From Octopus vulgaris (taxonomy: Eukaryota), in the NCBI GenBank assembly GCA_951406725.2, contig OX597818.1, positions 23,312,001 to 23,376,000 of the forward strand: a stretch of DNA of 64,000 bases. The letters run 5' to 3'. Shown piece after piece: positions 1 to 64,000 of the stretch; within the stretch, counting starts at the first letter, position 1; the number at the start of each line of letters is the position of its first letter. Below the pieces are notes generated by a model. The model did not search any database. It saw only the letters and a list, made by a program, of their open reading frames with translations, and had not been told where the DNA came from. The position numbers and the translations under genes are program-made.

Positions 1-3000
1 TCATAAGGCCATGAAAGAAAATCTATCTGATGTTGAAACTACAGCTTTTCCTTAGTTGTAATGACAAATACGAAATAATGAATATACATATATATATATG
101 CTTGTATATTTCTACCTCTGTAAGTGCGTACTTGCGTATATATGTTTGTATGTATATATATAATAAGGATTCAAAGAATTGTGCGTCTATCATAGTAAGC
201 TCCTTTTACGGACCAAGCTATCAGTCCGTAAGACGACTGTAGTATTCATTTAAGTATGCTTCTTACACCCTGAAACTAAATCCATACAAAGAAGGTTGCA
301 AAAACGGCTGTATCCCTATTAATGTCACGTGGTTAAATAAATATATATTCACCTCTTAAACCTCCTATCTTTAAGCTTTTATTATATAAGTAAAAATTTA
401 TGAATGTATGAATAAACAAAAAATTAATTAAATTTTGCATTGATTTCGACGTTGTTCTATCAAATGAACTACATACTCATTGTAGTAGTGTGTGAGCAGT
501 TTAGTATTTCACAGACAAGGCCAAATTATTATAAACTCTTTCAGTTTAACAGAAATATCAGTGTCGGGTGTCTATGATTTCATTTATTAATCACCTGTAA
601 CTAATTGTAGTATTTCATCATTTTCATCTAACATCCGAAATAGAAACGCCTATCATTTTCACTTCCCTGTTGAATATGGCCATCAGAATATTGACTTTTG
701 CTTTCATAAGATAAAAATCAATTTAGAGGTGACAAACCAAACGTCAATCCAAGGTTAGAATTATCATAAAACATTCTCGGTCACGGCCATTGAAGAACTG
801 TACTTATTAAACACAACAGTTGGGTGGTTTAAATTAAATCGTCTGTTAATAGATAAATTTACAGTTTCTATGGACTGAATCGCTCGAAAATTATAGCATA
901 GCTTATTACGAACAATCACGAATGGCGAGCTGTATTGTACTTTGTACAACGAAACATACATAGTGTTAATTGTGTAATGTTATGAATCACGTAGCGTTGT
1001 GATATTGTACTTGTGTAAAGTGTCTAGTGATATGGTTGATATCGAAACTAATGAACCGTATCAGTGTCATGAAGATGGCACATTACTAAATTATAGATCG
1101 CAAACGTGGTGAATCAGATAGTTTATTAGGTCGTAAAAGCATTTCTGATTATTTCGTATTTCTCCTGTATATCAAGAAAAAGTCAATGTAGTAAAGCCCA
1201 TCTTGTTTCTCTATTCCACTCAAGTACTGGGGAAAATTCTCCTCTCTTTGTTTCTCATTATGTGTCCCTCCTTCCCTCACTCTCTCTTCCCCCTCTCTCA
1301 CACACATACCTGCATACATTTTTGAAAATGCATACTAATTGTGCCCAGTACAATTGTTATTGCTTCACCCATATTCTTCAGGTGTGCGAAAAAGCACGGT
1401 AGAAACATGAGATTATGTTAGATAATTCCAAAGAATGTGAAAATGTTGAAGGACGATAACTGGCGTTTTCAGATATTCAGATGAAGTCTCTTGGATTGTC
1501 TGTTATGCCAATAAAGGACATTTAGAAGGAAAAAAATTAAAGAATATGTTAAATAACCTAAGAAAAAGTGTAAACGTATAAAGTGTTCATAAGTCAGATA
1601 TTTAGAAAAACCTGTTGAGTCCCTCGTAGTGGTCGATGTTCTTATAGAAAGGATTAGTAAAAATGAGATAGAAACAGACATTCACCCGCATACACTTATA
1701 TACATGTATATGCGCATTCATCTTTATATGCTTACCTTACAAAGTTGATTGGATATACAAAATCATCCATTATGTAAAAATGGAGAAGCATGTGAAGGAG
1801 ATAAAATGATAAAATCTAGAATGTTTTGGAAGTTAACCTGATGATTGCAGAATATTCCACTGCGATAAAATACCCCTGTAGGAACATTTTGAATATATTA
1901 ATGATGTTCAGGCAATTCTCAAGGTCTTTTAGTCTTTATAAAATGTTTGGTTCTTGTTGTGCAAAGCCCGTACTTCCTGATCCGTTGACGTATGACTTCC
2001 CTCTTTCAAATACTTTTTATTTAATGTTGTAGTCAATGTTCCGCTTTTTCAGTACCCAGATGTTGTTGGCCAGTGTCATGGTTGGTTTTTGTCGGTGTGT
2101 CTGAAAATCTAGAAGTTTCCATTTGGAACTACATGATGAAGTTTAGGTATCTCTGTATAAATTACTCTCCAAAGAAAATTATTAAATGTCCATAATTGTT
2201 ATATGGCATTGTGGAATAACAATAACTGTTGCAATCTTCATACCATCTATTCCATTTAGCAGAGAGGAACTATTATATTCAACAGAATTGGGCAAGCTTA
2301 GCGAATATGGCCATACACGTACGATCCGAATGCAACTGAGCTTAGGAAGACTCTGGAGTGGATGGTTGAAAAGTATGAAGAAATTGACAGGAAGGACGTT
2401 TGTGGAAAACTTAAAGTTGTTTGATACCTGTAAAAGATGTGGGGCACAGCTGTGTCTCTTGCTGTGCTCCTACGTCCTTTTCAGGCCAAGAAATATTATT
2501 AATTGACCAGTAATGTAGGAAACTGATGATTATTTAAGTTTTAATAAAACGACAGGTAAATGAAGTGGTAAGTCGGAAAATTTCCTTCTGTTTACCAAGT
2601 GAGTCTTAAATTATTCACTTTTTCTCTGTCAGTGATTACAAATTCTCGTCCGAGTATGTTGCTGGTTGCGAGTCCGTGTCATTGAAAAAGTCGAAAAAGG
2701 CCGAAATGCATCTGGCCCTCTCATTGGCCGTTGCTGGGACGAGTGTTCGTCTCTTTGATATTTATTGTTTTTAACAGAGCAAGTCCAATTATCTCAAGAA
2801 AAATACAGCAGAGCTAACCTATCGACAGTGTGTATACACTAAGTATGATGCGTAGATGGATACTGCTTCATAGATTATTGCAATGTCTTAAATTCTGTGA
2901 ACTCCATCTTCTGACACTCGGAAAAGGTGCCATTGAAAGGGAACTAGATGGACCGAATTGCCTAGTGCTTCGCTGATTACTAAATATTATCTTCCTTTGT

Positions 3001-3752
3001 TGAATAGTAGAAACATGGTTCGTGCAACCCAGAGAATAGAATTAAGTGTGTTTCGTTTAGTGAATTGTTTGAACATTTCTTGGACTTTGTTTCGTTTCTG
3101 CACACGCAACGGTAGATCAGTGTAAAAATAAGTAGGAGGCTGCTCTATAGTGTTTTCAGAAAGCTTCCACTTATCATAAATTTCAATAAATTGTTTGAAA
3201 CTACTAAAAGTTGCAGTTATCGAGGCATCAGAAATGACTGTTCGTTGTTTTAAACTATTGAAATGCATTCTTTACAGTGTGTGATTAGCTTTTTGATTCA
3301 TCTCACACAAGTAAAAATAATCTGTTCAATAGACTGCCAAGACGCTATGATCATACTTTATCTAACCAAAACTTCATACATTTTTCTTTTCTTTGTGTAC
3401 ATCAGTTTATGATGAAAATATACAAAAGTTAGCTGCAATCATCTTTCTGAGAATGGTTTTCGTCTAAAATATAACAGCCCAGTTATAGTTTCATGGATTC
3501 CCTCTGAAACATAAATAATGATTAAAGTACAAGCCCAACTACAATAAAAGGACATTTCATCCACAAAATATGTGGATGAAATGCTGATAACTGTTGTCTT
3601 CATATTCTACCAAGGTCAACTTTGTCTTTCAACCAATAAAATAAAATAACAGTCAAGTTCTAGGCCAATGTAATCAACTAACCTATCCTTTCAAAATGAC
3701 TAGCCTTGTGTCTAAATTAGAAAAGATTATTATTATTATTATTATTATATTA

Positions 3753-3800
<48 letters not shown>

Positions 3801-3855
3801 TATCATTATTATTATTATTATATTATCATTATTATTATTATTATTATTATTATTC

Positions 3856-4150
3856 ATTTAACGTCTGCTTTCCATGCTTGCAGGATTAGACGATTTGACT
3901 GAAGCTGGTACGCTGGAGAGCTGCACCAGATTCCAATCTGATTTAACATGGTTTCTACAGCTGGATGCCCTTCCTAACGCCAACCACTCCAAGAGTGCAA
4001 TGGGTGCTTTTTACGTACCACCGGCAACAGCCACAATTACGATTTCACTTGGCTTGGCGAGTCTTCTCAAGCACGGCATATCGCCCTGGTCTCGGTCACT
4101 TATCATTACTTCCGTGGGGCTCAACGTTCGAAGGGTGCTCTTTACGTGCC
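3856..4150 (-). mobile_element. RTE-tail-derived short element (truncated LINE 3' end or SINE)
   Basis: aacgtctgctttccatgct...ctggatgcccttcctaacgccaaccactc; same family as 5660-6040, 7230-7700 and 60512-60870. Confidence 0.75.
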
Positions 4151-5438
4151 ATCGTATATTTATATCAAATCTTTCCGTTACTTTCTAAATCAACTGAAAC
4201 AAGAGATCTGTGAAACTAAGATCATTGTTTGTGAGATACGAAACGTTTTCCCAAGGACTGGAAATAGTTTTAGCATAATGCACTGAACATTTCTAACACA
4301 AACTACAATGAGAATGCTTCTGTTGTGATTCTTAAAATTCATTAATTAACCGGCATTTCATGTTCGTTGTTTATTTATCAAGTTGTAAAAGATAACAATC
4401 TACAAAATTTTCCACTCTTTTTAACGAGTTTGCTAACTATTTTCAAAAGGAAATATCTTTCCCCAACCAGGATAGAAATATATTGTACAAGCTCAGGTAT
4501 TTGCCGGAATTATGTAACATAATTACAGTGGCAAGCTGGTAAGACCGTTACTCAACTGGATAAATGTATAGAGCATTTCTTCCATCGTTTTATGTTCTGA
4601 GTTCAAATGCTGCTGAGGTCAACTTCGCCTGTCATCCTTCCAGGGTCAATGAAATAAGTACCAGTTTAACATTGGAGTTAATGCGCCAAATTTAGAAGGA
4701 ATTATACGACAGAATTTGTATTTACATGATCTGGTTTACTCAGACTTGAATTGTAACTCATCTAGATACTTTACAAGTTTTGTTGCAAGACTTAGCGCTT
4801 GATGTTTAAAATAGCAGTTCAACTACTTAAATCTTTTATAATGTACATCAACACAATAATTTGACAAGTGTAAGAACATGAAAGTTATAGACATGGAAAT
4901 GAAGCTACGTGACATACGTCTTTCAAGCAAGTATTGGTGACATGAGTGGGGCAAAATGGTTTCAACCTGAAAATCAAAACCAGTACTTATCTAAATGACT
5001 TATCATTTTTCTACAGTACTTCTCTTCAACACTTGCTTTTAGTTCAAATACTGAGCGAAACTCATGAATTTTAATCTTTTGAGACTGATGAGATAAGATA
5101 TATAGTGGTAGTGACAATACCGAGCATGACTCCTTCCTTAAAAGCAGAAGCCTTTGTCATATCCAAAGGTGAAAAAATGTAATAGTAACTATGAATTGCT
5201 AATTATTAAAGTGAAAAATGAAGGAGACATAGATTCACTATGCTACATTGCAGATGAACTTAATGAACCTTGTTAATTGTTACCAATGCCAGCTATTACC
5301 AGTTTCCTTGGATTCTGGAGCTAATCTATATTAGTTGGGTTTTGCATTTATATGTGTATGTAAGTATATATATCATCTTATAAAAGGGAAGCCGATCTCT
5401 GTGTCTATCACATATTTTTAGAAATGGAGTAGAAAAGT

Positions 5439-5476
<38 letters not shown>

Positions 5477-5659
5477 GTGAATGATAGATAGTAGTGTTGT
5501 CACTATAGTAACTAAAAAGTTTGATTAAAAACACGAATTCAACACAACACAGACTTCAAAAAAGGGTTATATAATGTCACATTAGTTAAGAGGGGCGTTA
5601 TGTGTGTGTCTTTCAAAATACAGACAATGCAACACAGACTTTAAAAAAAACAATTTCAA

Positions 5660-6040
5660 AGGTACCCTGCCGGTGGGACGTAAAAAGCACAATTCAAACG
5701 TGATCGCTACCAGTGTCGCCTTACTGGCACTTGTGCCGGTGGCACGTAAAAAAACATTCGAGCGAGGTTGTTGCCAGTGCTGTTGGACGGGCTCTCGTGC
5801 AGGTGGCACGTAAAAAACAGCATTTGAGCGTTGCTAGTACCGCTTGACTGGCCCCCGTGCCGGAGACACGTATAAGCACTCACTACACTCTCGGAGTGGT
5901 TGGCATTAGGAAGGGCATCCAGCTGTAGAAACTCTGCCAGATCAGATTGGAGTCTGGTGCAGCCATCTGGTTCGCCAGTCCTAAGTCAAATCGTCCAACC
6001 CATGCTCGCATGGAAAGCGGACGTTAAACGCTAATGATGA
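5660..6040 (+). mobile_element. RTE-tail-derived short element with reiterated ggcacgtaaaaa modules
   Basis: Ends ccaacccatgctcgcatggaaagcggacgttaaacg..gatgat. Confidence 0.75.
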
Positions 6041-6077
6041 TAGCGACAGAAAATGACCTAGTATATATATATATATA

Positions 6078-6340
6078 TATATACCAATTAAGGACTGAAC
6101 ACGAAAGGTGGACAGTCAACATGCTAGATATAGACGTCAAATCGCCATTCTCCACAAAGATTTTGTTCTCAAATAAAAATAAAAAATAAAAATAAAAATA
6201 AAAATAAAAATAAAAATAAAAATTAAAAAAAAATTTTATTTTTATTTGAGAACAAAATCTTGGTGGAGAATGGCGATTTGACGTCTATATCTAGCATGTT
6301 GACTGTCCACCTTTCGTGTTCAGTCCTTAATTGGTATATA
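6078..6340. repeat. Near-perfect inverted repeat, arms of about 105 bp, with an (AAAAT)n spacer, flanked by TA tracts
   Basis: ccaattaaggactgaacacg...ttgttctcaaata is mirrored by tatttgagaacaa...cgtgttcagtccttaattgg; I saw one mismatch. Confidence 0.9.
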
Positions 6341-6418
6341 TAAATATTTTAATCTTCGGATTCTTTTTAATGTGCTAGACCACTGGTTTTAATTGACTAA
6401 CATCAATTTTTACCCTTA

Positions 6419-6457
<39 letters not shown>

Positions 6458-7151
6458 TTTTATACTATCTTTATACATGACTTGCAACTTCTTTACATTC
6501 TTATAAAAAATGGTATGACTACGCATATATAAGTTTCTTAAGCACTTGGGTTATTATAACTTTATGTAGTGTACTTTGCCTAACAGATTTCAATGAGTCC
6601 CTGATCCCTCTCCAAGTTGAGCACTTATTAATTTCAGTGCTACAGCTGCTTTAAATAGCATTGGATAAAATAGGAATCACAGATCTCTTAGCTGGATGTT
6701 TCATTATATTAACAACTTTTATCATTAATAGCCTTCAGAGATAATAAACGAAGAAGAAAAACAATTGAAGACTATGCCAACACTATCTTCAGCTGTTACA
6801 AATATAACTATCACTAAAAAGATTGCTTTGTAACTATCTGATTCTTGGTTCAATCACACTTGGAAAACCTCAAAAAATTATTCTACTATAACCTCTGGGG
6901 TCCAATACGTCGTTTTAACTTGCGCTTTTTTTCATACTATCATGGGTCGGCTGGAATTTGTTGAATCAGATTTTCTACAGCTGGACGCCCTTCCTGTTGC
7001 CAACCCTTACCTGTGTCCTAGTAAAGTAACATTTCTTCATGGCCAGACAGATTTCCATGGGAAACTGGAAACAAACGGATACCACTTGTATGTCGGTGAC
7101 ACTTCTTTACAAGTATCATGCGATGTCAAAACAAAGAAACGCTAACAGTAC

Positions 7152-7229
<78 letters not shown>

Positions 7230-10122
7230 CATCATCATTTAACGTCTGTTATCCATGCTGGCATAGGTTGGACGGTTTAACTGGGTTGGCACGCTGGAAG
7301 GCTGCGTCAGGCTCAGTCTGATTTGACAGTTTTCTACGGCTGGATGACCTTCCTAATGCCAACCACCTCGCGAGTGTAATGGCTGTTTTTACGTGCCACC
7401 GACACGGGTGCCATTTGCGTGACACCGGTATCTGCCACGACTGCGACATTCCTTGGCTTGATGGGTCTTCTTCTCAAGCACGACATAATGCCAAATGTTT
7501 TGGTCATTGCCTCCGCGAGGCTGAACACTCGAAAGGAACACAGCCACTTCGCCTCCGTGAGACCCAACGTTCAAAGGTTGATCTTTTACATGCCACCAGC
7601 ACGAGTGCAATTGGCTTGACGAGTCCTCTTAAGCAGAGCGCATGGCCAAAGGTCTCGGTCACTAGTCATTGCCTTTGTGGGGTTCAAAGTTCGAAGATCA
7701 CGCTTCACCACCTCGTCCTATGTCTTCCTGAGGCTACCTCTACCACAGGTTCCCTCCACAGTTAAAGATCAGCACTTCTTTACACAGCTGTCCTCGACCA
7801 TACGCATTATATGACCATACCAGTGCAGTCGTCTATCTTGCACACCACATCTGATTCCTCTTATGCCTAACTTTTCTCTTAAGATGCGATGCATACTGCC
7901 TTCATTTCTCTCAAGCCTACACATGTCCTTGGCTGTTATAGCCCATGTTTCACTGCCATGCAACATAGCTGTTCACCCACAGGCATCAAGCAATCTGCCT
8001 TTCACTCGAAAGAGACCCTTTGTTGCCAGCAGGGGTAGGAGCTCTCTGAACTTTGCCCAGCCTAATCTTATTCTCACAGCTACACTCTCAGAACAACCAC
8101 CTCCACAACTAATCTGGTCGCTTAGATACCGGAAGCTATCTACTACCTGTAGCTTCCCCCACTGGCAGTTGATGGAGTCTATTTTCCGCACATGTTCAGC
8201 ATTTATTATGCCTGTGCACCTTCCACATATAAAAATTAGTTTCTCTGTTAACCTTCCTTTCATGTTGCTGCAGCTTTTGTGTGTCCAAAGCTTACACTGG
8301 GTCCATCTTATGGAGTTTCTACAGATTGAGCAGGGTCATCTACCTGAGATTTGTGATATGTCTGCCTTCCTACTTACTATATCTTTGGATTTTGCTAGGC
8401 TCTTTGATTCTAGACCTTGTTTCCATACCTGGAACTTCTCTAGTTCAGGTAGTGATTCAGCTATAAGAACAAGGTCATCTGCATAGGGGAGCTCCCACAG
8501 GCAGCCTGTCTTGAATTCCTGTTAATGCCTGGAGGACTATGATGAACAAGAGGGGGCTGAACACCAACCCATGGTGAACCCGTACTGCACTCTGAATTCG
8601 TCGCTGTACTCGTTGCCCACCTTCACCTTACTGGTAGCATCCCTGTACAAGGCTTGTACAGCTCTCACCAACCACTCGTCTATCACTAGTTTCCACATTG
8701 ACCACATGGATAGGGGGACTCTGTCAAAAGCTTTCTCCTAGTCAACAAATGCCAAGTACAGATGTTTATCTTTGGCTTGGTATTTCTCCTGCAATTGCCT
8801 TACCAGAAATATAGTATCAGTGGTGCTGCTACCTGGCACAAGCCCAAACTGCATCTCATCTAGATGAACTCTCCCCCTGATTAGTTTGGTTATGACTCTC
8901 TCCACAACTTTCATCACCTGATCCAACAATTTGATACTTCTGTAATTATTTCTACCTGAGGCATCACCTATACCTTTGTTGAATTTGACTATGGTGCTGC
9001 TACACCAGTCATTGAGTATGACTCCTTCATGAATCACCTGATTTACAATACAAGTGACTAGACCATAACCCACACCACCAGATATTTTAAGCATCTCAGC
9101 AGTGATTCCTGATGGGCCGGAGGTTTTCCCTGTCTTCGTATCCTTAATTGCTTTATCTACCAGGGCACTGTCAATTCAGATAGCTGGTCCCTCAGTTGCA
9201 TCAACATTTGGTAGACACTCCTTCCATTCATTCTCCATGTTCAGCAGTCTTTCATAATGGCATCTCTAAGCCTCTTTCTTTGCAGACTCATCAAAAACAA
9301 GTGCACCATCATCCATGCAGACACATTTCTTACCTATGGCATCACAATTTTCTCTCACACAGTCTTGCAATCTGAAATACTTCAGTTCGTTGGTCCTCAC
9401 AGCACCGAACATTGGCAAACTTCTTTTTTGTTTCTCCCTTAGTTAGATATACCTGTCTCCTAGCTTCCCCTTTGGCTATCTGATAGTTTCCTGCTACCCC
9501 CACTCTTCCAGGCCCGTTTCTTTTCTGTAATGTACCTGTCTACGGTGTTGTTCCACCACCACGTTACCCTAGGTCTGGAAGGGACTTTGCACCAGCCACA
9601 GATTTGGTCTGTGGTACTCAGCAAGCTATCCCACAGGAATTCCCAGTTGCCCTCTATGTCACAAGTTTGTAGCTGCCCGCTCTCATCAAATTTCTCAATT
9701 AGGATGACTCTAAATCTTTGACCATATGAAGGGTCCTTAAGCTTCCAGATCCTTCTTTTCCAGATTGGTCTGCTTCTTGGAGTCTAAAGTCACTAACAAC
9801 TAGTCTATGTTTGGGAGAGGGGGTACATTCTTTACCAGAGAGAGTCTTTGCATTTAAGAGCAACCATGCATCTTGCCGTCTGGTGAGAATAAAATCTATC
9901 TGGCAAGCAAAGTCACCTGATTGATATGTTGGCTGGCTTCTTGAAGTTGGTGTTGCAGATCAAAAGGTTATTCCCATCACAGAACTCCCGTAGCCTTGTT
10001 CCCTATTCATGTTGGGAACCGATTCCATGGTACCCATGGTAGATATTGAGCTGCCATCCAACATGCCTATTGAAATCCCCAGCCATGAAGATGAGATCAT
10101 TGTCGTTCATCTTTGAGGTAAC
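7230..10122 (-). mobile_element. Degenerate RTE-clade LINE (APE endonuclease, RT, C-terminus, repetitive 3' UTR and (GAT)n tail)
   Basis: Minus-strand remnants GDFNRHVG, QIDFIL, MQFGLVPGSSTTDTIFLVRQLQEKY, YLAFVD, YADDLVLI, LHGSETWA, RRLHWYGHI; frameshifts and stops throughout. Confidence 0.9.
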
Positions 10123-11736
10123 CTAGGTTTCTTTCAGTTTCCATCTACCAAAACTACTCACAAGGGTTTGAGTGGTCCAGGGCTATAATAGAAGACACTT
10201 GCCCAAGGTGTCCCTTGCTAGGACATGTCGATGGAAAGCAAACTTCTCAATCATACAGCTACACTTGAGCTTTGTAAATGGAATTTACTAAACAGAAATT
10301 ATATGAAAATATACTGTATGTATGTGTGTGAGGATTGACAAGTGGTTTTGCATGGGCAGATGTATTATTTTACTTAGTGTCTGTATCATTGTTTACACTG
10401 ATTTTTAAAACTGATGTGTTTATTGTATTCCTTTATGTCCTCTAAGTGAGTAATGCAAAAGCCATTCTGTCATTTCATTTCAAATTACAACATTGAACCT
10501 CTACTGAGGCAAGACCCATCTAACCCATAGCAATATGGATAAACACATAAAATAAGGATGACGGTAGAGATGGTGATGACTATGAGTGACTATCTTTGAT
10601 GCTAGCCAGCATCTGCTACAGGTTACAGACACAAGACTGGTGCAATCATCATTTTATGTCTGCTTTTCCATGCTGGCATGGGTTGGATGGTGGCCACAGT
10701 CAGAACTAGCACATATTCAAGGAGTATAGCTCATCTAGACAAGTCAGAGGGACCTCATCTCACTCACATTTCATTTAGGCTTAGTTTCTATAGCTGGATG
10801 CCGTTCCTAACACCAACCACTACAGAGTACAAGGTGTTTTTTAATACCATTAGAACTAGAGAGGTATCATGTCGTCATCATGACCTGAGGATCTTCATAA
10901 TGTTAGAAGAGTGTACTTGGTGTGATTTTTGTGACACCAGCACTGCAGAGGTAGCCAAGTACTCGACATGACAAAAGGGAGCTACAATCCCACATCTCTG
11001 CTGCCTCGTCAGGAGAGTGATATGCATGAATGATAGCAATAAGAGGGATGTGTAATGGGAGAGGAGTGACAGGCGTACTTGGTATTCTGAGATATGTATA
11101 TTCTAGGCAACCTGACTGAAATAGCAACAAAGACAAGGATGATAGTAGTGTGAGCAATATACAGGTATGTGAAAGGGATGTGTGACATGAAGAGAGAGAT
11201 GAATAAGGTAGGTAAAGGGTGACTGGCCTCTAACTTCTGATTTAGGTATATGGCCAGTGTTTAATGGGGATGATACAGTCAACTTAAATGACCTCAGTAT
11301 ATGACTGGTACTTATTTACTGATCATGGGAAGTTGAAATGCAAGCAGGATTTGAACTCAGAACATGATTTCTCACATCAACATAAACCACAAATTTGATG
11401 AAGGGAAGATGTCCAAGTGTGTGTATGTTTCGGGGGGGAAAGGAGTCAATTGAACTAATACTGAAATGTGCCAGGTACTCATGCAATCAGATACATGCAG
11501 TTTAGCGATTAGAGGACAATTTTAAGGAGATTGAAGTTGTATGAGAAAAAGAATGTATGACGTGTTTAAAGAATGTGAGATGAGATAGTAAAGATAATGA
11601 GGAGGAAGAATGACATATGGATCGAGTAGGTTTGGGTGAAGTTGGAACTGTGTGGTACTTTGGAAAGGTACCTTGTAAGTGAATTTAGTAAATGGAAATG
11701 AAAACTACATGGAAGCCAGTTATGTGTGTGTGTGTG

Positions 11737-11824
<88 letters not shown>

Positions 11825-12481
11825 CATGTGTATGTGAGAGCATGTGTGTGCATGTGTGTGCATGTGCGTGACTGTGTCTCTATGTTTGTCCTCTGCCATC
11901 ACTTGATGATCAGTGCTGGTTTATTTATGTCCTTGTAACTTAGAAGTTTAGCAAAACAACAGAATAAGTAGAGACTAAAAAATAAGTACTGGGGTCAATC
12001 CAAATAACTAAAACTCTTCAAGGCAGTGCCCCAGCATGGCCGCAATCCAATGACTAAAATAAAAGGGAAAAAAAAAACTACACATATCTAAGTTAATAGA
12101 GAAGTGAAATGTTTGAACATTGATGCAGAATAAATAAATAAATAAATAAATACAAAAGGCCTTCATTGCAGCTGTGTTGTAACAAAAACTGTAATTCGTT
12201 AAATACTGCAAAAACTTAATAAAAGACAATAATAAATTATTATTGCATTTACTGCCCTTCTTGTTTCCTCAATAAAACTCTTTTTTTTCCATACAAAATG
12301 AAATATTTCATTGATGAAGAAAATAGTTCAACAACTTAGAAATACGCCAGTGATGCTGCCTTGTGGCTTTCTCTTGATATAAATATGGCATTCACTCCTG
12401 AAGTATTTCAAGTCTGCATAGATAATCATATGAGAAATATTAAACAATTGAATCTAGGTGAAACAATCGAAGCAAGATGTT

Positions 12482-12596
12482 TTAACGTGACATCCCCAAG
12501 AACATCTGCATTGCAATTGTGCCGATACTTAGAGTGAACAGTCCTTTGCAGAATAATAAGGTCCAGGATCCCAAGTGGCCAGCATGGATGAGAATC
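12482..12596 (-). CDS. TMEM147: TMEM147 terminal coding exon 6: ILIHAGHLGSWTLLFCKGLFTLSIGTIAMQMFLGMSR*
   Basis: ccacag acceptor; phase matches exon 5; LGSW motif; TAA stop at 12484-12482. Confidence 0.9.
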
Positions 12597-12791
12597 CTGT
12601 GGAAAGAGAATTAAAACCAAGGTTAAACAAATAAAGAATTACATAAATACTCGCATCCACACAGCCTTTAAAGTAATCTCATGCATAACACACATCCACA
12701 CACACATGGCATAGTGCTGTAGAAGCAAAATGTATTACAATAGAATAAGTTTTGCTAAACAAAACAGTGAAGAAATTAAAATAACCATTAA

Positions 12792-13358
12792 CCCTTTAGC
12801 ATTCAGATCACTCTGTCAAATGTAATGCTTATTTATCCACATATTTTGGTAAGTAGCTTGCTAACCAACCACATGGTTCCGGGTTCAGTCCCACTGCGTG
12901 GCATCTTGGGCAAGTGTTTTCTGCTATAGCCCCGGGCCGACCAATGCCTTGTGAGTGGATTTGGTAGACGGAAACTGAAAGAAGCCTGTCGTATATATGT
13001 ATATATATATATGTGTATTTGTATGTGTGTGTGTTTGTGTGTCTGTCCCCCTAGCATTGCTTGACAACCGATGCTGGCGTGTTTACGTCCCCGTCACTTA
13101 GCGGTTCGGCAAAAGAGACCGATAGAATAAGTACTGGGCTTACAAAGAATAAGTCCCGGGGTTGATTTGCTCGACTAAAGGCGGTGCTCCAGCATGGCCG
13201 CAGTCAAATGACTGAAACAAGTAAAAGAGTAAAAGAGTAAAAGAGATTATCTTCTAACTTTGAGATTTAATTTTTAGAATGATATTATAGGGTTAGTGTT
13301 TGAACATAAAACAGATTGAATATTTTGGTTGGATATGGTCAGTTTGAATGCTAAAGGG
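12792..13358. mobile_element. piggyBac-like MITE (TTAA|CCCTT..AAGGG|TTAA) interrupted by a SINE
   Basis: ttaa|ccctttagcattc ... gaatgctaaaggg|ttaa. Confidence 0.75.
12848..13225 (+). mobile_element. tRNA-headed CORE-like SINE (family A)
   Basis: B-box-like gggttcagtccc, core cttgggcaagtg, internal (TA)/(TG) tract, (gagtaaaa)n tail; near-identical to 55014-55417. Confidence 0.85.
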
Positions 13359-14178
13359 TTAAATTTAGAGCACAAAAGAAAGCTAAATTATTAGAATACA
13401 GAATTATTACATGTATAATATAACATTTTAATATAATTATAGCAAGATGACTCGATATGAGATCACACAAACTACCTTATTATAAGATCTCTTGGATTCA
13501 TTAACACTCAAGCTTTGTAACAGCAAGTTACAAAGTAAGCTCTATCAGTTATGTTGAATGAAAACATGCAAATGCAAAATGAGTATGATATGGTATATAT
13601 TTTCATTATGCTAAATGTGCATTTTCAATGCTGACATGGTTCAGAAAAGTCTCTATGTAACATCTCTCTGTGGATCTTACACACAAGCCCAATCTCCACA
13701 GGTCTAACCTAATTAATACTTCTATATCTTCCTTCAACTTGTGACACTTCTTTCCCCTCAGCATGCCACATTCTTTGCTATTACTCATTCATAACAACAT
13801 AGCCATCTTTCCTGTATGTATTTCTAGTACCTTTATCTTCTAATTTCTTTCTCACTTCATTTCCATTCAACTTGCCTTGCAAGTTTACACATCACATCCA
13901 ACAAATCAAACTCACCTCATTCCTTCTCCAATAACTGTACATCTAAATTTACAAATGTTTCTTACACCCACCTCATAAACTGTGATTTTCATACACTTAT
14001 CAAAATGACTAACAGACATGAAAATAATTAAAACCTTAAAAACTATTTTGTTCTCCTTTATTTCAATGAGAATATCTACAAAGGATTAGTATGAACTGGT
14101 TGTAATAGATAAAAGTTCCACATAATGCTTTGTAGAATCAATTCTTTTTCATAATATTGATGACAATTAGTTACTTAC

Positions 14179-14300
14179 TCTACAATGAGTGGTCTGAAAG
14201 AACTGAGCAACAGAAGAATTAAAACAACTGGGAAGAGAGACTTGCGGAGATCACTACGTGTCCATAGCCATACCAAAAGAGCTGTTGAGATGTGTTGGAT
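14179..14300 (-). CDS. TMEM147: TMEM147 coding exon 5: IQHISTALLVWLWTRSDLRKSLFPVVLILLLLSSFRPLIV(E)
   Basis: ttttag acceptor, GTAAGT donor, 122 nt, hydrophobic TM segments. Confidence 0.93.
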
Positions 14301-14469
14301 CTAAAATTTAACAAAATACATAAAATTAGTAATCTCATCCAATATTTTTTCATAGTAATAATTTATGAGCTATGGTAATAATTTATTGCAATCACATTGT
14401 TCCAACTCCAATCCAATAAATTGGTCAACTATCAATACTTTTAATTGCTAAGAATTGAATGTCACTCAC

Positions 14470-14554
14470 CAAACTGACATTTGAGTCAAAACTCATTTGG
14501 ATAAACTTCCAGTCAAACTCAATACCTCTTGCTCCAACCCAAAGTGGAATAAAC
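14470..14554 (-). CDS. TMEM147: TMEM147 coding exon 4: [28 protein letters not shown]
   Basis: ttgcag acceptor, GTGAGT donor, 85 nt, near-invariant [14 protein letters not shown] motif. Confidence 0.95.
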
Positions 14555-16329
14555 CTGCAAGAAAAATCACTAGAAGTTATTTCAGAATAAGATTAAATAT
14601 ACTATTTAATCTAGAGCACATTACATAAGTGTAATAAGATTTCTGGAGATTTAGTTAATGTTCCAAATTAATTTTGCTATGAAAAAGTCACTTTTCTGAA
14701 GAATGGAGTTAATTTAAATGGTTTTTATATAATACAAATTTGTTTCAAGCTGATTCATAACAACCTAAAACAGCAGTGAATGAAGAGACTGAGAACACAT
14801 AAATGCAAAGCAACGAAATGGAAGAGTTGGCAGCCAACAAATAGTTAGATAATACCAGCTTCCTTTCTGAACAATTTACTCCTAATTTCCAGTAAAAACT
14901 ACCAGTAAATGTTATGAAAAAACATTTTTCAATAACAGATATACTATTTGTCTTTAGAAAGAAAACTAATATAGTTTCATTTGTTTTAGGTTTGTTTTCT
15001 CATGCTAGCATAGGTTGGTTGGATATTATTTGAGGCATTGTTTTACAGTTGGATGTCCTTTCTGAAGCTCACCCTTAATTGTTTTTCAAGTAAGGAAACA
15101 CTTATTCCACACAGCTTCAAACGCACCAAAGTGCCTGGATGATATGTTGACAAGAAAACTGACTATAACACTGACTGCCACACTTTTGTTCAAGTAATCA
15201 CAAAATGTAAACAAACACACATATGTGTACAACAGTCTTATTTCAAATCTACTCACAAGGCCTTGATCAGCCCAGGGCTATAGTAGAAAACACTTGTCCA
15301 CAGTTCCACACAGCTGGAATGAACTGAAAAACATGTGGTTCAGAACAAATTTTTCAATCACACAACCATGCATGTACATATTAGCCATGCCTCGGTAATT
15401 TTTCAGTGTTAAGTGACATCATAATCATGGCCAGTGCTGGTGAGATGTAAAAGACACCCAGTCCACTCTGTAGAGTGGTTGGCATTAGGAAAGACATCCA
15501 GCCAGAGAAACCAAGCCAAAACAGCTTACAATCTCCAGTGTAACCCATCCCAGCATGGAAAATGGATGTATGATGATGAGGACAATAAAACTTACTTGGA
15601 AGTCATATTTGTAGCAAATAACATGAAAGTCATTACAGATGTTAAACTTCACAATCTCTCATAATCTGACAACCTACTCTCCAATAGCTTCAAGACTCAC
15701 TCACTACATATAGCAAAGAAGGAAAGACTACTATCACAACAACCTTAAAACTAAAAATGCCCCACATGTATAACAATGACAAAAGACATTTGTTCCTCTC
15801 AGGAACCAGAAAATACTTTTTTGATCTAATTAGTTGATGACTCTCTTTAAAGCTCGAGTACAACCGAAAGAGTACTGCTGACATGGCTGGAACAATTCTG
15901 TTACTCCACATAGTAGAAAACTAATATAAATGATTACAAAACATTTCCTCAGTAGCAAAATGGTAATAATAATGACAATACACTAAACAGAAAGAGACAA
16001 CATACGGTTGGATAAGCGGCAAGAGTGTGAGAAGAGAGGCAGTTATAGTGCCTGGGGAGAGTGAGATATGTATCATGGTGGAGAGATAATTTAGTGGCAG
16101 GGAGGATGATCAATGCAAAATGTGAGTGGAGAGGGACACTATATTAAGAATGGAGGATGGCTGCCAAGTAAAGTGGTCACAGGTGGTGAGAAAGATAACT
16201 AGTATCACAGAAAAAGATGATGAAATATGTAGTTTTGTTCTCATTTAATTGCAACAGTAAAATATTACAGTTTGAAAGGTTATATACCTGTGCATGTGTT
16301 TCTGTCTGTGTGTGTGTGTGCATGTGCAT

Positions 16330-16660
16330 GAAGGTGCATGACTCAGTGGTTAGAGCATTGGGCTCACAATTATGAGGTAGTGAATTCAATTCCTGGACTG
16401 GCCTGTGTGTTGCGTTAGTGAGCAAAACACTTTATTTCATGTCGCTCCAGTTCACTCAGCTGTAGAAATGAGTTGCAACATCACTGTTGCCAAGCTGTAT
16501 TGGCTTTTGCCTTTCCCTTGGATAACACTGGTGGCATGGAGAGAGGAGGCTGGTATGCATGGGCGACTTCTTCCATAAACAACCTTGCCCAGACTTGTAC
16601 CTCAGAGGGGAACTTTCTAGGTATAATCCCACGGTCATACATGACCAAAGGGGTCTTTAC
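16330..16660 (+). mobile_element. tRNA-headed SINE (family B); further copies at 30194-30535 and 35611-35943
   Basis: tgactcagtggttagagc A-box, gaattcaattcc B-box, gagcaaaacactttatttc core. Confidence 0.8.
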
Positions 16661-16989
16661 CCTAAATATATATATATATATATTCACAAAATTCACAAAA
16701 TATATATATTCACGAATTCACAAAAAAACATAAGACAAAGACAGGTGGTGTAGAAAACAAACAGATGTATTAGTATAACGCTCAGGAATTGAAAAAGTCT
16801 TATATATATCATCATCATCATTTAACCTCTGCTTTCCATGCTGGCATGGGTCGGACAATTTGATTGAGGTCTGGCAGAGTTTCTACAGCTGGATGCCCTT
16901 CCTAACACCAACCACTTCAAGAGTGTAGTGGGTGCTTTTACATGCCACCAGCACAAGGGCCAGTTTGGTGGTACTGACAACAGCCACAC

Positions 16990-17034
<45 letters not shown>

Positions 17035-17154
17035 TACATGGTCAGTAAAATTTGGTGCTGTTTAACAGAATTTTGTAAATCTCATATGAACAAAAATCAG
17101 TTTCAATGAAGTTTAAAAGTATAGGGAAATAAAGTTTCAAGCAAGACAACTTAC

Positions 17155-17291
17155 CTGGTCATAATAAGTTCAGCTGTAGCCCAACCCATACCAGCAATAA
17201 GAAACTTAAGCTGGCCTTTAGCTGGAATGGAGTTCATTAGAAGATAAAGACCTACAAGGTCAGCAAGATCAACAAAGCATTTCAGTGTTTC
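17155..17291 (-). CDS. TMEM147: TMEM147 coding exon 3: ETLKCFVDLADLVGLYLLMNSIPAKGQLKFLIAGMGWATAELIMT(R)
   Basis: cttacag acceptor, GTAAGT donor, 137 nt, conserved GWATAELIM motif. Confidence 0.95.
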
Positions 17292-17749
17292 CTGTAAGAA
17301 AAAAGTAGAATTCCATAAACTCTAATTTTAAAAAATGTTGATATATTGGAATATTGTGACATATGTATAGGAGAAGGTGACTTGAGTCAGGTAGAAAGTG
17401 CTTTATCTGATGAAATGGAAGATGTGGAGACTTTAACAAGTGAATGGATAACATAAAGACTTGAATCAAATAGGAAATGTTGACAGTGAAGATTTTGAAT
17501 AATTAGTTTTGTAAAGGCTTTTGAAGTGTCAGTGACTAGAGATTTTAAAAGATTTCTGGTTCATCCTAATATCTTAAAAATTGTCTGGAATTATCTTCCA
17601 GGATAATATACAGAAACAATGCTGAAAAAACTATAAAGTACTTTCTATACCTAAAGTAAACGTAAAAAAACTCAATGAGCATTCTTTATATAAAGAAAAA
17701 AAGGAAAAGAATCTAATAAATTAATAAAATTTTTACTTTGTCAACTTAC

Positions 17750-17885
17750 CCCTACAACATCCAAAGAATCAGAACTAAATTCTGTAGCTGGAAAGAAGGT
17801 TGCTAACACCAACATCTTACATAGTTGAGTGAAAAGGTATGCAGTCCCAGCTTGGACACATTTCCAGAAGGCACTGTATTCAGCC
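17750..17885 (-). CDS. TMEM147: TMEM147 coding exon 2: (M)[45 protein letters not shown]
   Basis: tttag acceptor, GTAAGT donor, 136 nt open frame, conserved AFWKC motif. Confidence 0.95.
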
Positions 17886-18073
17886 CTAAAATATATTAAA
17901 AAATACATAGCAAATATCAAGACTGCTTAACAAAAATCAGATGCTCATGTCCAGAAAGTGTTTCAGATCTGAACATCTAATTCAATACAAAACACAAATG
18001 CTGTCCTATGCCTTATTACTTTGACTAATGTATTATTTATTCATTCCCATTATTTTGAATTAAGCATGCATTA

Positions 18074-18178
18074 TCTAAAAATATGCAATCACATAATTGA
18101 AATCTCAAAGCTTATAGCTTTGAGATCTCAAAGCTATAAGCTTTGAGATCTCAAGTATGTGATTGCATATTTTTAGAA
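18074..18178. repeat. Near-perfect palindrome (inverted duplication) inside a MITE remnant
   Basis: tctaaaaatatgcaatcacata..aagcttatagctttgaga|tctcaaagctataagctt..tatgtgattgcatatttttaga. Confidence 0.85.
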
Positions 18179-18282
18179 TGACATTATAGAATAGATGCGA
18201 GAAGCTGAATCTGGCCAATTCGAAGATAAAACATGTAGAATATTTGGGCCATATATGGCCAGTTTAAATGCCAAAGGGTTAA

Positions 18283-18502
18283 CCCTTTCATTACTAACCC
18301 GGCTGAAATCGACTTTGACTCTGAGTACAAATGTCTTGTTTTCATAAGTTTTGAATTAAAATCTTCCACCAAACCTTAGTCACAGTTTATGTTCCTAACA
18401 TTGGCTGAATGATAACTAAGTAATTTTACTAAATTCTTTGTTATATTTAAAGTAATTGAAAGAAACACAGAGCATCTCAAAATAAATACAGTAAGGAAAG
18501 GG
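18283..18502. mobile_element. piggyBac-like MITE (second family) sharing a TTAA with an adjacent MITE copy that ends at 18278
   Basis: aaaggg|ttaa|ccctttc ... gaaaggg|ttaa. Confidence 0.7.
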
Positions 18503-19018
18503 TTAAACTACACTTTATGCATCTAGAAGAATATACCTAGCATGCACATACACATTTGGGCCTCTTTAGAGGAAAACAAAAATAACATTATCCAATTGAC
18601 AAGTTTTCACTCATCAACACTATGACCAGTCTAACCCTTTCTCTTCCACTCTACTGCATCTGACTTTGCCCCACTAAACACCAAGTTAATAGTATACCGC
18701 CACATGTTGCTCTAACTCAATGCACTAACCTTCTCCACTTCCACCATCTTTACACTCACTAAACACTGCCTACAATTACACTCTGAAACTTGTTTTTACC
18801 AATCAAACCAATGAAGGAGCCTCAAACATTCAGCCTGCAGCAGCATTTAATCTGACCTCAAGTCCAGTTTTATCAAAGGAAAACATTATCAATTTTTAAT
18901 TTTAAAATATTCTGTAAAATATGTTTATATTGCTAGCATGCATTCAAGGTCAGATGCCAATTAGAATTGTGATTAGACAAATCAATGATTCTTTCACAAT
19001 CTCAGAGTTCTTACTTAA

Positions 19019-19238
19019 CCCTTGAACATTCAGATTATTCTGTCAAAAGTAATACTTCTTTATTCACATTGCTTTGAATTAGCCATGCATTAACTTGTAG
19101 CTTTGAGACTTCAATGATGTGATTGAGTATTTTTAGAACGACATTGCAGGGTAGGTGTGACAAGCCAGATCTGGCTAGTTTGAACATAAAGTGGGTTGAA
19201 TATTTGGGCTGGATATGGGCTGTTAAAATGCTGAAGGG
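19019..19238. mobile_element. piggyBac-like MITE, 220 bp
   Basis: TTAA TSDs at 19015-19018 and 19239-19242; CCCTT/AAGGG ends. Confidence 0.75.
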
Positions 19239-19256
19239 TTAATACAACTGTATATA

Positions 19257-20481
19257 TCTAGCATATATAAATCACAGTATGTGTGGGTGTATTGACTAAC
19301 GCAAACATTTCCACAATTCTCAACTGATTTTCACCAAACTTTATACACACATTACTTATGTCCCAAGGATGGTCATGCACAATAACATTCTACCCAGAGC
19401 TCCTGCATAAATGGGCATACTAGGAAAAACGATGGTTTACACAGGCTTTTCTCTAATTCATTGTATGTAGGGTCTTCCACATTTTTTTAATCTATACAGT
19501 CATATATTGGCATTAGAAAATATTTTCTAGTGGCTTTCACATTTTTTTGGTTTATTATTTATTTATATGTTGTGATTGTGTATTTTTATTTTCTATATTT
19601 TTTTATATGTGTATTGAGTGTTTTGGTTAGAGAATATTATAAAAGTGAAAGGATTTTGTCTATTTATTTTGACTGCTTCCCATACTTTTTTAATCTATAT
19701 GGTCGTATATTTGCATTACAGAATATTTTTTTGTTATTTTCACATTTTTTTTATTTATTATTTATTTATATGTTGTAATTATGTATTATCACTTTCTATA
19801 TTTTTTTATATATGTGTATTGTTCGAGTGTTTTCATTGGAGAATATCATAAAAGTGAAAGGATTTTGTCTATTTATTTATTTATTTTGACTGTCCACTTG
19901 CAATGGTGATTGAATTGACCAGGAACACTGTACGCAATGAATATCCAGTACCAAACAATCCTAATTTCCATATTTAAACTGCATTAAACTTTGGCAAGCT
20001 TACCTTTACCTATTATGAGTTACTTGAAAGGTGATGTTCCCGTCTCTCTCCTCTATTTGTTTATACCTTTGTTTACCTACCAATGCGTTATTTCACAGGA
20101 TGCTTATTTACCCATCCATTATGATATTTTGACTGTTGTCCATTGTTTCAAATATGCTTTAGCATTGTCATTCTAGCCTTTTTTAAACAACCACAAGAAA
20201 TTTCACTTTCATGTACAACAACTATATTTTGTAGTCATTATCTGTAATCTACTCCCAAAACACTTCAGTAGCACTACTTTGCATTGCATGCAAATTTATA
20301 TGTTCTATGATCATAAAAGTGCAATGACCTCCACAATAACCGGCCTTCAATTTGGTTTTCTGTTAAGTTAATCGGAAACAGATTGCTGTGCTACACATAA
20401 ACCTTCTCAGTAGTTCAATTGTTTGGTGAAAAATACCACCAAAGCAACTTAAACCATCCAAAAGACGGGTGTGTTTGCTAG
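19257..20481 (+). mobile_element. Non-autonomous Helitron-like element
   Basis: A|TC start; 3' hairpin ccatc-caaaa-gacgg, then CTAG|T; internal duplication 19586-19675 / 19793-19892. Confidence 0.6.
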
Positions 20482-21407
20482 TATATATATATATATATAT
20501 ATATATATTTCATAAACCATGTCAATGAATTTTTACCACATAACTCTGCATCTCTGCTCACAAACTTTGCTAACACTTCATATTCTTTCCTTTCTTTATT
20601 GTTAATAAAGTTGTTACATATGAACCCTTTTAATCATTTACTTTGACTTACATTATGAAGAGGATTTTTTTTTAGGAATAACTAAATCTATCCATCCTGC
20701 AAGACCTAGCTTATGCTTCAGTCTAGCCCACAAAGCCTAACAAGTTTGATATTCTTGTCTTTACAAGACCACTCGACCTGCTAGAAATAGTAACCAAATC
20801 TCTCTCAAATCATGCAATATCATTTTAAAAAAGTACCCATTAAATGATGTCATCCTAGGTACAGTATCTGAAAGAATGACATACATTTGATCATAATGCT
20901 GCACATTTCAAGCTTATCTGATGCTAAACAACTTTCTTCCCTTCACATGCCAATATTACTATGTTTATTGCACTACACTATGAGACCTACATAAAACCAG
21001 GTGGACTGGGTTGTTAACAGCTAGGTATCTTTAGGTGATTCCTGTACCCTTATTAATCTACTTAATTATGTGCCATTACCATCAGCTTTTTCCCTAGTAC
21101 ACTATATTCTCAACAGAGGGTGATACTGAACAGAAGATATGTCACAGACTGTCTTGCAAGGTTTACTTCACTAAAAGCCTTGGAATGCTGATATAATTAC
21201 ACTTCTAAAGTTTTTGAAAGATTAACTAAGGAAGTATTAAAATAAACAATGTTGGAGGTGTCACAATTAAAAAACCAAAGCAATTACTACTGTAAAGCCT
21301 AGAATGACACTAAAACTGAGACCGGCTATAAATAGTAACCAAATTCCCTTGGATGATGCTCTAACATCTTAAGAACAGGACACATTGGAGAACATAATTC
21401 AACACAA

Positions 21408-21488
21408 GGCGGAGGTAAACCACCGGTTTTCGGTGTAATTAAAACCCTAACCTCCAACCTCCGGGTTTACGTATTCTTTATCTTCGCC
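21408..21488. mobile_element. Tiny (81 bp) GG-ended TIR element with 8-9 bp TSD (caacacaa)
   Basis: ggcggaggtaaa / tttatcttcgcc termini; caacacaa at 21400-21407 and 21490-21497; internal accctaacc. Confidence 0.6.
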
Positions 21489-21616
21489 CCAACACAATTC
21501 TGAAAAAGAAGAATCTATGCGGCTCGAATACCTCTGAACATATCTGCTCAGTTGGGGCTGACATGGAGCTAATCACTTACATAAAGTTTTTAAAATATAT
21601 TTTCTACTATACTTAC

Positions 21617-21693
21617 ATTCCAGAACATCTGTACACTATTACATAAGGCACGTATGCCAATGCGACACAGTTCCCGAAGTGAAATAAAGTCAT
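21617..21693 (-). CDS. TMEM147: TMEM147 coding exon 1 (proximal copy): [25 protein letters not shown]
   Basis: ATG at 21693; donor GTAAGT at 21616-21611; 77 nt, phase 2. An identical copy lies at 22148-22224. Confidence 0.85.
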
Positions 21694-22147
21694 AATTGGA
21701 AGCCGACAGAAAGCAGGTGGACATTTCAATGATAAAAAATTCGAAATTTTAAGAGAGTAATTTTAAAATAATTGTTTCTTACAGATATGAATTTAAAGCA
21801 CAATTATTATTAGTAAATAATCTAAAATTTGCTAGTTTTTGGTTTGGTAAATTTCTCCTCGGTAAGGAATGAATGCCGTTATTTCGGTAAAAAAGAAAGC
21901 AAAATAAAAGGGAAACATTGCCATATAGGCATTTTATATAAATTATAGTGGCCTTATATAGTTATGTATAGTTAACAAAGTATATTATAACGATCTGAGA
22001 GTCAAATTATTACGTTTAGAAAGTTAAATTAGAATTAAACACGATGGACCATGCTCGTTACTTACACGGTCGGTGAAACATGCTACGATGTTGATGTTCG
22101 TTTTCACTTACATAAAGTTTTTAAAATATATTTTCTACTATACTTAC

Positions 22148-22224
22148 ATTCCAGAACATCTGTACACTATTACATAAGGCACGTATGCCAATGCGACACA
22201 GTTCCCGAAGTGAAATAAAGTCAT
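22148..22224 (-). CDS. TMEM147: TMEM147 coding exon 1 (distal identical copy; which copy is used is unknown)
   Basis: Exact duplicate of 21617-21693 at offset 531 bp, including the ATG and the GTAAGT donor. Confidence 0.6.
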
Positions 22225-22754
22225 AATTGGAAGCCGACAGAAATACTTTCTTAATCAAGCAACGAAACGGTGTAAAAGGGAAAAAAACCCCAAAGCTAAT
22301 ACATAACTATACATCATTTTGTTCGGTAACTATCTTAAAGCCGACGAACTCTACAAAAACAAAAACTATAAATAAACACAGTGACTCACTTAATACATAG
22401 ATCTTTGATTTATTAATTTTTTATCAAATATTATATCAAATTATTGATACTTCAATGAGAACGTATTTCCGGCCGGAATTTTTTAAAGCTGGATACTTAT
22501 ACGCATTCAGTTTCCTGGGCTCTTACATACTTAAAAACCATCCTTCCGAAATTCCTGTTTTTCAAATTTTGTACAATGTGTTATTAAAAATGAATATTGG
22601 TTATTGTTTTCCTTTTCATTATTTTTTTTTTTTAACTTTTTCTTCTGAAATTACATAACTATTTTATGCGTGTATTTATGACTTAGTTACCGTTTCCAAG
22701 GGAAACATTCTTACCTTTTTGTTTCTCTAAACGAAACAAGAAAAGTTAGACGAA
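22225..22754. promoter_or_regulatory. Bidirectional promoter region between TMEM147 and CFAP126
   Basis: Divergent start codons 531 bp (distal exon-1 copy) or 1062 bp (proximal copy) apart; repeat-free and locally richer in CpG. Confidence 0.65.
22692..22706. promoter_or_regulatory. RFX X-box-like palindrome GTTTCC-AAG-GGAAAC
   Basis: Perfect inverted half-sites with a 3-nt spacer, about 50 bp upstream of the ATG of a ciliary gene; fits the relaxed X-box consensus GTHNYY-N0-3-RRNAAC. Confidence 0.6.
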
Positions 22755-22781
22755 ATGTCGAGACAATTCTCTGCTAATCAG
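22755..22781 (+). CDS. CFAP126: CFAP126 coding exon 1: MSRQFSANQ
   Basis: gaaATGtcg...aatcag|GTAAC donor; 27 nt, phase 0; matches the Flattop N-terminal SANQ motif. Confidence 0.85.
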
Positions 22782-22917
22782 GTAACGAAGTGTATTTATC
22801 CATTTTCTCTGCTTCTACCTCACCGTGCTTTATCTTTATAATGATTGACAATACACACACATGCACTATAAATGTGCATATATGTTTATACATGCATTAT
22901 ACAGTTTTATGTAAGTA

Positions 22918-22955
<38 letters not shown>

Positions 22956-23327
22956 CACATACACACACACACTGTACAATTTTGAACCATATATATATAT
23001 ATTCTACAGTTATATACATAATTATAATCAGGGGTCAGCTAAGTGCCTCGCCACATACTGAATTAGAAATAGACGCTAATGTCTTTTTAACTACCACACA
23101 CACACATATATATATATATATATAGGTAAGATTCAAGTATCAAGGTTTAGGAAAAGAGTAGGATCTTCAAGTAGTCTGTAGAGGGTATAAAAAACAACTT
23201 TCAGGAATAATAGTGGTTTATTGATGTAGAAGGTTCTAAATTTTTCGCGTATCGAAATTCAATAAGCTGAAAAGATTGTTTTATAGATTATGGTTTGCAG
23301 CAGGGGTTGCTGTGTATGCAAAAAGAA

Positions 23328-23697
23328 ATCAAAAATTAGGAAATGGAGTTGATAAAATCCAGGTTACATATGTTTCATAGCTAGCAGAACCTTGGAAGTA
23401 GTAATTATCCAAATGAAGGGTAATGCACTAGTTACTAATCAGGCCAACAATATCTTAATCAAAAGTTTACATTGTCATCAAGGGATCTTATGTTTACTTG
23501 CAGGAGATTTGATTGGAAATCATGCAAGTCAACATGGGATCCCTTGACAACAATGTAAACTTCTTTTGATTAAGGTGTCTTTTGCCTGACAAGTGGCTAG
23601 TGGATTACTTCTTGTTTGGATAATCACAACTTCTGAGGTTTGCTAGCTATGAAACATGTAACCTGGATTTTATCTACTCCATTCCCTAATTTTGGAT
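23328..23697. repeat. Diverged ~175-bp-arm inverted repeat with a degenerate hammerhead core in each arm (Penelope pLTR-like)
   Basis: 23328-23502 pairs with 23523-23697. Plus arm: CTGACAA-gtggctag...ctagctat-GAAA-catg-TA-acc. Confidence 0.6.
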
Positions 23698-24179
23698 CTG
23701 TGTGTGTGTGTGCAGAAGATTGAAAGAAAGGCAAGCACAGTACAGAAACAGGGAGAGGGATAGTCAATGTAATGTGCAAGTGTAGAGAGCAATATCAATG
23801 GATGAAGAATGGCTAATAAATAAAATAGTTCCATGTAGCATCACCACCATTATCATCAGTATCAACACCAAGACTACACTAGTTCAACCTCTGGCATTAC
23901 CAGTCGGTGACTTCTTAATGGCCAACAGCTACAACAACAATAGTACAAACAACTCCATCTGAAATGAAAACCAGTCACATGAGAAAGTGATGCTCTTGTA
24001 AATTTTAAATGTTGACTGAATTGTTTTTTTTTATCCTAGATCAATATATATGTATATGATGGCTATCTACTTGTGATCAAGGAAGATCATCACATGATCA
24101 TTAAGAACATTGTCAACTCAGACAAAATTATACATTACTTTTGCAGCTCCACTGGTGACTAATAAGCCCAGTTCCATAA

Positions 24180-24640
24180 TAAACATAAATGTCTGTAGAT
24201 ATTGTAGATCAAGTTTCCCCTCTTCCCTACACTGCTGGTGTTTATTTGAGCAGCTCACTTAAGTTCAGCATGCAAAATGCATGTTTCTTCAAAAATACCT
24301 ACTCCATCCTTTCTCATTACCTCCATTAGTTGTGATAACTGACATTGCTTTCCCAATTAACTGCTCATATTTCACATACCTTCAATGAGGGATTTGCACA
24401 ATACTTAAATTGTAGTCTTACTTTCTGCTTGGGACACTTTCCACAAACAAGTTTACCATATAGCAACTGTTCAGGGATCCTCCAATCATTCATCTGAACA
24501 AGGTGTCCAGTCCAATGTAAATGGTGCTTGTGCATCATTGCCTCAATGCTCAGCATGTTGGCTCCCCTCCAGACCTCTGTGCTTGGGGTCTGCAAGGGCC
24601 ACCCAACATTTAGAATGTCTCATGGAATCTCTGTTGGAAG
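24180..24640 (-). mobile_element. RTE-clade LINE C-terminal fragment (different family)
   Basis: HLHWTGHLVQMNDWRIPEQLLYGKL motif in ORF 24365-24595. Confidence 0.75.
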
Positions 24641-25829
24641 GATTCATGTAGCATATGAGCAAAGGGACAATGTCAGCTCATACAATACATAGTAACTCTA
24701 ATTTGCCTTATAATGGGTATGGGGTATACTGACGTGAGCTCAAAAGAAAAGAGGCAAAAAATATAAGGTGTTGATAAGAAAACAGATAGAAACTAACATA
24801 TATGACAAGGGATAGATATATAAAGTTCAAGAATTACAGGAATGCATATAGAAAGAAGTGGCCTGTGCCAATATGGGTATGGAAAGAGGATGCTAAGTGG
24901 GATGGCATGAATGATACATATAGAGTAGCAAAAGTGTATGAGACAAGTAAATTTGAATTATCAGTTAACTAAGCTAACCAAAGGGGGCATTATGTGACGA
25001 GGGAGCTACAGTTTCAGAGTGGGGAGTAAAGTACAAGATAAAATCTACAAAACTATTTCCAGATGTGTTCTATGTTGATCAGTGCAATGTGTATGGGTAG
25101 GAAAATGTTATGTTAATTCAGTGGTTCTCAGCTCCATTCTTCAGGAGCAAAATCCTTTGAATAGGTTTTCTAAGATTTGGATTTTGGAATCAGGGCATAA
25201 AGATGATTAGTATGGGATAAATATGTCATGATTAGAATTTTTGTTAGGGTGTGTAAAGAGGGAAAGAACCCTCATTAAAATTCTTAATCCCCAATTTTGA
25301 TGAAATTTGAATCCTAGGTATTCTAGTTCATTAGAAAATATAAAAGAAAAGTCTAATTTTACAATTCCATGTGACATTAGTGACACTGGGTATCTGTGCT
25401 AGTTTATTATAAGAATAAGGATTTAACAAGTTTAATGAAAAGTATGAATATGGTTAAATGTAGGTATAGGAGAAGCATAGAAGTAAAAATTAAGAGCTTT
25501 AAATCTTTTACATTAACTGGGAATACAATAAGTGGTTACTGGAATATAATATTTAGTTAAATCGTTGTACTGGAATTACCAGCAGAATGTAGAGTAAAAT
25601 AAAGAATCATGGAATATGATATCATATAAAGTTTGATTAAGTGGTAAATTTAGAATAGGAATAGTAAATAAGCATTTCAGAGAAGGATGTAGGATGGTAT
25701 ATCATAGTATAAGAAGAGGGATGACAGGGTGCTCTAAGAATTAAATTAAATTAAACATATAATGCACCTATAGTTTATGTAGGTGAGAACTGTGTGGAGA
25801 GATTCAAAGTGTGACATTTAGACTTATGA

Positions 25830-26240
25830 TAAAATCAGAATGTTTTGAAGACTCTTTGGGCATAAGTGATAAACACATCATTTTGTCAATTCAAGTAATT
25901 GTGGTGAATAGTGTAATAGGATTTGTATAGATTCTTTTAAGCATAACCAGCATGATGCATGGCTTCCCTAGTATGACATTTCAGTATTAATGATAGACCT
26001 AGTAATATTATATGGTACACTATTTCTCTTAAGATTGTGTATGTGGTTAGCTAATGGGGTAGACTTATTGTGTTTAGTAGATTTAGAAGAGCTCAGATGA
26101 GTTACCAATGTATATCCTCATGGAGTTTTATTGTTTGTTAAGGACAGTGTATTCATAAACAATATTAAATCTACTGCAGTTGCCTTGTAATGGACAATTA
26201 TTATGCATTTTACAGTTGCATCCTTTCCTATTGGACTTCC
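25830..26240 (-). mobile_element. Penelope-like element GIY-YIG endonuclease remnant
   Basis: Minus-strand translation CNCKMHNNCPLQGNCSRFNIVYEY...IYIGNSS...STPLANHIHNLK...CWLCLKE, i.e. the CNC..CPL.G.C / VY..YIG / C.LCL.E pattern of PLE GIY-YIG domains; disrupted by stops. Confidence 0.75.
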
Positions 26241-26343
26241 ATTATGTTTGATTATTAGTATTATTACTAAGACATCTATCTGGGGTTAAAATAATGCTAT
26301 CAGATTCATCTCTGTCATATTTGTTATATTCCATAGAGTTGTC

Positions 26344-26423
<80 letters not shown>

Positions 26424-26678
26424 TATTATTGTTGTTGTTGTTGTTGTTGTTATTATTATTATTAGAGCAGCAAGCTGGCAGAATCATTAGCATGCCAGGC
26501 GAAATGCACTTGTGGCACTTTGTCTGTCTGCACATTCTGAGTTCAAATTTCACCAAGGTTGACTTTGCCTTTCTTCCTTTCAGGGTTGATAAATTAAGTA
26601 CCAGTGAAACACTGGAGTCAATGCAATCGACTGATCCCCTCCCCCAAAATTTCATGCCTTGAGCCTCTAGTAGAAAAG

Positions 26679-26769
<91 letters not shown>

Positions 26770-27139
26770 ATCTTTTAGAAACCTTTTGTAATCTAAACTC
26801 CTGTAATATTCAATTTTACCCTCATGCTGTGTCAATCTTTAAATATACAAATGGCATAATTTGACCTGATTCCAATTCTTTGCCTGTTTATACTTTTATT
26901 CTTTTATACACATGCTTGTTCCATTGAAACACTGCTTAAAGCTGATCTTCATTAGGTAGCTATGACATCCATGCTTTTTTTTTTGTTACATTTCAAGTTG
27001 AAATTTAGGCAGCAAAGCAGCCTGAGCACTTACTGCATGTATGTACCTATCACTTTACAGTGTGTGTGTATGTGTGTGTGTGCACGTGTGTACATGCATA
27101 TGCACATGTGTGTATGTATGTGTAAGAGTGTGTGTAGAA

Positions 27140-27178
<39 letters not shown>

Positions 27179-28684
27179 AGTAGAGAGGTGGAAAATTGAT
27201 AGACCATAACTCATGGAAATATACACAAATACACAAATACTCACAATGGAAAATTCTGTCTCATACTCTATAAGTGTTGATAGTGACATAACTTGCATAC
27301 ACACACACATTTATACTATGTTGAGTCAAAAGTTTTTTCATATTTCTGGCTTTAATTAATAGTTCAAACAAATTACATACAAGAAGTGTTTATTTACCAA
27401 AATGTATACCATCATATTCTATTGTATATTGCCATCATTGTGTCAGAAGCTCATTTCCATACTTATACCATTTGGCTACTTTAGAGGCAAAAATCTCCAT
27501 GGATCCATTTTCAACATCATCCACATTGTTGAACCTCCATTTATGAAGGAAATTAGCCATACCTCAATAAAGGTGGTAATCTAAAGGTGCAAGTTTTGGA
27601 CAGCAAGCAGGATGAGGTAGCACTGCCAGCCCTTCAAATTCCTCAAGTTTGTACTTGGTCACATTAGTAGTGCATGTTGGGGGCATTGTCATGCTGTAGG
27701 AGTGTGCATCTTCAATTGATCAAAGTCAAGTAGCAAGTTTTCAAAGCATTATATACTCATTGTATATGTTGAGCATAAAGGTTAGTGTTCACAGCATGAC
27801 CATCTGGGACAAACTCAAAGTACAACACACACTTCAAATTTCATCAAACACTAAACATGATCTTCTGTTCAAACTGCTCATGTTTGACAACAAGTTCTGA
27901 AGCCTGACCAGAATGGAACCACTGATTTCTCTTGCTAGTTCCATTTTTCATCCCCAGTTATGAATCTGTGCCAAAAATTAGCATCTTGAGGATTTGCCAG
28001 TAGTTGTTTGCAAATGTTCATGTATCATTGAGTCTGGTCATTGGTTAATTCATGAGGAGCTTCTCATCAATGTCTTTTCACAAGGCTGAAGTTATGGTGG
28101 TGTCAGTTGATGGTGTTTTGTGAAGGACCAAGTTTTACCAACAATTTAGGAGTGCTTGTTCTTAGCTGTTGGTCATGTATTTCAAGTAAGGCCTCATCTT
28201 CCATAACAAAGTCTCCCTGACCTCGGTTTGTCTTCAAGCCTGATATGATCTTTTTTGAAATGTCTGAATTAGTCTTGTGCCAGTCACATATTTGTTGACA
28301 GTTCCTGAGCCTTCCATATCATTAATATTTTTTGCCATTTCCCTTGCTGTCAGTTCATTTTAACGCAGATAGCATAAAATAGCTCTTATTTTTTTCCCCA
28401 TTCATTATCAAAGCTGTAAAATAAAGAATAAACTATTAATGTTTATATGTTATATAAAATAAAGAATTATAAACAATTAATGTTTATAATAGTGGGGGGC
28501 CCATGAATATTTCACGGAATTAATGGCAAACCTATTGGGTTATTTCTGAAAACCTTATCCAAAAAACCTGAAAGTGTAACCTGTGTTGTGTCTGTATGGA
28601 AAGATAGTTGATCATCTGCTACTCATTGAAAAGTGAAAGAAATTGGAATATGGTGATTACTTAATGCACTTTATATATATATAC

Positions 28685-29415
28685 CTATGTAAAGAAGTGC
28701 CAGTCTCCAACTGTGGAGGGAACCCGTAGTAGAGGTAGACCCAGGGATACATGGGATGAGGTGGTGAAGCATGATCTTCAGACTTTGAGCCTCACAGAGG
28801 CAATGACTGGTGACTGAGAACTTTGGCAATGTGCTGTGCTTGAGAGAACCCATCAAGCCAAGTGCACCCATGCTGGTGGCACGTAAAGAACACCTTTCAA
28901 GCATTGGCCCTCACAGAGACAAAGTGGCTGAGTTCCTTTCAAGTGTTTGGCCTCATGGAGGCAATGACTGAGACCTTTGGCATTATGTCATGCTTGAGAA
29001 GAAAACCCATCAAGTCAAGCAAAATTGCAGGCATGTAAAAAGCACCTTTTGAGTGTTGGGCCTCACGGAGGCAATGACTGAGACCTTTGGCATTATGTCA
29101 TGCTTAAGAAGAAGACCCATCGAATTGAGCAAAATCACAGTTGTGGCAGATACAGTGTCATGCAAACTGGCACCCATACTGGTGGCACATAAAAGCACTC
29201 CAGTGTCATGCAAAGGACACCCGTGCTGGTGACATGTAAAAGCATCCATTACACTCTCAGAGTGGTCAGCATTAGGAAGGGCATCCAGCTGTAGAAAACC
29301 ATGCCAAATCAAACATTGGAGTCTGGTGCAGCCTTCCAGTATGCCAGCCTGGTCAAACCATCCAACCCATGCCAGCATAAACAACAGTCATTAAATGATG
29401 ATGATGATGATGATG
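28685..29415 (+). mobile_element. 5'-truncated RTE LINE 3' end with tandemly reiterated sub-terminal modules and (GAT)n tail
   Basis: VKKCQSPTVEGTRSRGRPRDTWDEVVKHDL, then repeated gcctcacggaggcaatgactgagacctttggc modules; homologous to 7230-7790. Confidence 0.8.
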
Positions 29416-30193
29416 GTGATATACTTTATACACAATTTTATAGACTTAATTCACAATACTCATATAATGAATATTTGCTCTTATTTTTCCATTTTCCCCA
29501 TAAGCAAAAAAAATATCCTGTACATATGATACAACCTTTAGTTAAATTGCATATATCTGCCACGTAAATAAGCGTGAATATTTCACAGAATTGCGCTTAT
29601 ACACATACGTTAATAGGTGATATAAGAAACTTAGTTCAATTAAAAAAAATACACTTTCCACTATCCATTCACCACCACCACCACCTCTACCACCGTCATC
29701 TCTCTCTCTCTCTCTCTGCCATTCTTTAACTTCACTATCAGAACATCACCCCTCTGCTAAAATTATATTTTAACTCTCTTCTTCTACCGTCAACTAACTT
29801 TTTTAAACATGTAATAAATATTACATTACCTCTACCTCATGTCATGGACGCTTCTCTCTCCCTCGTTTCTTTCTTCCTCTTTCTGTCTCACACTTCACCA
29901 TATCCTTTTTTTCCCTCTCCTTTTTCTTTCTCCTCTCTTTCCCTTCAACCAATCACATGATAGCATTACAATTACATTCCCTCTACCTCACATCACAGAT
30001 GCTTCTCTCTCCCTCTTTTTCTCCCTCCCTCTTTTTCTCCCTCTCTCTTTTTCTCCCTCCCTCTTTTTCTTCCTCTCTCTTTTTCTCTCTCCCTCTTTTC
30101 TTTCTCTCTCTTTTTCTCTAATCACATGAAAGCATTACTGATGAGCTAAGTCACACAATGACAAGCAGAATTATTATAAGACGTTATATATGT

Positions 30194-30535
30194 GAAGGCA
30201 CATGGCTCAGTGGTTAGAGAATTGGGCTCACAATCATGAGGTAGTGAATTCAATTCCCAAGACCGGGCTGTGTGTTGTGTTCTTGAGCAAGACACTTTAT
30301 TCCGCATTGCTCTAGTTCACTCATCTGTAGAAATGAGTTGTGACATTATTGGTGCCAAGCTGTATTGGACTTTACCTTTCCCTTGGATAACATCAGTGGC
30401 ATGGAGAAGGGCAGCTGGTATCCATAGGTGACTGCTGGTCTTCCTTAAACCACCTTGCTTGGCCTTGTGTCTCGGAGGGGAGCTTTCTAGGTGCAATTCC
30501 ATGGTCATTAATGACCAAAGGGGTCTTTGCCCTTT
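30194..30535 (+). mobile_element. tRNA-headed SINE (family B), nested in the mariner element
   Basis: Collinear with 16330-16660. Confidence 0.8.
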
Positions 30536-31636
30536 ATGTTATATATGCAAATAAACAATAAACAATTCAGTAGTGATTGGATAACAAGTTGTATCAAATT
30601 AATGATACAACATGGAGATACAATTTGCCAAATAGCATCAGTGAAAATTAAAAAATCCCTTTGACTCAACCTAGTACATATATATGTATGTGAGCATGTG
30701 TGTGTGTATGCATTTGTATGTGTATGTGTGTATGTATGTGTATGTATGTATCTTAATTCTAGTATATCATATTATTATCTATATTTTAATCTTGGCTGAG
30801 CAGAAGCCTTTTGGTTAAGAAGAAGGTGTAGTTTTTAAATTCTCCAAATTACAGGCCATAACCTGAAATCAGTAGTCATATTTTACAATTCTCAGAAGCA
30901 CAAAATTGCATAACCTGAGGAAATTGTAATGCAGGAGATGCTTGCATATGATTTACAGCAGGCAATATTTGAATTCCATTGGCAATGTTACAACTTTTCT
31001 TCTGTGGTTTTTTCCAGTGTGTGTGTGTGTGTGTGTGCAATAACTAGTGGCATAGTATCTCTGTAAACTGCTACCAAAACAAAGGAGATGTATTGGAGAG
31101 AGGAAATTACAGTGATATGAAATTGTTGGCCAAGTTATGAAAGTCAACAAAAGAGTCATAGCACAACAGCTCAGGAATAGAATTAGACTAGATGCCATTT
31201 TCCTAGTATGAAGAATACAGCAGAAGTATTTACTAAAGAGTAGCAACTCTGTGTAGCCTTTGACTGGGTACCATGCTTAATGACCTGGTGGTCACTTAAG
31301 AAACAAACTGTAGATAAATGGCTTATGAGAGTTCTATGTAGAAAAATGGACTCAGTAACATGAAAGTCAGTGATGAGTACAATTATGAATTTAACATCAT
31401 TGTACTTCACTGTACTCATTACCATTCAGTCACACTAAATATTCAATCCTCAGTCCCTTTCTATTCATCATAGTCCCTCCGGACAGCACAGACAAGTTCA
31501 AGGCCAGCTGTCCATGGAAACTCCTATATACTGATGATCTAGCTCAGATAGCTGAATATATAGAATTCTAACTCTTCTACATCTTACTCTTTGTCTCTTC
31601 CCTACTTTCTTCCTGGTTCACCAGAGTAAATAAACA

Positions 31637-32030
31637 TAGGCACAGAAGTGGCTGTGTGGTAAGTAGCTTGCTTACCAACCACATGGTTCCGGGTTCAATC
31701 CCACTGCATGGCAACTTGGGCAAGTGTCTTCTACTATAGCCTCAGGCCAACCAAAGCCTTGTGAGTCGATTTGGTAGACGGAAACTGAAAGAAGCTCATC
31801 GTATATATATATATATATGTTTGTTTGTGTTTGTCCCTCCACCATCACTTGACAACCAATGCTGGTGTGTTTACGTCCCCGTAACTTAGCGGTTCAGCAA
31901 AGAGACCGATAGAATAAGTACTAGGCTTACAGAGAATAAGTCCTGGGGTCGATTTGCTTGACTAAAGGCTGTGCTCCAACATGGCCACAGTCAAATGACT
32001 GAAACAAATAAAGGAGTAAAAGAGTAAAGA
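31637..32030 (+). mobile_element. tRNA-headed CORE-like SINE (family A), full length
   Basis: A-box-like gtggctgtgtggtaag, B-box-like gggttcaatccc, same body and tail. Confidence 0.85.
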
Positions 32031-33306
32031 GTATACCTGAGGCTATTGAGTGCACTGCTATCCCACCTCTCAACAACACTTTTCTGGCCTTTCTGCTGAC
32101 ATTGCTATGTCTCCTTATTCCATTTTTCAATCTACATGCCTTAGGCTACAACGTACTCTAATGTTAGTGCCATGAGAAAATACTTTCAGCATCCTCTGTA
32201 AAAGTGGTTGGTCATAGGAAAGATATAAAAAAAACAAAGCCAAATGGCACATAAAGTCTTTAAGGGCAGTAGTGTCCAATAAGAAATGACATATGATTAC
32301 CTATCCAACCCATGCCAGCATGGAAAGCAGGTATAAAACGATGATGATGACGACAATGATGGCAACAATGACAACAATGTGTATGTGTGTGTGTGTGGGG
32401 GGGGGTGTAGTCTCTTATCCAGGAGAGAAGGCAATACTCATGGCCTTTTTCGAGGTTTCTAATACTACTGGGAAGGAGGAAAGAAAGTTTCCCAAACCAG
32501 GGGCCTGTCCCAACTGCTTGCTACAGAGTGGACCTGGGCTCTGCAAGAGGAACCCAAGTCACCAGATAGAAGATGTTAAACAGGACAACTGGAGGGTCCA
32601 TTCATATTTTTTACAGTCTTATGTCTTCCAATTGCAGTGTAGTGCCAATAAAGGATGGAGGACAGGCTACATGATTCATAATACGTTGTTCAGATTCAGT
32701 GTCTTGTGTATCTTAATTGAAATCGAATTTGACTGTGAATTAGGTAGATTTGATCTGCTATCCACTTTAGCACTACTACCTGGTCCTTGAGTGTTTAGTG
32801 TCTAGCAAGAACCACTCTGTTATGAACATTTGAACCAAGTCTCTATTCTTGGGTTAACTTTGTTCTTTTTCTCTGCCAGTCTTAGAACTTGTGAAAAGGG
32901 TCATCTATACTGCCCTTTCTTTTCTGAGCCTCACCTCCACCACCACCACCAAATGAAAAAGTGAGAGGTATGAACTGTTTCGACTGAGTTATCTATAGCA
33001 TAAATCTAGTAGCATGCCTAGGAAAGGGTGTGGGATGAGGCAGTCTATCCCAGGTGACACTTTCACAGGGACAGCATTTTTTAGGGCTGCTGTATTAGCC
33101 TGTGTAGGCTGTATTGAAATATAGGATGGAGGAGTGCAAATTCAAGGGCTGACCTGGGTTGAACACACTCTATGTCACTATATAAATACCAGTAATATAC
33201 TAAATTAGTTAAATGTATTTCTCTGGAAGGCTTTCTGCAAGTTTTAGATTCACTTCTCCAGAAAACAGTTCTTTTACCTGGTCAACTTTTTGTTTTAATA
33301 TTACAG

Positions 33307-33363
33307 TATGAAGATGCCTTCTGCCGATCAAATCGTTGGGAGATTCCAAATAAACTAAGCCAG
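33307..33363 (+). CDS. CFAP126: CFAP126 coding exon 2: YEDAFCRSNRWEIPNKLSQ
   Basis: ttacag acceptor, cag|GTAAAA donor, 57 nt. Confidence 0.85.
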
Positions 33364-33867
33364 GTAAAAAATTTTTTCAGCATTTCTTTATTTTCTTTAC
33401 AATTAAATATGATTGTTATTTTGCTAAGTAACTTAATTTTATGTTTCTCACACTGTTGCAGCCGTATGCTGTAAGGGTGTCTAAAGGAATGAAAATAAAA
33501 ATAAATATTGTGTACACCATAAGAATTCAGAATCTTCAAGAGGCATGAAATAAATCATTTTTAATGGTGGAACTCAAATTAGACAATCATCATCATCATC
33601 ATCATCATTTAATGTCCATTTTCCATGCTGACATGGGTTGGACAGTTTGACTGGAGCTGGTCAGGAAAGGGACTGCGCCAGACTCCATTGCCTATTCTGG
33701 CATGGTTTCCATGGCTGGATGCCCTTCCTTATACCAACCATTCTACAGTGTGTACTATGTGCTTTTTATGTGGCACAAGCACCAATGCTTTTAACATGGA
33801 TCCAGCATGAGTGCCTTTAACATGGCACCAGCACTAGTGCTTTTAACATGGCACCAGCACCACAAAG

Positions 33868-34745
33868 TTATAAATAATCCTTTCTCTTATAGGTACAAGG
33901 GTGAAATTGGGGGGGGGGGGCTAGTTGATTATATTGACCCCAGTGCTCAAATAGTATTTATTTTACCACCCCCTGAAAAGATTGAAGGTAAAGTCAACCA
34001 CTGTGAAAACAAAGTTATAAATAATCCTTTCTACTATAGGCACAAGGCTTGGAATTTGTGGGGAGGGGGATTCTCAACCACATCGATTCCAGTACTTGAC
34101 TGGTATTTAATTTATCGACCCTGAAAGGATGAAAGGCAAAGGTGCCCTTGGCAGAATTTGAACTCAGAATATGTCAATGGGCAAAATACCTATTTCTTTA
34201 CTACCCACAAGGGACTAAACACAGAGAGGACAAACAAAGACAGACAAACGGATTAAGTCGATTATATCAACCCCAGTATGTAACTGGTACTTATTTAATC
34301 AACCCCGAAGGGATGAAAGACAAAGTCGACCTTGGCGGAATTTGAACTCAGAACGTAGCGGCAGATGAAATACCGCTAAGCATTTCAAACGGCGTGCTAA
34401 CGTTTCTACCAGCTCGCTGCCTTGGGCAAAATACAATTAAGCATTTCCTCTAGTGTGCCAACGATTATGCCGGCTCACCACCTTAATAAATAATAATAAT
34501 AGCATGTAAAATATTGGGGTTTTTTTTAACCCAATATTTACATGCTATTATTAATAGCTTTATCAAGGCAGTGAGTTGGCAGACAAAATGCTTAAGCAGC
34601 ATTTCGTCTGTCTTTACTTTCTGAGTTCAAATTTCACTAAGGCTGACTTAATGAAATAAGTACCAGTTGAACATTGGGGTCAGTGTAATCAACTAGCTCC
34701 ATGCACCTTCCATTCAAAATTTCTGGCCTTGTGCCTCTAGAGAAA
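33868..34745. mobile_element. Cluster of SINE family C copies (minus-strand nested copies 33868-34485, plus-strand copy 34563-34745); others at 4527-4690 and 26465-26680
   Basis: Shared gcgagctggcagaa..gttctgagttcaaatt..gtcgactttgcctttcatcc..taagtaccag motif. Confidence 0.75.
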
Positions 34746-35014
34746 AATTATTTATAGTTTTATTTACTTTTAGTTCTACTATTAAAAATAAGTATATTTT
34801 GTTACATTTTGAAATTCTATTTTTTTTTTTTTCTTCATTTTCCTGACTTGTTTTGGAACAGTTGTCTCTAGTTAAAAATTGCATATATTTGCTGTGTATT
34901 CTCAAAAACAGGATTCAGCGAATTTAATCACTGGTTATTTCTCTAGCCTTTATGTTTGCAGAAATATTTATTTCAAATTTATATTTTTGATCAATCTTTA
35001 CAGTCTATTCTCAC

Positions 35015-35111
<97 letters not shown>

Positions 35112-35150
35112 AATTTCTTCTTCATCTTACAAAAGAACTATTTATTTCAG

Positions 35151-35286
35151 AATCCAAAACAACAAGATGGATTCACAGTTATTATTGCAGACAATGACGG
35201 TCATCTACTTGAAGGTGTAAAGCGTTCAAAAAATTCTCCATGGGGTAGTTTCGTTGATCCCTGGGATTTCCCTTTAAAAGTACCAG
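35151..35286 (+). CDS. CFAP126: CFAP126 coding exon 3: NPKQQDGFTVIIADNDGHLLEGVKRSKNSPWGSFVDPWDFPLKVP
   Basis: tttcag acceptor, ag|GTAT donor, 136 nt; core Flattop domain motifs. Confidence 0.93.
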
Positions 35287-35415
35287 GTATTTTTTTATTA
35301 TTTTGCTTACAACTGTCAACTGAATTTGAATGCATAAAAGATACACAGGTATATTAGATGCCCCACCCTGATTCAGCAGGGCATATTCAAGAAAAAAAGT
35401 TTTTTAGTGCATTAA

Positions 35416-35970
35416 CCTTTTAGCATTCAGATTACTGTCAAAAGTAAATCCCCATTTATCCACACTGTTTTGAATTAATCAGAGATTATCTCATAGTTTC
35501 AAGATTTCACTGTTGTGATTGTTTATTTTCAGAATGACACGGAAGAGTAAGTGTGAGAGGTCAGTGTAAACATAAAGCAAGTAAATATCAAGGCCTAATA
35601 TGGTCAGTTTGTGAAGGTGCATGGTTTAGTGGTTAGGATTTTTGGTTCACAGTCATAAGATTGTGAGTTCAATTCCTGGTAGCACGTTGCATTCTTGAGC
35701 AAGGCACTTTATTTCACATTGCTCCAGTCCACTCAGCTGGCAAAAGTGAGTTGTACCTGTATGTCAAGGGGCCAGCCTTGTCACATTCTGTTTCATGCTA
35801 AGTCCCCCTAAGAACTACGTTAGGTTAGAGGTACACGTGTCTGAGGAGTACTCAGCCATTTGCACATTAATTTCACAAACAGGTTGTTCCACTGATTGGA
35901 TCATCTGGAACCCTTGTTGTCATAATTGATGGAGTACCAGTTCAATATGGCCAGATTAAATGTTAAAGGG
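35416..35970. mobile_element. piggyBac-like MITE with a nested tRNA-SINE (about 35611-35943; TSD aatatggYcag)
   Basis: ttaa|ccttttagcattc ... aaaggg|ttaa; flanks of the SINE are duplicated. Confidence 0.7.
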
Positions 35971-36095
35971 TTAAAGCTAATGGAAGGTCTAACTTTGTAT
36001 ACAGGATATAGGGTTATTTTTTTGAGACTTTTTCGCAAATTGTGCATCTTATATACCAGCTAACATGGAACTTATGATTACTTGTATATTTTATA

Positions 36096-36481
36096 CTAGC
36101 AAAACACGCCCCCGTCCAATGGACGGTGCTGAGTTGTCAAACATTTAAACCAAATTTTCTCAAAACAACTTGTCTGACCATCCCATAGACCTCCCCTTTG
36201 CGAAATACTGATTTAACCTAAATTTCAGACACCAGCAAAAGAAGAAATAAAGATAGACTTTTTTTCTATTCCAAGAAAAACGATTTTACAAATGCACATT
36301 CCCACGGCTTTATCGATCACATTCTCACCTGGAATCGATTTTTGTAATTTTTTCAAGACTTATACATGCCCTGATACCGTCAGTATCTACATATCAAATT
36401 TGAGCACAATCGGATGGAGGATGCCCGAGATCCTAGAAGACACACACACACAGACAGACAGAACGGATTTTATATAATAGA
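36096..36481 (-). mobile_element. Non-autonomous Helitron-like element
   Basis: Minus strand: A|TCTATTATAT start; 3' hairpin ccgtcc-att-ggacgg, then CTAG|T. Confidence 0.7.
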
Positions 36482-36715
36482 TATGAGATTACAAGATCAT
36501 AATTAAAACAACTTCCTTAGAAATAAACCTCAGATATTTTTTGTCATTATACATCCAATAAATACTTTTGCACTGTAGCAATTGAAAAAGAGCATTATAT
36601 TTGAAATTGTTTTGTTTTGTTTTCTTTTTGTTTTCTTTCTTTTTTTTTTAAACAACAGTAAAAAGCTGTTTCAATTTTTATTTTTTTAATTCATACATAA
36701 TTGTTTACTTTGCAG

Positions 36716-36819
36716 GGTGCTCTGGACTGAATACAACTGCTCGGAGACAAGAATCAGTAAAAGCTTTAAGCAACATGAAGAAAAACTTTGATAAACAATT
36801 GGAAGAATATAGCCTTGGT
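36716..36819 (+). CDS. CFAP126: CFAP126 coding exon 4: GCSGLNTTARRQESVKALSNMKKNFDKQLEEYSLG
   Basis: ttgcag acceptor, GTAAGA donor, 104 nt; phase compatible on both sides; NxTAR motif. Confidence 0.82.
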
Positions 36820-37000
36820 GTAAGAGAGTTTTCAAAATGAAAGACATTTGTATCTTCATATAAAATGGCTGTGTGGTTAAGAAGCTTGTGGTTTTAGGTT
36901 CCTCGGCAAGTGTCTTCTACTATTGCCCCAGGCTGGTCAAAGCCTTGCAAGTGGATTTAGAAAGAAACAGAAAGGGAATTGTTGTGTGTGTGTATGTGTG

Positions 37001-37043
<43 letters not shown>

Positions 37044-37211
37044 CTATCTACACTAATTGTCTCCATTCTTCACTTTCTCCCACTGTACTGTTCTATATCA
37101 TTAACACCTTGCTTATCTGCTATCACCCTCAATACCCTTACATGTTAAAAATAGCAGCCAAAACCGCTATAAAGTCATTCTATCACTCATATCATTACCC
37201 TCTACTTATAA

Positions 37212-37260
<49 letters not shown>

Positions 37261-37288
37261 AAAAAAGCAACAAGAATGGATTAAAATC

Positions 37289-37372
37289 TCGGTACAATCG
37301 TTTCGTACGAGGACATCTTTAATAAGCTACAAAAAATGCAGTGAATACAGATGGCTCGTACTCGTCAGCCGA
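37289..37372 (-). ncRNA. Minimal type I hammerhead ribozyme motif (Penelope pLTR type), copy A
   Basis: Minus strand: tcgg-CTGACGA-gtacgag..(long loop)..ctcgtac-GAAA-cgattg-TA-ccga. Canonical core with perfect stems I and II. Confidence 0.72.
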
Positions 37373-37786
37373 AAAAACATCAGAGAATTTCCAAACATCA
37401 AAAGGGGTAGATACAAAAGAGGGTGTAAGATTAACTGCATTGAAGAAAGTTCGATTCATGGAGATCCGATGAAAGGTTTTAAACTTACAGAATTTGTGCA
37501 TGTCTACATATAGCTCATATTGAGTTGCTAATCAAGTTGTGTGAAGAAATTTTCGGATACAGTCATGCAAAATTTCTGAAAATCCGAGTAAGAAGCAAAG
37601 TGACTGTCATATCGTGTAGAGGAAAGTCTGAGTAAAAAGCAAAGTGACTGTCATATCGTGTAGAGGAACAGATTGTTATTGAAATTTACAAGAATCGCAG
37701 ATAAGTTCGATTCTTGGAGATCCGATGAAAAGTCTTGAACTTTTGTATCTACCCCTTTTGATGTTTGGGAATTCTCTGATGTTTTT

Positions 37787-37870
37787 TCGGCTGACGAGTA
37801 CGAGCCATCTGTATTCACTGCATTTTTTGTAGCTTATTAAAGATGTCCTCATTCGAAACGATTGTACCGA
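37787..37870 (+). ncRNA. Minimal type I hammerhead motif, copy B (sense to the CFAP126 pre-mRNA)
   Basis: tcgg-CTGACGA-gtacgag...ctcattc-GAAA-cgattg-TA-ccga; two stem II mismatches. Confidence 0.55.
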
Positions 37871-37997
37871 GATTTTAATCCATTCTTGTTGCTTTTTTCC
37901 TATTTGTAATCACCCCACGGAAATCTATATGGTGTTAACCATACGACAAGTGGGGTGATTACAAATAGGAAAAAAGCAACAAGAATGGATTAAAATC

Positions 37998-38081
37998 TCG
38001 GTACAATTGTTTCGTATGAAGACATCTTTAATAAGCTACAAAAAATGCAGTAAATACAGATGGCTCGTACTCGTCAGCCGA
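37998..38081 (-). ncRNA. Minimal type I hammerhead motif, copy C
   Basis: Minus strand: tcgg-CTGACGA-gtacgag...ttcatac-GAAA-caattg-TA-ccga; palindromic stem III region acaattgt. Confidence 0.55.
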
Positions 38082-38105
38082 AAAAACATCAGAGAATTCT
38101 TTTTT

Positions 38106-38138
<33 letters not shown>

Positions 38139-39156
38139 TCATCATCATCATCATCATTTAATGCCCATTTTTTTCATACTAGCATGGGATGGATAGTTTG
38201 ACAAGAGCTGGCCAGTCAGACGACTGTGTCATGTTTGATTATCTGCATCGACATGGTTTCGATGACTGGATGCCCTTCCTAAAGCCAACCTCTTCACAGA
38301 GCGCAGTGAGCACTTTTTATGTAGCACCAGTAGCAGTGCGGTCGCCAAACATTGGCATTTGTGTTGTACAAGCATTCATCACCATAATCCAGTGACATAC
38401 AGATGTCTCTTTATGGTGACTTCATCTGTCGTTCCATCTAATGAAAGTCTTATAGCGACAGAAGATTGACAATGAGTGCAAATCTAACCAGCTGGAAGCA
38501 CACAGTAAATTACAACTTTCACTTGTCGACTTCCCTTCAAACTATGCAGATCTACAATGGGACTGAATAGACATCTGAGAGGTTAGAGATGTTATGTCAG
38601 AAATGCCATTGACAACAAGGAGGCACATGGTGATGGCAATCATCTGTAAAGAAGGAACAATCACCATGTGTATACAGAGACACTCATGCATGTCTCTTAG
38701 TATTTTTAATCCTCTTGCCATACTTAGTCCAAATTTCATGTTTTTTTTATTGTATTCTTCATTCTTTAGTTAATCTGTCACATGTTTTGTCGGAGATTTG
38801 TCTCCTATGTAAACATGGGTGTGTGTGTATGTTGTATGTGTGTGTGTGCATGTATGTGGTCGGGGAAGGTTAGGTCTAGTTTTAATTGTTTCTATTGTGC
38901 TTTATTTAATTTCATGTTTAAAGGATTATAAGGGTCATTGATCTAATTTAGATCTAGCTCAAGGTTTTACTTTATCATCAGTATCAGATGGTTGGGGAAT
39001 TGGATGCATACAAGAATTATTGAGTTAGATGTTTGCTAGGAATTACCCTGCAGTGGATTTGTGACGTGGATTTGTGTGTGGTGGGTGTGTGTGTGTGTGT
39101 GTTTTATTACTTTGTGAAGCAATCTATTAATATAGCGAACTTTTTTTCTGTTGTAG

Positions 39157-39441
39157 GCCTTAAAAAATGCTAACAAAAAAATGAAAAAAAATTATGTACC
39201 AAAACCAGAACCAGCTGTTGCAAAAGATTGCTTACCTCGCACTGAAACCCCAGAAACAAATCAGCCTGAACAAATTAAAGAAGAAAAAATAGGAGAATTG
39301 GTAACTGATGAAAAACCAACTGATATTGAATCTAAATGTAGTTCTCGCCAATCTGCTGCTAATGTCCAGGCAACTGAGGCAAAATCTGTAACTCCAAAAC
39401 CCTGCGAGAGACCAGAATCAAAATCTTCCTCTGTTCATTAG
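39157..39441 (+). CDS. CFAP126: CFAP126 terminal coding exon 5: ALKNANKKMKKNYVPKPEPAV...ESKSSSVH* (disordered P/E/K/S-rich tail)
   Basis: Polypyrimidine tract plus ttgtag acceptor, in frame with ORF 39181-39441, TAG stop; AATAAA at 39503 and 39607 downstream. Confidence 0.8.
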   Translation, partial: ALKNANKKMKKNYVPKPEPAVAKDCLPRTETPETNQPEQIKEEKIGELVTDEKPTDIESKCSSRQSAANVQATEAKSVTPKPCERPESKSSSVH

Positions 39442-39502
39442 TCATTTCCAACCAATCTTGATAAATATCTTAAACTGCCCAGTTATTGCCAAAAGCTTTG
39501 AA

Positions 39503-39612
39503 AATAAATTTCATGTCATTTCTATGGCATATTTATATCCACGCACTGCTAACTGTTCATTAATTTTTATGAACCGTATTTCTTAGTATGTTTGAAATAT
39601 TTTATCAATAAA
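39503..39612 (+). promoter_or_regulatory. Candidate polyadenylation signals of CFAP126 (AATAAA at 39503-39508 and 39607-39612)
   Basis: Canonical hexamers 60-170 nt after the stop codon; weak evidence in AT-rich DNA. Confidence 0.45.
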
Positions 39613-42084
39613 TGTCTTATCCTAGCCAAATAGTTTTCTGATATTTTTCTCCTAAAATAGTGGTAAGTGGCATAGAATTCTCAGGCAGTTAAAGATCTGA
39701 TATAGTTTCAAGAAACTGTTGAAACTATTTCCAATTTACCTTTTTTATTGATGCATTTGAGAAAGACATTTCACCTGCCCTAAAATTTTGAGTATCATCA
39801 TCATCATCATCATCATCATGGCATGGGTGGGACAAATCAGATTTAAATTTTGGCCCAGGTCTCCATGTTTGAGAATATCAATGTTTGGGTATATCAATGT
39901 TCACTTCTAATTCTGGTGTGTTTCTGTCTCCCTTTTTCTTCTCTATTCAATAGTGACTTTTTCCCTATTATTTTTAACAACATTTGTGTGTAGCTGATAT
40001 AGCCATAACTTATCTTTAACCTTCTACACACTGCTGTCATTCACATGCAACCTAAGCATCTCAATACACTAGAACCTTAAAACTTACACTCCCTGATAAG
40101 TATTTATGATAACCAAACATACCTAATATAACCAAAACTGCACCCTAAACACTAGATTTTTCCCTGTTGGGCAAGAAAATACTTAGGCAGCTGGCTCTTC
40201 GTAAAGTTAAAATATGGTTCACATTCGAGCACAATTCATTTATCTTTGATGATGATGATGTTACACACAAAGACATTGAAGTCTACATACAAAAAAGTAT
40301 TTTAGATCTACTTTAGCCAATTTTACCAGTCAGTTTTGCACACTCGAACTTGGGTAAAACCTAAACGCATCAGTAGAGCTGATAAGAAGAGTATGGTGAT
40401 GGTTGTTTCCTATCAGTGGTCATGAAGTTTGTGGATGTTATCAAAAACCAGAAACGAAAAAAATCGTGGAAGTAGTTCTAAAGGGAAGTTCGTCTAGAGT
40501 TATTGTCCTTGGGCAAGGATCAGAGTGCCTTAACGGTGTAAGAGATAAATGCCTATAGAATGTGGTTAGAGCTGAGATGCAAGTGGGATGGGAGTTGATG
40601 TTTGTGTCCTGGGCCCTTTTTCTGTAACCCATATGACAACTGAAATGATTTTTTTTCAGCTTTCAGGTAATGTTTGGACATTTGCTTTTAATAATCAATT
40701 TGATGTTCACTTAATTATTTCACATAGTTATATTCTATGTTTGTTGATAAATTATTTAAATAAATTATGAGTAAACTTTGCTGTTTTTGTGTTATGGATA
40801 CATACATGCGTACACATACACAAACACACACACACATATGTATACGGGTTAAGGCTACCGTTGGTTTCATGTTTAGGGAAGTCCCTCCACAAAATGGAGA
40901 CAAACACTGATGTTCCATATGACAGGCTTGATAATGGTTGAGTGATGCCCCTTAACATGAAACCAGTGGTAGTCTTAATGCATGAATAAATACTTTTTAT
41001 CCACCAATGAGGTGTTGAGTACTCATTCTCATTGTTCTATATTAACGTATATATAAGCCCTAGCTGGAAATGCAAATGGATAATGTGTAAGACTTGAATG
41101 GGAACAGGAGCATCTTCTTATGCCCAAGGTGTATTTTAAAGGTGCAAATATCCAAGTATTCTGAGATTTGAAGAAAATCCGAAATCTGAGGCATTTCCAG
41201 TGTCAGGTATATCAGATAAAGGATTATCAACTATATCTAGAGTATGGTCCGATTATTATAATTGCATAAGTGAAGGTGGAGGTAGGTGGGTGGTGGAGCT
41301 AATTCAGTTGCACTTCGTGACATCTAATAAGCTTGAACTACGAATCTACATCTGAGACATGGCTAATGCATTGTTCTTAGGCAATGGAAGACCTCTTCAA
41401 ACAACATAAAAATGAAACCAACATTCTATAAATAAACACATTAGAAAGTAGATTCTTATCCAGGAGAATCTTTCAACCAAACGGATTTCATTCAGAATCT
41501 GATGAAATTTCTGCTGGAGGTTGCACAAGCTATTCAAAGGACAATAAAAACAAACTCATCCTAAAATGTAATCTAAAATGCATTTCAACCTAAAATCTTA
41601 TCTAAGTCTGGTGATTAACATTATAGATTATAATCTTAAAATCCACTACTAATAAAGCTGCTTAGCAAAACTACAACTAGATCTGAAAGTACTTTCTTCT
41701 TCTGACCCCAATACATATAAGTAAAGATTTTCAAATTCTGAATCCAATACAGCTTATATTTAGAATGTTATTATAAAGATTATTATTAAAAATATTATAC
41801 AGTATTACATTATATAGAATATTTTGCAAGAAGCATAATGGTTAATGTAGCAAAGTATCAATTCCCTATCAGATCTCCAGTTTGATTTTTCACATTGAAG
41901 TTAAATGTCAAAGACAATTCCAGATTCAACCACAGATTAGTCTACACATAATATATTTTACACAAGTGCAAATAAGTTATATTAAAGATAATGTATTTAG
42001 TAGTAACATTGGGCTTTGTATATGGTGATTAACTAGTGCAAGTGATTTATATATATATATATATGTATGTCTGTATGTATGTAT

Positions 42085-42216
<132 letters not shown>

Positions 42217-42237
42217 ATACATACACATATACATAAA

Positions 42238-43337
42238 TCTTATACACAAATGGCAATTTCTGTCTGTCTGCTACCATCTTGCTGCCTACACCAGTGAACC
42301 AATCTTGACAAAACTTTGCATGCATGTTAAACTAACATCCAGTTGAATTATAGGCTAATTAGATTTCAATAAAAATCTATAATGGGCCCATTAAGTGGGT
42401 GCTGTAGCACATATTTACAAATCAACAACACATCAACTGATATGAATTAAGTAAGGCTTCTGTAAGGCTCACCCGTGCACTCCTTCATGTAAACAGCATG
42501 TGACTTTTGTGAGAACAACTCAGCTTTCCAAAAGGAAAACAAGTCTGCATGCAACGCCTATACATCACACTAAGGTCACATTAAGGACACGCTCAACTGC
42601 AGGATTCATGGATAGGACATAGAACAATGTAATGACCAATGACCTGGAAGCTGGTTCACCATGAGATTAATTTGATGAATTAAATTCAAATCACCATAAC
42701 ATCTTAATCATTTTTATTACGCAAAGCGTGATGGGGCCACGCTACGACACACGACAGCGCCAGCTACAATATGCAGACTATTTGTCAATGTACTTGTAAA
42801 TCTAACTATTTATTTTATTTTATTCAGATGCATATTGGTTTGTTAAAATAATATAGGGAGATTTCTTATTCATCCACTAATCGAATTAATAGTTTGTAAT
42901 ACCTATTTTTAGCATTAAGTTATTACCATAAACGACGGGTTGGGCATAAAGATGGGAACTGAACAGGAAATGGGATAGGAGATGGAACAGTGTAATGGTA
43001 AATGGGAACTGGGAATAACCCCCGCTTTCCCGGTATTTCTTCGTTTATTGAAATAATATAGGAACATTCCTTATTCACCCACTAATCGTATTAATAGTTT
43101 GTAATACCTATTTTTACCAATAAACTATTACCATAAAGGTTAATAAAATATTTAATGGCTTAATTACATCTAATTGATTCCAAAATTTATATATTGACAT
43201 AGGATTGGAGGTAGGAATGGGAGCGGAACTAAAACAGGAACTGAACAGGGAACGGAATAGGACATGAAACAGTGTAATGGGAACGGGAACTGGAAATAAT
43301 CCCCGCTTTTCCAGGTATTAGTGGGTAATTCAGCTAG
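42238..43337 (+). mobile_element. Non-autonomous Helitron-like element
   Basis: A|TCTTATAC start; cccgc..gtggg hairpin, then CTAG|T; internal duplicated segments (about 42840-43035 and 43045-43320). Confidence 0.6.
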
Positions 43338-43717
43338 TGTATATATATATATAGGAATAAAATTTATATATAAAGAACGTGAAATACACAAAGGGTCGAA
43401 CACGGAAAACAGACAAGTCATTCGAAGCATTCAATCTTCAGTCAGAAACCGAATCATCATGGCAAATTTTGGCTGTTTAATTCTGATATTTGCTCCAACT
43501 CGGCCAGCCCCAAGGAAAAAACTAAGCTGTGGGCATTAGATTTCTTGGTAGAAGGAAAGAATGTAAACGCAACATATATATATATATACTTTCGTGCATA
43601 TACACATATAGACAGACAGACAGACAGGCAGGAAGGCAGACAGGAAGGCAGACAGACAGATAGACAGACAGACAGGCAGACAGACAGGCAGGCAGGCAGG
43701 CAGGCGGGCAGGCAGGC

Positions 43718-43761
<44 letters not shown>

Positions 43762-43810
43762 GTGTGTGTGTGCATGCACATTGGAATGTAATGAACAAAA
43801 TTATTGAATA

Positions 43811-44540
43811 CTAGCAGTATAACCCGGCCTTGCCCGGGATTAAGTTACGATTATTAAGCTAATCAAGTTCTTTATTTCAAACCAAACTAAGTAATATAGA
43901 CGTCAAATTTTGGCAAAATCCGTTGAAATTAGTTATATTATATATATATATATATATAGTATAATATAAATATATATGGACAACAGACACGAACACACAT
44001 ACACACACGTACGTACGTACACCTATTGCATGCTTTGTGCACGCATACATGTTTATAAACAGAAATGAATGGAAAAAATGTTGTTAAATTTGTAGATTAA
44101 CACTCGCACGATTTTCACTAAAGTATATATACTATGATTATAAAATATAGTGTCTTTCAAAAACAAAAAACAAAACATCTTACATTTTATTTTTTATGAA
44201 CGTCATAACTTACTCTCTCTCTCTCCCTCTCTCACTTTGTCTTTCCCGTGAAACTCTCTGCCTCCTTCTTCCACTTTTCTTTATCTTATTTTTTTTTTTG
44301 TTAGACGCCATCAAAAAAGCCAAGGCTAATATTTTTCGAGGCTAAAAGCTATGTCTGAAAATAGATATTTACGCTACCCACGGGTGCCTCGGGGAAAAAA
44401 ATAAGTTGACAAAACCCAGATAGGATGTTGACAAATGTCCTCCTAAAATTGGAGCGACATGCGTGCTAATTTGTGAACGTGCATAAATTACAATCATGTA
44501 CACACACTCACACACGCACACACATCCTCCCTTTTATAGA
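43811..44540 (-). mobile_element. Non-autonomous Helitron-like element
   Basis: Minus strand: A|TCTATAAAAG start; 3' hairpin cccgg-gcaagg-ccggg, then CTAG|T. Confidence 0.72.
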
Positions 44541-45362
44541 TATGATTAATTTAGTTTGTTTAACACTTAAAAAACGATAGAAGGGAAATGTCTTAACGTT
44601 TTGGATGTTCGTTCTTCAACTGAAGAAAAGCTTAGGACGAAAAGAAGAAAATGATTGAAGAAAGAAAGGAAAACGGATGGATGGTTAGGAGCCTGGTGGG
44701 AAGGTTGTTTTATGGGGGAGCTGAGAAGAGCAGGTTGAGTGCACGTATAGGAGAGTAACTGTGTTTATAAATAGACATAAGGAATGAATGTGGTGTGTAT
44801 GTGGATTTTTATAGGGGTGTATGTCTGTAGAGGAGTGAAAGCGCTGAGGTATAGTGGCGTGGGTTAGTAAGAGTATGAGGTGTGATGTTTGTAATTGTAT
44901 TGAGTATGTGAGAAAAGAGTAGAAGTGAGGAGGAAGGAGCAGGCGTGAGCGTGAAGTAAAGTAGAAGGCAAAGGGAACGTAGAGAGTGTGATCAAAGTCC
45001 ATATAAGTGTATGAATGTGAGACGTACTTGTATGGAAGAAAGACATGAACAAGGGAAGGAAAGTTTGACGAACGGTAAGCATTCAAGATGAGATCAGAAA
45101 AACTAAAGAAAGAATAATTACAACACAGCACTGGTGCTAAAAGGGGTTTTTTGTGTACTGTGAGAGAAAATTAGTGAGGCATGAGGAACGGTGTAAAACA
45201 TATAAATGAAAAGGAGAACATTTTAAAAACTGAAAAAGGAACATGAGAAACAAGTAAAAGAAGAAAAATGCGATTTGAAGAAGAGGAGACAAGTAAGAGA
45301 AAAACAGAATCAAAATTAGAGAAAAATTAGTTACAATACAAAACTGATATGCAAATAAATTT

Positions 45363-45784
45363 GGATCTTTTCGGTTTGAACGGCAGTTTTTTCTAGCGGT
45401 GTCATATGAAATTGTCACCCATAATTATGACCCTAGTATCGATCTATTGCATTTCAATCTGTTTTAGGATTAAGGTTAGAGTTAGGGGTGGGGGAAGGGT
45501 ATCTTTTTTTCTTCACAAATGTAAATAAACCCAATCTGCTTCTTAAACGAGGGACATATTCATACGGTACAGAATGGTTTTTAACTCAACAGACGTCACT
45601 GATTGGTTGAAATTGCAGAAATTGAAGAAAAAAGACAACAAATATCTTACAAACTATAGAATTTTCTCAATAAAGCCAAGAGAAAAATATGTTTTATAAA
45701 CACATTCTATCAGTATACAAAGTTTAAAATTTTTTAGTTACCTAGAAATTATGTTAAAAACTGCCGTTCAAACCGAAAAGATCC
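45363..45784. mobile_element. MITE with ~28-bp GG-ended TIRs (Merlin-like), copy 1, flanked by a 42-bp direct duplication
   Basis: ggatcttttcggtttgaacggcagttttt ... aaaaactgccgttcaaaccgaaaagatcc; 45321-45362 matches 45785-45826 with 1 mismatch. Confidence 0.85.
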
Positions 45785-47962
45785 GAAAAATTAGTTACAA
45801 TACAAAACTGATATACAAATAAATTTTTAAGTTCGGTAAGACAAGAAAATTAAAAACACAATAACTCACCAATAAGAAGTCCAAGAAGGTTATACAACAG
45901 GCGCAAAGTTCGGGGAGGAAGGAATGTCTATAGTATTTGACGAACTGATAACGGTTGGTATGTTAGCACATGTAGAAGTTAAAGCATTTCTAAAGGGGGA
46001 AAAAAAACAGAGAGAATTTTCTTTTAATTACATGACTAGTGGAAAGTCTTGAGAATCAAAGATACTGAAGAAATGCCGGCAGTAAAATCGGGAAATAACA
46101 ACCGAAGAGATTAGAGTCAGAATACATGGCATAAAGGCGTAGAGAAGTATCATTTTATTTATATGGTGGGCGAAAATGGCAGAAAAGGAAATCGCTTAAA
46201 CAGAAAAGGGAATAACAGAACGAGGGTAAGAAATATAGGAAAAGAATATGTTGACGCCGGCATATGAGTATGTGTTTGCTAATGAGTTAGGTGTGAAACA
46301 GTTGTCAAACAAAGCAGGAATGGCAGGGGCGGAGGAAATTACGTGAATGACAATACGTGTGTGCGAATGTGTGTATGGGTGAATATACATTATTACGTTG
46401 GTGTGTGTGTAAGCAGAATGTGTATGCATTTACGTGTCTGTGTGGTGGTGGGCTTCAGATTGTGTATATTGGGGTGAGTTACACGTAGGGTGGGAGGGTG
46501 AGTGAAGTGCACAAGAGCGGTTTGGGAGAGGGGAATAAGGGAGACAAAGGGAAGTTTATAATGATGGGGCAACTGGGGAGGAAAATGTTAGAAAAATTGA
46601 GATGGAGAATTCAGACTGAAAAGTGTGTAAGTTTGGGGAGAGAACATAAGCTCCTCTTTTCCCTGGTGAGGAGTGATGAGTTTATCAATCTGGATGTTAA
46701 CACAGTTATGCGCTGTGCCATATCTCAAATATTGTTTGTGTTGGTAATGAAGGTCATCTTGAAGGCAGTGACGAGTATTATTGTTTAGACCTTGGAAATG
46801 GAAACTGAAAACCACCTCTAATAACCTTTATGGATGACAAGATAGTACCTTCCACGAGGGAGGAAGAAGTACATAGGATACTGAGGCAGTTAGATGAGGT
46901 AGTCACCTCACCCAGAATGAGATTCAAACCTAAGAAGTCACGGAGCCTCCTACTACGGTAGAGGAGGGTGAGTAGCTGTTTAGATCTCGTTCACTGTAGC
47001 CAACCAGCCAATTCCAGCAGTAGTAAAAAACTAGCCAAGAGCCTTGGATGTTCGTGTGACTGATTGTTCCTTGAATGACATAAAAAGGAAAATGAAGCTA
47101 AACAAATGACAGGAGAGAGCTTGTGGGAAATAGACCAGTGTGACTTCTGGTAAATACAAAGTTTGGTGCCCACATTTCATGCAAATACCAAAGCTCGTCC
47201 AGTCTTTCCTGATATGTGATAACAGCACTAGTGGAAATGATGGGCTAAGATTAATAAATACATAAGGAAATGGCTTAATGTCCCACCTTGCCTTATTCAT
47301 ATTGATTTCTACTGTCTCCAAGCAAAATTGAAGCTACCCCTAAAGTCAATCGCAGAATAATACAAGACTGGAAAAGCAAAGATTTTGTGTATGCTTGAAA
47401 ATGCAGAGGATAAGGTTGTGAGGACTAGCAGAAAATAACACGTTCAGAAAGTGGTGGATGCAGCAAAGAAGAGCCTCAAGTTTAGGGAAATATTGGAATA
47501 CATACAAAACACAAACTTGGTGAGGTGGAAGAAATTAGAAAACGCTACATGCCTACTCCACCAAGGCAGACAACTAGGTCATGTCCAGAGCTCATGCAAA
47601 GTGAGCCAGCCTAAAGAAGCTTGCATAGAGGACAATCAAATGCGTAAAAAGATCTTACATACTATGTGTACTGCAAGGGGAAAGATGGTGCCACCAGAAG
47701 ATCGACCAATGTTCCATATGGCAGAGGACAAAAGATTGTAGTCTGGAACAGCTGTCCCAATTGAACCATAGAAGCAGAGTCTAGTGGATGGAATAGATGA
47801 CTGGAAGTGCTCACATATGTAAAGTATAATAGCCATCTCAATATGGCTAACCACAAAGAGGGGTGTTACTGTAGCTTTTTAGCCCCAGGAGATCATCGTC
47901 TCCAGCTGGCTTTAGGCACACTATCTGTCCCCTTATGGTATTTGCAAAGGGAGGCCATCCCG

Positions 47963-48021
47963 GTGATTACCGCCCGTTGATAAGAGGCAATAACCTCGAA
48001 CCGCGGTCCGGTGCGTATCAC
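47963..48021 (+). ncRNA. Type I hammerhead ribozyme motif, U3-A8 variant (copy 1; GAA instead of GAAA)
   Basis: ccg-TTGATAA-gagg(caataa)cctc-GAA-ccgcgg-TC-cgg; one core A is missing; stem III region is the palindrome ccgcgg. Confidence 0.55.
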
Positions 48022-48315
48022 TTAGGCTTACGAGAAAGGGATGGCCTCCCTTTGCAAATACCATAAGGGCACAGATAGTGTGCCTAAAGCCAGCTGGAGA
48101 CGATGATCTCCTGGGGCTAAAAAGCTACAGTAACACCCCTTTGTGGTTAGCCATATTGAGATGGCTATTATACTTTACATTGTTGAGCGATTACTGTTTA
48201 CATCTCGTTCTGAGATTTAATAATGCTTGCAGACAGTTTTTCGAAATCAGTGGCAGAAGTCACTAGAAAAACTCTTATATATTTGCATACAGGCTTTTTC
48301 TTTAATCGTGATCCG

Positions 48316-48375
48316 GTGATTACCGCCCGTTGATAAGAGGCAATAACCTCGAAACTGCGGTCCGGTGCGTATCAC
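48316..48375 (+). ncRNA. Type I hammerhead ribozyme motif with U3-A8 core variant (copy 2)
   Basis: gtgat..ccg-TTGATAA-gagg(caataa)cctc-GAAA-ctgcgg-TC-cgg..atcac. Stems I and II pair, stem III is minimal, and the predicted cleavage is after GUC at 48362. Confidence 0.72.
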
Positions 48376-49188
48376 TTAGGCCTACGAGAAAGGGATGGCG
48401 TCCCTTTGCAAATACCATAAGGGGACAGATAGTGTGCCTAAAGCCAGCTGGAGACGATGATCTCCTGGGGCTAAAAAGCTACAGTAACACCCCCTTTGTG
48501 GTTAGCCATATTGAGATGGCTATTATACTTTACATTGTCGAGCGATTACTGTTTACATCTCGTTCTGAGATTTAATAATGAGTGCTCACATAGCCTTCCC
48601 GAAAATCTTATTCGGAAATCATGAACAAGAGTGATATAAAACTGGATATTGTACTCCACTCACTGTCATTTAACAAATAATTCTGGTTCAATTCAACGTG
48701 TCATATGAAAGCAAAATAGAGAAAGCCCACATCTAAAACATGGAAATTGTGGCAGTGACGCCATCAAATTGAGAGTATCTGACTGCCAAACCAAAGTTCT
48801 TATCATAGAGGTGAGAGCGAGAGGTTTGTGGGCGAATCTACCTACGACCTCATGAAACGGCTCGCAATTTCTGGGGAAAAGATAACTAAAGCTCTTAAGG
48901 CAATGCCGGAAGCAGCCGCAAAGTATCCCAACTAGATATGTAAGGTATAATTTACCTTACGTTCAACTGCTGCTTTAGACCAAAATGCTTACATCACACA
49001 TGGTACTTTGGATCTGGAGTACTTTAAACAGCAAGGAAGGTGGAGGTTACAATACAAATAATAGCACAAAATGTGGAAGCAGATGAGTATCCAAGAATTA
49101 TGACCTTGATGCGATCCGGCCACCTTAGAGTGTAAGGAGTACAGGTTCGAAACATTTGCATGAGATGGGCTTCTTGTTGGCAGACTTC

Positions 49189-49606
49189 GGATCTTTTCGG
49201 TTTAAACGGCAGTTTTTTCTAGCGGTGTCATATGAAATTGTCACCCATAATTATGTCCCTAGTATCGATCAATTGCATTTCAATCTGCTTTAGGGTTAGG
49301 GTTAGGGGTGGGGGAAGGGTATCTTTTTTTCTTCACATATGTAAATAAACTCAATCTGTTTCTTAAACGAGGGACATATTCATACGGCACAGAATGTTTT
49401 TTACCTCAATGGACGTCAATGATTGGTTGAAATTGCAGAAATGCAAGAAAAAAAAAACAACAAATATCTTACAAACTATAGAATTTTCTCAATAAAGCCA
49501 AGAGAAAAAGACGTTTTATAAACACATTCTACCAGTATACGAAGTTTAAAATTTTTTAGTTACCTAGAAATTATGTTAATCTCTGCCGTTCAAACCGAAA
49601 AGATCC
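49189..49606. mobile_element. Same MITE family, copy 2, 8-bp TSD cagacttc
   Basis: Highly similar to 45363-45784; TSD at 49181-49188 and 49607-49614; internal ttagggttagggttaggg. Confidence 0.88.
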
Positions 49607-50570
49607 CAGACTTCTTCTGTCCAAGCTCTACCTAGACTTACTCACTACCTATAGATATCTTTTGTTAAAAATACATTAGTATGCTTTATGCGCAGAGTTC
49701 CCCAAAATAGTTTTATTTGTTGTAAATTGAAAAAAGTTTGTAAGACATACCCTTCTATTTCAAATAAACAAAGAACTTTTGACACCATAGTCTTACATAC
49801 ACCTAAGAGACGTGATGGTCACGGCAAGAATACCTTTGAGCATAGATCTGCTCGATCAGAACTGACCAGGGACTAAACAACAATTATATGAAATAGGGGC
49901 TTCGTAGTCACCCGCTCACTGCCAGAAATAACAGACAGATTTCCCTTAAATTATACCCAGACGTCATTAAAAAGAGAGGCAAGGATACATTTCATATCAG
50001 ACGAAAGACTAGACAGTCACGAATGGAATGCCTTTTATTTTGTCTAGTTAGTTGAGCGTTAAACATCAACAACGCTGCACCCACGCATATATGCGCGCGC
50101 CCGCACACACACACATACCTCCACACACAAACACCCACACAAAAACACCCCCACACACACAAACGCGCGCCTCGCACGCATACACACCCATGTTAACTCG
50201 AATCACGTGTCTATATTATGCACTTCTCTGATCTGTTTTATTATTACCCACAAGGGGCAAAATGCACTTCTCTGATCGTTGATATTTGTCCTCTGGACAC
50301 TGGTGATATTCTCTCTCGCACGCACTCACTAACTCTCTCTTTCTCTATTTTCTGCTCTTCCATAAATACACATCCATATTACCCACACATACATATAAAC
50401 TATATTTCGATAGGAAGGGAGAAATACAACAAAAAGCTTAATTGTTTCAGAGCAATGCACTGTTAAAGTTTTTTTCCTTTTCTGGACACGTGCTAAATAC
50501 GTACCATTTTGTGAACTAATATAAATTTACTCGAGTACATCACAAAAATATATCGGAACATTGACATGGT

Positions 50571-50612
<42 letters not shown>

Positions 50613-51109
50613 TGTTTGTATACTATGACTGCAAACTTGTGTTCGAGTATTGCTGTTGCCTGACCGAAAGTCCCACATAGTGTGTACCGTTGGCGATTTT
50701 TTTCCCTCTGTCTTCCCTTCTCTGAACCTTTCCTTCTCCTATGTTTCCGACGAAGAGTTCCGCTCGAAACGTTAGACCCTCCTTCTTCCCTTCCTTCCTG
50801 AACGTCCAATAATACTATATTTGTTCCACGTCCTCGCGTTGTTGTGTTTTCTCTTTGTGTTTTCATGTTTGGATTAACTATATATATATTTTTTTTTTAT
50901 GCTCTGCTATGACTTAATTCCGAAACGTACGTCCGTAGGTGACTTAATATAGAATGATTTTCGTCATTTCTTTCTCTTTTGCTTTTTAAGTGCTTTGGTT
51001 TTACTGGAATCTCCCTTTTAAGTAGAAAGAATAGCCAAAACTTTTTGACTGCTATTTCTAAATTCGGTGTGTGGTGAGGCAAATCGTTGCTAAACCCTTA
51101 ATTACTTAG

Positions 51110-51138
<29 letters not shown>

Positions 51139-51140
<2 letters not shown>

Positions 51141-51865
51141 GAGGGGGTTATTAAGTTGTTCCGAAAATAATGGCCGATTTCAGAAACAATTTTATTCTGG
51201 AAAAAATAACAATAAAAATGTTTTGATTAGTCAAAGTATGACCCGTGAACATCTATACATCTCTGCCATCGATGAACGAGATTATTTATACCTCGCTGAT
51301 AAAAACTTGTTGACTTTGATGCTAAGAAATCTTTGAAAGCTGATTCCACCTCTGGTTTGGACCAGAAAGTTTTATCTCCTACAAATGTGTTTAAATGCTT
51401 TAAAAAATGGTAGTCAGTGGGTGGAAGATCAGGAAAATATAGAAGTTGTAAAGTCTCGTATCCCATGTCTGTGAGTTTCTGCAGCATCATTCTTGCAACA
51501 TGTGGCTTTGCAGTATCGTGGAGCAGAATTGGGCCACGCCGACTCACCAATGCAGGTCTCATTTTTCGCAAGTGAGCAACTGAGCATTACAACCTCTGCT
51601 GTAATGCTCTGATTGGCTTCCAGAAAGCTGTAATGGATAACACCAATTGCAGACCAACAGACAGTCACTATAATCTTTTGCTGATGCAACTTTGGCTTTG
51701 GGAAATGTTGGGGGGGGGGTCATCACGATCAAGCCATTGACCTGATCGATTACGGTTATCATAAAGGAACCACTTTTCGTCACAAGTGACTATTCGGTCA
51801 AGAAAAGGATCATTGGTGTTTCGTCGTAAGAGCATCGAGCACACTTCAAAACATGTTGCAGAAAC
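51139..51865 (-). mobile_element. Mariner transposase 3' half (pseudogenised)
   Basis: VTCDEKWFLYDN, LLHDTAKPH, FPDLPPTDYHFLKHL, RWQRCIDVHGSYFD*; 5' side cut off by a SINE fragment. Confidence 0.88.
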
Positions 51866-51996
51866 TACTATAGCCCGAGGCTATAGCAGAAGACGCTTGC
51901 CCAAGGTGTCACGCAGTGGGACTGACCCCAGAACCATGTGGTTGGTAAGTAAGCTACTTACCACACAGCCACTCTTGTACCTATATATACAAGTTT

Positions 51997-52039
<43 letters not shown>

Positions 52040-52551
52040 AATTAAAAGAATGAGATAAAAAAATCCAGGGGTGTGAAAGATTTCAGAACATTTATAAAGA
52101 GAAGGTCTTACAGCTGTTTCCGGGATATTTTACATATCACTTCAGTGAGAGAAATGGTTAAGCAATAGTTATTATAGAAAAGATACAGAGTGAAGTGGAG
52201 GAATGAAAACAGGTTTGAGATACGTAAGGATATTGTATCTGCGGTTCCATTATTTAAGCAGAATGGCATATATATAAGTTTCCTGTACCTTGTGTGTGAG
52301 TACCAATGGTATTTATAATTGGTCATTCCAAGCATAGAGTCCCTTTATAAATGTTCTGAAATCTTTCGCAGCGTTGCATTTTTTATCGCATTCTGTTAAT
52401 TTTTTATATATACGCATGCTAATATATGACCTACGTTGGACTCCTCATTCGCATAATCACCGAACTTAGAGCTTTACTATAGTCTGTCCATATCACTTAC
52501 TCAGCATTACCTGACACATTTGGGGCTTCTTGGCACCATTATCTCTCATAA

Positions 52552-52649
<98 letters not shown>

Positions 52650-53193
52650 GCGGTAACTCTCTTATATTTAAGTATATACATATATATATATACATACTGC
52701 CATCGCTTGATCGAACGTCCCACACATGCGAAGGCTACGACCAGCCATCTTTGTGATAGGTCTTACAATTTTTCTTTTTGAAGCGATGTCTGTGCATGAT
52801 GATTTTTTATAGTGGGGAAAGGATTTTATAGTGGACAACATAAACTCGAAAAGAAGAACTAGTCTACGTCATCGAATATTGCCGGTGTCGGAGTTTCCCT
52901 CTCCTAGAAAGATGTTGTGACGACAAAAGATGGACATCCTATTGCCGGTGAAACAACCGCACGCCTGGACACCAACCCAGGTATTTAACATCCCGCGCAT
53001 ACATGCATGCATATATACACATGTATACAAATTGTGGAATGACTATTTATTGCTCACGAGCTCTTCCGCCCTTTCATAGCTCTTATTTTTCGTCCTGCAA
53101 GATGTCCAGTTTCCAACAGTCGCCCTCTTGACCATGCAAGCTTGATGGGGTTGCTAGTTTAGTCGCCGATGAGCAGACCATACACACACACAC

Positions 53194-53249
<56 letters not shown>

Positions 53250-53261
53250 GTATATACATTC

Positions 53262-53321
<60 letters not shown>

Positions 53322-53720
53322 TCAGATCGTCGGCGACTCCAAGTCATCAGCGTCACTCGGCCTCATCACAGATTTCGCCCCAAGTGGCTTATGTTTTATA
53401 TCTAGCACTATGTCTTTCTCCATGTCTAAGTTAAAGGTAAAAATAAAGCAACCCTGCAAAACACAACTGATCGTTACGCAGAGACACACAGAATAATAGC
53501 AACCAAATAACGACAGCTGAGTACGCAACAAACATCAGTGATCTAACTGTCGCTTGTACACTCGGTAAGAGATGCCAGTTAGTTTTTCACGCCATTACAA
53601 GCCAGCCAGTCCTTAGTTTGTTTATACGGATACCCTACAAGGAATTGGAATGCGTTTTTCTACCGGACGTGAATCGAAAAATCCTAGAAAACTATATCGA
53701 TTCTAAGCATAGCACGAACC

Positions 53721-53875
<155 letters not shown>

Positions 53876-53888
53876 TAGATAGATAGAT

Positions 53889-53920
<32 letters not shown>

Positions 53921-54292
53921 CTATCTTTCTTTCTCTTTATCTAGATTTTAGATTCATTCATTTTCTCTTTGTTTTGTTTTTATGCCTGGGTTGTTATGGT
54001 CAGTCATATGTATGCAATAAAATGTCTTTTAAAGATACATGCTCTTAATTTTTTATGTAGGCACATGAATAGTTATTTATATAGGGTTCATCATGCGTCT
54101 GGGTGTGTGTGTGTGTGTATGTATGTTGGTTCAAATTTACAGAAAACAAAAGACGAAGATAGGTAGGGGAACAACAAGCAGGTGTAATAGTTTGAGGCTC
54201 GGGAAGAATGGAAAAGTGATTGACGTTTCAAACCTACGCTCTTCGGTAGAATGGGTTTAGAGGAAAAATAACACACACACAAACACACGCGT

Positions 54293-54337
<45 letters not shown>

Positions 54338-54730
54338 TTAAAATGATTCAAATATATATATTTCTGGGAGTGACTTTTTTTCTTCAAACTCTATATCTAA
54401 TTTCTTATGTATTTTTATATTTTTGATAGTGATCTTCTCTATATCTGTAAAAGCTTTCCCAAATAAACTTGCACTCCATCTTTGAATCTCCGAGGAAACT
54501 ATAAGGTGATTCACAAGCACTCAGATCCGAGTGCACTGCTTCTTATAGCAGAAACAGCTGTAAGCTAATGAAGCTCATTGCACATAATTTCGGCTTCATT
54601 TATCATTTATTTAATTTCCTATGCGTGTGTGTGTGTATTCGTGCGTGCGTGTGTGTACGCGCACGCATCTGTGTAAGCCTGAATTCACAAATTTGCATAA
54701 AATCGTGTGCAAATACATACGAATAGACAT

Positions 54731-54970
54731 ATATACATATCAATAAAGATAATATGCACACACACACACACACACAGACTGAATAATAACAATTAATTGC
54801 TCAACAAATTTTCATCGTTTAATATGTCTTTCATGATATTAACGTCTTCCAATATACATATCAATAAAGATAATATGCACACACACACACACACAGACTG
54901 AATAATAACAATTAATTGCTCAACAAATTTTCATCGTTTAATATGTCTTTCATGATATTAACGTCTTCCA
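54731..54970 (+). repeat. Tandem duplication, 2 x ~120 bp, differing only in (CA)n length
   Basis: 54731-54851 matches 54852-54970. Confidence 0.9.
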
Positions 54971-55013
54971 GTCCATTCTCCTAATAACAATCAACTCATA
55001 ATTATTTCATACA

Positions 55014-55417
55014 CTCTCTCTTTTACTCTCTTTTACTTGTTTCAGTCATTTGACTGCGGCCATGCTGGAGCACCGCCTTTAGTCGAGCAAATCGACCCCG
55101 GGACTTATTCTTTGTAAGCCCAGTACTTATTCTATCGGTCTCTTTTTGCCGAACCGCTAAGTGACGGAGACGTAAACACACCAGCATCGGTTGTCAAGCA
55201 ATGCTAGGGGAACAAACACAGACATACATACATATATATATATACATATATACGACAGGCTTCTTTCAGTTTCCGTCTACCAAATCCACTCACAAGGCAT
55301 TGGTCGGCCCGGGGCTATAGCAGAAGACACTTGCCCAAGATGCCACGCAGTGGGACTGAACCCGGAACCATGTGGTTGATTAGCAAGCTACTTACCACAC
55401 AGCTACTCCTGCGCCTA
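55014..55417 (-). mobile_element. tRNA-headed CORE-like SINE (family A), full length
   Basis: Reverse complement of 12848-13225 and 31637-32030. Confidence 0.85.
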
Positions 55418-55891
55418 TAGATAGATAATTAATGAACAAACAAGATTGCTTGGTGTCTCGTGTATTTTTTGTTAATTACATATGGAAATGTCATAGAAAT
55501 CAAGTCGTTTGATGGAACGGGATGTGCGGATAAAGTACCTCTAATATATTTTGTTGACTTTATCAAATCTTTTTTTTAAAAATAGACCTTGTTATATAAG
55601 AGCTAATTATTATTATTCCGATTATCTTGTCACGTGCTAAACAGTGTCAGTTACTTGACATTTCGTAATCACTTGTCTTCATCAATTTCAGCTTTTGGTG
55701 AAGTAGAAGAGGTTATAAGGGTCAAACGGTGAAGACATTATTTCGGCTTAGCTAAAGGCAATCTGGCAAATGTTAAACTGGTGTCACTGAAACAACCATT
55801 GTTCCACCTTGAGAAAAGTTCTGTCGAACTGTTAATTTAAATTTGGCTATGGTGGATCGAATCCACTCCAAGCTTGCAAGATTCACTACAC

Positions 55892-55971
<80 letters not shown>

Positions 55972-56148
55972 GATAGATCGTTAGCCACTACACACATTTT
56001 TTTCTCTCCTTGTTTTTTCTGTGTCCCTTTCTGTAGAAGAGCGTAGGCTCGAAACGTAAAATACTTTTTCTATTCCTGAGCGTTATACTAATACATCTGT
56101 TTGTTTTGTACACCACCTGTCTTCGTCTTTTGTTTTTTCGTAAACTCT

Positions 56149-56234
<86 letters not shown>

Positions 56235-56237
<3 letters not shown>

Positions 56238-56361
56238 TTAAAGTAGAAAAGAAACGGCAAACAGTTTGGCAAGACTTGAGCACATTTATTTTAGCTATAT
56301 AATAAAAGGTGTATTGTCAAGTTTTGCCAAACTATTTGCCTTTTCTTTTCTGCTTTAATCT
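56235..56361. repeat. Foldback/MITE-like hairpin of about 127 bp
   Basis: agattaaagtagaaaagaaacggcaaacagtttggcaagacttga / tcaagttttgccaaactatttgccttttcttttctgctttaatct. Confidence 0.8.
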
Positions 56362-56552
56362 ATACTTACCGACTCAAAGGAACGCTTACCGACTCAAAGG
56401 AACGCTACTTCTAGCCGTTTTGAAAAAGGCAGTCACAAAAGCACGCTTTCAACAGCAGTTCAAACCGGAATTTTAGTGGTATACCTATTTGAGCACTCAC
56501 AGCGCATACCTCTTAGTTGGAGTCACCTTGACGAAAGTTCTTCGTATCCATT

Positions 56553-57068
56553 AGGTGTGGTAAGAAGCTTGCTTCCCAACCACATGCTTTCTGTTCAGTC
56601 CCACTGCGTGACACCTTAGGCAAACGTCTTCTACTATAGCCTCGAGCCGACCAAAGCCTTGTGAATGGATTTGGTTGACGGAAACCGAAAGAAGTCCGTC
56701 GTGTGTGTGTGTGTTATAGCCTCGAGCCGACCAAAGCCTTGTGAATGGATTTGGTTGACGGAATCTGAAAGAAGTGCGTCATGTGTGTGTGAGTGTGTGT
56801 GCGTGCGTAGTGTGCGTGCGTAGCGTGCGTGCGTGTATATTTGTGTGTCTTTATGTCTGTGTTTGTCACCCACCACCGCTTGTCAACCGGTGTTGTTGTG
56901 TTTACGTCCTCGTAACTTAACGATTCGGCAATTAGAGACCAGTAAAATAAGTACCAAGCTTTAAAAAAGAAGTAAGTTCTGGGATCGATTTGTTTGACAA
57001 AAACCCTTCAAGGCAGTGCCCCAGCATGGGCACAGTCAAATGACTGAAACAAACAAAAGAATAAAAGA

Positions 57069-57070
<2 letters not shown>
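56553..57070 (+). mobile_element. SINE family A with an internal ~80-bp tandem duplication
   Basis: tatagcctcgagccgaccaaagccttgtgaatgg occurs at 56635 and 56715. Confidence 0.8.
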
Positions 57071-57112
<42 letters not shown>

Positions 57113-57384
57113 CTACATTATTTAATCTACTCTTCTTCAAGAAATTAAGATGCAATTTAATGGAAATTTAGCTGTTATTTGTAGCAGGTAATGAGACCAC
57201 ATAAATGGTCTTTCTTTATTATGTTGATTGGTCGGCTGGTCGGTTGGGTGACTGGCTGGCTGGCTGGTTGGTTGGTTGGTTGGTTGGTCAGTTGGGAAGA
57301 TAATAAGCAAGTAGATATAAATACATTTAATCTATTATTAACGAACTTCACAGAAATACCAATAGGAAAGGATGCGCACGCATA

Positions 57385-57434
<50 letters not shown>

Positions 57435-57713
57435 CGTGCGTGTGCGCGCACGTTTCTGTACCCTTACGGGCGCGCGTACGCATGTCTGTCCAAAGTAACT
57501 TTGGAGGTATGTTAGCAATATTGTCTAGTGAAATGAACAAAATAATCTGACCAATTGATCTTAGGATGATTAACTACATCGGTGAATAATAAGATTGGTG
57601 AGATAAGCTTTAATCGATAGAGATACTGGAGGTTAAAAGCTTGACCGTGAAACTGCTACGTAAAACTCCCTACTAAACTATTGTACATTTTATGTATACA
57701 TATATGTTTTTAT

Positions 57714-58340
57714 ACAGGGTGCAGTGAATAAACTGTTGTCTAAATTACGCAAAAATAAAATTAACACTGACATATTTTAACAGATATCTTTACCAAAATT
57801 ACATAAAAATATCTTGTAATAGTAAAGAATAAATTTATTCAATAAAATCGCAATTGGCTTCAACCACAGCCTCCAGGCAATTTTGGAATCTCCTACAACT
57901 CTTTTGGACAGCCTCCTTGTTTAAGTGGGTGAATGCTGCCACAATCCTTGCCTTCAGTTCATCTTTGGTGTTACAAGGAGTTTTGGTGGTTTCTCGCTCA
58001 ACAGTGCCCCACACATAATAATCAAGGAGGTTACAGTCTTAGGAGTTAGGTGGCCAGATGTTAGGGGTGATGTGGTCGCAGAAATTGTCTTACAGCTATG
58101 ACTGGGTTCTCCTGCTTGTGTAGCATGGTGCAGAGTCCTGTTGCCAGCCACCTTGTCGACCCAGGGCAGTACTACCTCCTCCAGGCACTTGATATAGGCC
58201 TCCGTGTTGAGTTTGCGGCCGTGTGGGAGGATGAAAAAAGGCATAACCTCGCCATCACTAGTGATCACTCCAAACACCATGATGTTAACTGGATGTTTGA
58301 TTCTTATCACTCTTGGTACATGTTCTCAAATTGACACCCA
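57714..58340 (-). mobile_element. Tc1/mariner-superfamily (maT/DD37D-like) transposase fragment with one TIR
   Basis: KHPVNIMVFGVITSDG...YIKCLEEVVLPW...WPPNS*DCNLLDYYVWG; TA|cagggtgc terminus at 57714. Confidence 0.8.
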
Positions 58341-58436
58341 AACACTCTGAAATGTTCGTATTGGAGCTTCCGGTGCGAATGCCAAGCAGTACAGCATGTC
58401 ATTTCTAAATTTCTGACAGAATGAATTGCGTTATGG

Positions 58437-59070
58437 CAGTGTTTCTCAAACTTTTCGCGCCATATTGCAATACCGCCCACCTATCGGCCAAAAAATGCTC
58501 CATTGCCCACTTGTATAAGAAAAAACCTGACACAACCCCATTCCACCAACTAAATAACACTAAATCTCCTAGGAGAACCCCGCTTGTATCATTTGACACA
58601 CACACTATATTGAACACTTGTTGCCCTGTTAGTGCTGTTTGGACTAAATATGCGGTTGTTTACAAATCCCTTATTGTGGGTTTAGTTTTGCTTTTAGTGT
58701 CAATAAAATTCTAACGTTAGTTCTATATTATGCAGACAGATTGACTTCGGTAAACTTGCGCTTTCTTTTACACTGATTTTAATTTTCCCCAAATGAACCA
58801 TTGATCAGAACTACCGATGCAAAAATAATTAATGATTGTATCATAAAGGAAAAGAATACAACTTTTTCATGTGTCTGGTGCGCTGCAGCTAGTGCGGATA
58901 CATTCGGTTCCAAACATGTCAACTTTAGCCGCAAGTCTCCTCGTTTTGTCACATCCAGTCCAATTCTTTTTGGGAAGTAAAGTTCCAACATGGTTAAAAC
59001 AAGATCCAACCAGGTACGAGATAGGGAAGGCAAGCAAAAGTAATTTAAGATGTTTCCACAGACCGGGGTA
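58437..59070 (-). mobile_element. hAT (Charlie/Buster-like) transposon 3' fragment
   Basis: Terminus cagtgtttctcaaact; dimerisation-domain remnant YPGLW..LLLAFPISYLV...RGDLRLKLTCLEPNV. Confidence 0.75.
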
Positions 59071-60510
<1,440 letters not shown>

Positions 60511-60511
60511 T

Positions 60512-60870
60512 ATCATCATCATCATCATCGTTTAACGTCCGTTTTCCATGCTGGCATGGGTTGGACGGTTCGACTGGGGTCTGGGAAGCTACGAGGCTGC
60601 ACGAGGCCCCAATCTGATCTGGCAGTGTTTCTACGGCTGGATGCCCTTCCTAACGCCAACCACTCCATGAGTGTAGTGGGTGCTTTTTACGTGCCACCGG
60701 CACAAGGGGCCAGAGAAGCTGGCATCGACCACGATCGGATGGTGCCTTTTACGTACCACCAGCACGGAAGCCAGTCAAGGCGGCACTGGCATCGACCACA
60801 TTCGGATGGTGCTTTTTACGTGCTACTGGCACGGGGCTCACAACTGTAATTTCCATTTGGCTTGATTTTG
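60512..60870 (-). mobile_element. RTE-tail-derived short element (further copies at about 10650-10960, 15430-15580, 16810-16990, 33585-33860, 38135-38350)
   Basis: (CAT)n-gtttaacgtccgttttccatgctggcatgggttggacgg...ggatgcccttcctaacgccaacc. Confidence 0.75.
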
Positions 60871-61148
60871 ATATAGCTGATGTTGATGTACTATAAACCA
60901 ACCTGACAGTGAATCAGAAGGGAAATTAAATATCCCTCAAAAATCACAGTTTTATTTATTTATTTTTGTGTGTGTGTGAGAGATAGAAAATAGTAAATTT
61001 TGACGCGTACGATTTTGTAAGATTTTTGAAATTTGATAAAATACGAAAAAGTGGGATTTTATCAGCTGCTCTGCGGATAGGAATGTTTTTACTGGATTCC
61101 AAGTATTTTCAAAATAGAAAAGGGTCACTTATTCCCACATAAAATCAA

Positions 61149-61179
<31 letters not shown>

Positions 61180-61425
61180 AAGATGGTTTAAAAGAAAGTT
61201 GGACAATGAAGGTTGAGCAGTTTGGTATTTATGGGGTTCTACTTTTCGTCTTTTACAATTTTCACGAAAACAAGAAACTGGATCCAGTCATTAGAAATCA
61301 CAAGAATAGTTTAGCACTCATGAAAAGACAAAGAATCATCGACACTGGTCCACCTAGTGAAAAGAAACGGAAAGAAATCTTTTAGAAAATAGACATTATC
61401 TCAGGTTTGGTTTCTGTGTTTTTAA

Positions 61426-61817
61426 TCTCTCTCTATATAAAGCTGATGTTGTTTGTGTATGGCAGGTTTGGTAGTCTTCAACTAACACTATTTCCTCCGA
61501 GACCCTGCGGCGCAAGTTGACCAAAATTGAGAGTATGATAAAAGAAGGCTTGCTCTTCCTTTCGTAGGAGAAAAAATTCAAATCGGACCATGATAACACT
61601 AAAATTTATATACATCAAAAAGGTGCTTTTTTTATATGAAAATTCCTATTTTTTACGATTTTTTTACAGCTGTGTCGCCATTTTTCGGTGTATTTCAACC
61701 AGGAAAATGTTCACTTAAAGAGAATAACAAGCTACATAATGCAAAAATTTTACTTTTCAAAAATTGCAATTCTAAAGGATCGAAAGAAACCCGAGCAACG
61801 CCGGGGGATACTGCTAG
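61426..61817 (+). mobile_element. Non-autonomous Helitron-like element
   Basis: A|TC start; 3' hairpin cccg-agcaacgc-cggg, then ctgCTAG|T. Confidence 0.68.
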
Positions 61818-62801
61818 TTTGTTATAATTTCATTTCCCCTCTATAGAAATAATAGACTCAGTCAGACCCAGATAAATTAGATTAAGGAGTGATAAAAAGG
61901 GATGAATAAAAAGAAATGGGAAACCAGAAACTATTAAAGAGAGAGAATTTACTTAAAATAATATGGTAGGTGAGAACAAGAAGTTGATTAAGAGTGAGAC
62001 TAAAAGTAAGATATGAGTAAATGAGAGGGTGATGAAAAAATAATAATGGAAAATCAAAGAGAGAATGATTGTGTGAAGGTTTTCCTATGAAAATATTTAT
62101 ACCTAAAAATTGCCAAGCTTTCAAAAACCCATGAGATATTGTTTGGAAAAGTCTTTGACTTGGTCTTATTTCTGACGTCACTAAGACACCTCGCAATCCT
62201 TGGGAGCAGTTAAGCTCAAGCTAAAATGTCAGTAATGGCCTCCGGCAGGGAGGAACGGCTATTGATACAACAGCGATCTGGATTAATGCAACAGTAGCAG
62301 AGTAGAAAAAAAAATAAAGATAATAATCCAGGATTAGACTGAGAGCTGATGGGAAAATTTATAATGTTAATCTTTACCAGCATTAGTAACAGTTTGTAAA
62401 AGTCAAAGCTAATACCCAACTACTTTGGGTCAAATTGGAGGATATTGGTGTGACTACATCGCGGAGGCTGCAAACAGCTCTTTTGAAAGGTAAGAAAACT
62501 TGAAATGACTTCACAAAATTGATGTTAGAAAACGTTTTGATTTCATGTAACTGCCCTTTACACAAAATGCTTCAATTTAAAGCAAAAATCTTCCACCAAC
62601 ATCTTTGCGTTATATTTCTTTTGTTATCTCTTCGATTCCTATTTAGCCCTTTTTTTGACAGTGAAAAAATGACAATTTTCTTTCGTATGGGTTTCTTTCT
62701 CTTTACGAAAATTTTTATAAATGCGAAATTCTACTGTATAAAAGAGACATTTCTTGCCATCGTGTAATAAATAAATGAATAAATAAATAATAGTAATAAT
62801 G

Positions 62802-62880
<79 letters not shown>

Positions 62881-63164
62881 CAACAACAACAACAAAAATA
62901 TTAGTAATAATAATAATAAAGATTCCAACTAAATAATTGTAATCTAGATAAGATTTAAGTATAATAGATGAAAGTGGAAATATTAGTTATATATATATAT
63001 CGTGAAGTATATTTGCCACCTAAATGTGGCTGACCCATATGGGACGATGCTACGGTAGTTTATAGCCCCAGGAAGACATAAGTATGTATGTATTATGTAT
63101 ATATGTACGTATATGTATTTAAATATATATATATGTATATGTCGCTATTGAATATGTATGAGTA

Positions 63165-63249
<85 letters not shown>

Positions 63250-63386
63250 TTGAGTTGTGGGGTATCGCACGAGTGGGATTATATAAGAAAAAAGGTTTGA
63301 AAATGCAATTTAAACGATGTTTATTTACTTAACCGGTTTCACTCTTTGGTAAAAGATTGTCAAAAGTTACATTTAAGGAAACATTG

Positions 63387-64000
63387 AATAATATGGGTTC
63401 AAAAAAGTTTTTTACATAATTGTCACATTGAATATTATGCATTCAAAAAAGTTTTTTACATAATTGTCACATTGGATATTATGGGTTCAAAAAAGTTTTT
63501 TACATAATTGTCACATTGGATATTATGAATTCAAAAATGTTTTTTACATAATTGTCACATTGGATATTATGAATTCAAAAATGTTTTTTTATACATAATT
63601 GTCACATTATTTGGGAAAATTTGGCAGAAAAGGATAAAACAAATATATTATTGGGAATTGGTTGCGTTAATTATTGGTTGTCGCAAATTGTCACATTACA
63701 TGTATATATATACAATCTTTGGTATATATATACAGCGTTTTGACAGCAAAAATTAAAATGGCTTTTTTGTACATCTCAGAATATTTTAAGTATGTTTTTA
63801 CTGACCTGTCAGTATTAGCAGAAAGGCTGAACTGAGAGAACAGAAGAAGTAGCCAATGTGGTGTATACTTCCCCTTATAAAAAAAACATTTTTGAATTCA
63901 TAATATCCAATGTGACAATTATGTAAAAAACATTTTTGAATTCATAATATCCAATGTGACAATTATGTAAAAAACTTTTTTTGAACCCATAATATCCAAT
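63387..64000. repeat. 44-bp minisatellite (about 5 units, 63387-63607) with inverted units from about 63880 to the window end
   Basis: Unit atattatgRRttcaaaaaWgttttttacataattgtcacattgg; reverse-complement units at 63880-64000. Confidence 0.85.

Follow-up and report, generated by a model that had tools for sequence, protein, structure and literature searches.

A dispersed 354-nt hammerhead repeat of Octopus vulgaris: a likely non-LTR retrozyme with Penelope-type insertion ends and a specific target of L1/Tx1-type LINEs

Anatomy of the insertion and its host repeat

The window (the whole stretch of 64,000 nucleotides analysed here, from contig OX597818.1 of Octopus vulgaris) carries at 47817-48580 an insertion made up of an inverted arm, a full unit and a further 0.76 unit, bordered by a target-site duplication (TSD) and lying inside an old decayed repeat. 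The features of the locus are as follows.

46680..47816, + strand: old decayed dispersed repeat, left part; 60-80% identity to other copies; split by the insertion
47806..47816, + strand: left TSD, 11 bp; single copy in empty-site homologues
47817..47961, - strand: inverted 5' arm, corresponding to unit positions 48392-48535; without hammerhead; outer end at S1, without tail
47960..48312, + strand: direct unit 1; its 5' end is the inversion joint
47963..48021, + strand: hammerhead copy 1; core TTGATAA at 47977-47983; GAA, not GAAA; stem III palindrome ACCGCGGT; predicted cut after 48008
48009..48362, + strand: predicted cut-to-cut monomer, 354 nt; includes the intact core of copy 2
48305..48318, + strand: LINE target site ATCGTGATCCGGTG, 14 bp, empty here; at the 5' edge of the hammerhead
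48313..48580, + strand: direct unit 2, 0.76 unit; terminates at 3' site S2
48316..48375, + strand: hammerhead copy 2, intact; U3-A8 core at 48330-48336; stem II at 48337-48350; GAAA at 48351-48354; stem III ACTGCGGT; predicted cut after 48362
48536..48580, + strand: 45-nt 'tail' between the fixed 3' ends S1 (48535) and S2 (48580), which are putative reverse-transcription start sites by analogy
48581..48591, + strand: right TSD, 11 bp; motif match to the left TSD
48581..48990, + strand: old decayed dispersed repeat, right part; alignment to other genomic copies

The two copies of the TSD, AGTGCTCACAT (47806-47816 and 48581-48591), are identical at 11/11 positions with an ambiguous 12th A, and the motif has only these two occurrences in the window; the 11-12 bp duplication described in the first-pass annotation is thereby borne out. 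The same annotation had described an inverted partial unit followed by about 1.75 direct units, and this agrees with the alignment, in which 47817-47961 is inverted and a full and a 0.76 unit are direct. Identity between the inverted arm and the direct units is 96-99%, with a 2-nt overlap between the arm and direct unit 1; the direct units, starting at 47960 and 48313, share 97.4% identity over 268 nt. The insertion encodes no protein, as had been stated, its longest stop-to-stop frame being 90 aa, and the GC content of the 1-kb bins holding it is 0.42-0.43, i.e. below 50%.

The insertion had also been held to split an old HERO-like retrotransposon. The splitting of an old repeat is evident from the empty site, as the alignments of 8 out of 14 further copies of the flanking repeat reach both flanks, and the copies L132 and L143 are continuous over the insertion point. 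The HERO label did not find support, since two protein searches with flank fragments, the frames of which are decayed, returned nothing for such an identity. It is presumably by its motifs that the flanking repeat resembles HERO.

The hammerhead and its folding

Cores of the form TTGATAA occur at 47977 and 48330, and the GUC triplets end at 48008 and 48362, a spacing of 354 nt, precisely where both cleavage sites had been predicted. Rfam Hammerhead_HH9 (RF02275) matches 48312-48385 with 31.1 bits (E 4.4e-5), below its gathering score of 52. The octopus hammerhead is similar to this model in its type I topology, its bulged extended stem I and its UUACC/GUA motifs, and differs from it in carrying U3-A8 in place of C3-G8. 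The earlier assignment to type I is corroborated by this sub-gathering match and by covariation on 29 distinct hammerheads, described below; the hammerhead hosted in each unit is, judging from its sequence, of type I, with canonical size and an extended stem I.

The monomer 48009-48362 folds with z = -4.69, which 0/100 shuffles equal, and the stem III duplex of the two window segments amounts to -11.9 kcal/mol. When folded with ViennaRNA, the active monomer fold of copy 2 lies 5.4 kcal/mol above the minimum, the active fold is at least 3.6 kcal/mol above the minimum in 29/29 hammerhead rows, and the pair probability of stem I is 0.0 in the dimer and circle ensembles; these values speak against ready activity as a monomer. 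An 'active' retrozyme has been defined by two consecutive units with complete hammerheads (preprint bioRxiv 10.64898/2026.07.22.740005); such a pair is not found at this locus, where copy 1 is short of one core A, and is present elsewhere, e.g. at L011.

A dispersed family with a three-state core pair

The genome (2.8 Gb, 227 contigs) was queried with one unit, yielding 3,020 first-look candidates spread over many chromosomes, of which 40 were scored; the best copies are 92-98% identical. Among 44 hammerheads aligned from 29 loci, 42 cover positions 3 and 8, and U3-A8 is present in 42/42, so that this state is inherited and the lost A of copy 1 is private to the locus. The missing core A reported earlier for copy 1 (GAA against GAAA) is therefore real and confined to this locus, the family being intact.

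Exact core patterns in the whole genome number 553 for U-A, 556 for C-G, 654 for U·G and 43 for C·A (>1,700 exact cores), as lower bounds that are not strictly comparable because the U·G and C·A patterns are looser; reversed-pattern controls gave 0. Tandem spacings of ~355-360 nt are found among the U-A and U·G pattern matches. In a tree of 57 body sequences, from which the core had been excluded, the 12 C-G rows lie on one side of a branch (support 96/88) and the U3 rows on the other, with U·G in two places; the tree is midpoint-rooted and gives no direction of change. U3-A8 is a lineage trait, one of three pairing states in one family. It had been regarded as a rare compensatory variant: the pair does covary, here it is no oddity, and earlier publications describe its natural covariation and in vitro activity (PMC3088659) and ~1,300 Schistosoma motifs in Penelope-like elements (PLEs; PMC4209133).

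For the 29 distinct hammerheads, 93.9% of cells are paired, 10/20 pairs show two-sided changes, and pair 3-8 is paired in 29/29, a level reached by 0/500 shuffles; relatedness inflates these counts, and slid controls nonetheless drop to 29-55% paired. Core and stems are, in other words, conserved among the copies, a point on which the first-pass annotation had staked its reading. The 3-8 pair of the hammerhead can be followed through a natural series in this family, C-G, U·G and U-A each being represented by hundreds of copies, and descriptors fixed on C3-G8 would overlook most of the family.

Stem III is a perfect palindrome in 41 of 60 regex matches, a set in which four rows are other elements, and 15 more are fully paired save for G·U or the central base. 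The palindrome is found in several unrelated versions; CpG decay was rejected as the only source of the changes, as it connects ACCGCGGT and ACTGCAGT, not ACCTAGGT, ACTCGAGT, ACCCGGGT or ACTAGT. A palindromic stem III has been described as a mark of hammerheads cutting as dimers (PMC4209133), and the self-palindrome makes cleavage as a dimer likely here. Two same-strand hammerheads occur in 5/29 loci only, so that monomer release would be feasible from few copies.

Contigs from three sequencing runs guessed to be RNA, and from one run of unrecorded kind, cover the unit; such contigs give no ends, strand or circles, and head-to-tail joints in them also arise from tandem DNA.

Insertion ends of the family

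The 3' ends of the family are bimodal, falling at S1 (equivalent to 48535) and S2 (48580), and most of the insertions are found in (TA)n tracts or in DNA that is AT-rich. An inverted arm together with a direct arm is present in 25 of 48 insertions. One end is S1 and the other S2 in 19 of these 25, the same site is used twice in none, and one arm ends elsewhere in 6. The first 29 loci had been selected for reaching S2; among the 19 loci free of such selection, the S1 plus S2 rule holds in 8/12. The locus in the window is of the S1 plus S2 type. Automatic TSD calls in the other copies are often ambiguous in (TA)n tracts.

The unit insertions bear the Penelope signature, namely an inverted 5' copy, a tail at one end and a TSD. 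An inverted pseudo-LTR (pLTR), a tail at one end and a TSD of 8-10 bp are described as the norm for PLEs (PMC3846280, PMC8557442), and a PLE of anole is reported to have two adjacent internal reverse-transcription start sites, the stretch between them being the genomic tail (PMC11167929). The cut site is traversed by cDNA in 17/25 loci and is the start of cDNA in 0/25; passage over the cut site implies a template that is either a circle or an uncut (linear) multimer, and both fit.

Most probable reading and proposed cycle

The non-coding 354-nt dispersed repeat is likely a non-LTR retrozyme, likely mobilised by a PLE protein (probability about 0.8). The retrozyme reading of the first-pass annotation is strengthened by the dispersed family, the covarying hammerhead, the lack of an attached ORF, the long TSD and the Penelope-type anatomy. 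The genomic copies themselves show the family, its covarying ribozyme fold, the two fixed positions of the 3' ends and the site targeted by the LINE discussed below. At the sequence level the repeat has the attributes of a non-LTR retrozyme, for which cleavage and circles are predicted.

Like the metazoan non-LTR retrozymes of PMC7229834, the repeat has a non-coding unit within 150-450 nt, a type I hammerhead, GC below 50%, a TSD above 4 bp and a highly paired monomer, and PLEs reside in the same genome. It differs from them in that the state of pair 3-8 (U-A, U·G or C-G) depends on the lineage, and in that its copies, 0.5-2.5 units long and carrying inverted arms and two fixed ends, are scattered instead of forming long arrays. 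In the main text of PMC7229834, a word search finds neither a cephalopod name nor the words 'inverted' or 'tail'; the main text of a 2026 octopus repeat annotation (PMC13282606) has neither 'ribozyme' nor 'hammerhead', and a literature search by title or abstract start found no octopus hammerhead retrozyme. The non-LTR retrozyme kind and U3-A8 are known already. New are the three pairing states of the core within a single family, a strict PLE footprint on a retrozyme that encodes no protein, and the targeting of a retrozyme by a LINE. PLEs have been proposed as movers of animal retrozymes from co-occurrence and pLTR similarity (PMC7229834; bioRxiv 10.64898/2026.07.22.740005); a non-coding retrozyme with a PLE reverse-transcription footprint, with two fixed starts and one per end, pinpoints the RNA positions at which a PLE protein would act.

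In the proposed cycle, a tandem copy would be transcribed, and two hammerheads would pair via the palindromic stem III and cut at GUC to release the 354-nt monomer, which would be ligated into a circle. A PLE protein may then nick both strands of AT-rich DNA ~11 bp apart, with cDNA primed from both nicks at the internal RNA sites S1 and S2. The two cDNAs would pass the ribozyme junction, sometimes beyond one unit, and be joined head to head, giving an inverted arm, a direct arm, one tail and a TSD. In the present insertion, loss of the A would leave copy 1 with a non-functional core. Within a double hammerhead, site 48008 would be cut by the intact core of copy 2; cleavage at 48362 would have to take place in monomer form or in trans, and the unit set free would hold an intact core.

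A possible though doubtful variant keeps the PLE as mobiliser and makes the repeat a non-autonomous element with a weak or protein-dependent ribozyme, the template being an uncut multimer and not a circle. The absence of 5' ends at the cut site, the active fold not being the minimum and the spread of hundreds of U·G cores are in its favour, as is the report that the main in vitro substrate of PAc is uncut RNA (PMC11167929); in the same source the PAc ribozyme requires protein and is dispensable for insertion. Of nine Xenopus retrozyme dimers, 8/9 are reported without in vitro cleavage and 1/9 as cleaved (bioRxiv 10.64898/2026.07.22.740005). The variant is opposed by the preservation, by means of compensatory changes, of core, stems and palindrome among lineages of 66-97% identity, by the rarity of the pair-breaking C·A state (43), and by the related non-LTR retrozymes of molluscs, since those of mussel, with units of 350-390 bp, undergo cleavage and build up as circular RNA (Cervera and de la Peña 2020, PMC7229834).

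Resident PLEs and the search for a partner

GIY-YIG candidates in the genome number 6,136, of which 150 were scored; 16 of 148 matches (13 checked) lie in a 781-aa frame that combines RT and GIY-YIG and is young and intact. This autonomous resident PLE carries a U3-A8 minimal hammerhead with the palindrome ACATGT. The resident PLE 3' ends fall in two places ~35-38 nt apart at three loci, and the resident pLTRs are AT-rich with minimal hammerheads. A hairpin before the second 3' end appears common to PLE and unit when compared by eye.

Alignment of the unit with the pLTR of the young 781-aa PLE detected no homology (score 61.5, with 240/300 shuffles as high), and among 50 GIY-YIG loci no unit homology was found apart from neighbouring units. 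When five PLE proteins were compared by tblastn with 80 unit loci and the window, 5 loci matched; the one inspected has a microsatellite between the PLE piece and the unit, and the others hold old or distant pieces. The candidates L079, L121, L124, L130 and L019 were rejected as PLE-joined units, the units being separate neighbours of the PLE ORFs. No unit joined to a PLE ORF was found among these 80 loci and the window, contrary to the permanent attachment to a PLE that the first-pass annotation had named as decisive against it. The unit is not the pLTR of any PLE examined.

These results bear on an alternative in which the units would be solo pLTRs of an autonomous PLE with ORF-bearing copies that were missed, so that no independent retrozyme would exist. 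The insertion anatomy is the same as in PLEs, U3-A8 is common to the unit and the resident PLE, 5'-truncated PLEs leave solo pLTRs, and retrozymes are derived from pLTRs in the preprint bioRxiv 10.64898/2026.07.22.740005, which deals mainly with vertebrates and ties the two by phylogeny. This alternative is nevertheless improbable in view of the direct head-to-tail unit joints without any ORF piece, the scarcity and the nature of the tblastn matches, the AT-rich known resident pLTRs with their minimal hammerheads and lack of homology to the unit, and the canonical size and extended stem I of the unit hammerhead. The comparison with the pLTRs of EN+ PLEs (PMC4209133, PMC3846280, PMC11167929) points both ways. 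Shared are the inverted 5' arm, the one-end tail, two RT starts, a TSD of 8-16 bp, AT-rich or microsatellite targets, the palindromic stem III and the U3-A8 variant; the unit departs from them in having no ORF, a hammerhead of canonical and not minimal size, a tail of 45 nt against 30-40, and no homology to the tested resident pLTR.

A site-specific LINE at the 5' edge of the hammerhead

In four of the first loci, foreign DNA is joined to the unit at one position directly 5' of the hammerhead. The inserted DNA is a LINE of 5.3 kb, with a zinc knuckle in ORF1 and an AP endonuclease, RT and zinc finger in ORF2. Compared with solved structures, ORF2 is closest to human L1 ORF2p (E 9e-53), R2 giving E 2e-23. 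We call the LINE L1/Tx1-type on the strength of its predicted proteins; no named Tx1 protein was found among its 57 homologues, the sole named relative being from Argonauta.

The exact LINE 3' end has 42 genomic occurrences, a count that leaves out copies with a changed 3' end (238 candidates), and 42/42 are at the same site. The sequence that follows is a retrozyme unit in 37 cases, a distantly related hammerhead repeat, joined at the homologous position, in 2, and, in the remaining 3, a second LINE whose 5' end comes after the duplicated target. Among the 37, the unit begins at the base equal to 48305 or a few bases before it in 36, and has a diverged start in 1. The target duplication has a constant right edge and a length of 14-17 bp, as called by script at 14/18 loci; it is visible by eye at the other four. 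Template switching is excluded as the origin of the LINE-unit joints by the duplication of the target on both sides. The LINE 5' end is kept in 17/18 loci with long flanks, a sample from which four copies known to be truncated were left out.

The LINE copies are 92.9-97.2% identical, against 66.5-97.1% (mean 80.7%) for their flanks, which come from different subfamilies, and at every locus both copies of the duplication agree with the subfamily present there; this indicates independent LINE insertions. That the LINE is instead the mobiliser, or that unit-LINE-unit is one composite moved whole, is very improbable and already largely refuted, for although a unit flanks every LINE copy examined, there is a weak correlation between the identity of LINEs and that of their flanks (Spearman 0.30; 67/91 pairs, non-independent) and pLTRs can move enclosed DNA in trans (PMC3846280), the identity gap and the locally matching duplications just described speak against it, LINEs are stacked at the same site in 3/42, and units free of LINE have no poly(A) and show PLE-type ends.

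Separately from the PLE-driven cycle of the retrozyme, L1/Tx1-type LINEs use the 14-bp site at the hammerhead 5' edge as a specific target. Target-specific Tx1 elements are known to insert into other transposons (Tx1 into Tx1D, Tx1-Mar into Mariner-N4) or, as Keno, into U2 (PMC4494074). The octopus LINE is like them in its two ORFs, its insertion at one site in another repeat and its tandem stacking around the duplicated target, and is unlike them in what it targets, a hammerhead retrozyme that is cut where the ribozyme has its 5' edge; a literature search did not find a retrozyme as target of a Tx1-type LINE. A LINE targeting a ribozyme element represents a new target class for sequence-specific retrotransposons and, probably, a new site-specific endonuclease.

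A three-tier system, in which the LINE would be a parasite dependent on the ribozyme, is an unlikely extension of these observations. The LINE would be co-transcribed with the retrozyme and its RNA freed by the borrowed hammerheads, the 3' end lying ~58 nt past the LINE and the 5' end being cut by the upstream unit, in a manner likened to R2's own ribozyme. If true, this would account for the missing DNA poly(A) tail of the LINE and for the many full-length copies. It is countered by the match of each duplication to the local target, from which it follows that donor flank sequence is not carried to new sites.

The 12-mer count of the LINE 3' end is 4,596, against 3,426 for the control, and is uninformative. 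A second LINE family, 82% identical, occupies the same site.

LINE insertion at the hammerhead

Insertion of at least two L1/Tx1-type LINE families is specific to the 5′ edge of the hammerhead of the 354-nt unit, as observed at genomic loci L091-L110 and L146-L159.

48305-48318 (window equivalent): LINE target site, loci L091-L110 and L146-L159

All exact LINE 3′ ends in the genome lie at this site (42/42), the target-site duplications are 14-17 bp long, and tandem stacking of elements occurs at the target. The LINE is also inserted at the homologous site of a distant hammerhead repeat, which has a CCGATGA (U4C) core and shares body landmarks with the 354-nt unit.

L032/L091, L054 and L029:1900-2600: distant tandem hammerhead repeat, ~330 nt

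At locus L029, a third, unrelated sequence terminates in a similar AATAAA motif at the same hammerhead-edge site.

Ends of the unit insertions

The 5′ ends and inversion joints of the insertions at L162-L189 cluster at unit positions 48022-48051, in the region of the AAAGGGA..TCCCTTT hairpin and 14-43 nt past the cut site; the query edge partly sets this clustering.

Related hammerhead families

L029:2680-3275: subfamily B of the unit family, 364-nt unit
L111-L123, e.g. G000:C16:20834800-20841000: young two-ORF Penelope-like family

In subfamily B (66% identity), stem II has a U·U pair at its base, and both U-A and U·G cores occur. The Penelope-like family encodes an upstream ORF of ~479 aa and a 781-aa RT/GIY-YIG protein; its pLTRs (450-560 nt) contain a minimal U3-A8 hammerhead and an ACATGT palindrome, and its insertion sites are (TA)n. 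A CCGAAGA core was seen in a PLE family (L124, L129).

Hammerhead cores also recur every ~1.38 kb and ~1.24 kb (G000:C1:94322213-94326394 and C27:8171403-8184365), and these spacings suggest longer tandem units or local duplications.

Other repeats

A short unit fragment (window equivalent 48472-48535) lies within another, very high-copy repeat (L012:500-910, L182), as whose passenger it seems to have been amplified; its summed contig depth in sequencing run X17 exceeds 1 million. The window also holds two copies of a MITE-like element, which are 91-95% identical and have terminal inverted repeats of 24-32 bp.

45360-45787 and 49186-49606 (window): MITE-like element, ~425 bp, two copies
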